64,000 bases of DNA from an uncultured virus (IMG/VR IMGVR_UViG_3300032299_001035) (taxonomy: Duplodnaviria; Heunggongvirae; Uroviricota; Caudoviricetes): IMG/VR virus record IMGVR_UViG_3300032299_001035; one strand, 5' to 3'. Position numbers and translations under genes: made by a program. The notes under the pieces are model-generated. The model had not been told where the DNA came from. It did not search any database and was given only the letters and a program-made list of their open reading frames with translations. Positions 1 to 64,000 of this stretch are shown piece by piece. Each line of letters starts with the position of its first letter. Within the stretch, counting starts at the first letter, position 1.

Positions 1-1
1 A

Positions 2-3000
2 TTATTTCCTTCTGGTAATACAGCTAGTAAAGTGGAAGGTCATACTACTTTAGAAGAATTTAAAAAACAAAAAGAAAATAGGATTGCTAAACTTGAAGAA
101 GATTTAAATTATATTGATCAAGAGTTAATATATGCAGTAGGGGATCCTGTAAATGCAGAATTAACTCATCCTAGTAACTTTTCTAATACATTTAAAAATA
201 AATCTGAAGCTTTAATTTTTTTAAATTCTAATGAATTAGCTATAAAAAATAAATGGAAATTAATAGATTTATCAACTAATATTAATAATAGAGTTAAACC
301 TATAAATGATGAAATAACACAACTTAAAGAAGAACTTAAAAGAGTTGATGAAGAAGGATTTGCTGCTTTAAAACCTATCTATAATTTTTATGAAAACACT
401 GTAAAAAATGTTCTTAATAAACAATACGGTAAAAAAAATGTTAAAGAAGTTACAGATGAATATGGTAATACATGGAATGAAGTAACATTAACAGAAAAAA
501 ATAAAGAAGAAATATATCTTCAAAAAGAAGCAAAATCTAAAGAAAAAGCAGACAAAGAATTAAATAATTTAATCTTAAACTTCTTAGAAAAATTAGGAAT
601 ATCTGTTAACAGTGTTAATGATATAAGAGATGCTAATGGAAATGTTATAGATGCTGTAGCTAAAGCAGATATGTTAAATAAAATAATTGACATTGTAGAA
701 GGTAAAGCAGATATAACTACATTACCAGAAGAAGCAGCCCATTTTTTTGTAGAAATGCTTGGTGAAAATAATGAGTTATTAAAACAAATGATGTCTAAAA
801 TAACAAGTTATAAAATATATCAAGAAACTGTAGAACAATATAGAAATAATGCTCAATATAGAAATAAAGATGGTAGCCTTAATATTAATAAATTAAAAAA
901 AGAAGCTATTGGTAAACTTATTTCACAACATATTGTAAAAAATGCTTCAAATGAAACAAATGCTAATCTTAAAACATTTGATAGCTGGTGGTCTAAACTT
1001 TGGAATTTAATTAAAAATATTTTTAATAAATCACAAACAGATCCTTTTAAAACAGCAGCTGAAAAAATATTAAAAGCAGATGTTTCAGAATTATCTGAAG
1101 CTAATATGAATGAAACAGGTGAGTATTATCAACTATCTGGTGTAGATAAATTAAAACAACATCAAAAAGATATAACTTTAGATAACAGTATTGATCCAAA
1201 AACAGGTCAAAAAAGACATGTGTATACCCTTAATGGTAAAGATATAAAGTTTTCTGTAACTTCTAAATATGTAGATGCTTGGTTAAAACGTAAATATCCA
1301 AATGATAATAGAAATGAAACACAAAAAAAATTAGATCTTGTTAAAGCAGAATATGGAGATATTATCCATGAAATGATGGAAGATATAATTGATAGTTATG
1401 TAGACCCCGAAACTAATTTAGTTAGACCTTTACCTATTGAATCTGAAAATAAAAATTCTACAAGTGTTCCGTACAAAATGTTAGAAAAGTATATTGTTGA
1501 TTTAATTGGTGAATACAATAAACCTGGAACAAAGTTTATGAGAGAGGTTAAAATTTATGATCCTATTAAAGATGTAGCAGGTAGTATAGATTTATTAATA
1601 ATTACTCCAGAAGGTGAAGCAAGTATATATGACTGGAAAAGTCAGGAAATTGCTAAAGATCAAACTGAATTAAAACCATATAAAGAAATAATGGCCCGTA
1701 TACAGTTACAAGAATATAAAAAAATTCTTGAAGCACATTATGATATTAAAAGTTTTAATTTAGTAAGAGCTATTCCTATAAAAACTTCTTTTAAATATAA
1801 AGGATCAGGTAATTCTAGAGTTATTGATAGTCTTATTAATTTAGAAATAGGAAGTTTTGATCCATCATTAATACCAGATACAAAAAATTATTTGTTACCA
1901 ATTACATTAAGAGATGAAAAAACTGATGATAAAGAACTTTCATCATATATAAGAAAGTTAAATAGTGTAATGGATATACTTGAAAACAAAAAGTATAAAA
2001 CAGATGAAGAACGTAAACGTAAAAAAATTGAACTTACTAAATATAAAAATGCTGTAAGAGATTTACAATTAAGAGGTGATGTTAGAAAATTTATTGAATT
2101 AGGAAACTTTGAAATTAATAAATATAAAAAAATGATTTCTGATAATGCCATTTTACCAAAAGATGCTTTAGAATCATTAGAAATATTAGAATTATTTACT
2201 AATACTACAAATGTATTTAATCTTTACATGAACAAACTTGAAAGAGCTAAGAAAGAAAGTAATGATAAAAATGTAAAAGATGCAATTGATGAGATAATAA
2301 ATAATTACAATAAAATGAATAGTACTGCTGATATTGTTTTAAATGATATGAAAGATGCTGTTAGACAAATAGCTTCTGATTTTGCTAAACAAAAAACAGG
2401 TATTACTGATTTATTAGAAGCTGAAACTGATATTGATTCAGCATCCAGTTTATTTAGTTCATTAAGTACAATAGATAAAAAATCATTTAAAGTATTTAGT
2501 AGAATGTTAGGTGATGCTCAAAATAAAAGAGATAATTTATTTAACAAAGATTTTGAAGAACTACTTGCATTAAAAAAAGAATATACAGAATGGGCTAAAT
2601 CTAAAGGACTATCTGACAAAGATTTGTTTAAACCATTATTAAATTATAATGATAAAAATGAATGGACAGGTACTTTTGTAAAAAAATATCAATCAGAATT
2701 TTATGATAAAATGAAAGAAGCAATTCAATCAGATAATGTAAAATGGTTAATTGATAATACTGAATTTGATCAAGAAAAATTTGAAAAAAGTAAAAAAAGA
2801 CAAAAAGAATTTTATGATTCTATTGTATATGATTCAAAAGATGAAAATAATAATAAAAAATTACAAAAACAAGTTTATGAAACATGGTTACTTAATCATG
2901 ATGTAAATATTGGTGGTTTAAATAAAAATAAACAAGCTTATTTAAATATGGATAATTACAACGGTAAAAAAACACTTAATTCATATTTAAAACCTAAAAA

Positions 3001-5059
3001 AGAATGGTATACTAAACAGTGGAAAGAATTATCTTCTACTCCTGTAGCATTAAAAACATATGAATATTTTCAAAAATTATTAAAAAGATCTGCTGAAGCA
3101 GGTGTAATTGATGAATATTCTCCTGCATTTATTCCTAATATATTTAGAAATAAAATAGAACAATTTGTATTTGGTGGAGATACATTATCTAAAAAAGGAT
3201 TTTTTGAAAGTTTTGAAGTAGAATCTGGTGAATCACCTTTTGCTCCACAAATTAATCCTATTACAGGTGAAATAGAACATTCAATTCCTACACATTATAT
3301 TAGAGATATTGGTGTTCTAAAAGAAGATGGATCATTAGATTATTCTCAAAAAAGTATGGACTTATTTAGAATTTTTGGAATATGGTCTGCTCAACTTGCA
3401 AATTATGAAGCTATGTCTGAAATAGAAGACCAGGCAAAAATATTATTGTTTGCTGAAAAAACTAAACAGCATATAGAAACTGATACTTTTAATAACCCTG
3501 TTTTTGAAGGAGGTGTTTTAAAAGAAATTCCAGGAAATAAAATTAATTCAGATTTACTTGAAACTTTTATGAATTTTTATTTTTATAATAAAAAAAGTGG
3601 TAAAATTGAAGATAAAAAATTAAAAATAAAAGATAAAGAATATTCTGGTACTAAAGCATTAAGCTGGTTAGTAAGATTCTTTTCATTAAAAACATTAGCT
3701 TTTAATCCATTATCAGGAACTGCTAACTTTGTTGGAGGTACAGGTAATGCTTTTTTCCAATCTAGTAAAGGTATATTATTTAATACAGGTGATTGGGCTT
3801 CATCTATTTATGATCTTACAAAAAGAGATGAAATTGCATGGGGTTTATTAAATATATCAGATGTATTAATTGAAGATGAAAAAGATTCTAAATTAAATAA
3901 ATTATCTGTATCTAGAGTAATTAATGCTAATACTATAGATAAAGCATTTGTTTTTATGAGAGGATCAGATAGAGCTGTACAATATCCTGTAGCAATTGCA
4001 TTAATGAAAAATAATATGATTGATGAAAAAGGTAATATTGTTGATATTCAAACATATGTAAAAGCTAAATATAATTACAATGAAGAATATTATAAAATTG
4101 AAGATGTATCATTAAGAAATTCAATCAGAAAGAAAATTGAAGATGAAGTTACTCAATTAAAAAATACTAAATCAATTTATAAAACTGCTAAAATTGTAAA
4201 TGATAAAATTGAAATTCCAGGTGTTGATTTAAATAGTGAAGCTTGGGGTAGATTTAGATTAAAAATAAAAAAAGTTAATAAAAATGTATTAGGTAACTCT
4301 AGTAGGGATGATATTAACAAAATTAAAACTAACATGATAGGTAGCATGGCTATGCAGTTTAGATCATGGATGCCACAAATGGTACAAGATAGATTTGGTA
4401 AATTAAAGTATGATCAAGATTTAGAAGTTCATACTATGGGTAGATTTAATTTATGGGTAACTGAATTATTTAGTAAAAGAGCTATTTCATTATTGTCTGG
4501 TATAGTTAGTTCTAGTGGTAACAGTATGATACAAGCTGCTAGAGAAAAATATCTTATATTAAAAGCTGAAGCAATAAGTAAAGGAGAAAAATTTACTATA
4601 ACAGAAGGTGAATTTGTAGATTTATATATTGGTAATATACGTGCTATGTATAGGGAATTTTTAACAATACTTGGAATTGGAGCATTAATGTTTACAGCTT
4701 TAAGTGGAGATGATGATGATGAAGAAAACAATGGGTGGAGAACTTATGCAGGTAGAGCTATGAGAAAATATTTTGATGAATTTTCTTTCTTTTTTATTCC
4801 TTCATCATGGACTAACTTAATAAATGCACCTTTACCTATAACCGGTTTGGCAGAAGATTTTGGTAAATTTATTGGTGCTACATTTGAACAAACTTATGGA
4901 TTTATATTAAATGATGAAGATATATTAGAAGATGCAAAACCAGCTAAATATTTAGCTAAAATGGCACCTATATTTAAAGAAGGGATTCAAATGAGAGCAA
5001 TTTTTGATGATGAATTTAGAAAAGATTGGGATATAAGATTTAATGCTAGTAACAGATAA
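2..5059 (+). CDS. Giant virion-associated polyvalent protein, 5'-truncated by the window edge; zincin-like (EExxH) domain, PD-(D/E)xK nuclease domain, long helical C-terminus
   Basis: Frame open from base 2 (LFPSGNTASKVEGH...), so the GTG at 32 is internal; motifs TLPEEAAHFFVEML...EAIGKLI and VAGSIDLLII...IYDWKS; position at the end of the structural strand as in crAss-like phages. Confidence 0.75.
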   Translation, partial: LFPSGNTASKVEGHTTLEEFKKQKENRIAKLEEDLNYIDQELIYAVGDPVNAELTHPSNFSNTFKNKSEALIFLNSNELAIKNKWKLIDLSTNINNRVKPINDEITQLKEELKRVDEEGFAALKPIYNFYENTVKNVLNKQYGKKNVKEVTDEYGNTWNEVTLTEKNKEEIYLQKEAKSKEKADKELNNLILNFLEKLGISVNSVNDIRDANGNVIDAVAKADMLNKIIDIVEGKADITTLPEEAAHFFVEMLGENNELLKQMMSKITSYKIYQETVEQYRNNAQYRNKDGSLNINKLKKEAIGKLISQHIVKNASNETNANLKTFDSWWSKLWNLIKNIFNKSQTDPFKTAAEKILKADVSELSEANMNETGEYYQLSGVDKLKQHQKDITLDNSIDPKTGQKRHVYTLNGKDIKFSVTSKYVDAWLKRKYPNDNRNETQKKLDLVKAEYGDIIHEMMEDIIDSYVDPETNLVRPLPIESENKNSTSVPYKMLEKYIVDLIGEYNKPGTKFMREVKIYDPIKDVAGSIDLLIITPEGEASIYDWKSQEIAKDQTELKPYKEIMARIQLQEYKKILEAHYDIKSFNLVRAIPIKTSFKYKGSGNSRVIDSLINLEIGSFDPSLIPDTKNYLLPITLRDEKTDDKELSSYIRKLNSVMDILENKKYKTDEERKRKKIELTKYKNAVRDLQLRGDVRKFIELGNFEINKYKKMISDNAILPKDALESLEILELFTNTTNVFNLYMNKLERAKKESNDKNVKDAIDEIINNYNKMNSTADIVLNDMKDAVRQIASDFAKQKTGITDLLEAETDIDSASSLFSSLSTIDKKSFKVFSRMLGDAQNKRDNLFNKDFEELLALKKEYTEWAKSKGLSDKDLFKPLLNYNDKNEWTGTFVKKYQSEFYDKMKEAIQSDNVKWLIDNTEFDQEKFEKSKKRQKEFYDSIVYDSKDENNNKKLQKQVYETWLLNHDVNIGGLNKNKQAYLNMDNYNGKKTLNSYLKPKKEWYTKQWKELSSTPVALKTYEYFQKLLKRSAEAGVIDEYSPAFIPNIFRNKIEQFVFGGDTLSKKGFFESFEVESGESPFAPQINPITGEIEHSIPTHYIRDIGVLKEDGSLDYSQKSMDLFRIFGIWSAQLANYEAMSEIEDQAKILLFAEKTKQHIETDTFNNPVFEGGVLKEIPGNKINSDLLETFMNFYFYNKKSGKIEDKKLKIKDKEYSGTKALSWLVRFFSLKTLAFNPLSGTANFVGGTGNAFFQSSKGILFNTGDWASSIYDLTKRDEIAWGLLNISDVLIEDEKDSKLNKLSVSRVINANTIDKAFVFMRGSDRAVQYPVAIALMKNNMIDEKGNIVDIQTYVKAKYNYNEEYYKIEDVSLRNSIRKKIEDEVTQLKNTKSIYKTAKIVNDKIEIPGVDLNSEAWGRFRLKIKKVNKNVLGNSSRDDINKIKTNMIGSMAMQFRSWMPQMVQDRFGKLKYDQDLEVHTMGRFNLWVTELFSKRAISLLSGIVSSSGNSMIQAAREKYLILKAEAISKGEKFTITEGEFVDLYIGNIRAMYREFLTILGIGALMFTALSGDDDDEENNGWRTYAGRAMRKYFDEFSFFFIPSSWTNLINAPLPITGLAEDFGKFIGATFEQTYGFILNDEDILEDAKPAKYLAKMAPIFKEGIQMRAIFDDEFRKDWDIRFNASNR

Positions 5060-5060
5060 T

Positions 5061-5091
5061 AAAAAAAGAGAGTTATTCACTCTCTTTTTTT
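5061..5091. terminator. Bidirectional intrinsic terminator between convergent blocks
   Basis: aaaaaagagag-ttattca-ctctctttttt hairpin with A and T tails. Confidence 0.8.
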
Positions 5092-5395
5092 ACTAATGCT
5101 AAATTAAGATACATAAATAATAATCCTAATTCAATAACATATACATCTTCTTCTCTTGAATATCTATAGGTAAAACCTAAAGATAATTTATCTGCATCAA
5201 ATAGTACGATTGAAAACATCCAGTTCATAATTTTTTTATTTTAATTGTTATTTATAATTGTTTAATTCTTTTAACTAATGCTTGTTTATCTAAAAATAAA
5301 CCTAAGCTTTTTAGTTTTTTTCTAATTTTATAGAAATTATATTTTTTATATCTTATATATGTTTCTATTTTTTTTGTTATAAAATCATTCATATT

Positions 5396-5593
5396 TTATT
5401 GTTTTTTAATATTAAAAGTTGCGTTATGAAATATTTTAATTTGATCAGATGTGTAATGTCTTACATGACCACCGTCACATAAGACAACACACCAAACATC
5501 ATTTTCTAGCATTCCTGAATCAGATACATATAAAGCATAACCATCTTTATTATCTTCTACTACAACAGGTATTGGTTTTGAAAATTCTAACAT
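5396..5593 (-). CDS. Small hypothetical phage protein
   Basis: 65-aa ORF tightly packed in the minus-strand operon. Confidence 0.7.
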   Translation of the reverse strand: MLEFSKPIPVVVEDNKDGYALYVSDSGMLENDVWCVVLCDGGHVRHYTSDQIKIFHNATFNIKKQ

Positions 5594-5594
5594 T

Positions 5595-6335
5595 TTATTT
5601 ATTTAAATTAATATGAAGTATTATTCCTTCTACTTTATCTCTTAAATCTTCTATTGTACCATCATTTACTATTTCATAATCAAATTCTGCATCATCTAAA
5701 GCTGTTTCACTTGGATGCAAATCTAAAGGTATATCTTTATCATTTGGTCTAATTACTTTAATAGTAATTCCTCCATTAGCTTTTATAGCTTGCATTTCAT
5801 TAGGAAACCTCATGTCTGTAATTATCCAGTTAGATTTATTTTTAATCATTACTGATGCATGATTAAAACTATTACAATTAGGACATACTTTTTTATTATT
5901 TTTAAATTCATTAAAATTAAAAAAATGGTTACAATTTAAACAAGTTCTATGTTTTTGTTGAATATAATCAGCAAACAAAGCATTTACCCATACATCTTGA
6001 TGTAAGTTATTTCTCATAGCTTCTGTACCAATTATTTGTAACATTTTTCTTACAGTCATTGGTTTAACAATGCTCTTGTTATAAGCATTGTTATTTTTAT
6101 CCAATGATGTTTTGTTTTCAAATACTTCTTTATTCCAATGAGTGTCAAGAAATGTATTTTTAAAATCTTGATCTTCAAATTTTTCTGTAGGTATACCTGT
6201 TAATAAAGTGGCTACTTCTTTAACTTTAGTAGCAAACTTTTTAATTTTCCAATTGTTTTCACAATTTATATCTTTTATTAAATTTCCTACAGTGTCTTTT
6301 CCAACACCTATTTTACCATTTATGCCAATTATCAT
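5595..6335 (-). CDS. Deoxynucleoside monophosphate kinase with CxxC..CxxC insertion
   Basis: N-terminal P-loop GINGKIGVGKDT; R.MLQ.IGTE; IITDMRFPNE; HPSETALD; VNDGT. Confidence 0.85.
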   Translation of the reverse strand: MIIGINGKIGVGKDTVGNLIKDINCENNWKIKKFATKVKEVATLLTGIPTEKFEDQDFKNTFLDTHWNKEVFENKTSLDKNNNAYNKSIVKPMTVRKMLQIIGTEAMRNNLHQDVWVNALFADYIQQKHRTCLNCNHFFNFNEFKNNKKVCPNCNSFNHASVMIKNKSNWIITDMRFPNEMQAIKANGGITIKVIRPNDKDIPLDLHPSETALDDAEFDYEIVNDGTIEDLRDKVEGIILHINLNK

Positions 6336-6336
6336 A

Positions 6337-6666
6337 TTATATATTTTTTTTATTTAATAAATCTTCTGCAACTTTTTCAAGTTCTAATCTTTCTTTATCT
6401 TTCATCATAACCATCATTTGTAATACATTATTAATTGCTAAGGTATTCCAATTATTTAATATTTCATCATTAATTATTTTAGAATTTTTTGGACCTGCTA
6501 CAATATTAATATCTTTTGTTATAGATTGTATCTTTTTTAATTCAAAATTTAAAAATTTTTTATTGTTCATTATAGGTTTTGTTTCTATAATAAATTGATC
6601 TAAATATTTTTCAGCTATTGATAATGATGTTAATACAGTTTTTATACAAAGTGTTGCGTTATCCAT
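6337..6666 (-). CDS. Hypothetical protein
   Basis: 109-aa ORF in operon. Confidence 0.7.
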   Translation of the reverse strand: MDNATLCIKTVLTSLSIAEKYLDQFIIETKPIMNNKKFLNFELKKIQSITKDINIVAGPKNSKIINDEILNNWNTLAINNVLQMMVMMKDKERLELEKVAEDLLNKKNI

Positions 6667-6961
6667 TGTTATTATTATATTTTTTTATAAATTCAATACA
6701 AGCATTGTAAGTAGGTTGTATATAAGGAATATTATCTGCAATTTCATTATATTTTTCTAAATCATCATTTTTTGCACAAATGTTTAAAATAGTTTCTATT
6801 ACTTCCATTAACCAATTCCAATCTGAATGGAATTTTAAATCATCAAAAGTATTATCTTTTTCAACATTTATTAAATGTTCTTCATTGTCAAACCAACCTA
6901 AATTAGTTAATTGAAAACCTAAAAATTCTGCTATTAATTTATTGTTTTCTATGTTATTCAT
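6659..6961 (-). CDS. Conserved-looking small phage protein (FHSDWNWLM motif)
   Basis: NNKLIAEFLG...FHSDWNWLMEVIE motif typical of Bacteroidota phage ORFs. Confidence 0.7.
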   Translation of the reverse strand: MNNIENNKLIAEFLGFQLTNLGWFDNEEHLINVEKDNTFDDLKFHSDWNWLMEVIETILNICAKNDDLEKYNEIADNIPYIQPTYNACIEFIKKYNNNNG

Positions 6962-6963
6962 TT

Positions 6964-7314
6964 TTATTTTTTTGTTTTTGGTGGTGGAATATGTCCTGAT
7001 TCAAATGATAATGAATCAGATTTCCATTTTTTAATATCAAAATTTTTTAAAAAATTCTTTCTATCTATATCTTTTTGTGTTTCCTGTTTTTGTTTATAAT
7101 TATTTTCACTAGTCATAGAAGTTAAATGGTATCCTTTACAATAGATACAAAAATAACTTCTAGACTGTGAAATTTTGTCTTTAGTCTTTTTATTATTTCT
7201 AAATATTTTGTTATTTTGACTTTTAATTAACTTTAAGACTTCTATTGCATTATCTGCATTTTGCTTATCAACAAATATAACTTTCCCTGTGGATGAACAT
7301 TTGTCTTTTTTCAT
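6964..7314 (-). CDS. Zn-finger-like hypothetical protein
   Basis: C..TGK and RSYFCIYCKGYHLTS motifs. Confidence 0.65.
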   Translation of the reverse strand: MKKDKCSSTGKVIFVDKQNADNAIEVLKLIKSQNNKIFRNNKKTKDKISQSRSYFCIYCKGYHLTSMTSENNYKQKQETQKDIDRKNFLKNFDIKKWKSDSLSFESGHIPPPKTKK

Positions 7315-7325
7315 TTTTATTTTAT

Positions 7326-9257
7326 TTAAAATAATGTTCCTTGTACATAACCATGTTTATTAATTAAACTAATAGTTTCTATTTCTTTATATATTCTTTC
7401 TAAATAATAATCATAATTAATATCTAGATTGTTAATATCTAAATCTATTGTACTCATGTTATTACAAAGAGTTTGTCTCCATTTACCTGCTTCAGTTTGT
7501 ATTTCTCTACCATCTGGATTATATTTTATAATTTTATGACCAGTTTTTGATATGTAATACCTATTTAATTTTTGAAGTTTTGTATCTTTAATTACACTTT
7601 CATTATTATCATTTTGAACTATTTCTGTAAGTTTAAAATTCCAATCACCTTTAGCTTTTACAGCCCCACAATAATCATAAATATTAGTGTTTTTACTAAG
7701 ATAGTCTTCAGGTTTAACTCCATTTACATAAAATTCATATATAGCTTTTGGTATAACAAGAAAACTTTTGTTTTTATGAAGAGCTAGATTGTTAAACTCA
7801 AATAAACCTTTACATTTAGTCTTACCATTTTTATGTACAGCTATGTAATTATTTACGTCTTTAATTATCATTTTAGAATATTCATCATGTTCTAGTTGTA
7901 AATTAGTCATTGATTCCCATTCTTTACAAACTTCTAAGTATAATTCTTTTTTACTTTCTGGAATAATCATTTCTAAACCATCTGTATTTTGCATTAAAGG
8001 TACAGCTTCTGGTATAGCTAAACATAACATTTCATAAAGTTTAGATAACCATAATTGCCCATTAACAGTAATACACATAGTAAAAAAGCTATCATACAGA
8101 AAACTATTAGCATCATTACTTAAACCATAAGTTGAATTTAAAATAATCTTATACACATAATTTTTAGGATCAGACTTTGGAATTAATTTTCTTTCCTCAA
8201 AAAACCACTCATATTGTTCTAAGAATTCTTTGGCCGGCAAGTGTGCAGGAGAAAATCCATTTTTAATAGCTAAGTTTGGATAATAACTAGTTACATCAGA
8301 AGTCATAATTGTATATCCTGGTTCTGCTTTATATACACCTGGATCTTTTGCACCATGTAAACCACCTAAACCATAATATGTATCAACACCTTTATAAGAT
8401 AGTTTATAATCTAATGAACCTTTAGTTTCAACAATAACCTTACTATTAAAATAATCTAATACACTTTTAAATGTATCTGTTTCAAATTGTATTTGAGGAA
8501 GTATACAGTCTTTAATAACTATTTCATTTCTAAAAGTTCTTAATTCCCTAAGCTCTTTCTTATCTATGTTTAACTTTTTAGTTAAGAAATAAGAAAATAA
8601 TTCTTTAGAAATTCTAGGTTCTGATGCACTATATAAATCTATATCATATTCTTTAGTAAGATTTTGTCTAAGAGCTATTTGTTCTTTTGAAAGCTTCATT
8701 ATTTCTTTAGTAGATTCAACATCATTTAGACAATATTCTATTATCATTACTATTTCTTCTAAAGTGATAATTTCTGTATTATGATGTATAGGCATCTCCA
8801 ATACATTCTTCCAATCCATACTATACTGAATCCATTTTAATGAACTTAGTTTTGCCATATTATCCCAATGGTTTAATTTAAACAAATCAATTTGTTTAAT
8901 TTTCATTTTCCAGGATGGATAATCTGAAAATACTTTTTTGTTTTGATTATTGATTAATTTTTGAGCATAGGCATATATTAATTTTGCAATTTCATCACCT
9001 GTTAAATTTAAAAATTTTGCTTTATTATCAATAATATAATGTGTAATTTGAGAATCAAAAGCTAATCCATTAAAAGATATGTGCCATTCATTATTATTAA
9101 TGTTATCATCTAAAAACATTAATAATGATTTTATATCATTCTTTAATGTATGTACTACAAATATTTTTGTTTCATCTGTTTTATAATGTATAAAACAAGC
9201 TACAAAACAATTGGATAGGGTCTCAAAATCCATAACCCAGTGGTTCTTTTCTACCAT
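7326..9257 (-). CDS. polB: DNA polymerase, family B
   Basis: Exo I DFET, Exo II FNGLAFD, Exo III YCLNDV; polymerase motifs SDVTSYYP, KIILNSTYG, QNTDG. Confidence 0.95.
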   Translation of the reverse strand: MVEKNHWVMDFETLSNCFVACFIHYKTDETKIFVVHTLKNDIKSLLMFLDDNINNNEWHISFNGLAFDSQITHYIIDNKAKFLNLTGDEIAKLIYAYAQKLINNQNKKVFSDYPSWKMKIKQIDLFKLNHWDNMAKLSSLKWIQYSMDWKNVLEMPIHHNTEIITLEEIVMIIEYCLNDVESTKEIMKLSKEQIALRQNLTKEYDIDLYSASEPRISKELFSYFLTKKLNIDKKELRELRTFRNEIVIKDCILPQIQFETDTFKSVLDYFNSKVIVETKGSLDYKLSYKGVDTYYGLGGLHGAKDPGVYKAEPGYTIMTSDVTSYYPNLAIKNGFSPAHLPAKEFLEQYEWFFEERKLIPKSDPKNYVYKIILNSTYGLSNDANSFLYDSFFTMCITVNGQLWLSKLYEMLCLAIPEAVPLMQNTDGLEMIIPESKKELYLEVCKEWESMTNLQLEHDEYSKMIIKDVNNYIAVHKNGKTKCKGLFEFNNLALHKNKSFLVIPKAIYEFYVNGVKPEDYLSKNTNIYDYCGAVKAKGDWNFKLTEIVQNDNNESVIKDTKLQKLNRYYISKTGHKIIKYNPDGREIQTEAGKWRQTLCNNMSTIDLDINNLDINYDYYLERIYKEIETISLINKHGYVQGTLF

Positions 9258-9272
9258 ATTTTTAATATTCAG

Positions 9273-9605
9273 TTAAGCTGTTTCCCCTTCTATAATTTCA
9301 AGTTCTGATTCTTCTATAAGTTTAGTTATATCCAAATCATTTAATTCCGTGCAGTTTTTTATAAGTTCTATTAATTTATTTAAATCATCAATATTAATTG
9401 CAAATCTAGATAGTCTAAATGTTTCATATGGACTACAAGATTCATCTAAAAATATTTCATATAAGGAAACACCTTGTATACCATTTTCTTGGTTTTTATG
9501 AAAGTAAACATGTGTTATTGTATACTCTTTATCTTTTACTATCCATTTAGATTTAGGTATTACACTAGGTTTATTTTCATCATTTATACATATACATTTA
9601 ATCAT
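9273..9605 (-). CDS. Hypothetical protein
   Basis: 110-aa ORF in operon. Confidence 0.7.
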   Translation of the reverse strand: MIKCICINDENKPSVIPKSKWIVKDKEYTITHVYFHKNQENGIQGVSLYEIFLDESCSPYETFRLSRFAINIDDLNKLIELIKNCTELNDLDITKLIEESELEIIEGETA

Positions 9606-9631
9606 AATATTATTTTTTAAAATTTAGAAAT

Positions 9632-9664
9632 AAAAAAAGATGTGTAAAATACACACCTTTTTTT
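9632..9664 (-). terminator. Intrinsic terminator-like hairpin
   Basis: aaaaaaagatgtgt-aaaat-acacacctttttt inverted repeat. Confidence 0.55.
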
Positions 9665-9685
9665 AAATCATAAGTAAAAAATTGG

Positions 9686-10033
9686 TTATTTTTTTACTTT
9701 ATCTACTAAATCTTTCCAATCAAAAGAATCTGCATTTATTGCAAAATTATTTATAAAATTATAAATATCTTCTTTTGATTCTAAATAATATTCATAGAAA
9801 TTTTCCATAAGTTTTCTTTCTTGTGTTTCTGTAGCTCTACCGGCATCATCTAATTTTGGAATCAATCTATAAGATTGTTTCTTTTCTTTACCTACAATTG
9901 CTAATACTTTATTTTCTGGGTCAAATAAGACCTCATTAAAAGGGCAATCAGTGGTTGTAGGTAACATTTTAATTGTTGGTATAAATTCAGACCCAACTGT
10001 CCAACCGCTTTTATATAAAATCATTGATTTCAT
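9686..10033 (-). CDS. Hypothetical replication-region protein
   Basis: 115-aa ORF. Confidence 0.7.
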   Translation of the reverse strand: MKSMILYKSGWTVGSEFIPTIKMLPTTTDCPFNEVLFDPENKVLAIVGKEKKQSYRLIPKLDDAGRATETQERKLMENFYEYYLESKEDIYNFINNFAINADSFDWKDLVDKVKK

Positions 10034-10060
10034 GTTCTATTTTTTTACAAAGTAAATACA

Positions 10061-10618
10061 TTATAGTGAAATTTCAAAATTTATTTCACTATCTTTTAAA
10101 GTTTCTTTATTTAAATCATATTTGTCACATAATTCTCCTACTTCTTTTAAAACATCCATATCAACATTTAATAAATTAGTATATAGATTTAAAAAGTCAG
10201 ATGGGTTTAAATAACTATTAAAATGATCAAGTTCATTTTTATATAGTGTATAATATTTTTTAATTATGCTTTTGCTGTCTTTACTAAACTTAGAATATTT
10301 TCCATTTAAAAAGTTAGTATAATCTTCTCTGTAGTCTTCTAAAGAAAATATGTAAATTGTTTCTTTTAATTCTTTATTTTCAAATTTATCTACTAAATAT
10401 CTTAATTTATCAATATATTTATTTTCATATATAAAAAAATCTTCTGAATCATTATGTTTTATTTTACATACAATATTAACATCTTCAAGACTAACTATAT
10501 TGTCTAAAACTAAATATGTTTCAATTTCAAAAGTTAATGCAAACTTAGGAAGCCCTAATAATGGAAATAAAAAGGCTTTTGATTTTTGAAAATATTTGCT
10601 GTATGCTTTAGTTATCAT
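10061..10618 (-). CDS. Hypothetical replication-region protein
   Basis: 185-aa ORF abutting the exonuclease gene. Confidence 0.75.
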   Translation of the reverse strand: MITKAYSKYFQKSKAFLFPLLGLPKFALTFEIETYLVLDNIVSLEDVNIVCKIKHNDSEDFFIYENKYIDKLRYLVDKFENKELKETIYIFSLEDYREDYTNFLNGKYSKFSKDSKSIIKKYYTLYKNELDHFNSYLNPSDFLNLYTNLLNVDMDVLKEVGELCDKYDLNKETLKDSEINFEISL

Positions 10619-11650
10619 CTATATAATTACTTGTTTTGTACAAAATTTATATGGTAAATAATACTTTTTATTTGTATAATGATAAACAGTAGGATCTAAA
10701 GCTTCTTCTTTAAATTTATCAAACCACAGTTTTAATGTTTCTTCTGATACTGGGAATGAATATGCTAATAAATTTTTATCAAGCACTATAAAATTAAACT
10801 TTAATTTATATCCTTGTTTTTCTATTAAATCACCATGTTTTAAAGATACTAATATACAATACATAACTGCTTGTAACCAGTAAGAATAATATTGGATACT
10901 TTCAGGAAAGTCTTTTAATTCTTTACTTGTTGTTTTTAAATCATTTATGCATATAGTTTTATTGTCATGATTAATAACTAAGTTATCAAGAATTCCTTTT
11001 AAACCAAATGGATGATTAATTAATTTTTCTCTTATTTCTATTTCATTAAATACTTCAATGTTATCAAATTCGGTAACATTTAACCCCATTAATTCAGAAA
11101 TTTCTGATGTATTTTTAATAATATTTACTGCTTTTGTACAATAATCATATGTTTCTTGATCAATTATTGTTTTATTTAATGAGTTAACTAAGAATGTCCA
11201 ATAATTAATAGTTTCTTTATTAATTATTTTTTCAATTCTTTGTACATCTGTTTTAAGAGATTGATGAAGATTCATATCTACTAATATATCTAATATAGCA
11301 TTTTCAAAATCTTCTAATTTATTTCTTTGATCACCTGTCTTTAATAGTTCTTTATAATGAACATATAGTCTATCAATAACTGTTTTAGAATTACCAACTG
11401 GTAAAGTATCAGGTGATATTTCATATTGATCTTTAAAATCATGTTCATTTAATAATAGTAAATGTATAAGTTTACCATTAGTTAATGCAGGTGATGTTTT
11501 TTCATCTTTTACTTTTATTACATACAGCTGATAAAATACTACGGGATTCCATAGTAATTTATTCATGCTACTGTATGAAAAATAAAAATATTCACTGTAA
11601 AACTTATCTTCTGCATTTTGTATGCTTTCATTTAATTCTTCTATTGTCAT
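10619..11650 (-). CDS. PD-(D/E)xK family exonuclease (RecE/Cas4-like)
   Basis: FSYSS; GKLIH; LKGILDNL...INDLKTT; YWLQAVMY. Confidence 0.85.
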   Translation of the reverse strand: MTIEELNESIQNAEDKFYSEYFYFSYSSMNKLLWNPVVFYQLYVIKVKDEKTSPALTNGKLIHLLLLNEHDFKDQYEISPDTLPVGNSKTVIDRLYVHYKELLKTGDQRNKLEDFENAILDILVDMNLHQSLKTDVQRIEKIINKETINYWTFLVNSLNKTIIDQETYDYCTKAVNIIKNTSEISELMGLNVTEFDNIEVFNEIEIREKLINHPFGLKGILDNLVINHDNKTICINDLKTTSKELKDFPESIQYYSYWLQAVMYCILVSLKHGDLIEKQGYKLKFNFIVLDKNLLAYSFPVSEETLKLWFDKFKEEALDPTVYHYTNKKYYLPYKFCTKQVII

Positions 11651-11916
11651 TTATTATATTTTTCTATTAACAATGTTAACTTTATTTTAGGAAATACTCC
11701 TGTAACTTTTTCTAATTCTTTATCATCTTTATCTAAAATAACAAGTGTTGGTACACCTGTTATTTTATACTTGCTAAACATATCTGGATCAGCTGAATGA
11801 TCATATGTAATATATTCTATATCATCATGTTCTTTCTTTATTATATCCATAATAGAATCTACTACTTTACATGGTTGACACCATGTTGCACCAAATTTAA
11901 CTATTTTTAATCCCAT
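11647..11916 (-). CDS. trxA: Thioredoxin
   Basis: FGATWCQPCK active site; GVPTL cis-Pro motif. Confidence 0.9.
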   Translation of the reverse strand: MGLKIVKFGATWCQPCKVVDSIMDIIKKEHDDIEYITYDHSADPDMFSKYKITGVPTLVILDKDDKELEKVTGVFPKIKLTLLIEKYNK

Positions 11917-12194
11917 ATGTTGTTTTCTTTTAAAAATTTTACAATTTTATCTACTGTATTTTTATCTGTACAAGTAGCTTCCAGGCTTTCTATAAACTGA
12001 ATTAATTGACTATTTGTTAATTCTTTCATCTTGATTAGTTTTAAATTCTAATAATATGTCATACATATCTTCTAAAGTAACATTTATTTTTTCTAAAACA
12101 ACTCCTAATTTTTCAATATTAGTTATTAGTTTAGGTATATCTGATGTAATGAGTTTTTTACCCATCATTGTTTCATGTAATTCTGCCATAAGTT

Positions 12195-12404
12195 TTATTT
12201 TTTTAGTTTAAAATTTTCATTATAAAATTTATCACTAACTATATCTTTTATATGTGACAAAGCTATTGCATTTCCTACTAATTTATTATTTTCTTTTGTA
12301 TAAACCTGCATAGCTTTAGGAAACCCATATGAACCTCCTTCAACTAATATATTCAGTACATTAGTAAAAAATTTTTCATTTTCTTTTATTTTATAATCTT
12401 CCAT
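12195..12404 (-). CDS. Hypothetical protein
   Basis: 69-aa ORF. Confidence 0.6.
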   Translation of the reverse strand: MEDYKIKENEKFFTNVLNILVEGGSYGFPKAMQVYTKENNKLVGNAIALSHIKDIVSDKFYNENFKLKK

Positions 12405-12579
12405 GTTAATCTATATTAAGTGTTAACTTATTTACAACCATCCATTGACAATTTGTTTCATTAAATCCTGTTTCAGATAAAAACTGTTCTGGATTACTCC
12501 ACATATTTTCATCATAGTTTTTAATGTATATTTCATTGTCTGAAAAATCTAAAATTATTATTTTTTTCATATTTATATT

Positions 12580-12939
12580 TTAACATTCTGCGTCAAATGA
12601 ACATTGACCTATTTCTTTAATACAATCTCTGATTTGTTTTCCTAAACCTAAATCAGCATAATCACGTAATTCATCTTTAGTAATTCCAATTTTTTCTATC
12701 ATTTCATCATTATATCCATTATTTTCTTCAAAAAATTTATCAAGTGTTGCTATTTTATCACCTAAAGTTTCTTCAATGTTTTTAATTTCATTTTCAACAC
12801 CTTCTAAATCTTCTTCTTGAAAATTATATACAATGTAATCTGGTTCATAACCCATTACACCAAATCTATCTGCTGCATCACTTGATTGTAATGCAAACCA
12901 AAATTTACCTTCTATGTCTCCGTTATAATATCTACCCAT
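12580..12939 (-). CDS. Conserved hypothetical phage protein
   Basis: MGRYYNGDIEGKFWFALQSS motif. Confidence 0.75.
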   Translation of the reverse strand: MGRYYNGDIEGKFWFALQSSDAADRFGVMGYEPDYIVYNFQEEDLEGVENEIKNIEETLGDKIATLDKFFEENNGYNDEMIEKIGITKDELRDYADLGLGKQIRDCIKEIGQCSFDAEC

Positions 12940-12950
12940 GTTTTTTAATT

Positions 12951-13382
12951 TTAATTGTTTTTATTTTTTCTTTCATTTTGTGTTTTAATATGGTGACATG
13001 AATTTTCACCATTAGCACATAATACTTGTAATCCTCCAGCTTCACAAAATAGTCTTTCAACAAATTCTGGAAGATCATTAGCACAGTTAAGTGCACCAGC
13101 AGGTATTATGTGATCAACTGCTATATCTTTATCTTTAAACCATTTTTTACAATAGTTACATTGAAATTCCCATTTTTGTCTTTTCAATGGTCCTACATAT
13201 GCTCTTCTAGCATTCTGTTTACATTCTGTAACAGGTTTCCACCATCTAGATTTTTGTCTTAATGCTGATCTTATAAATGACCAGAATGCTGATTCAGTTA
13301 ATGTACCAGAATTTCTAGTTTTAGGTGCAACACCTTTTCTTGTTTTTACAACTTTTGATTTTTTAGCTTTTGCCATTTTCAA
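12951..13382 (-). CDS. HNH endonuclease
   Basis: CNYC...VDHIIP...LQVLC...CHHIKT. Confidence 0.85.
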   Translation of the reverse strand: MKMAKAKKSKVVKTRKGVAPKTRNSGTLTESAFWSFIRSALRQKSRWWKPVTECKQNARRAYVGPLKRQKWEFQCNYCKKWFKDKDIAVDHIIPAGALNCANDLPEFVERLFCEAGGLQVLCANGENSCHHIKTQNERKNKNN

Positions 13383-14346
13383 ATGATTTATTTATTAGAG
13401 GAACAAAAGTATAAAATACTTTTTTAAAACCATAATCTTTTATACTATCACTTATATCTTTGCTTAAAGGTAATAAGAATATATTAAAATTATACAGTTC
13501 TTTATATTTCTTCATAGCTTTTATACCAGCTTCATCATTATCAAACATAACAGATATGTTTTTATATTTTTTCATTAACTCTGTTATAATTTCTTTAGAA
13601 ATCATTGTGTTTTCACTATCAGGAGCTATACAATCAAAATTTAATTTTAAACTTTTAATAGACATAACATCTTTTAAACTGCTGGTAATCAACAAGTTAT
13701 GATGATTTTCTAATTGGTCTAAACCTTGTATATAAGAATCCATTTTTAAAAATTTCTTATTACTTTTTGGTTGATATATTTTATATAAACTACCATCTTC
13801 TCTAAAATAACCATAACTGTATTCATTAGATATTGTAATACTTTCTAATACACCTTCATTATCTTTTTCTAGTGTATAATTTTCTAAAGGTTTTACATTA
13901 TACTTATTTAAGATGCTTGTACCAATATTATATCTTAACCAAAAATTAGCATCTAATTTATTCCAAGATCTAATTTTATAACTTCCTACTTTAAACTTAG
14001 AAAATTCTTTAACTTCAAGTTGTTTGTATTCTTTATTATTCTTTAAATAGTTTTTATAATCTTCTATAATTTTATTAGCTGCCGGTACATAAGAAAGTTT
14101 AAATAATTCCATTACCAAATTAATAGCACTACCAGATTTACCAGTGGAAAAATCTTTATATTTATATAATTTTTGAGTATTATCAAAATATATACACATA
14201 CTAGGTGTTTTATCATTAGGATTAAACAAACTTTTTATTTTTTCAGTTTGGCCAATTAAAGAATTATTTAAATTACAATAATTTTCAAAAATCCATGTTA
14301 CAGGTACTTCTTTATAATCAATAATTACATTTTTTGTAGTAAGCAT
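13363..14346 (-). CDS. dnaG: DnaG-like DNA primase (Toprim)
   Basis: DKTPSM/YKDFSTG N-terminal domain; SSLKDVM; FDNDEAG; KDISD. Confidence 0.85.
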   Translation of the reverse strand: MLTTKNVIIDYKEVPVTWIFENYCNLNNSLIGQTEKIKSLFNPNDKTPSMCIYFDNTQKLYKYKDFSTGKSGSAINLVMELFKLSYVPAANKIIEDYKNYLKNNKEYKQLEVKEFSKFKVGSYKIRSWNKLDANFWLRYNIGTSILNKYNVKPLENYTLEKDNEGVLESITISNEYSYGYFREDGSLYKIYQPKSNKKFLKMDSYIQGLDQLENHHNLLITSSLKDVMSIKSLKLNFDCIAPDSENTMISKEIITELMKKYKNISVMFDNDEAGIKAMKKYKELYNFNIFLLPLSKDISDSIKDYGFKKVFYTFVPLINKSFENGKS

Positions 14347-14367
14347 ATTAGTATTAGGTATAAAATA

Positions 14368-14395
14368 AAAAGGAGCAATTTAGCTCCTTTTTATT
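14368..14395 (-). terminator. Intrinsic terminator
   Basis: aaaggagc-aattta-gctcctttt hairpin. Confidence 0.7.
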
Positions 14396-14414
14396 TATAA
14401 GTAAAATTTAAATA

Positions 14415-15071
14415 TTAAAACATATCAAAATCACTACCATTTGATTGTGGTTCAAATGATTCTACTGATTCTGCTTGTTTTTTAACTTCTCCAACAATAT
14501 GTTTGCTTTCATTGAATGTTAACACTGTATCTTCAGAATTAGAAATTGCATATTTTTTGTTATCCATTTTTGGTAAAAAACAGTCATATGCTACATAACC
14601 TTCTTTATTTGTATATGCTTTACCACCAACACAGAAGTTTAAATATGTATCATTACAAACTACTCTTTTTGCATTTTCTACAAATTCTTCAATAGTATCT
14701 GCATTAACTTCATCTAAAGCATCTATTGTATTTTGACAAATAGCAATAGTTTTTAAGAATTTTAAGATGTTATCATCTCTATCTACTTTATTACCACTAG
14801 GTAATACTTTTGTTTCATATGCATATTGAGAACTTCTAATTCTTCCCACTTGACCTTGGTGTCTACCTTTTGATTGGTTTGTAGGATCAATAAAGAAACC
14901 TTCAAAATTTTCTATAGGTTCTGTTTCAACCATAAGAACTAAATAATAACTTTCTGGATTATAACCTGGTTTTAAAGCTAAGTCATAAATCTTACCTACT
15001 GTGTTTCCTGGAGTAATTGCTTTGTTTAATTTTGATTCTCCTGTTTTAATGTTTTTTGTGCTTAATGCCAT
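14415..15071 (-). CDS. Putative single-stranded DNA-binding protein
   Basis: Lies between AAA ATPase and primase; acidic/aromatic C-terminal tail GSDFDMF. Confidence 0.65.
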   Translation of the reverse strand: MALSTKNIKTGESKLNKAITPGNTVGKIYDLALKPGYNPESYYLVLMVETEPIENFEGFFIDPTNQSKGRHQGQVGRIRSSQYAYETKVLPSGNKVDRDDNILKFLKTIAICQNTIDALDEVNADTIEEFVENAKRVVCNDTYLNFCVGGKAYTNKEGYVAYDCFLPKMDNKKYAISNSEDTVLTFNESKHIVGEVKKQAESVESFEPQSNGSDFDMF

Positions 15072-15096
15072 TTTTTTAAATTTTTGTTGTTAATAA

Positions 15097-15780
15097 TTAA
15101 TTTTCGTAGTTTATTATTGCTTCTTTTACAAAGTTTAAATCATTTGGAATTGTTGGAGTTTCAAACATACCTTTAGGGGATTTGCATGTATTGTCTCCTG
15201 AATTCTGTGTTTCAAATATATACGTTATGTTACCGTCTTTATCTTTTTTTACTTTTGAAAATAGTACTATGGTAAATAAACCCTCTAAAGTTAATTTATC
15301 ATCTACTAATTTTCCAATTGTTTTTGCTTTAAATCTTTTTCTGTTTTCAATATCTACACCTTCTTCCATATGATTCATAAAGAAGATTAATAAATCATCT
15401 CTTAAAATCATAGGTAACTTAGATAACCTAGTTAATGTAGCCCCTATTTGTGTAAATTTTTCATATCCTTTTTCATCAGATCTTTCAAAAAATTCAAAAG
15501 ATGAAATATATTGAAAGTCATCAATGATGATATTCTTTATTTCTGGTCTTTTTTCAGAAACATATTTTAAACATGCTTCTATACTTTTAGAATTAGCTGA
15601 CTTAAACATATTACCTGTTGGATTATCTTTAGTCCATTCCACATAATTTTTTTTCCATCCTTTAAATGATAAAGGTTTTGATGCAACATTTATTATAAAT
15701 GTTTCTTTTGGATTTAATAATTCAATACTAGTTGATTTACCTGAACCTGATTCTCCTACAATTAATACTCCTTGTGCCAT
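15097..15780 (-). CDS. AAA_24/Sak4-like recombination ATPase
   Basis: GESGSGKST; IIIDDFQY; KTIGKL.D; LEGLF; KSPKGMF. Confidence 0.85.
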   Translation of the reverse strand: MAQGVLIVGESGSGKSTSIELLNPKETFIINVASKPLSFKGWKKNYVEWTKDNPTGNMFKSANSKSIEACLKYVSEKRPEIKNIIIDDFQYISSFEFFERSDEKGYEKFTQIGATLTRLSKLPMILRDDLLIFFMNHMEEGVDIENRKRFKAKTIGKLVDDKLTLEGLFTIVLFSKVKKDKDGNITYIFETQNSGDNTCKSPKGMFETPTIPNDLNFVKEAIINYEN

Positions 15781-15781
15781 T

Positions 15782-16405
15782 TTATATTTTATTTACTTGT
15801 TTAATTAAATTATTAAGCCATTTTTTATTAGAAACTGGCAATTTCCATTGTATAGCTGCATGATCCCTAATTGTTAATTTAGCCATCAATGCATCTGTTT
15901 CTTCTTGGTCATCATAAGTTTCTTCAAAAACCAAAGGTTCTGAAATAACCGGTTGCTGTTTAACCTGTAAAGAATTTATAGTTTTGGTATTTGTTTGTAA
16001 TAGACTGTTTAAATCTATTTTTTCAAAGTCTTGTAAAGGTACAAAATATCTGAAATATTCCCCAAAATTTCCTACTTCTTTTTTTCCAAAATATTCGTTA
16101 ATACATTCTGGACTACCTCTAAATCTGTACAAACTTCTATTAGAATCTTTTGGTGTATAATCTTCATTAACTAATTCTATATAAAAATAAGGTTCAGATA
16201 TTTCTTTTTTAAACAAAGAAATATGAGGTTCATCACTCCACATAAAACTTACTTTAGGATAAAACTGTGTTGCTTGTTCTATGTCAAGTAATTCAAAAGC
16301 TGGTTCATGATAATTAATAATATCATCTATTAATTTTTTTCTATCAACTGCTGTTAATTTTTTTGTTGTAATCATTTCTGTATTTTTTGTTGTTAATTTT
16401 GCCAT
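15782..16405 (-). CDS. Hypothetical replication-region protein
   Basis: 207-aa ORF; C-terminal LTIRDHAAI..KLPVS.K.WLN. Confidence 0.75.
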   Translation of the reverse strand: MAKLTTKNTEMITTKKLTAVDRKKLIDDIINYHEPAFELLDIEQATQFYPKVSFMWSDEPHISLFKKEISEPYFYIELVNEDYTPKDSNRSLYRFRGSPECINEYFGKKEVGNFGEYFRYFVPLQDFEKIDLNSLLQTNTKTINSLQVKQQPVISEPLVFEETYDDQEETDALMAKLTIRDHAAIQWKLPVSNKKWLNNLIKQVNKI

Positions 16406-17388
16406 TATGGTATCTTTTTAAATTGTATTTTATTTTTAATTGGTGTTACTGCTTCTTTAATTTCAAAATATTTTAAATCTTGTTCAAAGAATAACATACA
16501 TTGTTCTCCAAATCTGTTCTTAATAAGATGGAATACTATCATACCATCTTCAACTTTAATTTTTTCAGGACCATATTCTGTAATTCCCATTAAATCTGGT
16601 CTATTGATTAGTACAACAGCATCAGCATTTTGCATTAAAGCATCTGCTGCAAATAAATCTGATGATGTAGGATAGTTACCAACTGTACCTGAAATTCTTC
16701 TAGTATGATCTTCTATAGTTCTATTCATTTGTGATAAAACTATATACATACTGTCTGGTATTTTCTTCTTTAAATAAACCATTTCTGAAGATAGATTATA
16801 TAATGTTTCCATTTGACTTGTTTCATCCATACCTTTTTTTACTAACACAGAATGATCTATTGTTATTATTATAGGTTTTTTTACATGTGCATAAAACTTT
16901 AAAACTTCTTTAGTAAAGTCTTTAGCTGTCAATGGTTCTGTTACATAATATATCTGATCATTTATTCTTTTAGTATAAAATTGTTCTATTCTACTTAAAT
17001 CAGCATTATTTAACTTATCTGTAGGATGTGCACTAAATAACTTTTTCATATCCATATCTAATGGCTTAGTAAGTTCCCTAGCACCTATTACCCTGTCACC
17101 CATCTCAAATTGAAAATTTAATACACAAAAGTCTTGACCTGGATTATTTAAATGGGCCTGGTTAATTATTTGAGATACAACACTTGTCTTACCAGAACCC
17201 GGCCTACCACCTATAATATATACACTACCCCATTCTAAACCATCCATTAATACATTATTTAATTTAGCCCATGGACTTCTTATTGATTTAATAAATCCTA
17301 ACCTTCTTTTCTTAATGTAACTTAAAGTTTCATTTCTAATATCAGATATATGTCTCCATTTTTTAGCATTTTGTTCTATACTCATCAT
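16405..17388 (-). CDS. dnaB: DnaB-like replicative helicase
   Basis: GGRPGSGKT; FQFEM; IDH; LSQMNR; SDL; KNRFG. Confidence 0.9.
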   Translation of the reverse strand: MMSIEQNAKKWRHISDIRNETLSYIKKRRLGFIKSIRSPWAKLNNVLMDGLEWGSVYIIGGRPGSGKTSVVSQIINQAHLNNPGQDFCVLNFQFEMGDRVIGARELTKPLDMDMKKLFSAHPTDKLNNADLSRIEQFYTKRINDQIYYVTEPLTAKDFTKEVLKFYAHVKKPIIITIDHSVLVKKGMDETSQMETLYNLSSEMVYLKKKIPDSMYIVLSQMNRTIEDHTRRISGTVGNYPTSSDLFAADALMQNADAVVLINRPDLMGITEYGPEKIKVEDGMIVFHLIKNRFGEQCMLFFEQDLKYFEIKEAVTPIKNKIQFKKIP

Positions 17389-17957
17389 TAATATATTTTA
17401 TACATATTTACATCTGCTTTTTCTTGTATATCTTCTCCTTCTTCAATTCTTTCATAATATTCTAGTATAGGGTAGGTATTTATACCATTTCTTTGAACCA
17501 TTATAAAATTAGAAGCTTTGTATATATATTTCTCATCTCTTTCTTCAGAAAAATATAACTGGGTGCCTTTTAGTAAAATATCCCATGTTATTTGAGGATT
17601 TTCATAAAATAGTTTGGCAAACTTAACTTTTACTTCAGCAGGTGTAGACTTTTTATTTTTAGGAAATAAACTTCTATACTGTGTTATTTTTGTTAAATAA
17701 TCAACCCCCATTAAATCTATTACATTCTTGCCTTGTGTTTTTTTAAATAATGTAGCTACACTATCTAACATAATCTCACTTTTTTCAGTAAGTTTTAAAT
17801 TATTTGTTAAAAAACCTGCTGCTTTTAGCATAGATATGTCTAAATCTATATTATTTATTAGCACTGTTCTAATATTATTCTTAAAACAATGCAATATATA
17901 ATGTTGATTTGGAGACAACTGATTTTTTAATAAAAAGTTATAATAATTAATTTCCAT
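17388..17957 (-). CDS. Putative replication initiator/helicase loader
   Basis: Translationally coupled upstream of DnaB; winged-helix-like N-terminus. Confidence 0.5.
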   Translation of the reverse strand: MEINYYNFLLKNQLSPNQHYILHCFKNNIRTVLINNIDLDISMLKAAGFLTNNLKLTEKSEIMLDSVATLFKKTQGKNVIDLMGVDYLTKITQYRSLFPKNKKSTPAEVKVKFAKLFYENPQITWDILLKGTQLYFSEERDEKYIYKASNFIMVQRNGINTYPILEYYERIEEGEDIQEKADVNMYKIY

Positions 17958-18384
17958 TTATATATCTTTTTTTAATCATTTTTTTAACTTTTTCATTATT
18001 TGCAATAAATGCATCATCATAAGATATTAATTTATCATACATTTTTAATGCATTATATATATTTGTTCTATCAAATTTTAAATAAGAAGCAATTTCACCA
18101 TGATTATATTCATTTAAGTTTGCATGGTAACAAAATATAGCTCTTAAATCTATTAATTCTCTTCTTCTTAACCTTGCTGTAATAGATTTTACTTCAGGAT
18201 AATCTCTTGTTAAACTTGTAGGAATAAGAGTATTAATCATACTTTCTAAATCTTCTAGCTTTAATTTAGTATAAGCTACTTTTTTACTAAATTTAATTGA
18301 TGGAATGTCATTTGTTAGTTCTACAAATTTTTGTTTAAAATTGTTAATCAATTTAATTAATTGGCTTTCTTTTTCTTTTGTCAT
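17947..18384 (-). CDS. DnaA C-terminal (domain IV)-like HTH protein
   Basis: RRRELIDLRAIFCY...IASYLKFDRTNIYNAL resembles the R..v.aR.i.my...iG..f.RDHtTV signature. Confidence 0.6.
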   Translation of the reverse strand: MTKEKESQLIKLINNFKQKFVELTNDIPSIKFSKKVAYTKLKLEDLESMINTLIPTSLTRDYPEVKSITARLRRRELIDLRAIFCYHANLNEYNHGEIASYLKFDRTNIYNALKMYDKLISYDDAFIANNEKVKKMIKKRYINGN

Positions 18385-18391
18385 GTTGTTT

Positions 18392-18937
18392 TTATTTAAA
18401 GTAATTGTAATAATTATGTATATCTTCTTCTATGTCATCAGGTAATTCTTCACCTATAAAAATTTCATAAAATTCTATAGCTAAATATTTAGCCCTTCCT
18501 ACAGTCATTTCATTTTTGAATATAATATCATAACGGGATGTAAAAAAATCAGATACTTCATTTTCAGATATTGGTAGATCATGTCTTTTAAAAAATTCAA
18601 TACAAGCCATTTTAGCTTCTATATTGCTAATCATTTCATTATCATTAACTTGTATATCTTCATTTTCCCATGGTTTTTCTGTAATTAAATAACCATATCT
18701 GTTAACATAATGATAACCAGGTATAATCCAAGTTTCTTCATTTTCACCATCAATAATAGTCCATACAAACTTTTTGCTTTCTTCATTGTTGGATAAATTT
18801 ACTATATATTCTAATTCTTTTCCATGTGTTTCAAACATGCAACCATTATATGAAGCATCATCATCTATATGATTTTTTACTACATTATAATCATGTGCAA
18901 ATTCTTCCCAATTTATTGTTTTAACTTCTTGCAACAT
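18392..18937 (-). CDS. Hypothetical protein
   Basis: FETHG.E; VWTI.DG; GYHYVNRYGYLITEKPW. Confidence 0.75.
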   Translation of the reverse strand: MLQEVKTINWEEFAHDYNVVKNHIDDDASYNGCMFETHGKELEYIVNLSNNEESKKFVWTIIDGENEETWIIPGYHYVNRYGYLITEKPWENEDIQVNDNEMISNIEAKMACIEFFKRHDLPISENEVSDFFTSRYDIIFKNEMTVGRAKYLAIEFYEIFIGEELPDDIEEDIHNYYNYFK

Positions 18938-19124
18938 ATAATCCTTTTTCTTTTAAATATTGTACAATCATATCTATACATTCACCATCACTTAAATTAT
19001 CTCCATCTTGATTAATAATATCAGATAGGTCTCTACCTATATCATCTAACATTTTTTCAATAACTACAGAAGCTGTATTATCAGCCATTAAATCTATTTG
19101 TTCTTTTTTGTATTCTTTGTTCAT
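18921..19124 (-). CDS. Hypothetical protein
   Basis: 67-aa ORF. Confidence 0.65.
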   Translation of the reverse strand: MNKEYKKEQIDLMADNTASVVIEKMLDDIGRDLSDIINQDGDNLSDGECIDMIVQYLKEKGLYVARS

Positions 19125-19137
19125 GTTATATTATTTT

Positions 19138-20349
19138 TTAAAAGTATAAAAATTCTTTTTTTTCTATATTTCTGTTAATAAAATTAGAAAATCTATAATC
19201 CCATTGGTCTTTTTTACGTTGAAACATTCTTTCATTTATACCATTTGGTGATTGTATTAGTTTACCAAAATACATATCTTGTATTGATGAAAAAATACCT
19301 ACAGGTTGTTCATCTGACTTTACAGTATATATATAAAAATCAACAGGTATGTTATATTGAGAAAGATTATCTATTTCTTCTTCAGTTAAATTAGAACCAT
19401 CTTCTTTAGTATAAAAAGATTCTGTTGCAAGATTATGTTTAATGTTTGCAACAAATTCACCTTTAGGATTAATTAAAGTGTATTCTTTTAACCAATTTTT
19501 ATTATCTCTAATTAAATTTTTAAAAGTATATCCTAAACCAGGTACTAAATAAGAATAAAATTTAGTTTTTTTCTGAAAATTAATTAAACCATCATGTATT
19601 TGTACAGCATTCATACTTAACATGCTAGCATTTATTCTTTCATATTCTTCAATATTATCAACAATAAAATCTAAATCATTAACAGGTGCTTTAGAATATC
19701 TGTAAACAGTTTCACCTTGACCTGCAATAGCTAAACTACCGGTAAGTTTATAGTTATAATTTTTACCTGTAAATTTATTTATTATATCTTCAGCTAATTT
19801 ATTTTTTGAAACAGCTTCTTCATAATTTAACCTTCTTATTTTATAAACATTAGGATCAATAAAATCTTGATTTTCATTTAATATATTAATTGCAATTACA
19901 TTAGCAACATCTTTAATAATATTATTTTCTTTTTTTATTCTATGTTCCCAGTTTTCAATTAAACATTCTGCAATAAGCTTACCTATAGCTTCTATTTTAA
20001 CTTGTTTTTCATTATTATAAATTGGCATATACTCATCATAAACAGATTTATATCCTGACCAATCTTTAATATTGTTTATTAAATCATTTATTAATGTATT
20101 TTCTTGACCCATTAACATTACAACTATATGAGAAACTTCTTCTGATATTGTATCCAGTTTTTTGTTTGTAGAATAGTATATAATTTTATTAAGAGCATCT
20201 GTAACAGCTAAAGCATTAATTCCAAATCTTTCTTTAAAATTATCTATTTCTTTTACCTGAACACCATAAAGAGATACAAACTTTAAAAGTTTAGTATCTA
20301 ATTTATTATCAGCTTCTTTTATTTCTTGAGATGTAATTTGATATTTCAT
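19138..20349 (-). CDS. Zincin-like (EExxH) domain fused to a Pol-beta-type nucleotidyltransferase-like domain
   Basis: N-terminus aligns by eye with the EExxH domain of the giant protein; LTGSLAI...NDLDFIV (GS..DxD) and downstream VDF. Confidence 0.65.
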   Translation of the reverse strand: MKYQITSQEIKEADNKLDTKLLKFVSLYGVQVKEIDNFKERFGINALAVTDALNKIIYYSTNKKLDTISEEVSHIVVMLMGQENTLINDLINNIKDWSGYKSVYDEYMPIYNNEKQVKIEAIGKLIAECLIENWEHRIKKENNIIKDVANVIAINILNENQDFIDPNVYKIRRLNYEEAVSKNKLAEDIINKFTGKNYNYKLTGSLAIAGQGETVYRYSKAPVNDLDFIVDNIEEYERINASMLSMNAVQIHDGLINFQKKTKFYSYLVPGLGYTFKNLIRDNKNWLKEYTLINPKGEFVANIKHNLATESFYTKEDGSNLTEEEIDNLSQYNIPVDFYIYTVKSDEQPVGIFSSIQDMYFGKLIQSPNGINERMFQRKKDQWDYRFSNFINRNIEKKEFLYF

Positions 20350-20527
20350 TTTAAATTTTTATATTTCATTATCATCATATATTTCAACCATTTTTTCACA
20401 ATCTGCACACCAGTTTTGGTCACTATCATCATCAACTATATCTTGTATCTTAAATGTATTAAGGTTAACCCAATACTTACTTTCTACATTTTTAGAATTG
20501 CATTTTGTACATTTATATGCCATAATT

Positions 20528-20719
20528 TTATTTTTTAACTATATTTTTTAATTGATTTAATATTTCTTTTTGAGTTTCACCCCAAAACATATCACATTTA
20601 CCATCTTTTATAGGAGGATCTACAAAATAAGATTGATGAAGGTCATTAGATTTAGCTGTAAATCTGTAACAGTTTTCTTTTAAAGGGCAATCTGTACCCT
20701 TACACATGGTTATATCCAT
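20528..20719 (-). CDS. Small Cys-rich phage protein
   Basis: MDITMC.G..CPLK..CYR...QSYF. Confidence 0.7.
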   Translation of the reverse strand: MDITMCKGTDCPLKENCYRFTAKSNDLHQSYFVDPPIKDGKCDMFWGETQKEILNQLKNIVKK

Positions 20720-20792
20720 TTTATTTATTTTATTTTGTCTTTATGTGTCATATAATATACTTTTTAGTTGTTTTTGTGTTTTATATAACACA

Positions 20793-20990
20793 TTATAACT
20801 TTTTTATTTCCCCTGTTTGAGTTTTTTTATTAAAAAATACATTTTCACTGGGTATTATTTTTACCTCACTTATTAATATTTTACATGGCTCGTACATATA
20901 CCATATATGTTCTTTATCTGTTTCGTGAATCATTCCTACTTCACAATATTTAGGATTCATTCCTTTTGGTTGAAAATATACTACGTTCAT
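20793..20990 (-). CDS. Hypothetical protein (probable start MNVVYFQ)
   Basis: ATG overlapping the stop of the upstream ORF. Confidence 0.55.
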   Translation of the reverse strand: MNVVYFQPKGMNPKYCEVGMIHETDKEHIWYMYEPCKILISEVKIIPSENVFFNKKTQTGEIKKL

Positions 20991-21166
20991 AATTTTTCTA
21001 TATTTATTGGTATTATTGATATAAGTAAATTTAAAAACATAAGAAATATAAACCCAAGTCTCATATCCATTTTCCATATTTCAGGGTTTAATTCCCAATT
21101 TAAAAATGAAAATGAAAAGTAAATAAATATTGTTAAAAATATAAATAATGCTATTGCTTTCTTCAT
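20987..21166 (-). CDS. Small two-TM membrane protein
   Basis: Two hydrophobic segments around WELNPEIW. Confidence 0.6.
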   Translation of the reverse strand: MKKAIALFIFLTIFIYFSFSFLNWELNPEIWKMDMRLGFIFLMFLNLLISIIPINIEKL

Positions 21167-21167
21167 A

Positions 21168-21386
21168 TTAATCTTTTTTATAAGTTTCATTATAATATTG
21201 TTCAGCTGTCATATCATTTTTAGCTGTAACCCCTTTAGTCCATGTGTTTAATATTTGTTGTTTTTCCATATCTAATGCTTTTTTTTGTAAATGTTCTAAA
21301 TTTTTGTGCATCATTGAACTGCTGTTAAAATATTTTTGTTTAAATAATTCATCAACTATCCATTGAACGGCTGTTTTTTCTTTCAT
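21168..21386 (-). CDS. TAVxW...AEQYYNET family small protein
   Basis: Paralogous to 39056-39265. Confidence 0.75.
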   Translation of the reverse strand: MKEKTAVQWIVDELFKQKYFNSSSMMHKNLEHLQKKALDMEKQQILNTWTKGVTAKNDMTAEQYYNETYKKD

Positions 21387-21443
21387 TTTTTTATTTAAGT
21401 TTTTTAGTGTATATTATATGTATATATTTATAAATCTTTTGTT

Positions 21444-21770
21444 ATGGCAATATCTACTGAAAAATCAGTTATAAATTCTATAAAATCATGGTTGTTCCCA
21501 TCTATGGTTACTATTTTAAGTTATGTTTTATATGAAGACATTAAAGAAATTAAAGCAGATGTTAAGCAATTGTTAGCACAATCAGCTTCTGACCATACAG
21601 AAATAATTAATTTAAAAAGTCAAGTAAATACTTTAAATACTAAAGTATTTGTTTATTCAGATAATAAGTCTAAAGATAATAAATATCCATTATATAACCA
21701 AAATAATAAGCTTTTATTTATTAATCAAAATGATGAAAATAAAAATAACTATAAAAAAATAAAAATCTAA
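21444..21770 (+). CDS. Single-TM plus coiled-coil lysis-cassette protein (holin/antiholin-like)
   Basis: N-terminal hydrophobic segment then coiled coil; first gene of the lysis island. Confidence 0.5.
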   Translation: MAISTEKSVINSIKSWLFPSMVTILSYVLYEDIKEIKADVKQLLAQSASDHTEIINLKSQVNTLNTKVFVYSDNKSKDNKYPLYNQNNKLLFINQNDENKNNYKKIKI

Positions 21771-22312
21771 TGAAAATTTTAATTAATTCTTTAAATGTTG
21801 CATTGTTTATATTAGTATTTTTATTAATGGGTTCTTGTAATCCTGTAAAAATTGTATTAAATAACAATCAAAAGTTTGAAAAAGTAGCTAAAGAAGTAGT
21901 AAAACGTGGATATTGTATTAATGATACAGTAATTGTTGATGTAGTAAAAATAGATACATTAATTCAAAATAACTATATTACAGATACTATATCTATTACT
22001 ACAAAAGATACTGTTTTAGCATCAGGAACTAGCATTTCTGTTAAAAATGACAAAGTTTATGTAAAATGTCCTCCTACTAAAAGCATTGTTCAAACACTTA
22101 CTAAGAATAATTACATTAGAGATGTTAAATTAGAATCTATATTAAAGAAAGAAAATACTGAAAAAACAGATAGTATTAGAAATTTAAAAATAGATATTAA
22201 AGATAAAAATGTAAAAATTGTTAAAGAAACAGCAAAATTTTATATATTGTTAGCTATAGTTGCAATAGCTGTTGTTCTTTACACATTAAATAAATTTAAA
22301 AAATTATATTAA
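21770..22312 (+). CDS. Putative unimolecular spanin
   Basis: Signal peptide with lipobox LMGSC, beta-rich middle, C-terminal TM FYILLAIVAIAVVLYTL. Confidence 0.65.
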   Translation: MKILINSLNVALFILVFLLMGSCNPVKIVLNNNQKFEKVAKEVVKRGYCINDTVIVDVVKIDTLIQNNYITDTISITTKDTVLASGTSISVKNDKVYVKCPPTKSIVQTLTKNNYIRDVKLESILKKENTEKTDSIRNLKIDIKDKNVKIVKETAKFYILLAIVAIAVVLYTLNKFKKLY

Positions 22313-22331
22313 CCTAAAATATACCTACATT

Positions 22332-22583
22332 ATGAACTTTAAACAATGGATAATTGATTTATTCAAAGACGAAAGAGGATCTACATCAGTTAAACCTGTA
22401 GTAGCATTTATTGGAACATTATTTTTGTGTGTAACTATGACATTAAACAGTTATTCACATAAAGATTTTGAACCATCAGAATCATTAGTTAATGCTGTGT
22501 TAGTTATCACTGCTATTGGTATGGGTGCTGATACAATAGATAAATTTACTAAAAAATCAAACAATACAACTGAAAATAATTAA
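22332..22583 (+). CDS. Putative holin (2 TM)
   Basis: Two TM segments, charged C-terminus, upstream of endolysin. Confidence 0.6.
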   Translation: MNFKQWIIDLFKDERGSTSVKPVVAFIGTLFLCVTMTLNSYSHKDFEPSESLVNAVLVITAIGMGADTIDKFTKKSNNTTENN

Positions 22584-22585
22584 AT

Positions 22586-22888
22586 ATGTTTAGTACAAAT
22601 CATTTATGGGTAACAATACTTGGTGTAACCATGTCTATGTTATTTATTGTGCTATCTGTATATTTTATAAATAAATTATTTATTAATGATACTAAAGACT
22701 TACTTGTAAGATTTATATTAGTAATATTTGGGGCATTAGTAGCAGTATTTATTGTAGATAAAGTAATAGCTTTTAAAATACCTTTAATAGCTAAAGAATT
22801 AAATTTACAATTGTTTGATTTAATTAAAACATTAACTTTGATGATATTTTCATATTATTTTGGTACTCAAAAATTATCTAAAGAATAA
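22586..22888 (+). CDS. Putative holin-like membrane protein (3 TM)
   Basis: Three hydrophobic segments, SYYFGT C-terminal motif. Confidence 0.55.
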   Translation: MFSTNHLWVTILGVTMSMLFIVLSVYFINKLFINDTKDLLVRFILVIFGALVAVFIVDKVIAFKIPLIAKELNLQLFDLIKTLTLMIFSYYFGTQKLSKE

Positions 22889-22899
22889 ATTAAAAACAT

Positions 22900-23715
22900 A
22901 TGTTGCTTAAAAACGGTTCAAAAGGAGAAGAAGTTAAACAACTTCAAAAAAAATTAGGCTTAGCTGCTGATGGAATATTTGGTAATGGTACAGAAGCCAA
23001 AGTAAAAGAATGGCAAGCTGCTAATGGATTAACTGCTGATGGTATAGTAGGAGATGCTACATGGTCTAAAATGTTTGGATTAACTCCTGTAGCTGCTACT
23101 GCAATACCAGCATCTGATTTTAAATTAGCTAACCTAAAAGGACATCTTCCTGATGCAGTAATTGCACAAATTCCTGATACAGCAAAGAAATTTAACATAA
23201 CTAATCCTTTAAGATTAGCTCATTTCTTAGCACAATGTGGTCATGAATCTGCCGGTTTTAAAGCTGTATCTGAAAATTTAAACTATTCAGCTGATGGTTT
23301 AGTTAAAATATTTGGTAAATACTTTAATTCTGCTACAGCTGCTGCATATGCACGTCAACCAGAAAAAATTGCATCTAAAGTTTATGCTAATAGAATGGAA
23401 AATGGTAATGAAGCTTCTAAAGATGGTTGGAAATTCCGTGGAAGAGGTTACATTCAATTAACTGGTAAATCAAATTATACATTATTTGATGCAACAGTAG
23501 AAGATAACATACTTGCAAATCCAGATTTAGTAGCAACTAAATATCCTTTAGCTTCAGCAGCTTTCTTCTTTGATTCTAATAAACTTTGGTCTATTTGTGA
23601 CTTAGGGGCATCAGATGATGTTGTTACTAAAGTTACTAAAAGAGTAAATGGAGGTACAATTGGTTTAAGTGCACGCATTAAAGAATTTAAAGAATTTTAT
23701 AAACTTCTTTCTTAA
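22900..23715 (+). CDS. Endolysin: peptidoglycan-binding domain plus GH19 chitinase-like catalytic domain
   Basis: ADGIFG..T and ADGIVG..TW repeats; AHFLAQCGHES; ENLNYS; FRGRGYIQLTG; RVNGG. Confidence 0.92.
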   Translation: MLLKNGSKGEEVKQLQKKLGLAADGIFGNGTEAKVKEWQAANGLTADGIVGDATWSKMFGLTPVAATAIPASDFKLANLKGHLPDAVIAQIPDTAKKFNITNPLRLAHFLAQCGHESAGFKAVSENLNYSADGLVKIFGKYFNSATAAAYARQPEKIASKVYANRMENGNEASKDGWKFRGRGYIQLTGKSNYTLFDATVEDNILANPDLVATKYPLASAAFFFDSNKLWSICDLGASDDVVTKVTKRVNGGTIGLSARIKEFKEFYKLLS

Positions 23716-24419
23716 TGGATTATCAAAAAATATATAATAATTTAATGTCTACAAGACTTTTGTTAAAAAAACAAAGGTATGCAGATAAAAAATTAGGAAT
23801 TTATTTTGAAGGACATCATATACTTCCTAAAGCTAAAGGAGGTACTGGTACAAGTAGTAGAGGATTAAATAATTCTAATATAGTTTTTTTAACTGCTCGT
23901 GAACATTTTTTAGCTCATTGGTTATTATGGAGAATACATGGTGACAGATCTTCTGCTTTAGCATTTCATAAAATGATGTCAACTAATAAAAATCAAAATA
24001 GAATTAAATCTTCTAAAGGATATGAAGAAGCTAGATTAGCTTTTAGTGAAACAAACAAAGGAAACCAATATGGTAAAGGTCAAATAAAAATTGTTTCTGA
24101 AGAACAAAAAAAGCGTCAATCTGAATTAATGAAAGGTAGATATACGGGTGAAAAAAATCCATTTTATGGTAAAATTCATAGTAAAACTACTAAACATTTA
24201 TTAAGTGAAAAAGCTAAATTACGCCCTATGGAATCATTAGGTAATTACAAAGGTATAAAACAAGTAATTTTTAATGAATTAATTGTAGGAGAATTTAAAA
24301 GTTCTAAAGAAATTGCTGAATTCATAGGATGTTCTCATAGTAATGTAAGACATGTATTATCTGGTAAACAAAAAACAGCTAAAAAATTTAAAATTATATA
24401 TAAACTTTTAATATTATAA
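23715..24419 (+). mobile_element. Free-standing HNH homing endonuclease with NUMOD3-like DNA-binding repeats
   Basis: EGHHILPK...NIVFLTAREHFLAHWLL; GEKNPFYGKIHS; C-terminal HTH; TAATG overlap with the lysin stop. Confidence 0.85.
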
Positions 24420-24461
24420 AACACTTTAAAGAATATTATTCATTATTAAAATAAAAAAATT

Positions 24462-25151
24462 ATGTCAATACTAAATCCTATAAATCAAAAATCTTTCTAT
24501 GTAAGTAGTCCAGATGTTAATAAACTTATTGCACAAATTAATGCTGCTTTACAAAATGGTTGGGGTAATACTACTAACGGTTTGTATTCAGTTATATCAG
24601 GTGGTGTAAATAACATTACAACTGCTGATTATGCATTTATAGGAAGTGCTACTGGTGCAGCTGCTACATTAACAGGACAAGTAGTTAACTCATCTTATAC
24701 ACAAACACCTTTTATAAGCCAAGCATCTAGATTTACATTAACTAAAGAAATTACAGGAACTTCTGCTACAGTATTAACTTTAACTAATAATGAATTACCT
24801 GTTATGACATTACAACCAGGTGTTTCTGCTAAATCTTGGAATGTTACTATGCAAGTTATTGCAATATGTAAAGTGGGTAGTGCAGATAATTTTCAAACAA
24901 ATGATGTATATTCTGCAAATTTTGCAGGTACTATTACAAATAATGGGGCACATGTATTTATAGTAGGTGGTGTTTTTGAACAAATTGGTGCAGGACAATC
25001 AGATGCTGATATGGGTACTTGTGTAGTTACTATTGCTGCTGATGATACTAATAAATCATTACAAGTAACATTTACACCTCCTACTACTGCCATATCTACT
25101 AGTAAAATAAATGTTATAGCTTCTGTATCATTAGCTGAAATAGGATGGTAA
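24462..25151 (+). CDS. Putative structural/fibre-like protein
   Basis: Thr/Gly/Ala/Val-rich beta protein with YSVISGGVNN-type repeat. Confidence 0.55.
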   Translation: MSILNPINQKSFYVSSPDVNKLIAQINAALQNGWGNTTNGLYSVISGGVNNITTADYAFIGSATGAAATLTGQVVNSSYTQTPFISQASRFTLTKEITGTSATVLTLTNNELPVMTLQPGVSAKSWNVTMQVIAICKVGSADNFQTNDVYSANFAGTITNNGAHVFIVGGVFEQIGAGQSDADMGTCVVTIAADDTNKSLQVTFTPPTTAISTSKINVIASVSLAEIGW

Positions 25152-25154
25152 ACA

Positions 25155-25178
25155 AGGCTATTAATTAAAATAGCCTTA
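25155..25178. terminator. Hairpin between convergent genes
   Basis: aaggctatt-aattaa-aatagcctt. Confidence 0.6.
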
Positions 25179-25192
25179 TTTAACATTACTAT

Positions 25193-26938
25193 TTAGCCTA
25201 TAGTATATCCTCTTTCATTTACTTTTTTAACATCATCACCATTAAATACTATCAATTGATTATTTGCACGGTATTGATCTAAAGCATGTTTTGCTACCCT
25301 ATTAAATGATGCCCCTGCAACTCCTAGTATAAATGCTTTTTCAGAATAATATTTTATACTATCATCTGCATCTGTTATAACAATTGAAGGTTTATCTTTA
25401 TTAATAATATCACTAATAACTAAATCTAAAGATGTTCCACCAGAAGTATCTATAGTTAATACACTACTTAAATCTACATCATTTAGTTTTTTAATTTTTG
25501 TATTAAATGTATAAATTTCATTTATAACATCCATTTTTTTAAGTTTTAATAATAAAGCTTTAGAAAATGTCAATTTATCCATTGGTGTATCTTTAATACC
25601 TGCACTAGATGACATAGAACCAGATACATCTAGATAAACATTAACTTTTCCAACTTTTTGTGGTTCTCTAATTTGTATATCTTCTAACATTAAATTTTTA
25701 AATTTAGGGTGAAAATATTCAAATCCAAGAATTTCACTTATTTCTGGATTGTTTAAGAATTCATCATATACATCTGTAGTTTTACTTTCAAAATATGAAA
25801 AACTTTTATCTACTATTTTTTTAATGTATGGTTTTAAAGAATCTGAATTTAATTCAATTGTTTTTAAAGTGGTACTTACTTTTCTTAAATTTTCAGCATT
25901 GAATTTTTTAAAATCTTTTGTATCCCAATGTTTTTTAATTTCATCTTCAGACATTACTTTTTCAATATAATCAATGTTTTCTTTAGCTTGTTCAACTACA
26001 TCATCAAAAAGTTTTTTATTTTCTTTACTTGGACCTAAAATTTTATTTAACATTTCTTCAGGTGATAGTTGTTTTTGAGTACCACTGTTTTTTCCTGCTC
26101 CACTAGTATTATTTTGTTTAGGAGAATCATCTTCATCTACATCATACTGGTTCAATTCTTGACTATCATTAGGAACAATACTAACATTTTGATTTGTTGT
26201 ATTATCTTGTTGATTATCAACGGGTTGTAAAATTATATCTGTTTTATTACCATTATCACTACCACTATTATCATCAGTACTATCATCAGCATCACCTTTT
26301 TGATTACTACTAGAAGGTTGAGCTTGACTTTTGTCATCAGAATCAGTATTATTATTTTTAAGACTGTTCATTAAATTTTGATAATCTTCTGGATTATCTA
26401 TTTTTAATTGAACCAATAAACTTAAATAATATTGTAATATGTTCTGTGTAAATATTAAACTTCTAATATTAGAATTATTTGTAATAATTTTTAAAACAGA
26501 ATCATTTGCTTTATCAATAAATTTAAATCTATTTTTATTACCTGAAGTTCTGTCTTTATACTTTAATTTATAAGAATTAGTATTAAACTGATTAAAAACA
26601 TCAAAAATAATTTCTTTAGGAAAATCAAAATATATTTCCCTCATTTCACCCCATAATTTAGTTTTAGAAATATCAAGTCCTGTTGTAGCTATACTTTTTT
26701 TATTTACTACATTATGAATTTTATCAAATACTTTATTATCTTCCATTTGATAGTTTACAAAATGAAACAAACTATTTCTTAAAATTTCTGTATCAATACT
26801 ATGTAAATAAGGTTCAATGATTTCATTTCTTTTAAAATATGTAATATTTGAAAACTTATTTGTTTTTACTACATTATCTATTTTGCCAGTTTTTACTCTT
26901 TCAAGTATAGTTGACATACTTTTATATGCTTTTGCCAT
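25193..26938 (-). CDS. VWA-domain protein (ViaA-like partner of a MoxR ATPase)
   Basis: MIDAS YLDVSGSMS, SGGT, VITDA; acidic low-complexity linker. Confidence 0.85.
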   Translation of the reverse strand: MAKAYKSMSTILERVKTGKIDNVVKTNKFSNITYFKRNEIIEPYLHSIDTEILRNSLFHFVNYQMEDNKVFDKIHNVVNKKSIATTGLDISKTKLWGEMREIYFDFPKEIIFDVFNQFNTNSYKLKYKDRTSGNKNRFKFIDKANDSVLKIITNNSNIRSLIFTQNILQYYLSLLVQLKIDNPEDYQNLMNSLKNNNTDSDDKSQAQPSSSNQKGDADDSTDDNSGSDNGNKTDIILQPVDNQQDNTTNQNVSIVPNDSQELNQYDVDEDDSPKQNNTSGAGKNSGTQKQLSPEEMLNKILGPSKENKKLFDDVVEQAKENIDYIEKVMSEDEIKKHWDTKDFKKFNAENLRKVSTTLKTIELNSDSLKPYIKKIVDKSFSYFESKTTDVYDEFLNNPEISEILGFEYFHPKFKNLMLEDIQIREPQKVGKVNVYLDVSGSMSSSAGIKDTPMDKLTFSKALLLKLKKMDVINEIYTFNTKIKKLNDVDLSSVLTIDTSGGTSLDLVISDIINKDKPSIVITDADDSIKYYSEKAFILGVAGASFNRVAKHALDQYRANNQLIVFNGDDVKKVNERGYTIG

Positions 26939-26942
26939 ATTA

Positions 26943-27302
26943 TCATTTATTATTTTTTACTAATTCTATTAATTTTTTAAGGCAAGCAAGTTCTGCTTCT
27001 TCATAGGTTTTATTTTTCTGAAGAATAAATGTTGTTGTATAATTGTTGATTGGTATATGTATGACCACATCGTTGGTTCTACCGATTGAATAACTACACC
27101 CATGTTTTTCTCTAAAAAATCTAAAGGCTTGTTGGTAAAGTGGTGCTTGTAAACAATTATTAGTGTTAAAAGATAAATTTCTATAAATCTTCCATTTTAA
27201 TTCTAAATCATCCGCGTCTAAATAATGTCCTGCACATTCTTCTTTAAAACCTAATTCTTTAAGTTCTAATGCTTGTTCGTAAGGGATAAATTCTTTATTC
27301 AT
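26943..27302 (-). CDS. Conserved small phage protein
   Basis: EFIPYEQALELKELGF...APLYQQAFRFFREK...YEEAELACL. Confidence 0.75.
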   Translation of the reverse strand: MNKEFIPYEQALELKELGFKEECAGHYLDADDLELKWKIYRNLSFNTNNCLQAPLYQQAFRFFREKHGCSYSIGRTNDVVIHIPINNYTTTFILQKNKTYEEAELACLKKLIELVKNNK

Positions 27303-27322
27303 ATTATATTATGTTTTTAAAA

Positions 27323-27358
27323 ATAATAAGAAAGGAAAATTAATTCCCTTCTTATTAT
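27323..27358 (-). terminator. Terminator-like hairpin
   Basis: ataataagaa-agg...cc-ttcttattat inverted repeat. Confidence 0.55.
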
Positions 27359-27375
27359 AATTATGTTTAAAATGC

Positions 27376-28515
27376 TTAAAATGGTAATGCTTCAGTTAAA
27401 GAAGATTCTGATAGAATTTCTACTGTATTTTCTAATACTTCTTCAGCATTATGTAAAGGATGTTGCTCTAATACATAAGATAAAGTTGTTTCAATTTCAT
27501 TTACATCTTCTTGATTAATTGTACCATTAGCAGCATAAGATGAAGTTAAGTTTTCTATTTCTACTAAAGCTTGTTGCAATGCATCTTGAGAATTATAACT
27601 TTGTAATGTTTCAATTTTATTTAAGATGTGCTTGATTTCAGTTGAATACAATTTATTTTGTAAATCAGAAGCAGAAGTATTATTAATCATAATAGAAGCC
27701 ACTTTAACCAATGCTTTATCTACACTGATATTCCAGATTAAACTAACTGCTTTAGTTAATAAAGGAACATATGTTAAGGTTCTATCAGATAAATTACTAT
27801 AACCAACTTCTAAGAATTTTTCTAATTTAGAAATTGGAACAATTACATTAGCTAGTTCATCTTTATTTGGAATTCCTAATTCTATGATTTCTTGATAATT
27901 TTTATTATCAGCACCATAATATTTAGTCATTTGACCAGCAGAAATTCTAGAAACATTCATTTTTAAAATAAATCTATCCCAAAATGGACTTGATACCTCA
28001 TCTTTTGGTATTTCATTACAAGTTGCAACAAATAATTTCCATTTACAAGGTAATTTATGTTTACCGTTAAATAAGAATTTCTCATTCATTACACCTAATA
28101 AGGAATTACGTATGTTAGAACTAGCTTTATCCACCTCATTAATTACTGCAATATCAGCTGTAGTTATAGGTGCAATAGTTTCATATTTATTTTCAGTAAA
28201 CAATTTTTCTAAATCAGGTAAACCTTTTACCTCACTGCTTTTAGTACCCTCATCTGTTTCTAGAATATATAATTTATTCATAAAATCAGTATTAGTAACT
28301 TTAGTATTGTCTTTTTGTAACCATGCTTTAGAATATTCAATAACAGTTTTAGTTTTAGCTGTACCCGGTTTTCCTACAAGTAAGATTGGTAAAGAAGTAG
28401 CTTCTGCTAATGCTAACATTTTAAATACATCTTCTTTATCTATAAGAGAACTATTAATAGTTCTTGTTTCTAACAATTTACTTTTGTTGTTCTTTTTAAT
28501 TTTTACTGGTGTCAT
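27376..28515 (-). CDS. MoxR/RavA-family AAA+ ATPase
   Basis: GKPGTAKT; VINEVDKA; NSLLGVMNE; ATCNE; WDRF. Confidence 0.85.
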   Translation of the reverse strand: MTPVKIKKNNKSKLLETRTINSSLIDKEDVFKMLALAEATSLPILLVGKPGTAKTKTVIEYSKAWLQKDNTKVTNTDFMNKLYILETDEGTKSSEVKGLPDLEKLFTENKYETIAPITTADIAVINEVDKASSNIRNSLLGVMNEKFLFNGKHKLPCKWKLFVATCNEIPKDEVSSPFWDRFILKMNVSRISAGQMTKYYGADNKNYQEIIELGIPNKDELANVIVPISKLEKFLEVGYSNLSDRTLTYVPLLTKAVSLIWNISVDKALVKVASIMINNTSASDLQNKLYSTEIKHILNKIETLQSYNSQDALQQALVEIENLTSSYAANGTINQEDVNEIETTLSYVLEQHPLHNAEEVLENTVEILSESSLTEALPF

Positions 28516-28540
28516 TTTTTTAATTTTTAAGTTTAGTTTA

Positions 28541-28897
28541 TTAGATGTTTAAGAATAATGCTGAATCATTAGATTCTTCTTTTTCAATCATTAAGTTTTC
28601 TATAGCAAGAGCTTCTTCTGAAAAGTCTGTAAATAAATTTGCTGTTTCAGTTGTTTTTTTAGTTTCTTTTACATTTACATCATCAATAATATTAAATATT
28701 ACAATATTAGGTTCTACATCTTTTAATTGAGGATGCTTTTTAATATGCTCAATTTGATAATCTGTTGCATTATATTTTTCTTGGATACTACCATATCCTA
28801 CATCTTCTTTTTTAAACCATGTATGTCCATTGTTTAAATCTTCTAATAAAATTGATAATTTTAAGTCTACTTTTTTTGCGTTCATAATTTTAACCAT
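28541..28897 (-). CDS. Hypothetical protein
   Basis: 118-aa ORF in operon. Confidence 0.7.
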   Translation of the reverse strand: MVKIMNAKKVDLKLSILLEDLNNGHTWFKKEDVGYGSIQEKYNATDYQIEHIKKHPQLKDVEPNIVIFNIIDDVNVKETKKTTETANLFTDFSEEALAIENLMIEKEESNDSALFLNI

Positions 28898-29613
28898 TTA
28901 ATTGTTTTAATATTTAAATCTTTTAGTTTGTTATTGCATTTATTAAAGCAATCATTGCAATCCCAATATTCAATATTTTTACCAATTACTGAATCTGGAT
29001 GGGATGCTTTAATTACATAATGTTTGTCTTCATCTATTAAATCTTCATACGTATGTGCATTAGGACCTAATAAAATAAAAAGTATATTTTCTTTTTTAGT
29101 ATTTATAGAATCTATAAAATAACTTATAAATTCCTTCCATATATCATAATGGCTTGTTTTCTTATCAATTTCACAAGTTAAAGATGTATTTAATAATAAT
29201 ACACCTTGTTCAGTTAAATAACTTAAACTTGGATTTATTGCTTCAGGCATTTCTAATTCTGGGTGTACTGTTTTATATATACTTTTAACAAAATTCTTTA
29301 AATCTAATTTTATTTTTTGAGTATTATTACAGCAAAATGCCAATCCATTAGCTACACCCAGATGTTCATATGGATTTTCTGCTAAAATAATAACTTTTAA
29401 ATTATCATAAGTACATTCTTCAAATGTTTTAAATACATCTTTTATAGGAGGAGTAAATCTTTTATTTTCTTGTTTTAGTGAATATAATTGAAATAATATC
29501 TTATCAAAATCACTGCTATTTATAAAAAACTTTAAGTTATTCCATCCTGATTTTAGTAAAGAATCAAATAATTTTAATTTTATTTCATTTATATTTGGTA
29601 TTTTATAATCCAT
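28882..29613 (-). CDS. ung: Uracil-DNA glycosylase family 1 homologue with altered catalytic motif
   Basis: KVIILAENPY, ANGLAF, QGVLLLNTSLT, ASHP. Confidence 0.85.
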   Translation of the reverse strand: MDYKIPNINEIKLKLFDSLLKSGWNNLKFFINSSDFDKILFQLYSLKQENKRFTPPIKDVFKTFEECTYDNLKVIILAENPYEHLGVANGLAFCCNNTQKIKLDLKNFVKSIYKTVHPELEMPEAINPSLSYLTEQGVLLLNTSLTCEIDKKTSHYDIWKEFISYFIDSINTKKENILFILLGPNAHTYEDLIDEDKHYVIKASHPDSVIGKNIEYWDCNDCFNKCNNKLKDLNIKTIKWLKL

Positions 29614-29641
29614 TGTTTATTTTTGTTTAAAATATATTAAA

Positions 29642-30010
29642 ATGTCAAATTCATTTAGTTCAAAATTACAAGACGAAACATTAGCACCATTTTTAAAGAA
29701 AGATGCTATTGTTACCATTAAAATTGGTACTGGTTATTTACAACAAATTGCTAGTATTATCACCCTTTTAGTTGAAGGTAAAACTCAAGAAGATTTAAAA
29801 AATATTGAGGAAAAAATTAAAAACAAAGAAGAATTAGAACCTTGGATGGCTGCTATTGCAACTTTACAGGTATTAATTCGTACTGTTTTTGAAGAAGCTG
29901 ACAAAGAAGGTTTAGTTGAATACAAAAATTTAGAAGAAAGTCTAAAAGAAGATTTAGACATTCCTTCTTCTACAATTGATAATTCACCTTCAGAGCAATC
30001 TCCTGAATAG
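29642..30010 (+). CDS. Hypothetical protein, lone plus-strand gene
   Basis: 122-aa ORF filling the gap between minus-strand genes. Confidence 0.7.
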   Translation: MSNSFSSKLQDETLAPFLKKDAIVTIKIGTGYLQQIASIITLLVEGKTQEDLKNIEEKIKNKEELEPWMAAIATLQVLIRTVFEEADKEGLVEYKNLEESLKEDLDIPSSTIDNSPSEQSPE

Positions 30011-30347
30011 TTTGTATAACTAAACTTAAATCATCTTTGGAGCATTCTCCAAATGATTTACATATTAAATTATTAGAGCTGGTATAACACATACCAGCTT
30101 CTTTTTTTACATATAATTTCATTTCTTCAAAAGTATATCCAGTATGATTGGATAATTCTTTAATCATTGCATGAATTTTTGCTAATTGTGCCAATGTTCC
30201 ATTACTTTCTTGAATATCAATAAAAAATTCTAATGTTGTACCTTCTGGTAAGCTATTAATATAATTATCATACAGCTTCTTATTAGAAGGTATAAAATGT
30301 TCTAGCTTACCATTTTTCTTTATTAGTTTATTAAAATATCCACTCAT
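29970..30347 (-). CDS. NinB/YbcN-like protein
   Basis: T.AQLAKIHAMIKEL..HTG....EMK...K; SF..CSK.DLS..I. Confidence 0.55.
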   Translation of the reverse strand: MSGYFNKLIKKNGKLEHFIPSNKKLYDNYINSLPEGTTLEFFIDIQESNGTLAQLAKIHAMIKELSNHTGYTFEEMKLYVKKEAGMCYTSSNNLICKSFGECSKDDLSLVIQTIQEIALKVNYQL

Positions 30348-30357
30348 GTCTTATATT

Positions 30358-30744
30358 TTAAAATCCTACAATATAAGGTTTTATATTTTTTAATTTTTTT
30401 AATATATTTTTACCTTCTACATCATCTAAAAATGTAACAGCTCTTTCTATATCTTGTACAGAAGATAAAATATCAGATGTCTCACCTTCATCTGTAGTAC
30501 CTGTTACTAAACCATGTCCATAATAAGGTTGTGGACTATTATTAAAAACAAAACATCCTTTATAAGATTCTCCATCATTATTATATAAACCTTCATCATC
30601 TACATATAAAACATCTAGGTTTTTTAACATAGTTGGACATGTAAATAATTCACAGTCTAAATTAGAATAAATACTTTCTAATGTATCATCTATATCTACT
30701 GAATAAACAGATCTATCTATTACATCAATTTTTATTGCTTTCAT
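30358..30744 (-). CDS. DUF3846-like protein
   Basis: LYVDDEGL and G.GLVTG...GET motifs. Confidence 0.6.
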   Translation of the reverse strand: MKAIKIDVIDRSVYSVDIDDTLESIYSNLDCELFTCPTMLKNLDVLYVDDEGLYNNDGESYKGCFVFNNSPQPYYGHGLVTGTTDEGETSDILSSVQDIERAVTFLDDVEGKNILKKLKNIKPYIVGF

Positions 30745-31022
30745 ATATTTTTTATTTTATTTTTTATTTTATAAACTATAAATTTAAAACAAGAATTAAT
30801 TATTAAAAATTTATAATAACTACAATTATTTTTCTTATTAACTGTATAAATCTGTGTACTGTTTTCTAAAAAGAAATCATCCATTTTATAAAATTTAACA
30901 ATTGTCCATTTATAATTAGTAAAAAATGTAAAATAATAGTTAAAGAAATAACCATCTGTTTCTATTGAATTAACGTATTTATTATTTTTTATTTTAAACG
31001 GGTTTATTTTAAATATATTCAT
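30741..31022 (-). CDS. Hypothetical protein
   Basis: 93-aa ORF in operon. Confidence 0.5.
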   Translation of the reverse strand: MNIFKINPFKIKNNKYVNSIETDGYFFNYYFTFFTNYKWTIVKFYKMDDFFLENSTQIYTVNKKNNCSYYKFLIINSCFKFIVYKIKNKIKNI

Positions 31023-31033
31023 AATAATTTATT

Positions 31034-31477
31034 TTACCAGCTTGAATTATAATAAATAGGATCATCACAATTTAATAATGGTTCTAATATTTTTATTGTG
31101 TGTTGTAAATCTTTCATATAATATTCATCATATTCATATGAACCAAAAAAGAATCCTGTATGTGTAGGTAATAATTCTTCTGCTTTTTGTGGATTATTAA
31201 TTATTTCTATACATAAATCATATAATTCTTTAATTTGTTCATCTGAAACATAATATTCTTTACAATCATCATCACCTTCTTGAACATTATCTACAAACCA
31301 TTTATGTATTTGATTTGCTTTTCTCCAATATCCTACTTCATATACTAAATATTCTAAATCTTTTAAAGGATATTCTTTATCAAAAATTTCTACTGTTTTA
31401 TCTACTATTTGATGTGTATTGTTTTTACGGTTACTATTAACCCATGTTTTTTTATATAAATACTGATCTAATCCCAT
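31034..31477 (-). CDS. Conserved phage protein (MGLDQY/YWRKANQIH family)
   Basis: YWRKANQIHKWF; LLPT..GFFFGS..YDEYY; YY.SSW. Confidence 0.8.
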   Translation of the reverse strand: MGLDQYLYKKTWVNSNRKNNTHQIVDKTVEIFDKEYPLKDLEYLVYEVGYWRKANQIHKWFVDNVQEGDDDCKEYYVSDEQIKELYDLCIEIINNPQKAEELLPTHTGFFFGSYEYDEYYMKDLQHTIKILEPLLNCDDPIYYNSSW

Positions 31478-31482
31478 TTTTT

Positions 31483-32625
31483 TTAATTTAAATAATTTAT
31501 TTTACTTTGATCAAAATCTTCTAATGCACTAGCAACCCATTTTTCATCAACTGTATCTTTATAACATAATACATGTATTACAGCTGTATCTTTTGGGTTA
31601 AGTCTTAGCATCCTAGCTAATCTTTGAGAACTTTTTCTTTCATTACCATATGCATGCATAATTATACCTGATTTTAAATTTGGTATGTTTACACCTTCAC
31701 TAAGTTGTAATACACAACTAAGTTTAGTAATGTTTCCATCTTTAAAGTTTAAAAGGTTTTCTTCACTGTCTGGATTGTTACTATGATAAGAATGCTTACA
31801 TAATTTGTCAGCTTGTTTTTGTGTATTACAAAATAAAATACATTTATCTGTTTCTTTATTTAACAAATCATTAGCATAAGCTTCTTTAGATGGAAATTCC
31901 ATCATAGCTTTCATTCTCATAATAGATGCTATTTGTTTAGACTTTTGTGAAGTTGCATCTTCTAATCTTTTTGTCCAATACATGTAATTGTTAACTTCAG
32001 CAGTGTAAAATGTAGCATTTTTTGTTTTAACTTCTATATTTTTATCATTGCTTAAAGAAATCATGTGTACATTAATAATATAATTGTTTAATATATTATC
32101 ATCTACAGCATCATTTATAACATATTCATATTTAATAGGACAATACTTATTAAACAATTGTCCTCTTATAGAATCTTTATGTCTTGGAGGTGTACCTGTT
32201 AAACCTAAAATTTTAGAATTTACATTTTTTAAATAATCATCATGTGATTCTAGTAAAGAATGTGCTTCATCTAAAATAATAATATCATAATCTGAAGTTT
32301 GTTTTTTTAGTGATAAATAAGTACAAAAAGTTGCATCCTTTAAAGTTTCATTTAAACTAAACTTTTCAGCTTCAGTTTTCCAGTTATCTATAATGCTAAG
32401 TTTAGGTGCTACAATTAATACTTTTAAATCTTTATTTTTACTAAAATATTGTAATGATTGTATATATTTTAAACCAATATAAGTTTTACCTACACCCATT
32501 CCTACAGCAGCACATGCTCTTGGAAATTTAAGTATTGTACTAATGCATTCTTTTTGAATATCATCTCTTGTTTTCTTCATATTATTCATCTTTAACATTA
32601 TATATGATTGCATGTTTAGATACAA
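31483..32625 (-). CDS. Superfamily 2 (DEAH) helicase
   Basis: MGVGKT, ILDEAH, GLTGTP, LSEGVNIP, QRLARMLR; true start probably near 32580. Confidence 0.9.
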   Translation of the reverse strand: MYLNMQSYIMLKMNNMKKTRDDIQKECISTILKFPRACAAVGMGVGKTYIGLKYIQSLQYFSKNKDLKVLIVAPKLSIIDNWKTEAEKFSLNETLKDATFCTYLSLKKQTSDYDIIILDEAHSLLESHDDYLKNVNSKILGLTGTPPRHKDSIRGQLFNKYCPIKYEYVINDAVDDNILNNYIINVHMISLSNDKNIEVKTKNATFYTAEVNNYMYWTKRLEDATSQKSKQIASIMRMKAMMEFPSKEAYANDLLNKETDKCILFCNTQKQADKLCKHSYHSNNPDSEENLLNFKDGNITKLSCVLQLSEGVNIPNLKSGIIMHAYGNERKSSQRLARMLRLNPKDTAVIHVLCYKDTVDEKWVASALEDFDQSKINYLN

Positions 32626-33130
32626 CCCAATAAATTGTACAAGTTTTTTTTTCAGTTATTGTATTTCTAGTTAAAATGATTAATACATCTTTTTTATTTT
32701 TATCAAATCCTCTAATTATAAAATGTAATCTATCTCCTTCAGTATGTTCTTCAGCTTTATCTTCTATAACATATCTTGAGTTATTTTTATCTTTTATACA
32801 TACAGTTGATTTATTAAAAATAATTGACAATTCAACTTTAGTTGTAGGAGTATAAATCCAGTTTTTTAATTTAGCATGATACGTACCTTTTTTAAAAGAA
32901 GTTGTATGAAATACTGATGGTTGTGCTTTTACAAACGTTGTTGTTAATATTATAATTAACAATAATAATAGTTTTTTCATTTTATTTTTTTTATCTTGTT
33001 TACAAGGTTTAAATATTTTTTGATATATATTCATTATAAATCCGAAAGCCATTGCACTATAAAGTACCAAAATTGTACCAATAATCCACGCATACTTTCG
33101 TAAATTAGAATTGTAATTATTATTTGCCAT
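32582..33130 (-). CDS. Membrane/secreted hypothetical protein
   Basis: Hydrophobic N-terminus and a second signal-peptide-like MKKLLLLL segment. Confidence 0.6.
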   Translation of the reverse strand: MANNNYNSNLRKYAWIIGTILVLYSAMAFGFIMNIYQKIFKPCKQDKKNKMKKLLLLLIIILTTTFVKAQPSVFHTTSFKKGTYHAKLKNWIYTPTTKVELSIIFNKSTVCIKDKNNSRYVIEDKAEEHTEGDRLHFIIRGFDKNKKDVLIILTRNTITEKKTCTIYWVVSKHAIIYNVKDE

Positions 33131-33150
33131 ATCATTTTATTTATTTTTAA

Positions 33151-33387
33151 TTACCATACTTCAGTCATACAAAAGTTTTCACCAACTACACCATCCATCC
33201 ATGTATTAAGATATACATAAAACTTTTTAGTATTTCCTGAACAATCATTTTTAATAGTTAAAGTATAATCATCAACATTTTCTATAGCATCATCTGTTAT
33301 AATACCACATTTACAATCCTTTAAAGTATCTTTTTTACAACTACCTAGTGCTGTTATAGTCAGCAGGACTAATATTAGTTTTTTCAT
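33151..33387 (-). CDS. Small Cys-rich lipoprotein
   Basis: MKKLILVLLTITALGSC lipobox. Confidence 0.7.
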   Translation of the reverse strand: MKKLILVLLTITALGSCKKDTLKDCKCGIITDDAIENVDDYTLTIKNDCSGNTKKFYVYLNTWMDGVVGENFCMTEVW

Positions 33388-33389
33388 AT

Positions 33390-34031
33390 TTAATCAATTA
33401 TTTCATTTATATCATAGTAAAAAGAATTTGTATTATTACTAACCCATCTATCACTTTCTGATTCAACACATTGAAGTTCAGTGTCTACTTTAAATTCTTT
33501 TGGGTCAACAGGAAAATCATTGGTTATAAAATTTGAATCTTTCCAATATATTCTGTTGTTAGGTTGGCACATTAAATAACCATCATCAGCTAATAATATG
33601 TGACCACATTTATAATCAGAAGGTTCATCTGAATATGGATTACTAAACCAGTCTACTGTAAATAAATAAGTAGCCCAAACAGATGTTTTATCTTTTAAAA
33701 TAACTTTGCATCTTTTTTCTGCTAAATATAAATATTCAATTACACTTACATTTTCTGAAAAACAATCCCATAATTGTTTAAAATCAGCCGGTATATCTTT
33801 ATCAGTTTCATTATAAAATAATTCTGATATAGGAACTCTGCTTCTTAACATACCATAATCTGTCATAATATGAAATGTTAATATTTTACCTGCTACACTT
33901 TGTATTGCAAAAGCATAACAATTATCAAATATAAGATTATCTTCTTCTTTTTTAGTTAACCAACTTCTTCTTACTTTTAATTTAAGATTTGGTATGTTTG
34001 TGTTTAACACATTTGATTCACTTGTTGTCAT
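33390..34031 (-). CDS. Conserved hypothetical phage protein
   Basis: QLWDCFS, YLFTVDW, QPNNRI motifs. Confidence 0.8.
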   Translation of the reverse strand: MTTSESNVLNTNIPNLKLKVRRSWLTKKEEDNLIFDNCYAFAIQSVAGKILTFHIMTDYGMLRSRVPISELFYNETDKDIPADFKQLWDCFSENVSVIEYLYLAEKRCKVILKDKTSVWATYLFTVDWFSNPYSDEPSDYKCGHILLADDGYLMCQPNNRIYWKDSNFITNDFPVDPKEFKVDTELQCVESESDRWVSNNTNSFYYDINEIID

Positions 34032-34038
34032 ATTTTTA

Positions 34039-34440
34039 TTATATTTTAATTTTTAAGTTTAATGCTATAGCATCTTCTGATGACATTTTATCATGAATAT
34101 AAGAATGACAACTATGGCAAGTTGATTTCCAAGTGTTTGTATCTAAGTAATGCTTACCCCTGTTACTACCTGAATACATATGATGTATTTCAGTAGCACT
34201 ACCTTTACAAACACCTGGTAAATTAACTTCACAAAATAAATGAGATTCTAAATAAAGTTTCCTTAATTTAGAATACTCATCATCTTGCTTTTGTTTTTTA
34301 ATGCTAACTTTTTTTATATTTTTTTTAGCATTTGGTAACATTTTATAAGTACATCCTTTACAATATTTTTTACCTTCTATACACTTGTATATGTAAGAAA
34401 GATTTTTACATAAATGACATATTTTTTTATTTATTACCAT
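34039..34440 (-). CDS. HNH-like Zn-binding nuclease
   Basis: CE....VC...ATEIHH...CHSCHSYIH. Confidence 0.7.
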   Translation of the reverse strand: MVINKKICHLCKNLSYIYKCIEGKKYCKGCTYKMLPNAKKNIKKVSIKKQKQDDEYSKLRKLYLESHLFCEVNLPGVCKGSATEIHHMYSGSNRGKHYLDTNTWKSTCHSCHSYIHDKMSSEDAIALNLKIKI

Positions 34441-34450
34441 AATTTAAGTT

Positions 34451-34975
34451 TTAAGAAATTTTATAAAAGTTTAAAGGAAGCTTTTCTGTTTCAATTAACT
34501 TGTCTATTATCATTTTATGAGATATTTGTAAATCTTTAAATGTACTATAATTTACTAATGTATCCACATAATAATCATTATTATTTAAATTTAATTCTTG
34601 TACAATTTTAGAATTAGGAAATAATTTACTTAATAAATTGTTAATTTGAATGTCAGTTATTTGTTGTTTCCATCTATTAAGTACTATTTGAGTTTGTTTT
34701 TGATTCTCAATTAGTTTAGATTTTTCCATAACTGTAAGCATTTTTAATTCTTTTTCACTTAATATTTCAATACCATATATAGCTAATCTGTAAACCCTAA
34801 TTTGTTTTGGATTTAAATTAACTGTTTCTTGATAATTTTTAAAATTATTACTGATATGTTTTTCCAGTAATGTTTCATTTTCTTTACCATATTTAATAAA
34901 GAAATTTTTTCGTTTATCTATATAATTTATAGATATGCCGTTAGTAGTTGCTGTAACAACTTTATTTTGTTTCAT
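34451..34975 (-). CDS. Hypothetical protein
   Basis: 174-aa ORF. Confidence 0.75.
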   Translation of the reverse strand: MKQNKVVTATTNGISINYIDKRKNFFIKYGKENETLLEKHISNNFKNYQETVNLNPKQIRVYRLAIYGIEILSEKELKMLTVMEKSKLIENQKQTQIVLNRWKQQITDIQINNLLSKLFPNSKIVQELNLNNNDYYVDTLVNYSTFKDLQISHKMIIDKLIETEKLPLNFYKIS

Positions 34976-35016
34976 GTTAAAATAATTTAGTTTTTTAAAA
35001 ATTAGTCAAATTTTTG

Positions 35017-35460
35017 TTATTCTAATATAAGATTCAATTCTTTATTAGCTTCAATAGCTTCTTTAATTTGAGCTGTATTATTGTGTTGAATTAATAAATC
35101 TTGCTCATTCATATTAGTTGTATAACGTTGTCTTCTATAAATAGGTTGACCATCTAATAAACAAGGAACACCTGTATTACCTGCCATTTTTATTTCTCTT
35201 TCAGCATTGTTTTCATTAAATGGAATAAAAGATTCTTCAATAATAATTTGACCATCTAATTCTTGATCTTTTGTAAAATTAAATTCTTTTAATTCATCAA
35301 ATTTACCAAAAATCAAACATGTTTTCTTTTGATTTTTAACCCAGTTTCCATTAATAATATTAGATTTTTGTTCTAATCTGATGTATCCTATTTCAGGATT
35401 AGCTGTAGGAATAATTACATTTCCTAAATCATCTGCTTGTACTTTTACTTTTGTTGTCAT
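35017..35460 (-). CDS. Hypothetical protein (possible OB-fold)
   Basis: 147-aa ORF; K.AG.TG..C..DGQPIYR. Confidence 0.75.
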   Translation of the reverse strand: MTTKVKVQADDLGNVIIPTANPEIGYIRLEQKSNIINGNWVKNQKKTCLIFGKFDELKEFNFTKDQELDGQIIIEESFIPFNENNAEREIKMAGNTGVPCLLDGQPIYRRQRYTTNMNEQDLLIQHNNTAQIKEAIEANKELNLILE

Positions 35461-35500
35461 TTTTTTACGTTTTTAATTGTTAATAATTGTTTTAAAATAA

Positions 35501-35529
35501 AAAAAGCAAGACTATTATGTCTTGCTTTT
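35501..35529 (-). terminator. Intrinsic terminator
   Basis: aaaagcaagac-tattat-gtcttgctttt. Confidence 0.75.
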
Positions 35530-35551
35530 AATTGTTGTTTATAAATAAATC

Positions 35552-35788
35552 TTATTCTTCTAATAAATCATCATCTATATCAAGTGATTTATCATTGTAT
35601 ACTTGATCTATAGGATCATATATATCGTCTATTACATTTTTGTCATTTAGGGCTGAATTTGAAAAAGGATTTTCATAAAATTCACCCACTTCATAAGCAA
35701 TAAAGTATTCAATATCTTCATCTGTCATTTGAAGATATTGTTCTATTGAAATTTCAATAACTTTACCACTGGTGAGTTGATATATCAT
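35552..35788 (-). CDS. Small acidic hypothetical protein
   Basis: MIYQL.SGKVI.ISIEQYL.MTD. Confidence 0.7.
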   Translation of the reverse strand: MIYQLTSGKVIEISIEQYLQMTDEDIEYFIAYEVGEFYENPFSNSALNDKNVIDDIYDPIDQVYNDKSLDIDDDLLEE

Positions 35789-35984
35789 ATAATGTAAATA
35801 TAAATTAAATATATTAATAACATATATGTCATATATTTAATATAATGGATAATAGAGCTATGAATTATACATCTTTTTTTTCCAATATGCATTTGTCTTG
35901 TTAATGCATTGTTGTTTTTCTTTTAATTTTTGTTTAAGTAACATGTTTTCTTGCTTTAAGTTACTTAATAATGTGCTTGTTGTG

Positions 35985-36269
35985 TTAGTAACTGCTGTCA
36001 TCATCATTATCATTTTTTGCATTAATCCAATCAGAAATATCTAAACTATTTGCAAATTCATTATCAAAATATTCAAATATTTCTAATCTTAAATCTTTAA
36101 TTTTTAGACCTTTACCATTTTTAGACCATTTTGATATTATATCACCATATTGTGTTTGCAATTCAATAGAAGTAATTTCAAAATTAAGTTCTGAATTAAC
36201 ATCAGCTTCAATAATGGTAGTTACAATACTATCAGAAAATTCTTTTATAACTTTTCTTGTATTCTTCAT
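35985..36269 (-). CDS. Hypothetical protein
   Basis: 94-aa ORF. Confidence 0.65.
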   Translation of the reverse strand: MKNTRKVIKEFSDSIVTTIIEADVNSELNFEITSIELQTQYGDIISKWSKNGKGLKIKDLRLEIFEYFDNEFANSLDISDWINAKNDNDDDSSY

Positions 36270-36270
36270 A

Positions 36271-37065
36271 TTATTTTTTAATTGGTACTAATAATTGAAC
36301 ACTATCTTCTTTAATTAATTTCCATTCTATTTCATTATTTAAATAAAATGCTTTGTTTTTATATTCACCACAACTTCTAATTTGAATTGGTGATTCATTA
36401 AAACCTAACAATTTAAATTGTTCAGTTGTAAGTATATCATAACTATATTTATTAACATAATCACTAAAATCAAATTCAGGTTTTGAAAAATATTCTGGAT
36501 GATTTTTTCTTATTACAGGTTTTAAAGAATTAGAAGCAATTTTTTCTAATTCTATTAGCGCACCTATTGTAGTAGTACCATCTATTTTAAAATTATCATT
36601 AATAAAATTTCTTTGTGTAGTATTTAAATAATCATAATATTCATTTAAATGTTTTCTTGAAATTTTTATTACATTTGATGAATTAATTTCATTTACTAAT
36701 TCTTCTTTTTTATCATATGAAGTAAATAATTCAACCATATCTTTAAGTTTAATAGAATAACTTTTTTTATCTATGTCAAAATCTGAACCTGATTCTACTT
36801 TTTGTAATGCATATTCAGACATAATATAATCTTTACCATCTTCTGATTCAATCCCATATATTGTTTTTTCTGTAAAACAAGGATGTTGTTGTACATTTAC
36901 TATAAGAGCAATTGATTTATTTTTTGGGCTATTACCTTCATTCCAATTTTTTAAATCCATTATTTGTGCCATTTCTTGATAAGTAGAGAATACTCCACCT
37001 ACATTTGTTACTTTTACTTTGTCTCCAATTTTAAATTTGTTTTCTGCCATGATTTTTATTTTCAT
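36271..37065 (-). CDS. Hypothetical protein with N-terminal SH3/KOW-like module
   Basis: KFKIGDKVKV. Confidence 0.7.
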   Translation of the reverse strand: MKIKIMAENKFKIGDKVKVTNVGGVFSTYQEMAQIMDLKNWNEGNSPKNKSIALIVNVQQHPCFTEKTIYGIESEDGKDYIMSEYALQKVESGSDFDIDKKSYSIKLKDMVELFTSYDKKEELVNEINSSNVIKISRKHLNEYYDYLNTTQRNFINDNFKIDGTTTIGALIELEKIASNSLKPVIRKNHPEYFSKPEFDFSDYVNKYSYDILTTEQFKLLGFNESPIQIRSCGEYKNKAFYLNNEIEWKLIKEDSVQLLVPIKK

Positions 37066-37449
37066 TTTTTATTTAATTGTTTTGTAAATAAACATTGTTA
37101 AATGTCCTAAAATACTTATTATAGCTAACATTATTACTATAAAGTATATAACCTCATCTAAATGAAATTTTCTGTTCATTTTTATTGTTTTATATCATTA
37201 TTATTTGTTTCTTCTACAGGTTCTAAATTAGATTTAATGTATTTAAATGTACCACGTTTAGGAATATATACTTTTACAGATTCATCATTGATTTCTATAA
37301 TAGTACCTACTTCTTGAGTGCTTTTAATTTTAATTTTTTCTCCTGTTTTCATTTTATTTCTTTTTATTTTTTTTTATTAATCATGTAAATATAATTTAAG
37401 TATTCTAAATTTTGCATGGTAGTAGTTGTTTCATTTCCCATATTTTATT

Positions 37450-37776
37450 TTATTTTGTTTTATATTGTTCAAACCATTCAGTAGGTATAGGTCTACTATT
37501 AATATCATCTTCCATTCTTAATATCCATTGAGCTAAATCATATTGATATTTTTTAAATAAATTCTTAACTTCTTCCTCACTATAACTTCTTTCTTTTTGC
37601 CATTTAGCACCATTATAAAAACCTAACATATGAGATGTATGATTTTCATTTACTGTTTTTGCATAAGCAACACCTGCTTCTTCAATTGTTTCTTGTTTAG
37701 GTTCTAATGCACCCTTTAATGACATATAATTTGCGGCTCTAAGTTTTGCTTCTTCAATTGTTTTTTGTTTATTCAT
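37450..37776 (-). CDS. ETIEEA...GAKWQ...YSEEEV family small protein
   Basis: Internal KQ(K/E)TIEEA duplication. Confidence 0.7.
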   Translation of the reverse strand: MNKQKTIEEAKLRAANYMSLKGALEPKQETIEEAGVAYAKTVNENHTSHMLGFYNGAKWQKERSYSEEEVKNLFKKYQYDLAQWILRMEDDINSRPIPTEWFEQYKTK

Positions 37777-37892
37777 TGTTTTAATTTAAATATTTAAAGT
37801 AAAGAATAATAAGACTGATTTTAATAAATAAAAGCAAATAAATAAACCAATCTTTATCATATATTTTTTTTATATGTTTCATGTTGTTTGTT

Positions 37893-38726
37893 TTAAAAAA
37901 TGTATCTAATATTTGCTAAATTAAAGAATTCAGAGTAAATTTTCTTAAATTCTTCTATTAATTTTGTTTTATGTATTAAAGGATACCTCATTATACCTGA
38001 AGAATTTTTAATTTCAGAACTATATTTCATAATTTTTTTAGATTCTTCTGTAGCTTTTTCCATTTGTCTAGCATGATTAGTAAGAGCTATAACTTCACAT
38101 TTATGTTCTCCTACTACTTCTTTAACTTCTTTAAATAGATTATAATAGTATTCTTTCCAATTTAAATAAAATATTAAAGGACTAAAATTAATATGAACTT
38201 CCCAGCCTAAATCTTTAAGTCTATTAATGTCTTGTATTCTACTAGATATTTTTTGCATCTTAGGTTCTAGTACATCTGAATACTCTTGTGGCATTAAACT
38301 AACCCTTACTCTGGGTTTTTTATTAAAATGTGTAACATCTAATTCTAATAGACTTGGATATTTAGTTGCCATAGTACTATTTAATCTGGGATGATCATCA
38401 TATCTTTTAAGATAGTCTAATAAAGGTTCAGGCATATGCTTCTGCATTAATACCAAATCTGAATTACAACTAACATCTACCATTGTATATACAGGATCTT
38501 GTTGGTCCGGTATCTTTGTATAGGATTTTTCCCATTCTACAACAGAATTAAATATATCATCTACATTAGTATTTACATACACCCTAGTATTATTATTTCT
38601 AGACATATAGCAATATGTATTAACACATCCTCCAAAACAACCATAAATAACATTAGGTGCAATACAGTTAGCACTGTTATCATTAGGTTTTGTTATAAGG
38701 GTTTTAGTTTTTTGTAGTTTAATCAT
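37893..38726 (-). CDS. splB: Spore photoproduct lyase-like radical SAM protein
   Basis: YGCFGGCVNTYCYM; DVSCNSD; ATKY; RVRVSLMP; EVHINFSP; EVIALT. Confidence 0.75.
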   Translation of the reverse strand: MIKLQKTKTLITKPNDNSANCIAPNVIYGCFGGCVNTYCYMSRNNNTRVYVNTNVDDIFNSVVEWEKSYTKIPDQQDPVYTMVDVSCNSDLVLMQKHMPEPLLDYLKRYDDHPRLNSTMATKYPSLLELDVTHFNKKPRVRVSLMPQEYSDVLEPKMQKISSRIQDINRLKDLGWEVHINFSPLIFYLNWKEYYYNLFKEVKEVVGEHKCEVIALTNHARQMEKATEESKKIMKYSSEIKNSSGIMRYPLIHKTKLIEEFKKIYSEFFNLANIRYIF

Positions 38727-38737
38727 ACTTTTTATTA

Positions 38738-38920
38738 TTATCCTATATCATCAGGAGCTGGTTGTTTACTAGGTTGGAAAACTATAATTTTACCATCTTC
38801 AAATGTAAGATTAATTTGCCCTTCATAATTATGTACAATACAATGTTGTATTAATTCTTTTATTTCTGCTACAGATGTAACAATTGTTGTTTTTACAATT
38901 GTTGTGTTTACTAATTGCAT
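38738..38920 (-). CDS. Hypothetical protein
   Basis: 60-aa ORF. Confidence 0.6.
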   Translation of the reverse strand: MQLVNTTIVKTTIVTSVAEIKELIQHCIVHNYEGQINLTFEDGKIIVFQPSKQPAPDDIG

Positions 38921-39055
38921 ATTAATTATTTTTTAAATTGTTAAAGTAAAAATATATGTTATCCATCCTAAATCTATTTGGATCCTACCATTTGCAAGTT
39001 TAGTAAATGCAAGCATTGGAAGAATTAACAATGTTTTATTTTTTTTCATATTTAT

Positions 39056-39265
39056 TTATTTTTTAAAAGTTTCGTTATAATATTGTTCTGCTTTTTTTGT
39101 AAAAAATGAATAACATCCATCGTCCCAAGCATCAATTATCTGTTTCATTTCCATTTGTTTAGCTTGTTTAAATGATTTTTCTAATTTATCCCATTCAATA
39201 TCTAATGGTAATATAATATCCAATTTAAAAATTAACCATTCAACTGCTGTTTGTTGCTTTTCCAT
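39056..39265 (-). CDS. TAVxW...AEQYYNET family small protein
   Basis: Paralogous to 21168-21386. Confidence 0.75.
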   Translation of the reverse strand: MEKQQTAVEWLIFKLDIILPLDIEWDKLEKSFKQAKQMEMKQIIDAWDDGCYSFFTKKAEQYYNETFKK

Positions 39266-39639
39266 ATTATTTTTCTGTATTTTAATGATGTAAAATCTGT
39301 TGTAGATGTCATAACATCAATGTTATCTATCATATTTTTAAAATATGGTTCACATTCATAATGGTCATGTGCTTTTTTATTAAGATGTATAACACTGGTA
39401 TGATCTTTAGGAATTATACTAATAACTTCACCAGCAGTTTCTAATTTATAACCTTTCTTTAATAAGAAATACACAGCTATTTTACGTGCATTTACAAATT
39501 CAGGCTTTCTAATCTGACTTACTAAGTTATTAATACTAACCTTTGTTTGATCACATATATTACTAAGTAGGCTATATTCATAACCATTTAATTTTTTAAG
39601 ATGTTTTTTTACTTCTTGGTCTGTTGCTGTTTTATTCAT
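39232..39639 (-). CDS. DnaA C-terminal (domain IV)-like HTH protein
   Basis: RKPEFVNARKIAVYFL...G...KDHTSVIH. Confidence 0.75.
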   Translation of the reverse strand: MNKTATDQEVKKHLKKLNGYEYSLLSNICDQTKVSINNLVSQIRKPEFVNARKIAVYFLLKKGYKLETAGEVISIIPKDHTSVIHLNKKAHDHYECEPYFKNMIDNIDVMTSTTDFTSLKYRKIIWKSNKQQLNG

Positions 39640-39661
39640 AAACTTATATTATTTAATTTAT

Positions 39662-39892
39662 TTAAAAAGCAACTTTAGAATATTTACTTATATCAAAAAA
39701 TCCATTACCATCATCAAAATTATATAAATCTTTTACAGCAATGTGTGGTTTAATGTTTAATTTTTTAATACTTTTAGTTAATACATGTGGAGTTGTATTT
39801 GCTATATTACATAATTGAGTATTACTCATTAAACCATAATTATGTTTTATGATTTCTATTTGTTCGTCTGTTAAGACAATTTTTGCTGGCAT
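39662..39892 (-). CDS. Small HTH-like protein
   Basis: LTDEQIEIIK.NY..MSN..L. Confidence 0.6.
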   Translation of the reverse strand: MPAKIVLTDEQIEIIKHNYGLMSNTQLCNIANTTPHVLTKSIKKLNIKPHIAVKDLYNFDDGNGFFDISKYSKVAF

Positions 39893-39924
39893 ATTTTATT
39901 TGTTTTAATTGTTTTTAAATTAGT

Positions 39925-40022
39925 AGCCAAGACAAGTACTGCCCTTGTTGCTGGATCTTTTGCCTTCATATTTTACAATACTACTCAACTTCACTCCCGT
40001 GTTACTTTTACACCACCTGACT
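39925..40022 (-). ncRNA. tRNA-like element 2 (no canonical anticodon arm)
   Basis: Acceptor AGUCAGG/CUUGGCU; D-arm GUGU/ACAC; T-arm ACAAG-GGCAGUA-CUUGU; central GUAUU-GUAA-AAUAU hairpin. Confidence 0.7.
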
Positions 40023-40159
40023 ATTTGATGAGGTTGGAGGTTTTAAGTCTTCCCATAAGTACTCATCACCTATTCTGCCTGATAGGACTTAACATTCATG
40101 AGAAGGTCAAAGTTCTCCAATGTCTGTTACTGTTCTATTTGACATCAAGTAACTGCAGC
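40023..40159 (-). ncRNA. Unassigned structured RNA between the two tRNA-like elements
   Basis: Four hairpins; loop-loop GUCAAA/UUUGAC and UUAAGUC/GACUUAA complementarity. Confidence 0.55.
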
Positions 40160-40259
40160 AGTCAGAACAGGATTTGAACCTGTAACTAGTTGTTAAAACT
40201 AGTACGTTACCTCAATATTTCTATTTTCAACTGCTGTCTACCAATTCCGCCACCTGACT
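40160..40259 (-). ncRNA. tRNA-like element 1 (Leu-type scaffold, no canonical anticodon arm)
   Basis: Acceptor AGUCAGG/UCUGACU; UGGCGGAAUUGGUAGAC D-region; variable stem ACUAGUU/AACUAGU; T-arm ACAGG-UUCAAAU-CCUGU; central AAUA-GAAA-UAUU. Confidence 0.8.
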
Positions 40260-40360
40260 ATTTGAACTTTTAAAACCCATCTTTTACAAGGTAAGGAAAC
40301 TCCATTCAATGTTTTTTGCTTCTTGCTTTTAAGGACAGATCTTTCCTTTAAACAAAAATA

Positions 40361-40588
40361 TTATTCAAAAGATTCATCTTTTAATAGTATATATGTTGGT
40401 ATTAATGTAACAACAGATAATATACTAAGCAATGATATTACAATGTAATTACAAGGTAATCCTAATGCAAAAGATAATTCTCTATCAGTTACCATACCTT
40501 TTATTACATCTAATAATAAGATTATAGAAGTTGCTTCTAATAAAATGCAATAAAGAAATAAAATTTGTTTTATTGTTTTTCTTTTCAT
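40361..40588 (-). CDS. Small two-TM membrane protein
   Basis: Two hydrophobic segments. Confidence 0.6.
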   Translation of the reverse strand: MKRKTIKQILFLYCILLEATSIILLLDVIKGMVTDRELSFALGLPCNYIVISLLSILSVVTLIPTYILLKDESFE

Positions 40589-40590
40589 GT

Positions 40591-40842
40591 TTAAAGATTT
40601 TTAATTTTTATTAATGTTTCGTTTACTTGTTCTTCAGTTAAATAACCCATTACATCAGCCATAATAGGTGTGTCATAAGTTATTTCTCCATCACTATCTA
40701 ATATAGCTAATTCCCATAAACCATCTTTTGATCCATATGAGTATGTAGTTCTAACTATAGATGCACCATAACCATTTTCAGCTTGATAATGATATTGAAT
40801 ACCATCTTCTCTATCAGTTTTTTTTAATGTTTTAAAATCCAT
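40591..40842 (-). CDS. Conserved small phage protein
   Basis: NGYGASIV...SYG..DGLWELAILD...DVMGYLT. Confidence 0.8.
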   Translation of the reverse strand: MDFKTLKKTDREDGIQYHYQAENGYGASIVRTTYSYGSKDGLWELAILDSDGEITYDTPIMADVMGYLTEEQVNETLIKIKNL

Positions 40843-40856
40843 TATTTAAGTTTTAG

Positions 40857-41093
40857 TTAATTAATTGTTGTGTCTTTGCAATCTACATTAAGAATATATT
40901 CACATTCTTCATATGTTTTTTTAGGATTACCTATATGTATTTCTTTAATACACCAAGCATCAGTGAATGCTTCATATTCTGTATTAGCAGGACATTCTTC
41001 CCAATTACATTTATGTTTGCTTTGATTGTTGAATATTAAGAATCCAACTACAGTTACAACTATAACTGCTATGATAATTTGTAGTTTTTTCAT
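40857..41093 (-). CDS. Small membrane-anchored Cys-containing protein
   Basis: N-terminal TM segment. Confidence 0.65.
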   Translation of the reverse strand: MKKLQIIIAVIVVTVVGFLIFNNQSKHKCNWEECPANTEYEAFTDAWCIKEIHIGNPKKTYEECEYILNVDCKDTTIN

Positions 41094-41121
41094 TTGTTTT
41101 GTTTTTAAATTGTTAATGATA

Positions 41122-41156
41122 AGTTAAAGGGTTTGATGTAATCTCCCCCCTTAACT
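41122..41156 (-). repeat. Intergenic hairpin motif copy A (GGA/AAA internal loop)
   Basis: AGUUAAGGGG-GGA-GAUUACAUC-AAA-CCCUUUAACU. Confidence 0.6.
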
Positions 41157-41167
41157 CAAAAAAGTGT

Positions 41168-41398
41168 TTAATATCTTTCAGGACAACTGTTATTGTGGTC
41201 TTGCATATCAGACATTCTGAATATTGGTATCCACCAGTATAATAACATAAGTGCATACATTTGTCCAGGAGAACATAATACTTCCCTGTATGATATATTA
41301 CCTATAAAAGCAACAATACCTGATGCTAATAAATAAGTAAGTAACAATATACTAATGTATTCTAAAAGAAATCTTGTGCTTGAATATTTTGTTTTCAT
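41168..41398 (-). CDS. Small membrane protein (probable start MKTKYS)
   Basis: Hydrophobic segments. Confidence 0.6.
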   Translation of the reverse strand: MKTKYSSTRFLLEYISILLLTYLLASGIVAFIGNISYREVLCSPGQMYALMLLYWWIPIFRMSDMQDHNNSCPERY

Positions 41399-41402
41399 AA
41401 TA

Positions 41403-41600
41403 TTAGTCTTTAAAAAATTTAATTTCTTTATCACCAGTTACTCTAGTAGATAATATTTTGGTTCTTTGAATGTTTACAATACCATTAGATGTTTTAACCA
41501 TTGCATTTGCTTTATCAATGGAGATTTTTTCTTCTGAAATGTCTGTAAATAACTGTAACATTTTGTCAGTTAGTTCTTTGTAATTTTTAGGTGCTACCAT
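41403..41600 (-). CDS. Hypothetical protein
   Basis: 65-aa helical ORF. Confidence 0.65.
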   Translation of the reverse strand: MVAPKNYKELTDKMLQLFTDISEEKISIDKANAMVKTSNGIVNIQRTKILSTRVTGDKEIKFFKD

Positions 41601-41618
41601 GTTTTTGAATTTTTGTTT

Positions 41619-42080
41619 TTATTTAAAATTATTAAAATGTAATCCTGTTTTTTCTGATAACAAACGTTTTATTTTTAAATTTGCTTTATAAAGATTGTAC
41701 ATATCATCAGTTAAATTTGTTGCTTTTATATTTAATTGACCTGATACATAACATCTAGTAATATTTTCTTTTTTAATTACATCAAATTTTGATTGTACTT
41801 TTTTTTGGCATTCATCACAAATTTGTTGTCCTCTATAAAATATTTTACAATTACATCTATAACATAATCTATAACCAAAATTATCAAACATTAATAAAGA
41901 AATCGTAACTGTTTTTTTCTTTTTATTCATATAAATAACACATTGTTTATTATGAATAGTTAATTTTTTTTCTTTAAAAAATACAGTACTTTTATTACTA
42001 TGACTATAATGTCTTATTATAGAACCATCTTGTCTAATAGAATATTGTTTATTAGTTCCTTTAATAAATTTTAATTTCAT
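41619..42080 (-). CDS. Basic Zn-finger protein with NUMOD4-like N-terminus
   Basis: FIKG...YSI..DG.I; CYRC...CDEC. Confidence 0.5.
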   Translation of the reverse strand: MKLKFIKGTNKQYSIRQDGSIIRHYSHSNKSTVFFKEKKLTIHNKQCVIYMNKKKKTVTISLLMFDNFGYRLCYRCNCKIFYRGQQICDECQKKVQSKFDVIKKENITRCYVSGQLNIKATNLTDDMYNLYKANLKIKRLLSEKTGLHFNNFK

Positions 42081-42093
42081 AATTAAATATTTA

Positions 42094-42414
42094 TTAGTTT
42101 ACAAAAGAAAATCCTACGTTGCAGTCTATACCATCTTCATCTGAATCACATACTTCCATCCAATTAATCATAATTGTAATTTCATTTTTGTTTTTGATGT
42201 ATTGTATATAATCATCTTTGGTTCCGTCACTACTATCATTTACAGATAGGTCTTCTACATTAAATGTATATGTATTACCAACTTTAAGTTTAGTTTTATC
42301 ATAATCATCTATATCAAAAATACTAGTCATTTCTACTTCTGGGTCATTAGTTTTTGTATTAAAAAACCAATACATGTCAAATTTAAGGCTGTCAATTAAG
42401 TTTTTAAAGTTCAT
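42094..42414 (-). CDS. Acidic hypothetical protein (start revised to MNFKNL)
   Basis: A-rich initiation region before the ATG at 42414. Confidence 0.65.
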   Translation of the reverse strand: MNFKNLIDSLKFDMYWFFNTKTNDPEVEMTSIFDIDDYDKTKLKVGNTYTFNVEDLSVNDSSDGTKDDYIQYIKNKNEITIMINWMEVCDSDEDGIDCNVGFSFVN

Positions 42415-42447
42415 TTTTTTGAGTTTTTGAGTTAAAAAAATTGTTAA

Positions 42448-42600
42448 AAAACAGTTGTAACAATCAATAATAGCTTTCACCTATATCTATACCATCTATA
42501 AATAGAGCTAGATTCTGGTAGTGTGTCACGGACTTATGTTATAAGCTGCCCCAGAAACTATTATGTCACACACATTTTGAGAGATTGTTACAACTGTTTT
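42448..42600 (-). ncRNA. Unassigned structured RNA closed by an 18-bp perfect inverted repeat
   Basis: aaaacagttgtaacaatc (42448-42465) / gattgttacaactgtttt (42583-42600) with nested stems. Confidence 0.6.
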
Positions 42601-42792
42601 ATATTTAATAAAAAATAAACAAGGTATAGCACTACCAATGCACCTTGTTTTTAAGTTTTGGTCTACAGATTAGTTGATAAGAATAATCTTGGTATGACAC
42701 TGTTAAGTTTTGTTTACATTATTACACATTATCATCTGTGCTTTTTATGTTGGGGTTTAAGTTTGTAGTCCATCCACAAACTTGTTATAAAA

Positions 42793-42827
42793 AATTCAAA
42801 GGGTGGGTCAATCCCTCCCCATGAATT
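42793..42827 (-). repeat. Intergenic hairpin motif copy B (divergent)
   Basis: AAUUCAUGGGGAGGG-AUUGA-CCCACCCUUUGAAUU. Confidence 0.45.
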
Positions 42828-42837
42828 AAGAAATGTT

Positions 42838-43110
42838 TTATGCTTTCATTTCATAGAAGTTTACTCTATTGAAGTTATCAATAAGATATTTAATAACATC
42901 TATATATAATCCACTAGCATAAGCTTTACCATCAATTTCATCAAGACTACCATTAATAAGTCTATCTTTAGATATTCTTAAAAAATAGTTTACACTACCT
43001 GATTTGTAGTAATACTGAATGCTTTCTTCAGGAAGACTTACTTTAACATCAGTAATACTAATGTTCATTTGATGTTTAAAAGCATTTAATAATAATTCTT
43101 TTGGTGACAT
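42838..43110 (-). CDS. Hypothetical early protein
   Basis: 90-aa ORF. Confidence 0.65.
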   Translation of the reverse strand: MSPKELLLNAFKHQMNISITDVKVSLPEESIQYYYKSGSVNYFLRISKDRLINGSLDEIDGKAYASGLYIDVIKYLIDNFNRVNFYEMKA

Positions 43111-43137
43111 ATTTTATATTTTTATATTTGAATTTTT

Positions 43138-43236
43138 TATTTACATAATTGTAATACAAAACCCCCGTAGTTATTTTGCATTCTAAGGATTGTAGCCCTA
43201 AAGAAGTCTGTACAAACTTATTACAATATGTAAATA
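43138..43236 (-). ncRNA. Multi-branch structured element directly 3' of the twister ribozyme
   Basis: 18-bp closing stem with one bulge (43138-43156 / 43219-43236) enclosing three short hairpins. Confidence 0.5.
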
Positions 43237-43237
43237 T

Positions 43238-43349
43238 GTATCCCTCTGCACTCAGTTGTAACCAAACCAACGCTTTACAGGAAGATGGTTTAGCCTGAAA
43301 CATGTTACAACTGCTCACCCTTGGGAAGTAAGTTATGGTGCATTAATAC
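43238..43349 (-). ncRNA. Twister self-cleaving ribozyme variant (type P1 with long P5)
   Basis: P1 GUAU/AUAC; L1 UAA and GAGGG; P2 UGCA(C)/(G)UGCA; P4 CUUAC/GUGAG with loop UUCCCAAGG; P5 CAGUUGUAAC/GUUACAACUG. Confidence 0.75.
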
Positions 43350-43357
43350 TTTGCTTA

Positions 43358-43450
43358 ACATTAACAACCCCTTTAAGTATTTCTACTTACGTGTAAACTA
43401 AATAGGGTGCACAGGTCAAAAACCCCTCAATAGTTATTTACAGTTAATGT
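43358..43450 (-). ncRNA. Three-way-junction element directly 5' of the twister ribozyme
   Basis: ACAUUAAC/GUUAAUGU closing stem; UGUAAA/UUUACA arm; UAAGUA-GAAA-UACUUA GNRA hairpin. Confidence 0.5.
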
Positions 43451-43457
43451 ATTATAA

Positions 43458-43579
43458 AAAACATTCAATTGTACACTAAGACATTTAGCTAACTAACTGT
43501 CTAATGATATATCTTTTCTAAGATTACAACTATATTGTAATTATATATCTGTATTATGTGTGTACAATTGATATGTTTT
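43458..43579. ncRNA. Structured element closed by a 12-bp perfect inverted repeat
   Basis: tcaattgtacac (43465-43476) / gtgtacaattga (43560-43571), internal agaca/tgtct and attacaa/ttgtaat stems. Confidence 0.45.
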
Positions 43580-43600
43580 ATTTTAAGAAATAAATCCATT

Positions 43601-43663
43601 AGGATTCAGTATGACGTAACAGGTTCGTCTTAATGGTCTCCGAAGTCCAAATACTAATATCCT
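43601..43663 (-). ncRNA. Small three-way-junction element
   Basis: AGGAU/AUCCU, UUAGUAU/AUACUGA, UGG/CCA and GACG/CGUC stems. Confidence 0.4.
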
Positions 43664-43688
43664 TTTAGAAAATAAAAAGTGTTATCTT

Positions 43689-43856
43689 TTAATATTCAAG
43701 TTTATTATAAATTCTATATAATATACCATTGTTTTCAAATATCATCCAATAACCATTATTTTTATCAACTTTTGATTGACCTTTAAATATAGGAGTTTCT
43801 AAATCCATATATTCTAATGATGTAATTTCTTTTGATTGTTCAAATAAGTTTGTCAT
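43689..43856 (-). CDS. 55-aa hypothetical protein below the ORF-track cutoff (MTNLFEQSKE...)
   Basis: ATG with A-rich leader, open frame to TAA. Confidence 0.55.
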   Translation of the reverse strand: MTNLFEQSKEITSLEYMDLETPIFKGQSKVDKNNGYWMIFENNGILYRIYNKLEY

Positions 43857-43891
43857 AATTTATATTTTTTTTTTGGGTTTAAGAAATAAAG

Positions 43892-43918
43892 TTCAGGTTT
43901 GATACTATCTCCCCTGAA
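43892..43918 (-). repeat. Intergenic hairpin motif copy C (GGA/AAA internal loop)
   Basis: UUCAGG-GGA-GAUAGUAUC-AAA-CCUGAA. Confidence 0.6.
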
Positions 43919-43941
43919 ATTAAAAATGTTTTATGATTAAA

Positions 43942-44211
43942 CTAAATAGATTTACCTTGTTCTGTAACAAAATTAATCATTTGATTAAAACCATAATGGT
44001 GTAAACCATCACAGTACATATGAGCAATACTTTGGTAATGTTCATTTTTGTATTCAGGAAGAGTACTATTGTAATCATCTATTATTTCTTTACCAATTGT
44101 AGGAGGAAATAATGAAGCAGTTATATAACAAGCTTCCTTTCTGCTAATTAATCTTTCTTTTGTTAATTCAGGGAAAGATTTAAAAATTTCATTAAATTGT
44201 AATAATTCCAT
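43942..44211 (-). CDS. Hypothetical early protein
   Basis: 89-aa ORF. Confidence 0.65.
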   Translation of the reverse strand: MELLQFNEIFKSFPELTKERLISRKEACYITASLFPPTIGKEIIDDYNSTLPEYKNEHYQSIAHMYCDGLHHYGFNQMINFVTEQGKSI

Positions 44212-44237
44212 TGTTTATGTTTTTTTTTGAGTTTGAG

Positions 44238-44375
44238 CTACCATGCACTCCTTGTATTTATACATTTATTTAAAGACTGTGTAAAGGAACATTTCAGTCT
44301 ATAGCTATTTAATGCCGCAAGTTTTTTTTGTGGAAGAATAACATTTTTTTAATATGAAGGATAAAGGTGTGGTAG
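44238..44375 (-). ncRNA. Multi-branch structured leader
   Basis: CUACCA/UGGUAG, UCCUU/AAGGA and AGACUG/CAGUCU stems. Confidence 0.4.
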
Positions 44376-44412
44376 TTTTATCCATTAAACAACCCCTCAC
44401 ATTTAAACAAAG

Positions 44413-44453
44413 TTAGCTTCTAACCTACTGAATATCAATAAGTTAGAAGCTAA
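44413..44453. promoter_or_regulatory. 12-bp perfect inverted repeat overlapping an IHF-consensus site
   Basis: ttagcttctaac / gttagaagctaa; TATCAA-taag-TTA at 44433-44445 matches WATCAANNNNTTR. Confidence 0.5.
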
Positions 44454-44457
44454 ATGT

Positions 44458-44619
44458 TTATCTTATACTATATTTAACAGTATAAAAAAATCCTCCTTTA
44501 ATATCACTAACAGTTTTAAATACAGATAAGTCTTTAAATGTTTTAGTAATATGTGCATACCACTGTTTAAATAATAGTACAGTTTGGAAGAACAATGTTT
44601 TGAAGCTGAATCTTTTCAT
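44458..44619 (-). CDS. 53-aa hypothetical protein below the ORF-track cutoff (MKRFSFK...)
   Basis: Open frame ATG to TAA. Confidence 0.4.
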   Translation of the reverse strand: MKRFSFKTLFFQTVLLFKQWYAHITKTFKDLSVFKTVSDIKGGFFYTVKYSIR

Positions 44620-44758
44620 AATCTTTTGTAAATTTTAAATTTTTAAATTCTTTTAATTTCTTTTTTGTAAGATAAGGCTAACAGAAAAACATGGTTTACA
44701 GAAAAATAATATTAAGTTCTGTTAAGAACCTAATATTATTTTAATATAAGACTTACAA

Positions 44759-45040
44759 TTATTTTGTAAGTTTTATATTTCTGTTTGCCTTTTCAACAAT
44801 CCAGACGTCACCGTCTATTGTTGAAAGCTCAAACAGAACTTGGTTAATAGTTAAATCTTCTGTAAGAAATTTAACTGTACCATCTGCATTGACATGCTTC
44901 ATGCTGGCATTTGCAGTTGTATTGTCAGTGAAAGTGACAATAATTGCATTAGCAGGTTTACCTGTTGATGCATTAAGTGCTTGAATCATTGATTCTGCAA
45001 CTTTTGGTTCGTCAGAACCATTTTGAAAGGTAACTTTCAT
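44759..45040 (-). CDS. First gene of the minus-strand early block, hypothetical
   Basis: 93-aa ORF. Confidence 0.7.
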   Translation of the reverse strand: MKVTFQNGSDEPKVAESMIQALNASTGKPANAIIVTFTDNTTANASMKHVNADGTVKFLTEDLTINQVLFELSTIDGDVWIVEKANRNIKLTK

Positions 45041-45049
45041 AATATATTA

Positions 45050-45203
45050 GCAGGGGGTTTATACTGCTAAGATAAGTACCGGGATGGTTTGATGGAGAAG
45101 CAACAACATCCTCAAACACATTAAATTTTTTCAGCCGTAAAATTTTTATAAAAAAAATTATATCTACATGTAAGTATGCAGGGGTTATTACTACTAAATA
45201 AGT
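45050..45203 (-). promoter_or_regulatory. Two imperfect direct repeats at the strand switch (candidate early promoters)
   Basis: gcagggggtttatactgctaagataagt (45050-45077) and gcaggggttattactactaaataagt (45178-45203). Confidence 0.5.
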
Positions 45204-45478
45204 TGGGGGGATATTGTAATTGTAGAAAAAAAATAAATTACAAACAAAAAGAAAAAGTGGAGTAAAAAGAAAAAATATAATCCTAAATTCAATGTTTGTA
45301 ATACATTAAAGAATTTAAGGATAATTTTTGGATTTAATAGTTATATAAATGTTATTTGGATTTTGTAAAAAACCAGTGTATATTATATATATGAAGGAAA
45401 TAATAATATGCATTGGTTGTTGTCCTGATTGTGAAGGACATGTTTGTTTGTGTTAAATTATAGTTAATGTAAAATAAA

Positions 45479-45510
45479 TTTGTTAGGTTTAAACTTAATA
45501 GATATATTTG
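45479..45510 (+). promoter_or_regulatory. Bacteroidota primary-sigma-type promoter
   Basis: TTTG (45479-45482), 20-nt spacer, TAtaTTTG (45503-45510). Confidence 0.7.
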
Positions 45511-45529
45511 CATTATAAAATAATTTAAC

Positions 45530-45898
45530 ATGAACACAGAAACAACACAAACACAAGAAACAAATGAAACTTTTGATAAAGCAAAAGTAATTACTTGGAT
45601 GAATGAACAAATTGAATTTAAAGAAGTTCAATTAAAATTACAGGAATTAGATACTAAGATTGCTGTTTCAAAAGCAGAATACATGAAAGCAATGTACACT
45701 GTTGCACAAATATCTAACCCACAGCAAAATAGTCCATCTCCTGAATTAACAGAACATACTCTTACAGAAGAAGATTTACAAGCAAACCCAGATCTTGTTG
45801 AACAAGGTTTTAAAGCTGGTGATGTGGTAGGTGTTCCTAAAGAAGCTGTTATGCAAGAGGAAGAAGCTCCTGCTAAGAAAAGAACATTAAAAAAATAA
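45530..45898 (+). CDS. Hypothetical coiled-coil protein
   Basis: 122-aa ORF, first of the plus-strand block. Confidence 0.75.
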   Translation: MNTETTQTQETNETFDKAKVITWMNEQIEFKEVQLKLQELDTKIAVSKAEYMKAMYTVAQISNPQQNSPSPELTEHTLTEEDLQANPDLVEQGFKAGDVVGVPKEAVMQEEEAPAKKRTLKK

Positions 45899-45907
45899 TA
45901 TTGTAAA

Positions 45908-46279
45908 ATGGCACAAGTAAACCAAATAAAAAAGAAAGGTGTCATGTCTAGAAATGAAATTATTAAATTTCAAATTTTTACATATTGTTTTTTAAATAAT
46001 ATAGTGCTATCAGAAGCAGATGCTGAATGTATGCTATTATTAGTTACAAGCAATTACACCGAATTACATGTATTTTGTAAAAAAGCATGTGAGTTAAAAA
46101 TATTTAAAACAGCACAGAGTGTAAGGAATTCTTTAAACAAGCTTGAAAAGAAAAACATCTTAATTAAGGAAGGAAAGAATAAAAAGAAAATTTTTATCAA
46201 TCCTAGTTTAGAATTAATTACAGAAGGAAACATATTATTAAATTATAATTTTTTATCAGTTGAACCCAATCAAATCTAA
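45908..46279 (+). CDS. Putative winged-HTH protein
   Basis: IFKTAQSVRNSLNKLEKKNIL.K. Confidence 0.65.
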   Translation: MAQVNQIKKKGVMSRNEIIKFQIFTYCFLNNIVLSEADAECMLLLVTSNYTELHVFCKKACELKIFKTAQSVRNSLNKLEKKNILIKEGKNKKKIFINPSLELITEGNILLNYNFLSVEPNQI

Positions 46280-46643
46280 AGATTTAATAGCATCTGTAGC
46301 AAATGAAACCAACTTGTCTACAGATGTTGTTAATGAAATAATTAAAACTTATTGGAAAGAAGTAAGAACTTCCTTATCAGAATTAAAATATCCTTATGTG
46401 CATATAGCTAACTTTGGAACATTTAAAATAAAATATTGGCTAATTAATAAAGAAATTGAAAAGTTTACTAATATATTAGCTAAAATGAAATCCTCTGATA
46501 TATCTGTACGGAAGCAGTATATTATTAATACAGCTGAAGATAAATTACGATTGTTAGAAAACCTACAAAAAGAATATGTTTCAGAAATGCAAAGAAAAAA
46601 CTTTATAAAACTACATAAGAAAAATGTTAAGACAAATATTTAA
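46260..46643 (+). CDS. HU/IHF-like DNA-binding protein
   Basis: K.KDLIA.VA.ET.LS...V..II; VHIANFGTFKIK. Confidence 0.75.
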   Translation: MNPIKSKDLIASVANETNLSTDVVNEIIKTYWKEVRTSLSELKYPYVHIANFGTFKIKYWLINKEIEKFTNILAKMKSSDISVRKQYIINTAEDKLRLLENLQKEYVSEMQRKNFIKLHKKNVKTNI

Positions 46644-46938
46644 AAATAGAAAACAAATACTAGAAGGTATTAAAAACAATATGTTTAAAAAAGAACATGT
46701 TGAAGTGATTGCTAATGGTAGAATGAATGTATGTAAATCATGTAGTAATTACACTACTGATGATGCAGGTTGTCTTGTAATAGGAACAGGCCCATGTTGT
46801 AATCAAAACACTGGTGGTTGTGGTTGCAGCTTAGCATTAAAAACAAGAGCATTAAGTTCAGGATGTCCTCTTCCTACTCCTAAATGGAAAGCTATACTAA
46901 CTGATAAAGAGGAAGATATATTAAACCAACAATTATAA
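46624..46938 (+). CDS. Cys-rich Zn-binding protein
   Basis: R..VC.SC...C..GCGC.L..K.R....CP...KW. Confidence 0.75.
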   Translation: MLRQIFKNRKQILEGIKNNMFKKEHVEVIANGRMNVCKSCSNYTTDDAGCLVIGTGPCCNQNTGGCGCSLALKTRALSSGCPLPTPKWKAILTDKEEDILNQQL

Positions 46939-46939
46939 C

Positions 46940-47770
46940 ATGGATGTATTAAAATTTAAACCAGAAACCCATGAGTATATTTCAATAGATGGGTCTAATA
47001 TAGAATGGAAATCTGTAACAAGTGTCATTTCAAAATTTAAAAAACCTTTTGATTCAAAGGCTACAGCTTTAAAAGTAAGTAGATCTAAAAAATCAAAATG
47101 GTATGGAATGAAACCAGAAGAAATAGAAGATGCTTGGAAAGCTGAATCTAAAAGAGCAACTGATTTAGGTACATATTATCATAATCAACGTGAAGCAGAT
47201 TTATGTGGACTACAACATATTGGTAGAGAAGGTATTAATGTACCAGTTTATATACCAAATGTAAACATTGATGGTACTAAAATTGCACCAAGTCAAAAGT
47301 TAACAGAAGGTATTTACCCTGAACATATGATGTATTTAAAATCTGTTGGTATATGTGGTCAATCTGACTTAGTAGAAGTGGTAAATAAAAAGGTTAAAAT
47401 AATTGATTATAAAACCAATAAAGAAATAAAAAAAGAATCATTTGTAGATTATAATGGTAGAAGTCAAAAAATGGCAGCACCACTTAGTCATTTAGATGAT
47501 TGTAATTTTAATCATTATGCTTTACAGTTAAGTATATACATGTATATGATATTAAAGCACAACCCATTATACAAAGCAGATGAAATGAGTTTACATCATA
47601 TTGTATTTGAAAAAGTTGGTGAAGATAAGCATGGTAATCCTATAACAGCAATAGATGATCAAGGTAATCCTATTGTAAAAGAAATAGTACAATATGCTGT
47701 GCCTTATATGAAACAAGAAGTTATAACAATTATAAATTATTTAAAAGATAAAAAAAATGGAAAAGTATAA
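46940..47770 (+). CDS. PD-(D/E)xK nuclease
   Basis: SVTS; GT.YH; ICGQSDLV...IIDYKTN; HYALQLSIY. Confidence 0.85.
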   Translation: MDVLKFKPETHEYISIDGSNIEWKSVTSVISKFKKPFDSKATALKVSRSKKSKWYGMKPEEIEDAWKAESKRATDLGTYYHNQREADLCGLQHIGREGINVPVYIPNVNIDGTKIAPSQKLTEGIYPEHMMYLKSVGICGQSDLVEVVNKKVKIIDYKTNKEIKKESFVDYNGRSQKMAAPLSHLDDCNFNHYALQLSIYMYMILKHNPLYKADEMSLHHIVFEKVGEDKHGNPITAIDDQGNPIVKEIVQYAVPYMKQEVITIINYLKDKKNGKV

Positions 47771-47996
47771 CGTAACACCTATTATTAAAGAAAGAAATCA
47801 GTGGGCAATTAAAAATGAAAACAACATGTCTACAAAAGATGTAATGGCAAAATATTTAAATCAATCTGTTACAGATGGTGAAGATGAATTATATGTTACA
47901 AATATTAAATTTACACCTATTCATCTTATACCAGGAAATTATTTAATTGAATTAATTAATGATGAAGATGATGTTACAAGCTTTTTAAATATATAA
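47757..47996 (+). CDS. Hypothetical protein
   Basis: 79-aa ORF. Confidence 0.65.
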   Translation: MEKYNVTPIIKERNQWAIKNENNMSTKDVMAKYLNQSVTDGEDELYVTNIKFTPIHLIPGNYLIELINDEDDVTSFLNI

Positions 47997-47998
47997 TT

Positions 47999-48511
47999 AT
48001 GGTAAAAATATTTGATATACAAAATGGTAAAGTGATACCAACAGAACATTGTTATACAATGTCTTCTTATAAAGATATTATGGAAAATTATCCTGATGAA
48101 TATTTAAACATATATGCTTATTTATTTTATTTATCTTGTCCTAATCCAGAAGTCAATCCTTTCTTTGATGTACCAGAAGTGGATAAAGAAGAATTAATAA
48201 GAAGAGAAGTAGGGGGTGAGTTTGAATCAGATGATGAATTAATTATTAATGCTTTAGAAGTTACACAAAAATTATATGAAACACCAACTGTAAGAGCATA
48301 CATGGGTATTAAAGCCATGTTAGACAGATTGGCAAAGTATATGGAAACTACAGAAATAGAACATGGTAGGGATGGTAATATTACAGCATTAATTAATGCA
48401 GCTTCTAAATATGAAGCAATAAGACAATCTTTTAAAGGAACATTAAAAGATTTAGAAGAAGAACAAAAATCTACAGTTAGAGGTGGACAACGTCTAAGTT
48501 ATGATCAATAA
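47999..48511 (+). CDS. Conserved protein upstream of TerL (terminase small subunit candidate)
   Basis: Helical ORF ending VRGGQRLSYDQ; position upstream of the terminase. Confidence 0.55.
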   Translation: MVKIFDIQNGKVIPTEHCYTMSSYKDIMENYPDEYLNIYAYLFYLSCPNPEVNPFFDVPEVDKEELIRREVGGEFESDDELIINALEVTQKLYETPTVRAYMGIKAMLDRLAKYMETTEIEHGRDGNITALINAASKYEAIRQSFKGTLKDLEEEQKSTVRGGQRLSYDQ

Positions 48512-48539
48512 TATTAATTAAAACTAAAAACAAAAAAAA

Positions 48540-48821
48540 ATGAAAAAATTAATTGGAACAAGAGTTTTGCTTACAAAACCAGTAAAACCAGAATCAACAA
48601 TTGTATTATCTTCTGATATGGAAGAAGCATTAGAAAGGGATATGATGAAAAAATGGACACATCTAGAAGTTTATGCTATTGGATCTGATGTAACAACAGT
48701 TAATGTTGGAGATAAAGTATATGTACCATCTAGTTCTTTACAATTAGCAGATCTAATTGAATTAGATGATTTATCAGTAAAAATGATGGTTGCAGAAAGG
48801 GAAATTGCAATAATATGGTAA
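48540..48821 (+). CDS. groES: GroES-like co-chaperonin
   Basis: KLIGTRVLL; EVYAIG.DV..V.VGDKVYV; MMV.EREI..I. Confidence 0.7.
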   Translation: MKKLIGTRVLLTKPVKPESTIVLSSDMEEALERDMMKKWTHLEVYAIGSDVTTVNVGDKVYVPSSSLQLADLIELDDLSVKMMVAEREIAIIW

Positions 48822-48994
48822 TAAATGATGAACACTTACAGCAATGGTTATTTCACTATAACCCATACACAAATATATGGTCCGGTTTTTTACGAAAGCA
48901 CCTACAAGACTATTTTAACGGAATTTACACAAACGTTTACAGCAATACCAGTTTTTCAAAGTTATTAAAAGAAATTAAAAAGAATGAAAGATAG
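48815..48994 (+). CDS. 59-aa hypothetical protein below the ORF-track cutoff (WLFHYNPY motif)
   Basis: Fills the gap between the GroES-like gene and TerL, overlapping both. Confidence 0.65.
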   Translation: MVINDEHLQQWLFHYNPYTNIWSGFLRKHLQDYFNGIYTNVYSNTSFSKLLKEIKKNER

Positions 48995-51197
48995 CATTTA
49001 TAATATTCCTACTTATAATAATGGTGTCTGGACTTCTACTGTTTTTAATTCAAGAGAAGAATATAGAGATTTTGTAATATCTATATTTAAAGAAGCAGGT
49101 CCTGATGAAGGATATTCTTTTGATGAAACAAGTTTATTGTTTAACAGTGAAGGTAGAAATTTTCAAAAAAATGGATATTATTGTAATGCTCCTTTTAGAA
49201 GTAAAGATTTTATAGCTTATTGGGATGACCAAAAAGCAAAATCTGTTTATGGGGTTATATTTAAATCAGAAGATGCTACATGGTATTTGACCAGAGATTA
49301 TTATATGTGGATTAACTTTCTTCCAATATATGATAAACTAAAAAAACAGTTTACTTTTCCTGAAGTTTGGGATGGCCAATACCATATGGCATTATATGAA
49401 TGTATTGCTGAATTAACTTATAAGCATTGTCCTATATTAAAAAAACGTCAGTTTGGTTCTAGTTATTTTCATATTGCTAAAATAATTAATGCTTATTGGT
49501 TTAATGAAGGATCTGTATTAAAATTAGGTGCAAGTCTTAAAGACTACATATCTGAAAAAGGTTCTTGGAGGATGTTAAATGAATACAGAAACTTCTTAAA
49601 TGAACACACTGCATGGTATAGACCTTCTGAACCTGATAAGGTATTTTCATGGCAACAAAGAATTAAAGTTAGAACTGGAGGTAGGGATTCTTACAAAGGA
49701 AACAAAAGTATTATTACAGGAACATCTTTTGAAAAAGATCCAAGTAATTCAGTAGGGGGTCCTTGTCATTACTTCTTCCATGAGGAAGCAGGGATTGCTC
49801 CTAAAATGATGGATACATATGAGTTTATTAGACCAGCCCTACAATCTGGTATGATAACTACAGGTACATTTATAGCAGCTGGTTCTGTAGGTGATCTTGA
49901 ACAATGTTCTGCTTTAAAAGAAATGATACTACATCCTAACAAATATGGGATGTTATCTGTTAAGACAACTTTAATAGATGAAAATAAAACTATTGGTGAA
50001 TCAGGATTGTTTATACCAGAACAATGGAATATGCCACCATGTATTGATAAATATGGAAATTCTTTAGTAGAACATGCCTTAGCTGCTATTGTAGAAGAAC
50101 GTAAACAATGGAAAAAAGATTTATCACCTGAACAGTATCAGTTACGTATTTCACAAAAACCAACTAATATAGCAGAAGCATTTGCTACAAGAAAAGAATC
50201 TGTATTTCCTCCACATTTAATTTCTCATCAATTAAAACGTATAGAAGAAAATCAATATTCTGTAGAATATGTTACATTGGAATATGATGCAGAAAATAAA
50301 ATTGTAGTTAAAAAAACTAATAAATCCCCTATAACAAAATTTCCTGTTGATAAAACAATGGAAGATAAAACAGGGGTTGTATGTGTATATGAAAAACCTG
50401 TTCCTAATAGTCCATGGGGAACATATTATGCATCTATTGACCCTGTAGGTGAAGGTAAAACAACTACATCAGATTCTTTATGTAGTATTTATGTATATAA
50501 AAATCCTACAGAAGTAGTAAAAGATGAAGGAAATGGTAACTTAAAAACTAATTTAGAAAGGGATGGTATAGTTGCATCATGGTGTGGAAGGTTTGATGAT
50601 TTACAAAAAACACATGAAAGACTAGAACTTATAATTGAATGGTATAATGCTTGGACTATAGTGGAGAATAATGTTAGTCTTTTTATTCAATATATGATTA
50701 GTAAAAGAAAACAAAAGTATTTAGTACCAAAAGATCAAATACCTTTCTTAAAAGAATTATCATCTAATGCTTCTGTATTTGCAACTTATGGTTGGAAAAA
50801 TACAGGTACATTATTTAAAACCCATTTAATATCTTATGGTATACAATTTTTACAAGAAGAAATTGATGTACAAACTGCTGAAAATGGTGATGTAATAAAA
50901 ATAAACTTTGGAGTGGAAAGAATACCTGATCCAATGCTACTTGAAGAAATGAGACAGTATCAACCAGGTTTAAATGTGGATAGGTTAGTTTCATTTTGTG
51001 CATTAGTAGCCTTTGCACAAGTACAACAAAACAACAGAGGAAGGGTTACCAGAATTGAAATTAAAAATGATAAGTTGGAAAATCCACAAAAATTAAGTAA
51101 ATTATCTGTAAGAACTCCCTTTAGACATATGGGTGTAAACTCTACAGGTTTAACTTCTATAAATGTAAAAAGAAATCTATTTAAAAATATAAAATAA
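48984..51197 (+). CDS. terL: Terminase large subunit
   Basis: LKKRQFGSS Walker A region; FHEEAG Walker B; nuclease YASIDPV, VENN, NVDRL. Confidence 0.92.
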   Translation: MKDSIYNIPTYNNGVWTSTVFNSREEYRDFVISIFKEAGPDEGYSFDETSLLFNSEGRNFQKNGYYCNAPFRSKDFIAYWDDQKAKSVYGVIFKSEDATWYLTRDYYMWINFLPIYDKLKKQFTFPEVWDGQYHMALYECIAELTYKHCPILKKRQFGSSYFHIAKIINAYWFNEGSVLKLGASLKDYISEKGSWRMLNEYRNFLNEHTAWYRPSEPDKVFSWQQRIKVRTGGRDSYKGNKSIITGTSFEKDPSNSVGGPCHYFFHEEAGIAPKMMDTYEFIRPALQSGMITTGTFIAAGSVGDLEQCSALKEMILHPNKYGMLSVKTTLIDENKTIGESGLFIPEQWNMPPCIDKYGNSLVEHALAAIVEERKQWKKDLSPEQYQLRISQKPTNIAEAFATRKESVFPPHLISHQLKRIEENQYSVEYVTLEYDAENKIVVKKTNKSPITKFPVDKTMEDKTGVVCVYEKPVPNSPWGTYYASIDPVGEGKTTTSDSLCSIYVYKNPTEVVKDEGNGNLKTNLERDGIVASWCGRFDDLQKTHERLELIIEWYNAWTIVENNVSLFIQYMISKRKQKYLVPKDQIPFLKELSSNASVFATYGWKNTGTLFKTHLISYGIQFLQEEIDVQTAENGDVIKINFGVERIPDPMLLEEMRQYQPGLNVDRLVSFCALVAFAQVQQNNRGRVTRIEIKNDKLENPQKLSKLSVRTPFRHMGVNSTGLTSINVKRNLFKNIK

Positions 51198-51835
51198 TGG
51201 CATATTTATACAGACATATTAGGTTAGATAAAAATGAACCGTTTTATATTGGAATAGGTAGTGATAAAACATATTCTCGTTCTAAACAAAAAACTAATAG
51301 AAATAAATATTGGCAAAATATTGTAAAATTAACTACTTATGAAATTGAAATATTATTAGATGATTTAACTTGGGAAGAAGTTTGTAAAAAAGAAATTGAA
51401 TTTATTAAATTATATGGAAGAAAAGATTTAAATAAAGGTAGTTTATGTAATTGCACTAATGGAGGAGAAGGAGTTGTTGGTTTAATAACATCAGAAGAAA
51501 CTAAAAATAAAATAAGAATTGCAAACACAGGTAAAAAACAACCCTTAGAACAAATACAAAAAAGATCTTTAAAATTATCTGGTGCTGGAAATCCTTGGTA
51601 CGGCAAAAAATTTTCTGAAGAATATAAAAAAAAATTATCAGATGCAAAAAAAGGTAAAAAAAGAAATTCAGAAGTGATGAAAAAATTACATGAATCTCGT
51701 CAAAAAAAAGTAATTGATCTTTCAACTAATAAAACATATAACTCAATTAAAGAATTAGCAATTTTTATAGGAAAACCAGCTTGTACAATAAGCAGATGGT
51801 TAAAAAAACCTAATAGTAAATATAAAATAATATAA
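51197..51835 (+). mobile_element. Free-standing GIY-YIG homing endonuclease with NUMOD3-like repeats
   Basis: AYLYRH...FYIGIG; E..FI..YGR; NCTNGGEG; NPWYGKKFSEE; TAATG overlap. Confidence 0.85.
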
Positions 51836-51838
51836 GAA

Positions 51839-54586
51839 ATGAATATATACTCAGCAATGGACCTTAAAAAAGGTAAAAAGACGGAATATAACAAGATGGG
51901 TAGCTTAATGCAACCTGTACAATTTTTACCTAGTTCTGAAAAAGATGATGAATGGAGAGCATGGAATTTAGATTGGCTTGAATGGCAAGGTGTAAGACAG
52001 CTTAGACGTAATGCTGTACGTTTATTAAAAAATTATAAATTAGCTAAAGGGATAATTGATAAAAGAGATTATATTATAGATGAAGAAAATCCTAATGGAG
52101 AACTTATTGATATATTAACTAGAGAAGATAAGTCTGCTTTAGAACTTAAATTTTATCCTATTATACCTAATGTAATTAATGTATTATGTTCTGAATTTAG
52201 CAAACGTTCATCTAAAATAATGTTTAGAACTGTTGATGAACTTTCTTATAATGAAATGTTAGAAGAAAAAAAGAACATGATAGAACAAGTTCTTATGCAA
52301 CAAGCACAGTCTAAAATGACTGAAAAACTTGTTAATATGGGAATGGATCCACAGTCTGAAGAATTTCAAGCAGAAATGGCTCCACAAAAATTAAAATCAT
52401 TACCAGAAATCCAAAACTTTTTTACAAAAGATTATAGAAATATATATGAAGATTGGGCTACCCATCAACATGCTGTAGATACAGAAAGATTCCACATTGA
52501 TGAATTAGAAGAAAGAGCCTTTAGGGATATGCTTATTACTGATAGGGAATTTTGGCATTTTAGAATGATGGATGATGATTATGAAATTGAATTATGGAAT
52601 CCAGTTCAAGTATTTTATCATAAATCTCCTTCAGCAAGATATATATCAGAATCACATTGGGTAGGTATGATGGACTTATTAACTGTAGCTGATGTTATTG
52701 ATAAGTATGGTTGGATGATGAATGAAGAACAATTAAAAGCATTAGAAGTTATATTTCCAGTAAGATCTGCTGGATATGCTATTCCAGGTATGCAAAATGA
52801 TGGTTCTTACTATGATCCTACAAGAAGTCATGATTGGAATACAGAAATGCCTAGTCTTGGTTACAGACAATTTATGAGTACATATGACAATACCCGTTGG
52901 AGTGGAGATGTTGTACAAGCTATATTAAATGAATCTGAAGATTTATTAGATTGGGGTAATGCTCATTTATTAAGATGTACTACAGTATATTGGAAATCAC
53001 AAATTAGAGTGGGTCATTTAACTAAAATTACTGAATTAGGTGAATTAGTACAAGATATTGTATCTGAAGATTATAGAATTACAGATAAACCTTTATATGA
53101 TAATACATTGTATAAAGAAAAATCAAAAGATACATTAGTATTTGGAGAACATATTGATTGGATTTGGATTAATGAAACTTGGGGTGGAATTAAAGTGGGT
53201 CCAAACAGACCTTCATTCTGGGGTATGAATAATCCTGGTGGTTTTAATCCAATATATTTAGGATTAAATGGAGGTAAACCTGGTAGAATTCCTTTCCAAT
53301 TTAAAGGTGATACAACATTATATGGTTGTAAACCTCCTGTAGAAGGAGCAGTATTTTCTGATAGAAATACACGTTCAGTTTCTATGGTAGATTTAATGAA
53401 ACCTTTTCAAATTGGATATAACATTGTTAATAATCAAATTGCAGATATATTAGTAGATGAGCTAGGTACTGTAATTATGTTTGACCAAAATGCTTTACCT
53501 AGACATTCAATGGGTGAAGATTGGGGTAAAAATAATTTAGCTAATGCTTATGTAGCTATGAAGAATTTCCAAATGCTTCCATTAGATACATCTATTACAA
53601 ATACAGAAAATGCATTAAACTTCCAACATTACCAAGTATTAAACTTAGAACAATCACAACGTTTATTATCTAGGGTTAATTTAGCTAACTATTTTAAAAA
53701 CCAAGCATTTGAAGTGATAGGTATTACACCTCAAAGAATGGGTCAACAAATAGGACAACAAACTGCTACAGGTGTTGAACAATCTGTTAATGCTTCATAC
53801 AATCAAACTGAAGTTTATTTTGTACAACATTCAGATAATCTAATGCCAAGGGTTCATCAAATGAGAACTGAATTAGCACAATATTATCATTCTACAAAAC
53901 CATCTGTAAGATTACAATATATAACTTCTAATGATGAAAAAGTAAACTTTCAATTAAATGGTACAGATTTACTATTAAGAGATTTAAATATATTTTGTTC
54001 TACTAAAACAAATTCTAGAGCTGTAATGGATCAACTTAAATCATTAGCACTTAATAATAATACTACTGGTGCTTCAATATATGATTTAGGAAATATTATT
54101 AAAGCAGATTCTATTTCTGAATTAACTAATGTTCTTAAAAAATCTGAAGAAAAATCTAATAATATTAGACAACAACAACAGCAACATGAACAAGAAATGC
54201 AACAACAACAACTTCAAGCTGCACAACAACAAGAATTAGCTAGACAACAATATGAATCTCAAGAAAAAGATAAAGATAGACAATCAAGAATAGTTGAAGC
54301 AGAAATTAGAGCAGCTGGATTTGGTTCTACATCTGATATTAATCAAAACCAAATGTCTGATTATCAAGATGCATTATCTAAAATTCAACAACAACAAAAT
54401 TATACTGATTCAACAAATCTTAAAAGAGAACAAGAAGTAAATAAAAATAGATTTAATGAACAGAAATTAAATATTGAAAAAGAAAAGTTAGCAGCACAAC
54501 AAGACATAGCTAACAAACAATTGGAAATAGCCAGAGTTAACAAAAATAAATATGATGTTAAATCTGATAAAGAAGATAAAAAATAA
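51839..54586 (+). CDS. Portal protein
   Basis: 915 aa after TerL; LKFYPIIPNVINVL; GITPQRMGQ; Q-rich C-terminal coiled coil. Confidence 0.88.
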   Translation: MNIYSAMDLKKGKKTEYNKMGSLMQPVQFLPSSEKDDEWRAWNLDWLEWQGVRQLRRNAVRLLKNYKLAKGIIDKRDYIIDEENPNGELIDILTREDKSALELKFYPIIPNVINVLCSEFSKRSSKIMFRTVDELSYNEMLEEKKNMIEQVLMQQAQSKMTEKLVNMGMDPQSEEFQAEMAPQKLKSLPEIQNFFTKDYRNIYEDWATHQHAVDTERFHIDELEERAFRDMLITDREFWHFRMMDDDYEIELWNPVQVFYHKSPSARYISESHWVGMMDLLTVADVIDKYGWMMNEEQLKALEVIFPVRSAGYAIPGMQNDGSYYDPTRSHDWNTEMPSLGYRQFMSTYDNTRWSGDVVQAILNESEDLLDWGNAHLLRCTTVYWKSQIRVGHLTKITELGELVQDIVSEDYRITDKPLYDNTLYKEKSKDTLVFGEHIDWIWINETWGGIKVGPNRPSFWGMNNPGGFNPIYLGLNGGKPGRIPFQFKGDTTLYGCKPPVEGAVFSDRNTRSVSMVDLMKPFQIGYNIVNNQIADILVDELGTVIMFDQNALPRHSMGEDWGKNNLANAYVAMKNFQMLPLDTSITNTENALNFQHYQVLNLEQSQRLLSRVNLANYFKNQAFEVIGITPQRMGQQIGQQTATGVEQSVNASYNQTEVYFVQHSDNLMPRVHQMRTELAQYYHSTKPSVRLQYITSNDEKVNFQLNGTDLLLRDLNIFCSTKTNSRAVMDQLKSLALNNNTTGASIYDLGNIIKADSISELTNVLKKSEEKSNNIRQQQQQHEQEMQQQQLQAAQQQELARQQYESQEKDKDRQSRIVEAEIRAAGFGSTSDINQNQMSDYQDALSKIQQQQNYTDSTNLKREQEVNKNRFNEQKLNIEKEKLAAQQDIANKQLEIARVNKNKYDVKSDKEDKK

Positions 54587-54608
54587 TAAACTTTTTAAAA
54601 ATAAATAA

Positions 54609-55265
54609 ATGTCTTTACAAAAACCAAAACCAAAAAATCCAATTAAGTTTTCTATTTCATTAAATTCTGAACAAAAGGAAGCTAAAGAAAGAATCTTAAA
54701 TTCAAAAATAACATTTTTAAAAGGTCAAGCTGGATCAGGTAAATCTTTACTTGCAGCACAAATTGCATTAGATCTTTTATTTAAAAAAGAAGTGGAAAAA
54801 ATTATATTAACAAGACCTGTTGTTACAGCAGGAGAAGAAATAGGATTTTTACCAGGAGATAAAGATGCTAAATTGGCACCATATACAGCTTCTATATATG
54901 ACAATATGTACAGATTGTATAATAAAGAAAAAATAGATAAAGAAATTTTAGAAGGAAACATTGAAGTAGTTCCTATTGGATTTATGAGAGGAAGAAATTT
55001 TTCAGATTGTTTAGTTGTTATAGATGAATCCCAAAATATAACACAGAATCAACTTGAACTTATTATAACAAGATTATGTGTAAATTCTAAAATGATATTT
55101 GTAGGGGATAATTCACAAATAGATTTAAAAGATAAACGTCAAAGTGGTTTTGACTACATGAGTAAAAAGCTTAGTTTTATAAAAGATATACAAAGTATAG
55201 CACTAAAAACTAACCATAGAGACCCTATTGTAGAAGAAATTATCAATACTTTAAATGACAACTAA
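54609..55265 (+). CDS. phoH: PhoH-family ATPase
   Basis: GQAGSGKS; GFLPG; FMRGRNF; IDESQN; GDNSQIDL; HR.PIV. Confidence 0.92.
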   Translation: MSLQKPKPKNPIKFSISLNSEQKEAKERILNSKITFLKGQAGSGKSLLAAQIALDLLFKKEVEKIILTRPVVTAGEEIGFLPGDKDAKLAPYTASIYDNMYRLYNKEKIDKEILEGNIEVVPIGFMRGRNFSDCLVVIDESQNITQNQLELIITRLCVNSKMIFVGDNSQIDLKDKRQSGFDYMSKKLSFIKDIQSIALKTNHRDPIVEEIINTLNDN

Positions 55266-55269
55266 AATC

Positions 55270-55287
55270 ATAGCTTTATTATCCACA
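55270..55287 (+). promoter_or_regulatory. ATAGCT(T/C)TATTATCCA motif containing a perfect DnaA box
   Basis: 15/16 match to the minus-strand copy at 35846-35861; TTATCCACA at 55279-55287. Confidence 0.5.
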
Positions 55288-55369
55288 AGAAAAATTCTTA
55301 AAAATAAAAATATTTAAATATTTAGAGTTTAAATAGTATATTAATAATATAAACAAAAACCAATATAAG

Positions 55370-56614
55370 ATGGAAACCAATAACATTACAGACGTAAATA
55401 CCTCTGTAGAAAAACTAGACTTAGACATTGATAGCTGGTTAGGAGCACCAGGAGCTGATTCGGTAATTACACCTACAGAAACTGAAGATTCAAAACCAAA
55501 CATCTTTGATTCTTTAAAAACAGATATTTCTTTTTTAGATGCAGATAATAAATCTGAAACAGAAAATACAGTTAATGAAGAAGTGATGCAAAATATTAAC
55601 AATATGTTGGATCAAGATTTAAAGTCTAATGAGGAAGAAGAAGAGGTAATAACAAAAGGAAGACCAAAAGCAGAAAAATCAGCTTTAGTTGGATTTCTTA
55701 AAAAAAGAATTGAAGCAAATGAAATGTTTGCATTTGATGATTACAATGAAGAAAAACAATCTTTAGATGATTATTTAAGTTCTTTGACAGAAAAAGATGT
55801 AGATGAGTTGTGGCAAGCAAACATTTCTAATATTAGAAATGAAGTAGCTTCTAATACTCCGGCAGAATTTTTTGAAAGTTTACCTGAAGAATTACAATAT
55901 GCTGCTAAATATGTAGCAGATGGTGGTCAAGATTTAAAAGGATTATTCAAAGCTTTGTCACATGTTGAACAAATTAGAGAATTAGATCCTACAGATGAAA
56001 TAGACCAAGAAAATATTGTAAAATCTTATTTACAAGCAACCAATTTTGGTGATGCAGATGAGATAGAAGAAGAACTTACAAATTGGAAAGATTTAGGACA
56101 ATTAGAAAAAAAAGCTAAGCAGTTTAAACCTAAGCTTGATTTAATGCAAGAAGAAATTATTCAAGCAAGACTTGCAGAACAAGAAATGTTTAAACAACAA
56201 CAAGAACAAGCAGCTAATGTTTATGTACAAAATGTTTTTGAAACATTACGTAATGGAGAATTAAATGGTGTTAGATTAGATAAAAAAGTTCAAAGTTTTT
56301 TATATAATGGATTAACTAACCCACAATATCCATCATTAAACGGAAGTTCTACAAATTTATTAGGTCATTTGTTAGAAAAATACCAATATGTTGAACCTAG
56401 ATATGATTTAATATCTGAAGCATTATGGTTACTTTCTAATCCAGATGATTATAAAGCAAACTTAATAAGACAAGGAAAGAATCAAGCTGTTGAACAAACA
56501 GTAAGACAACTTAAAACAGAACAGTCAAGAAATAAAGCATCTTCATCTGTTAATATTAACCAACAAGAACAAACAAGAAAGATTCAAAGAAATACAAATA
56601 TTTTTAAACGTTAA
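55370..56614 (+). CDS. Putative capsid scaffolding protein
   Basis: Acidic helical protein immediately upstream of the major capsid gene. Confidence 0.7.
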   Translation: METNNITDVNTSVEKLDLDIDSWLGAPGADSVITPTETEDSKPNIFDSLKTDISFLDADNKSETENTVNEEVMQNINNMLDQDLKSNEEEEEVITKGRPKAEKSALVGFLKKRIEANEMFAFDDYNEEKQSLDDYLSSLTEKDVDELWQANISNIRNEVASNTPAEFFESLPEELQYAAKYVADGGQDLKGLFKALSHVEQIRELDPTDEIDQENIVKSYLQATNFGDADEIEEELTNWKDLGQLEKKAKQFKPKLDLMQEEIIQARLAEQEMFKQQQEQAANVYVQNVFETLRNGELNGVRLDKKVQSFLYNGLTNPQYPSLNGSSTNLLGHLLEKYQYVEPRYDLISEALWLLSNPDDYKANLIRQGKNQAVEQTVRQLKTEQSRNKASSSVNINQQEQTRKIQRNTNIFKR

Positions 56615-56636
56615 CAACTAAAACAAAATAAAAAAA

Positions 56637-58283
56637 ATGAGTACACCAATTTTAAACAATGGGATATTTCTACGTGATAATAGTTACAAAACTAGCTCAC
56701 ATGTAGATTCATATCACATGACAAACATGCTGAAATCAGCAGAACCAATGGATTTAGGTCCAGTAGATATTTGGGCTATGGCTCAAAAAGTAGAAATGCC
56801 TTTATATCAAATGTCATCATTTGGAGGTAAAAACGTTATTATGGTTGATAATGCAAGAGGAGAATACAAATGGCAAGTTCCTATTGCACAAGATTTACCA
56901 TATTTAACAGAAGAATTGTATGTAACAAATGGAGGAACAGTTAATGTAACTACATATGGTGCAGATGGAACTACATTTAAAATCCGTTTAAACAAACGTA
57001 CATTTGGACATGGTGATATTATCACTTATGACAAATATAACGGTGTGGAAATGTACATTACAGCAGATGATATCATCCCTTCAGGAGATTCATTTGTTTA
57101 CACAGTACAAATTGTAAACAGTGATAGTACAAAAGCTATTGTTCAAACAAGTGCTAATCCATTTAAAACAGGTGCTAAAGTTTTCCGTAAAGGTTCTGCA
57201 CGTGGTGAATATGGTGAAAGATTTTCTGACTTAGGTGATGTACGTTCAGGTTTCCGTGAATTCTACAACTATGTAGGAGGTGCTGAAGCTCATGTTCATT
57301 ATTCAGTTAGTTCTAAAGCTGACATGATGATGAAAGGAGGTATGAAAGCTGATGGTACTGTACCAGTAATTGAATTATGGAGAAACTTTGATAAAACAAT
57401 GGATCCATCAATTACTTCTTTAGAAAAAATGGCTGAAAAAATGGGTCCTGATTATGTTAAAAAAGCATACCAAACAGGTCAACTTTCACGTACATTCTTA
57501 ACTACTATGGAAGCTGCTCATCTTAGTAAAATTGCTAATGATATTGAAACTTACTTAATGTGGGGTCAAGGAGGTAGAATTAAACAAGATGGTCCAGATG
57601 ATATTAGATTATCAGTGGGATTATGGAAACAATTAGATAATTCTTACAAACGTATTTATAACAAATCAAGTTTTGATTTAGAATTATTCCGTTCTGAAAT
57701 CTTCAACTTCTTTAATGGTAAAGTTGAATTTAAAGGACCAGATCCACAACGTAGTCTTGTAGTACAAACTGGTATGGGTGGTATGAAACTTATCAATGAA
57801 GCTATTAAGCGTGATGCTGTTGCTTCTGGTATGGTTATCAATGCATCTGAAGTTGGAGCTATTACAGGTAAAGGTATGGATTTAAATTTTGGATTTGCTT
57901 ACACACAATATGTAATTCCATTCTTAGCAAATGTTAAATTTGTATTGAATCCTGCTTTTGATAATGTTCATACTAATGATATTGAAAATCCATTAATTGA
58001 TGGTTTCCCATTATCTTCTTATAACTTCATTATCTTTGATATTACAGATAATACAAATGATAATATCTTCTTATTAAAATTATCTTGGGATAACCAATTA
58101 AAATGGTTCTACCAAAATGGTACAATGGATTACATGGGTAGAACTCAAGGATTCCAATCTTCAGGTAACTTTAATGGATACCGTGTAATGATGTCACAAA
58201 CAATGCCAGCAATTTGGGTTAAAGATCCAACTAAAGTGTTGAAAATTGTTATGAGAAATCCAATTACAGGAGGATCATTCTAA
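56637..58283 (+). CDS. Major capsid protein
   Basis: 548 aa, strongly biased codon usage, gene order portal-scaffold-MCP, followed by a terminator. Confidence 0.88.
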   Translation: MSTPILNNGIFLRDNSYKTSSHVDSYHMTNMLKSAEPMDLGPVDIWAMAQKVEMPLYQMSSFGGKNVIMVDNARGEYKWQVPIAQDLPYLTEELYVTNGGTVNVTTYGADGTTFKIRLNKRTFGHGDIITYDKYNGVEMYITADDIIPSGDSFVYTVQIVNSDSTKAIVQTSANPFKTGAKVFRKGSARGEYGERFSDLGDVRSGFREFYNYVGGAEAHVHYSVSSKADMMMKGGMKADGTVPVIELWRNFDKTMDPSITSLEKMAEKMGPDYVKKAYQTGQLSRTFLTTMEAAHLSKIANDIETYLMWGQGGRIKQDGPDDIRLSVGLWKQLDNSYKRIYNKSSFDLELFRSEIFNFFNGKVEFKGPDPQRSLVVQTGMGGMKLINEAIKRDAVASGMVINASEVGAITGKGMDLNFGFAYTQYVIPFLANVKFVLNPAFDNVHTNDIENPLIDGFPLSSYNFIIFDITDNTNDNIFLLKLSWDNQLKWFYQNGTMDYMGRTQGFQSSGNFNGYRVMMSQTMPAIWVKDPTKVLKIVMRNPITGGSF

Positions 58284-58296
58284 TAAATTATGTAGG

Positions 58297-58324
58297 AATA
58301 AGGGAAAGTTTCTCCCTTATTTTT
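58297..58324 (+). terminator. Intrinsic terminator after the major capsid gene
   Basis: aataaggga-aagtttc-tcccttattttt. Confidence 0.7.
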
Positions 58325-58370
58325 CTGCATATATAAACAATTTTTTATAACTTTATAAATTTAAAATAAA

Positions 58371-59030
58371 ATGGCAAACATAAATAAATTCTTTCCTACC
58401 TCAAATGATCCATTCTTGTTAACAGATGCTGACATGGCTCTTGCAAAATTTGGACATCTTAATGATATTGTAGATGCATATAATACATTAGATACAGCTG
58501 TAACAGCAATTTCATCTGTTACCGGTGAACTTAAAGCTAACACTATTACAGAATCTACAATTGGTGCTGGAGTTAAAATTAACGGTCAAGAATTAAATGT
58601 TGTATCAGGTAGTGGAGCAACAGTAACTTTAACAACACAGCAATCTGGTTCTTTAATTTTAATGGATAGAGCAGCTGGTATTACATTTACACTTCCAACA
58701 GCTACTGCAAATAGTGTTGGTATGTATTTTGATTTTGTTGTAACAACTTCAGTTACTTCAAATGCATATAAAGTAATTACTGGAGTAGGAACTCAATTAT
58801 TAATTGGTGGATATACAAGTGTTGATACTGATTCAACTAATGCTGCTGCTATTTTTACTGGTAATGGTTCTACTCATGTATCAATTAATATGACAGCAGC
58901 TTCAACTAATGCTGCTGGTGGTTTACAAGGAACTAAATTACGATTTACCTGTTTATCAACAACAAGATGGATGGTTGAAGGAATAGTAATGTGTGCAGGT
59001 ACTCCTGTAACGGCATTTGCAACATCTTAA
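58371..59030 (+). CDS. Putative head fibre/capsid decoration protein
   Basis: ALAKFGHLN anchor-like motif; ITFTLP and G.YFDFVV beta domain. Confidence 0.6.
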   Translation: MANINKFFPTSNDPFLLTDADMALAKFGHLNDIVDAYNTLDTAVTAISSVTGELKANTITESTIGAGVKINGQELNVVSGSGATVTLTTQQSGSLILMDRAAGITFTLPTATANSVGMYFDFVVTTSVTSNAYKVITGVGTQLLIGGYTSVDTDSTNAAAIFTGNGSTHVSINMTAASTNAAGGLQGTKLRFTCLSTTRWMVEGIVMCAGTPVTAFATS

Positions 59031-59110
59031 TATTTAACATAACATTAAAGGAAAAAAAGTTAATAAAAAAATCTTATTAACTTTTAAAACAAAATTTCCT
59101 ATAAAAACAG

Positions 59111-59167
59111 TATCTTTGTATTCCCGGTATATGCATATTTTAGAAGATTTGCAACCTTCACCGGGAA
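59111..59167 (+). promoter_or_regulatory. TAnnTTTG promoter element followed by a structured 5' leader
   Basis: TAtcTTTG 59111-59118; ttcccggt/accgggaa stem 59121-59167. Confidence 0.5.
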
Positions 59168-59204
59168 CTTATTCTTAAACTAACAATAAAAACCAAAAAA
59201 AAAA

Positions 59205-60221
59205 ATGAGTACAGTTACCATTGTGGAAAGTTATCCACAAAACAAAAAATCAAAAATAGCAATTAAACCTTATTTAGATTCAAAAATAGATAACATGGGT
59301 TTACAAAACTATGGTTTAGCTTTATTTGATGGAGTGTTCCACGAGGAACAAATTTCTTGTCTTGAGATTAATGGAATCAAAAGATACAGAACAGGATTAA
59401 ATGAATTTGCTCCTGAATTATTAGATTTATCTCCAGAAGAAAAAGAAGCTAAAGTTAAACAAATTAGAATGATTGTTTCTCAATTAGAAAGACAATTAAA
59501 TTCAAACATGGTTGAACCTGATGATAAAGAATTTTGGAATAAGATTAAATTACTTAAACCAGATAATTCTGAATTTTGGGATAAGATTAAATTAAGATGT
59601 GGTAATGAACCATTATTTTTAGATCCAGAAAGAGATCCTTATGATTTAATTAAATTATATGCTATTGAAAATGATGGGTTTAGTATGATTGCAAAATCAT
59701 TAGAGGATGCAAAAAGAATGAACAAAGTACCTAAATTTTATTTAGATAAATTAGAAGAATCAGCTTCTACTAATACTGAAGTTAAAAAATTAAGAAATAA
59801 AGCAGCTGCTGAATTACAAAAATTATTTGATAAAAATCAAAATAAATTATTCTATGTTGCTAAAATTTTAGATATTAATAGTGCACAATACAAAAAATCA
59901 ACACCTAATGATATTATTTATGACAACATGGATAAATTTATAAATGGTGAATTAGTTAATAAAGATAAAAAGAAAACAGCACAATTATTTTTAGATGTTG
60001 CTAGACTTGACATGGATGTTCTTAAATTAAGAGCAATTATTAAAGATGCTACATATTACAAAATTATTGCTACTAAAGCTGATGGATTTGTTTATCATCT
60101 TTCTTCAGCTACCATGATGGGTAGAAATTCATCAGATGCTGTAGAATTTTTAAAGAATCCTTTAAATGAACAGATATTAACTGATGTACAGAACCAAGTA
60201 GAAAAGTATTGGAATATATAA
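59205..60221 (+). CDS. Conserved crAss-like virion/head protein
   Basis: 338 aa downstream of MCP; RYRTGLNEFAPE. Confidence 0.7.
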   Translation: MSTVTIVESYPQNKKSKIAIKPYLDSKIDNMGLQNYGLALFDGVFHEEQISCLEINGIKRYRTGLNEFAPELLDLSPEEKEAKVKQIRMIVSQLERQLNSNMVEPDDKEFWNKIKLLKPDNSEFWDKIKLRCGNEPLFLDPERDPYDLIKLYAIENDGFSMIAKSLEDAKRMNKVPKFYLDKLEESASTNTEVKKLRNKAAAELQKLFDKNQNKLFYVAKILDINSAQYKKSTPNDIIYDNMDKFINGELVNKDKKKTAQLFLDVARLDMDVLKLRAIIKDATYYKIIATKADGFVYHLSSATMMGRNSSDAVEFLKNPLNEQILTDVQNQVEKYWNI

Positions 60222-60247
60222 TTTATTAACAATTAAAAACAAATAAA

Positions 60248-60415
60248 ATGGCAAAGTCAAAAGCACACCCAGGATTTAAAGCAGTACAATCAGATATTGC
60301 TAAAAAACAAGGAATTAGTAAAGAATCAGCAGGAGCAATATTAGCTGCTGCAACAAGAAATGCATCTGCTGGTGCAAAAAAAGCAAACCCAAAATTAAAA
60401 AATGTCCGTGGGTAG
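60248..60415 (+). CDS. 55-aa basic Ala-rich protein below the ORF-track cutoff (MAKSKAHPGFKAVQ...)
   Basis: A-rich leader, clean frame, protein-like composition. Confidence 0.75.
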   Translation: MAKSKAHPGFKAVQSDIAKKQGISKESAGAILAAATRNASAGAKKANPKLKNVRG

Positions 60416-60443
60416 TAATAAATTAAAGTAAAATTAAGTATAT

Positions 60444-61148
60444 ATGAACAACAATCTATTGCAAATTAAAATTAAACAAAGGTTAAATAAATTATCTAGC
60501 CTTGATTATGATAATTTAGAATGTTGGCAAATTGCTGAAGCTTTTAATAAAGCTCAAATTGAGTGGGTTAGAAGACAGTTACATGGTACAAATAACTACA
60601 AAGAAGGTGATGAAAATTCTAAAAGAAGAATTGATGACCTTCAAAAGTTATTAACTACAATTAATTTATCTGGTTCAATGGTAGGTGAAACTTTTTATCA
60701 AGCAGAAACCTTACCTGAAAACTATTTAGAATTTAAAAGAGTTTCTACAAAAGGAAAAACAAGTGAATGTCCAGATAGAACATTTGTTGTTTATCTTGCA
60801 GAAGAAGCAGATGTAGATATATTATTATCAGACAAATTTTCAAAACCATCATTTGATTGGGCAGAAACTTTTTGTACCATGGTAGGCAATAGAATAAGAA
60901 TATATACTAATGGAGAATTTGATGTTATTAATCCAAGATTGAACTACTACAGAAAACCTGTAGAAGTTCAATTTGTTGGATGTATAAATTTAAATACAGG
61001 AGCAACTGTAACAACAGATGTACAATCTGAATTTAAAGATGATATTGTAGAACTTATTTGTGATGAAGCAGCTTCAATATTAGCAGGTGATATAGAATCT
61101 GTTACCCAATATCAACGTAATGAAAAATCAGCAGAAAGAAATAATTAA
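60444..61148 (+). CDS. Putative head-tail connector/ring protein
   Basis: FNKAQIEWV; RRIDDLQKLL; YYRKP; position in the structural operon. Confidence 0.7.
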   Translation: MNNNLLQIKIKQRLNKLSSLDYDNLECWQIAEAFNKAQIEWVRRQLHGTNNYKEGDENSKRRIDDLQKLLTTINLSGSMVGETFYQAETLPENYLEFKRVSTKGKTSECPDRTFVVYLAEEADVDILLSDKFSKPSFDWAETFCTMVGNRIRIYTNGEFDVINPRLNYYRKPVEVQFVGCINLNTGATVTTDVQSEFKDDIVELICDEAASILAGDIESVTQYQRNEKSAERNN

Positions 61149-61166
61149 TAATTTAAATATATAAAA

Positions 61167-61640
61167 ATGCAAAAAATAAATCGTGCTAACATATTTAGTG
61201 CAGCAGCCACACCAGCACCTATGAATAACAGTGAATATTCAACTACAAATTCAAGTTCTTCATTAGAATCAATGACAGCAGCATGTGTTTCTGAATTAAT
61301 GAATGCAGCTACATCATTCCACAAACTTCATTTAAAAGTTCAAGGAATTGGTTCATATGCAGCACATAAAGCTTTAAATGAAATTTATGATGCTTTACCT
61401 GATCATGCAGATGATTTAGCAGAAGGATTTCAAGGGGCTTCAGAAAAAATATTAGAATGTAAAGAAACTTCTCCAAGAATGTTATCTACTGTATCAGATG
61501 CAATTTCTTATATAAGAGACATTTATAGTATGATAAACAGTTTACAATCTAAAATGCCTTATTCAGAAATAGTTAATGATTTGGATAATGTTAAAAGTAC
61601 TTTAAATAGTACAAAATATAAATTAACCTTTTTAAAATAA
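61167..61640 (+). CDS. Ferritin-like (Dps-related) protein
   Basis: HKLHL..QG.GSYAAHKALNEIYD....HAD.LAE. Confidence 0.75.
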   Translation: MQKINRANIFSAAATPAPMNNSEYSTTNSSSSLESMTAACVSELMNAATSFHKLHLKVQGIGSYAAHKALNEIYDALPDHADDLAEGFQGASEKILECKETSPRMLSTVSDAISYIRDIYSMINSLQSKMPYSEIVNDLDNVKSTLNSTKYKLTFLK

Positions 61641-61714
61641 ATTTGGTAAATTTAAATTTAAATATTATATTATTTATATAACAATTATTTATAAACAAAA
61701 AAAATTAAAAAATT

Positions 61715-63619
61715 ATGTATTTTAGTCACGCATTCAGAAAAACATTACTTGCAGTAGAAACTGCTCCTGGTAATGGAACATTAGATGTAGCTTCTTCAGG
61801 AACAACTTCTGCTTTAATAGCAGGTGAATTAGGTCTTTTTGACCAATCATTTACTGTAATTAATCCAGCTGCAACTCCTACTACAACAAAACCTTTTTAC
61901 ATTGTACAAGGTTCTTATTACAAAACAGCTGGTTATTCAGATACAATTGGAGCACATGGTGGTTACCAAGAATCTGTAAAATCAAAAATGATTAATCCAA
62001 AATATATTACACGTTTGTTTTGGGTTCAATCAAAAGCTCCTACACAACAAGTTGTACAAATTCCAGTTACTTGTGGATTAACATGTGATACTACTTACCG
62101 TTTACGTATTGATGTAAAAGGTAGCCCAGCATTACGTTATTTATCTCACAATTTATACCGTGTATTGGATAGTTACACAGGATGTTGTTCAACAACTAAT
62201 CCTGGTTTTGTAAAAGATCCAGTAGCTACAATTGTAAACTGGAAAGAACAATTAAATGCTTCTCCATATTTTAATAATATGGTTCAAGCTAGAGCATACA
62301 AATTTAAAGGTAACTTTATTGTATCTGGTGTTGGTACACCTGGTGTTTCAAGTGCTACTTTAACATTTAATACATCAACAAATACAATGGGTGTTGCATT
62401 AGGACAAAGAATTGTAGGTTCTACTTTACCTGCAAATAGTTTTGTTACTGCTATGACAACTACTGCTACAGCAACTCATAGTGCTACTGGTGTAACAATT
62501 ACAACAACTACTTATACTGCTACAAATTCAGGTCCTACATTTAGTGGTGGTACTCCAGCAGCTGGAGCTGCTATTACAGGAGCAGGATTTCCTGTAGGTT
62601 CTTATATTTCTACTTATACAGATACTGATACATTTGTTATTACATTTCCAACACAAACTGTAGCTCCTACAATTTCTGGTGCATTTGTTGCTTCTGCATC
62701 ATGTGTTGTTTCATATCCTACACAAACTGTTGCTCCTTCTTTAGCTACAGGTACATATAAAGCATACAATGATGTATATGGTCCTTTTGGTAATACAGGA
62801 GTTGTAACAAGTGTTGTAGGTACAGCTGTACAAAACAGTTATGTAGGTCAAGCTACGTATATTCCTGGAACTAATACACAAACTAATCCTAATGGTACTG
62901 CAACTGGTGCTACTGTTGGTGCTGCTTCTACTGTAGCTGCTGCTACATCTGGTGCTCACGTATATGTAGCTGATGCTGATGCTGCTAGCTTTACTGCTGA
63001 TTGTTTCTTAGAATTAACATCTGCTTATGTAGAAACTAAATTTGGTAATGCTACATTTACTGTTACTGATAACTATGATGTTGAACCTCTTAAAATTATT
63101 GCTTCTGTAATGGATGATTCTGGTAATCCTTGTTTAACTACATGTATTGGTTCTTCTCCAAACATTGGTATTGCAGGTATTGCAACTGAAGTTCAAGCTG
63201 CTTCACAAGTACAAGGTGTCGGTGAAACAATCTTACGTGAATTAATTCTTACTGGTAAATACCGTCAAGAAGCATTTGGTGATGGTATTAACATTGATAC
63301 TTTCCGTATGAGAGAAATTGAAGCTAATCCTGGAGTTTTGAATATGATGTCTCTTGCTAATAGAAATTCATTATATAATAAATTCTGTATATTACACAGT
63401 GTACCACGTTTCAATAATCCTACTGGAGTATTTGATAATGATCAATATTTAATTGAAATTGCTGTTCCTAGCACAATTCCTATTACTCAATTTTTTACTA
63501 ATGCAACTTATACTTCTGGATCTACAAATTATGTTCCAACAGCAGGTACTGCTATTGGAGATTATATTCTTGAAGCATCAATTGCAGCAGGTGGAGCATC
63601 TGGTATTGATATGATCTAA
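61715..63619 (+). CDS. Abundant structural protein (auxiliary capsid/tail-like) with internal repeat insertion
   Basis: Highly biased codons; YRLRIDVKGSPALR; HSVPRFNNPTGVFDNDQY. Confidence 0.7.
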   Translation: MYFSHAFRKTLLAVETAPGNGTLDVASSGTTSALIAGELGLFDQSFTVINPAATPTTTKPFYIVQGSYYKTAGYSDTIGAHGGYQESVKSKMINPKYITRLFWVQSKAPTQQVVQIPVTCGLTCDTTYRLRIDVKGSPALRYLSHNLYRVLDSYTGCCSTTNPGFVKDPVATIVNWKEQLNASPYFNNMVQARAYKFKGNFIVSGVGTPGVSSATLTFNTSTNTMGVALGQRIVGSTLPANSFVTAMTTTATATHSATGVTITTTTYTATNSGPTFSGGTPAAGAAITGAGFPVGSYISTYTDTDTFVITFPTQTVAPTISGAFVASASCVVSYPTQTVAPSLATGTYKAYNDVYGPFGNTGVVTSVVGTAVQNSYVGQATYIPGTNTQTNPNGTATGATVGAASTVAAATSGAHVYVADADAASFTADCFLELTSAYVETKFGNATFTVTDNYDVEPLKIIASVMDDSGNPCLTTCIGSSPNIGIAGIATEVQAASQVQGVGETILRELILTGKYRQEAFGDGINIDTFRMREIEANPGVLNMMSLANRNSLYNKFCILHSVPRFNNPTGVFDNDQYLIEIAVPSTIPITQFFTNATYTSGSTNYVPTAGTAIGDYILEASIAAGGASGIDMI

Positions 63620-63636
63620 TAAATTTTATAACAAAT

Positions 63637-63670
63637 AAGAAGGAGAGATTTTATTCTCTCCTTTTTTATT
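63637..63670 (+). terminator. Intrinsic terminator
   Basis: agaaggagaga-tttta-ttctctccttttttatt. Confidence 0.75.
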
Positions 63671-63720
63671 TGTATATTTGTCATAAATAATGTATATTTA
63701 ATATATAAAACAAAATTAAA

Positions 63721-64000
63721 ATGCCTGTACAACATCAATTATATTTAGATATTCCGGAAACAAATAATGTCAGCATATTTAGAGTAGTTGATGCAAGTAT
63801 ATATGCATCAGATTTAGATGTAAAATGTGCTACATTACAAATTACATCTCCAGGTTTTACTGAACCTGCTGAAATTGATGTAACTACTTATGCTAGTAGT
63901 GGTATGGCATCTTTTAATTTAGTATTAAATGCTTGTACATTAGGTATTACATCTGGTAGTTGTAGTCCTGTGGCTCCTGCTTTACCTGATGGTGTATACA
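63721..64000 (+). CDS. Structural protein, 3'-truncated by the window edge (MPVQHQLYLDIPE...)
   Basis: Open frame to the window end; LQITSPGF, LPDGVY motifs. Confidence 0.7.
   Translation, partial: MPVQHQLYLDIPETNNVSIFRVVDASIYASDLDVKCATLQITSPGFTEPAEIDVTTYASSGMASFNLVLNACTLGITSGSCSPVAPALPDGVY

What the first reader, a model, noticed from the sequence alone, without database searches (positions are those of the whole stretch)
39925..40259. Tandem tRNA mimics with a GNRA hairpin in place of the anticodon arm
Seen: two minus-strand elements of 100 and 98 nt share the acceptor 5' strand AGUCAGG, within a 16-nt identical repeat ccacctgactatttga at 40013-40028 and 40250-40265. Each has a fully paired 7-bp acceptor stem and a 5-bp T-stem with 7-nt loop. 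Element 1 has a Leu-type D region and long variable stem; element 2 has a GUGU/ACAC D-stem and an atypical T-loop GGCAGUA. In both, the anticodon arm is replaced by an extended arm ending in an AU stem with a GNRA tetraloop (AAUA-GAAA-UAUU; GUAUU-GUAA-AAUAU). In element 2 that hairpin sits on an AGUA/GAA internal loop resembling the bulged-G (sarcin-ricin/loop E) motif. No CCA is encoded. Two different sequences giving the same architecture argue for selection rather than decay. Inference: non-decoding tRNA mimics acting as decoys for tRNA-targeting defences, or as RNase P and 3'-processing signals that excise the RNA between them.
Basis: partly seen in the sequence, partly recalled or inferred. 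Interest (0 to 1): 0.85.

Follow-up and report, generated by a model that had tools for sequence, protein, structure and literature searches.

The report
Swappable anticodon-less tRNA mimics of phages
This freshwater phage carries two RNA genes shaped like tRNAs that cannot read codons; they belong to a large, uncatalogued phage family whose tRNA-like frame stays fixed while the middle is swapped, and they may serve as bait for bacterial enzymes that attack tRNAs.

Summary
Both elements are real and under selection, but the GNRA hairpin is not what defines them. Element 1 belongs to a large phage family (class A, 314 distinct copies found, up to 11 in 6 kb). It keeps an AGUCAGG acceptor stem, a T-arm and tRNA-type ends. 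Its centre is hypervariable: 190 clusters among 230 parsed, and 3 of 314 copies have a usable anticodon arm. Element 2 belongs to a distinct, single-copy subfamily (class B) with no Rfam match. Its cloverleaf is supported by covariation, its T-loop is the GGCRGUA type of alphaproteobacterial tmRNA, and it has a conserved A-rich internal loop. Its bulged-G/GNRA arm is an optional add-on. A sister phage lacks exactly the 237 bases between the two 16-nt repeats, and centres are exchanged between identical flanks, so the frames act as recombination cassettes. Best reading: non-decoding tRNA mimics, cut out like tRNAs, most likely decoys for host enzymes that read the acceptor/T half. Function and expression are untested. 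Closest known: T4 RnaC/RnaD, function unknown.

The parts
40159..40259 (-). Element 1, class A tRNA mimic: AGUCAGG acceptor, Leu-type D region, private centre, canonical T-arm. It departs from the family by an extra A in the D-stem, U66, A57 and G73.
   Evidence: Extra A in 0 of 314 others; G73 in 22, U66 in 15 and A57 in 27 of 314.
40214..40225 (-). AU stem with GAAA loop in element 1 (marginal, not a family feature)
   Evidence: Pair probability 0.4-0.65; no homologue found
40185..40203 (-). Variable-arm-position hairpin of element 1. Rfam aligns it as an anticodon arm (UAA), but with C37 and a 2-nt variable region.
40167..40183 (-). T-arm of element 1
39924..40022 (-). Element 2, class B tRNA mimic: AGUCAGG acceptor, D-loop AAAAGUA, T-loop GGCAGUA
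   Evidence: 31-sequence alignment, 97.8% of cells paired, 9 of 21 pairs with two-sided change; identical in sister phage L343
39953..39997 (-). Central arm of element 2: covarying 3-bp base stem, conserved GUGA/AAAAGA internal loop, second stem
39962..39989 (-). Optional extension of element 2: AGUA/GAA bulged-G-like loop and GUAA-capped stem
   Evidence: Related arm in 6 aligned sequences with covarying stems; absent from most class B members. The motif name is recalled.
39932..39948 (-). T-arm of element 2 with GGCRGUA-type loop
   Evidence: GGCAGTA in 20 of 24 copies found by their 5' half; same loop type in an alphaproteobacterial tmRNA
40250..40265 (-). 16-nt direct repeat, copy 1 (leader plus 5' end of the frame); boundary of the 237-bp indel
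40013..40028 (-). 16-nt direct repeat, copy 2
40023..40158 (-). Non-coding spacer, gained or lost together with element 1. Its 5' part weakly resembles the RNA that follows frames in L060 and L030.
   Evidence: nhmmer E 0.021 and 3.2
40266..40321 (-). Recurrent non-coding module upstream of element 1, also next to frames in L097, L198 and L160
   Evidence: nhmmer E 8.8e-7, 1e-5 and 0.02; no Rfam family at cut-off
40353..40360 (-). Possible Bacteroidota -7 promoter element (TAnnTTTG; consensus recalled)
   Evidence: kept in L343; weak on its own, with 62 such sites on this strand of the window
39662..39892 (-). 76-aa ORF starting 32 nt after element 2; no Pfam or PHROG hit

Best explanation
These are genes for non-decoding, tRNA-framed small RNAs of a Bacteroidota-type phage. 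SHOWN by comparison: selection keeps the acceptor stem, T-arm, D/T elbow and tRNA-type ends and releases the anticodon region; frames are multi-copy, and their centres and intervening DNA are exchanged, gained or lost at the conserved frame ends. INFERRED: the host's RNase P, 3' trimming and CCA-adding enzyme cut them out and finish them as they do the phage's real tRNAs, giving stable free RNAs like T4 RnaC. INFERRED and least certain: their job is to act as decoys or competing ligands for host enzymes that recognise the acceptor/T half of tRNA (tail nucleases, toxSAS pyrophosphokinases, acceptor-stem tRNases). Such enzymes would otherwise stop translation in the infected cell; a mimic that cannot decode can absorb them at no cost to translation. 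Class B (element 2), single-copy with a conserved internal loop, probably has one specific partner.
For: Among 114 copies found by their 5' half only, the unconstrained 3' acceptor strand pairs back (103-113 of 114 per position, mostly with G.U variants), with A73 in 95 and C74 in 103. T-loop U55, C56 and A58 are invariant and variation sits at positions 57 and 59 (one search was anchored on the consensus, so part of this is by construction). GG is in the D-loop of 294 of 314. Leader and trailer match the 128 canonical tRNAs of the same loci (U-1, A-2; C74 in 309 of 314 vs 127 of 128; CCA rarely encoded) and host-phylum tRNA-Ile (A73-C74 in 29 of 29). A canonical anticodon arm occurs in 3 of 314, against 100 of 128 controls. 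Copies number up to 11 in 6 kb, beside a near-complete ordinary tRNA set. 21 of 307 have a promoter-like motif within 20 nt upstream, 11 at exactly 4 nt, against 4 antisense. Element 2 has 0 of 98 changes in a sister phage whose next ORF has 22 of 231. Enzymes that read only this half exist: Cas12a3 binds T-arm, acceptor and tail and tolerates loss of loops (PMC12851939); FaRel2 reads pairs 1, 2, 4 and 5 (PMC11245113); two CdiA toxins cut uncharged tRNA-Ile in the acceptor stem (PMC9071432). Pairs 1-4 plus A73 of the frame equal tRNA-Ile(GAU) in 16 of 29 host-phylum genes read. That 3' end marked tRNA-Ile in 9 of 10 hits in 5 genomes.
Against: No expression, processing or binding data were obtained. 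The acceptor sequence is not obligatory: an acceptor-free scan gave 23 AGTCAGG mimics and 22 mimics with other fully paired acceptors among 116 distinct hits, and 5 of 19 class B copies have compensated acceptors. The Ile likeness may therefore reflect origin and gene conversion, not a target. No host defence system was linked to these phages. A decoy needs no conserved central loop, yet class B has one. Element 1 is dispensable (absent in L343) and has G73 and a bulged D-stem. No conserved partner gene lies beside class B.
Confidence: 0.42

Rival explanations
1. Natural tRNA scaffold: the frame only gets the RNA cut out and protected, and the working part is the folded centre, an aptamer-like domain with its own partner. 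The frames let phages trade these domains.
For: The class B core is conserved with two-sided changes in all 3 base-stem pairs and occurs once per record in 19 of 20 records picked for it. Class A centres fold better than shuffles on average (mean z -0.82; 15% below -2). One centre cluster shows crossing helices with a compensatory change (read by eye). The same centre recurs in different flanks (74 pairs) and with different acceptors (L112 vs L468).
Against: 162 of 190 centre clusters are singletons and lengths run from 25 to 231 nt; so many distinct partners is hard to credit. Many short copies have almost no centre.
Confidence: 0.25
2. Cis processing punctuation: the frames are RNase P and 3'-nuclease marks that chop long phage transcripts, releasing the non-coding modules or mRNAs between them. 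The excised mimic is a by-product.
For: Recurrent non-coding modules sit between and beside frames. 112 of 207 copies have another T-loop within 250 nt. An ORF starts within 50 nt in 94 of 288 cases vs 25 of 117 for true tRNAs. RNase P acts regardless of sequence (PMC9976931).
Against: Two thirds are not followed by an ORF. Copies lie among real tRNAs that already punctuate the transcript. Some start 4 nt after a promoter-like motif. Punctuation does not need the class B internal loop or centres of 100 nt and more.
Confidence: 0.17
3. Nearly neutral or selfish repeats: dead tRNA genes whose ends are homogenised by gene conversion and which persist as recombination hot spots.
For: Exact 237-bp indel at the repeat. 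5 pairs with the same flanks and different centres, 3 of them from one sister pair. One frame carries the same body as a phage tRNA-Ile(UAU) (L280 vs L140). A Sak4-like annealing protein is encoded in the window.
Against: Changes respect RNA rules (G.U wobbles, positions 57 and 59, compensatory pairs). D- and T-loops change together in class B. 0 of 98 changes vs 22 of 231.
Confidence: 0.1
4. Codon-blind leucine carriers: charged by LeuRS and used outside decoding, or as a sink for EF-Tu or leucine.
For: 210 of 314 class A copies keep A15, U48, GG+A and A73. E. coli tRNA-Leu lacking the anticodon and variable arms is still charged (PMC9976931).
Against: D-arms are swappable for class I types. 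Class B lacks the GG. Element 1 has G73, a LeuRS antideterminant.
Confidence: 0.05
5. Decoding tRNAs with introns, or antisense guides carried in a tRNA frame.
For: Rfam aligns a UAA-containing hairpin of element 1 as an anticodon arm after skipping 32 nt; 3 of 314 frames hold canonical arms.
Against: That fold has C37, a 2-nt variable region and the worst energy of five tested. No shared splice boundary is visible. The best matches of 29 centres to their own records were 9-19 nt, about the level of shuffles; hosts were not tested.
Confidence: 0.01

Closest known systems
Phage T4 RnaC and RnaD (species 1 and 2 small stable RNAs; AF158101 70908-71046 and 71053-71171)
   Same: Small RNAs in a phage tRNA cluster with unknown function. 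RnaC ends in a canonical T-arm and a tRNA-like tail with a long non-decoding centre.
   Different: No similarity to the class B model (best overlap 5.6 bits, E 3.7). RnaC's terminal pairing is imperfect. The T4 RNAs are one copy each, while class A is multi-copy with exchangeable centres. T4 RNA expression is shown (Northern, PMC9697503); ours is not.
Bacterial class II tRNA-Leu and Bacteroidota tRNA-Ile(GAU) (Rfam RF00005)
   Same: Leu-type D region and elbow in most class A copies; acceptor pairs 1-4 and A73 as in 16 of 29 host-phylum tRNA-Ile; same leader and trailer.
   Different: No anticodon arm; acceptor pairs 5-7 differ from tRNA-Ile; the phages' own tRNA-Leu have other acceptors.
Alphaproteobacterial tmRNA (RF01849) tRNA-like domain
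   Same: GGCRGUA-type T-loop (GGCGGUA in L552; GGCAGUA and GGCGGUA in class B); no anticodon.
   Different: Class B has U3:A70 or U3.G70, not G3.U70; it has a D-stem, no tag reading frame, and no tmRNA model hit.
YrlA-type Y RNAs (Ro60/Rsr partners; PMC4201824)
   Same: [quoted passage not shown]
   Different: YrlA's acceptor stem is an internal stem-loop that must be cut open; here the RNA ends form the acceptor. No YrlA hit; no Ro60 among the window proteins scanned.

Membership tests
Decoding tRNA (RF00005) | 7-bp acceptor stem and 5-bp/7-nt T-arm | tested here: met
Decoding tRNA (RF00005) | 5-bp anticodon stem, 7-nt loop with U33 and purine 37 | tested here: not met
   Neither element has one; 3 of 314 class A copies vs 100 of 128 controls
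Decoding tRNA (RF00005) | Aminoacylation and ribosomal decoding | not testable with these tools
   Needs biochemistry
tRNA-Leu identity set | A73, A15:U48, G18G19, A20a | tested here: inconclusive
   All four in 210 of 314 class A copies; element 1 has G73 and element 2 lacks GG
tmRNA (RF00023/RF01849) | G3.U70 alanine determinant | tested here: not met
   U3:A70 or U3.G70 in all 31 aligned class B copies
tmRNA (RF00023/RF01849) | Tag reading frame and pseudoknots; Rfam match | tested here: not met
   No hit at E up to 10 in 39700-40500 or at E up to 0.05 on 12 class B loci
Alphaproteobacterial tmRNA | GGCRGUA-type T-loop | tested here: met
   (one alphaproteobacterial example read; the general consensus is recalled)
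YrlA Y RNA | Permuted topology, Rfam match | tested here: not met
   The RNA ends form the acceptor stem; no YrlA hit
YrlA Y RNA | Adjacent Ro60/TROVE gene | tested here: inconclusive
   None among 38 (PHROGs) and 18 (Pfam) window proteins; not all ORFs were scanned and the genome is not held
T4 RnaC/RnaD-type tRNA-like stable RNAs | T-arm and tRNA-like 3' end with a long non-decoding centre, in or near phage tRNA clusters | tested here: met
   This window itself has no true tRNA gene.
T4 RnaC/RnaD-type tRNA-like stable RNAs | Sequence homology | tested here: not met
   (class B model only; no class A model was built)
T4 RnaC/RnaD-type tRNA-like stable RNAs | Accumulates as a discrete stable RNA in infection | not tested
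   No read data obtained; RNA runs hold at most 0.16 of the region's words and exist as contigs only

The most novel reading that the evidence does not exclude
A phage-encoded, recombination-diversified library of RNA decoys. The conserved tRNA frame serves both as the processing and recognition module and as homology arms for swapping central domains. The products titrate tRNA-end-targeting immunity (Cas12a3, toxSAS, acceptor-stem tRNases), which ordinary phage tRNAs are said not to escape easily. Class B would be a specialised member with a rebuilt elbow and a dedicated partner.
Probability: 0.22. Interest if true: 0.88.

Novelty: new variant of a known kind. Interest (0 to 1): 0.66.

Why it matters
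Phage tRNA-like RNAs of unknown function (T4 RnaC/RnaD) have stayed unexplained for decades. Here is a family with hundreds of natural variants that shows which parts selection keeps, which makes the question directly testable. [quoted passage not shown] Class B is a well-defined structured RNA missing from Rfam. In practice, ARAGORN gives some of these frames amino-acid labels (for example Pro, Glu, Ile, Tyr, Leu, Cys), which can distort counts of phage tRNAs.

Tried and rejected
The window's genome is not held; the nearest record has no match to the elements. BLAST of the locus and of an element-rich cluster against cultured phages found no family member among the rows listed (one 22-nt hit; 40 of 67 records listed, all matching ordinary tRNA parts of the query). 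Homologues of element 1's centre: 3 chance hits. GNRA as a family feature: rejected. C74 as a special block to 3' processing: rejected, since true tRNAs share it. Antisense or guide targets in the phages' own records: none above shuffles in 29 centres. A conserved neighbour gene for class B: none in 16 loci plus the window. A cellular version: 13 stretches on 11 MAG contigs among 185,579 genomes; class B model 1 of 150 host-phylum genomes, on an already known phage-like contig, with only 28 candidates scored per genome. Strict Ile-acceptor mimicry: weakened. Hammerhead-like reading of the spacer: considered by eye, core bases do not fit, no Rfam hit. Sigma-70 promoter and terminator scan: nothing above shuffles. 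GGCRGUA was not found in the paper library.

Full report
Observation. ARAGORN calls nothing in the window. Rfam tRNA hits element 1 only, at 39.7 bits. Neither element folds better than shuffles.

Setting. The window is an AT-rich tailed phage with terminase, portal, major head protein, DNA polymerase and a Sak4-like annealing protein. The terminase is about 25% identical to those of crAss-like and Flavobacterium Fpv20-type phages. Lake and freshwater DNA runs hold 0.26-0.32 of the region's words. A Bacteroidota host is inferred, not shown. The elements lie in a non-coding gap among small genes.

Class A (element 1). In 114 distinct copies found by the 5' half (4 more had no 3' half within reach), the 3' acceptor strand, which was not searched for, pairs back, and the centre runs from 25 to 231 nt. 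Pooling loci gave 314 distinct copies (anchored on the consensus, so conservation there is partly by construction). Positions 55, 56 and 58 are invariant, 57 and 59 vary as in tRNA, and GG is in the D-loop of 294. The D-arm is exchangeable. Leader and trailer match those of 128 true tRNAs from the same loci. Of 314 centres, 230 could be parsed and fall into 190 clusters; 189 were long enough to fold. GNRA loops occur in 13 against 5.4 expected, and mean folding z is -0.82. Three of 314 copies have a canonical anticodon arm. 31 of 36 records have a close 3' half, up to 11 within 6 kb, interleaved with a near-complete ordinary tRNA set. In GTDB the 5' half occurs in 13 stretches on 11 MAG contigs, 5 of them labelled Bacteroidota, so it is essentially a phage element.

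Class B (element 2). Scans gave 15, 34 and 21 stretches. All 24 distinct copies found by the 5' half have a T-arm, with GGCAGUA in 20. On 31 aligned sequences, 97.8% of cells pair and 9 of 21 pairs change on both sides, above all 500 shuffles and all slid controls. Relatedness can inflate this, and I drew the structure from the same sequences. The conserved core is a D-loop AAAAGUA, a 3-bp base stem, a GUGA/AAAAGA internal loop and a short second stem. The tip is a small loop in most members and a longer arm in some; six long-arm sequences share the bulged-G-like loop with covarying stems, and four of them end in a GNRA loop. The T-loop type is the one found in an alphaproteobacterial tmRNA read here, but class B lacks G3.U70 and any tmRNA or other Rfam match. 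It occurs once per record in 19 of 20 records chosen for it, with no conserved neighbour gene.

Cassette behaviour. L343 is a sister phage in which element 1's upstream flank runs straight into element 2: exactly the 237 bases between the two 16-nt repeats are missing. Whether this is a gain or a loss is not known, and one metagenome contig could be misassembled at a repeat. Element 2 is unchanged there (0 of 98), while the next ORF differs at 22 of 231 bases. Among 309 copies with flanks, 5 pairs have the same flanks and different centres (3 from one sister pair, G006/G012), and 74 pairs share a centre in different flanks. One frame carries the body of a phage tRNA-Ile(UAU), so frames also exchange with real tRNA genes.

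What the frame imitates. Pairs 1-4 and A73 equal tRNA-Ile(GAU) in 16 of 29 genes read from the presumed host phylum (loci came for 30 of 92 matches). That 3' end marked tRNA-Ile in 9 of 10 hits in five genomes picked mostly for having such a gene (three checked by ARAGORN, the others by position). The elbow of 210 of 314 copies fits the LeuRS set. Against a fixed target: an acceptor-free scan gave 116 distinct hits, of which 30 were canonical tRNAs, 23 AGTCAGG mimics, 22 mimics with other fully paired acceptors (counted by eye), 8 poorly paired and 33 without a T-arm. In class B, 5 of 19 have compensated acceptors, though all 19 begin AG. The shape of the top half is required; its exact sequence is only partly so.

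Mechanism. Shown: selection on the top half and elbow, release of the anticodon region, cassette exchange. Inferred: processing by RNase P, 3' trimming and CCA addition, from the identical end signatures. Proposed: decoy for enzymes that read the acceptor/T half (0.42). Rivals are a scaffold for a functional centre (0.25, best for class B), processing punctuation (0.17), neutral repeats (0.10) and leucine carrier (0.05). Tests for own-genome antisense targets were negative. No expression evidence was obtained.

What is known. T4 RnaC and RnaD are the closest described RNAs, with unknown function. YrlA and tmRNA share parts but fail membership. Ten library searches listed no paper describing this family; I saw only listings for most hits, and the library lacks most subscription journals. 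Read as passages: PMC12685909, PMC9697503, PMC3014915, PMC4201824, PMC13191261, PMC12851939, PMC9976931, PMC9071432, PMC7609411, PMC12386605; as abstract and passages: PMC11245113. No supplements were read; supplementary tables of structured-RNA surveys could list these motifs. An earlier unchecked note of this scan (e1-5339191) seems to describe class A; it is not independent evidence. Recalled and not from a call: the names bulged-G/loop E, the GGCRGUA consensus and the Bacteroidota promoter motif.

Verdict. A real, selected, uncatalogued pair of tRNA mimics; the GNRA claim falls, and the family and cassette picture replaces it. New variant of a known but unexplained kind. Interest 0.66.

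Noticed in passing
window 40266-40321 (-); L097, L198, L160: A recurrent short non-coding module next to the frames, with no Rfam family.
   Followed up: partly
window 40092-40155 (-); L060, L030: Spacer segment weakly similar to RNA following frames in other phages; these gaps look like arrays of small structured modules.
   Followed up: partly
L445, L452, L453, L455, L481, L498, L500, L509, L543 and others: Many other phage tRNA mimics with a Leu-type D-arm, fully paired different acceptors and long centres: a wider superfamily.
   Followed up: partly
L446, L447, L456, L461, L462, L465 and others: 33 Leu-type D-arm hits have no T-arm downstream; some may be permuted (YrlA-like) RNAs.
   Followed up: no
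L004, L046, L081, L115 centres: A centre cluster whose two helices appear to cross (pseudoknot), with one compensatory change; read by eye.
   Followed up: partly
L141 5547-5617 (-), L205 about 841-916, L088: Frames holding canonical anticodon arms (UUU, UGA, UAC); they may be working tRNAs.
   Followed up: no
L164 1500-1581 (-): Hybrid: class B T-arm with an unrelated D region and centre.
   Followed up: no
L049 1836-2222 (-): Phage tmRNA gene directly beside class A frames.
   Followed up: no
window 37893-38726 (-) and 39232-39639 (-): Spore-photoproduct-lyase-like protein and a DnaA C-terminal HTH protein downstream of the elements.
   Followed up: no
window 23715-24419 (+): Homing endonuclease gene directly after the endolysin gene.
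   Followed up: no
L123-L128, L132: Contigs with the frame in MAGs labelled Neisseriaceae, Peregrinibacteria, Mycobacterium, Rhizobium, Helicobacteraceae and Alphaproteobacteria; probably misbinned phage DNA.
   Followed up: no
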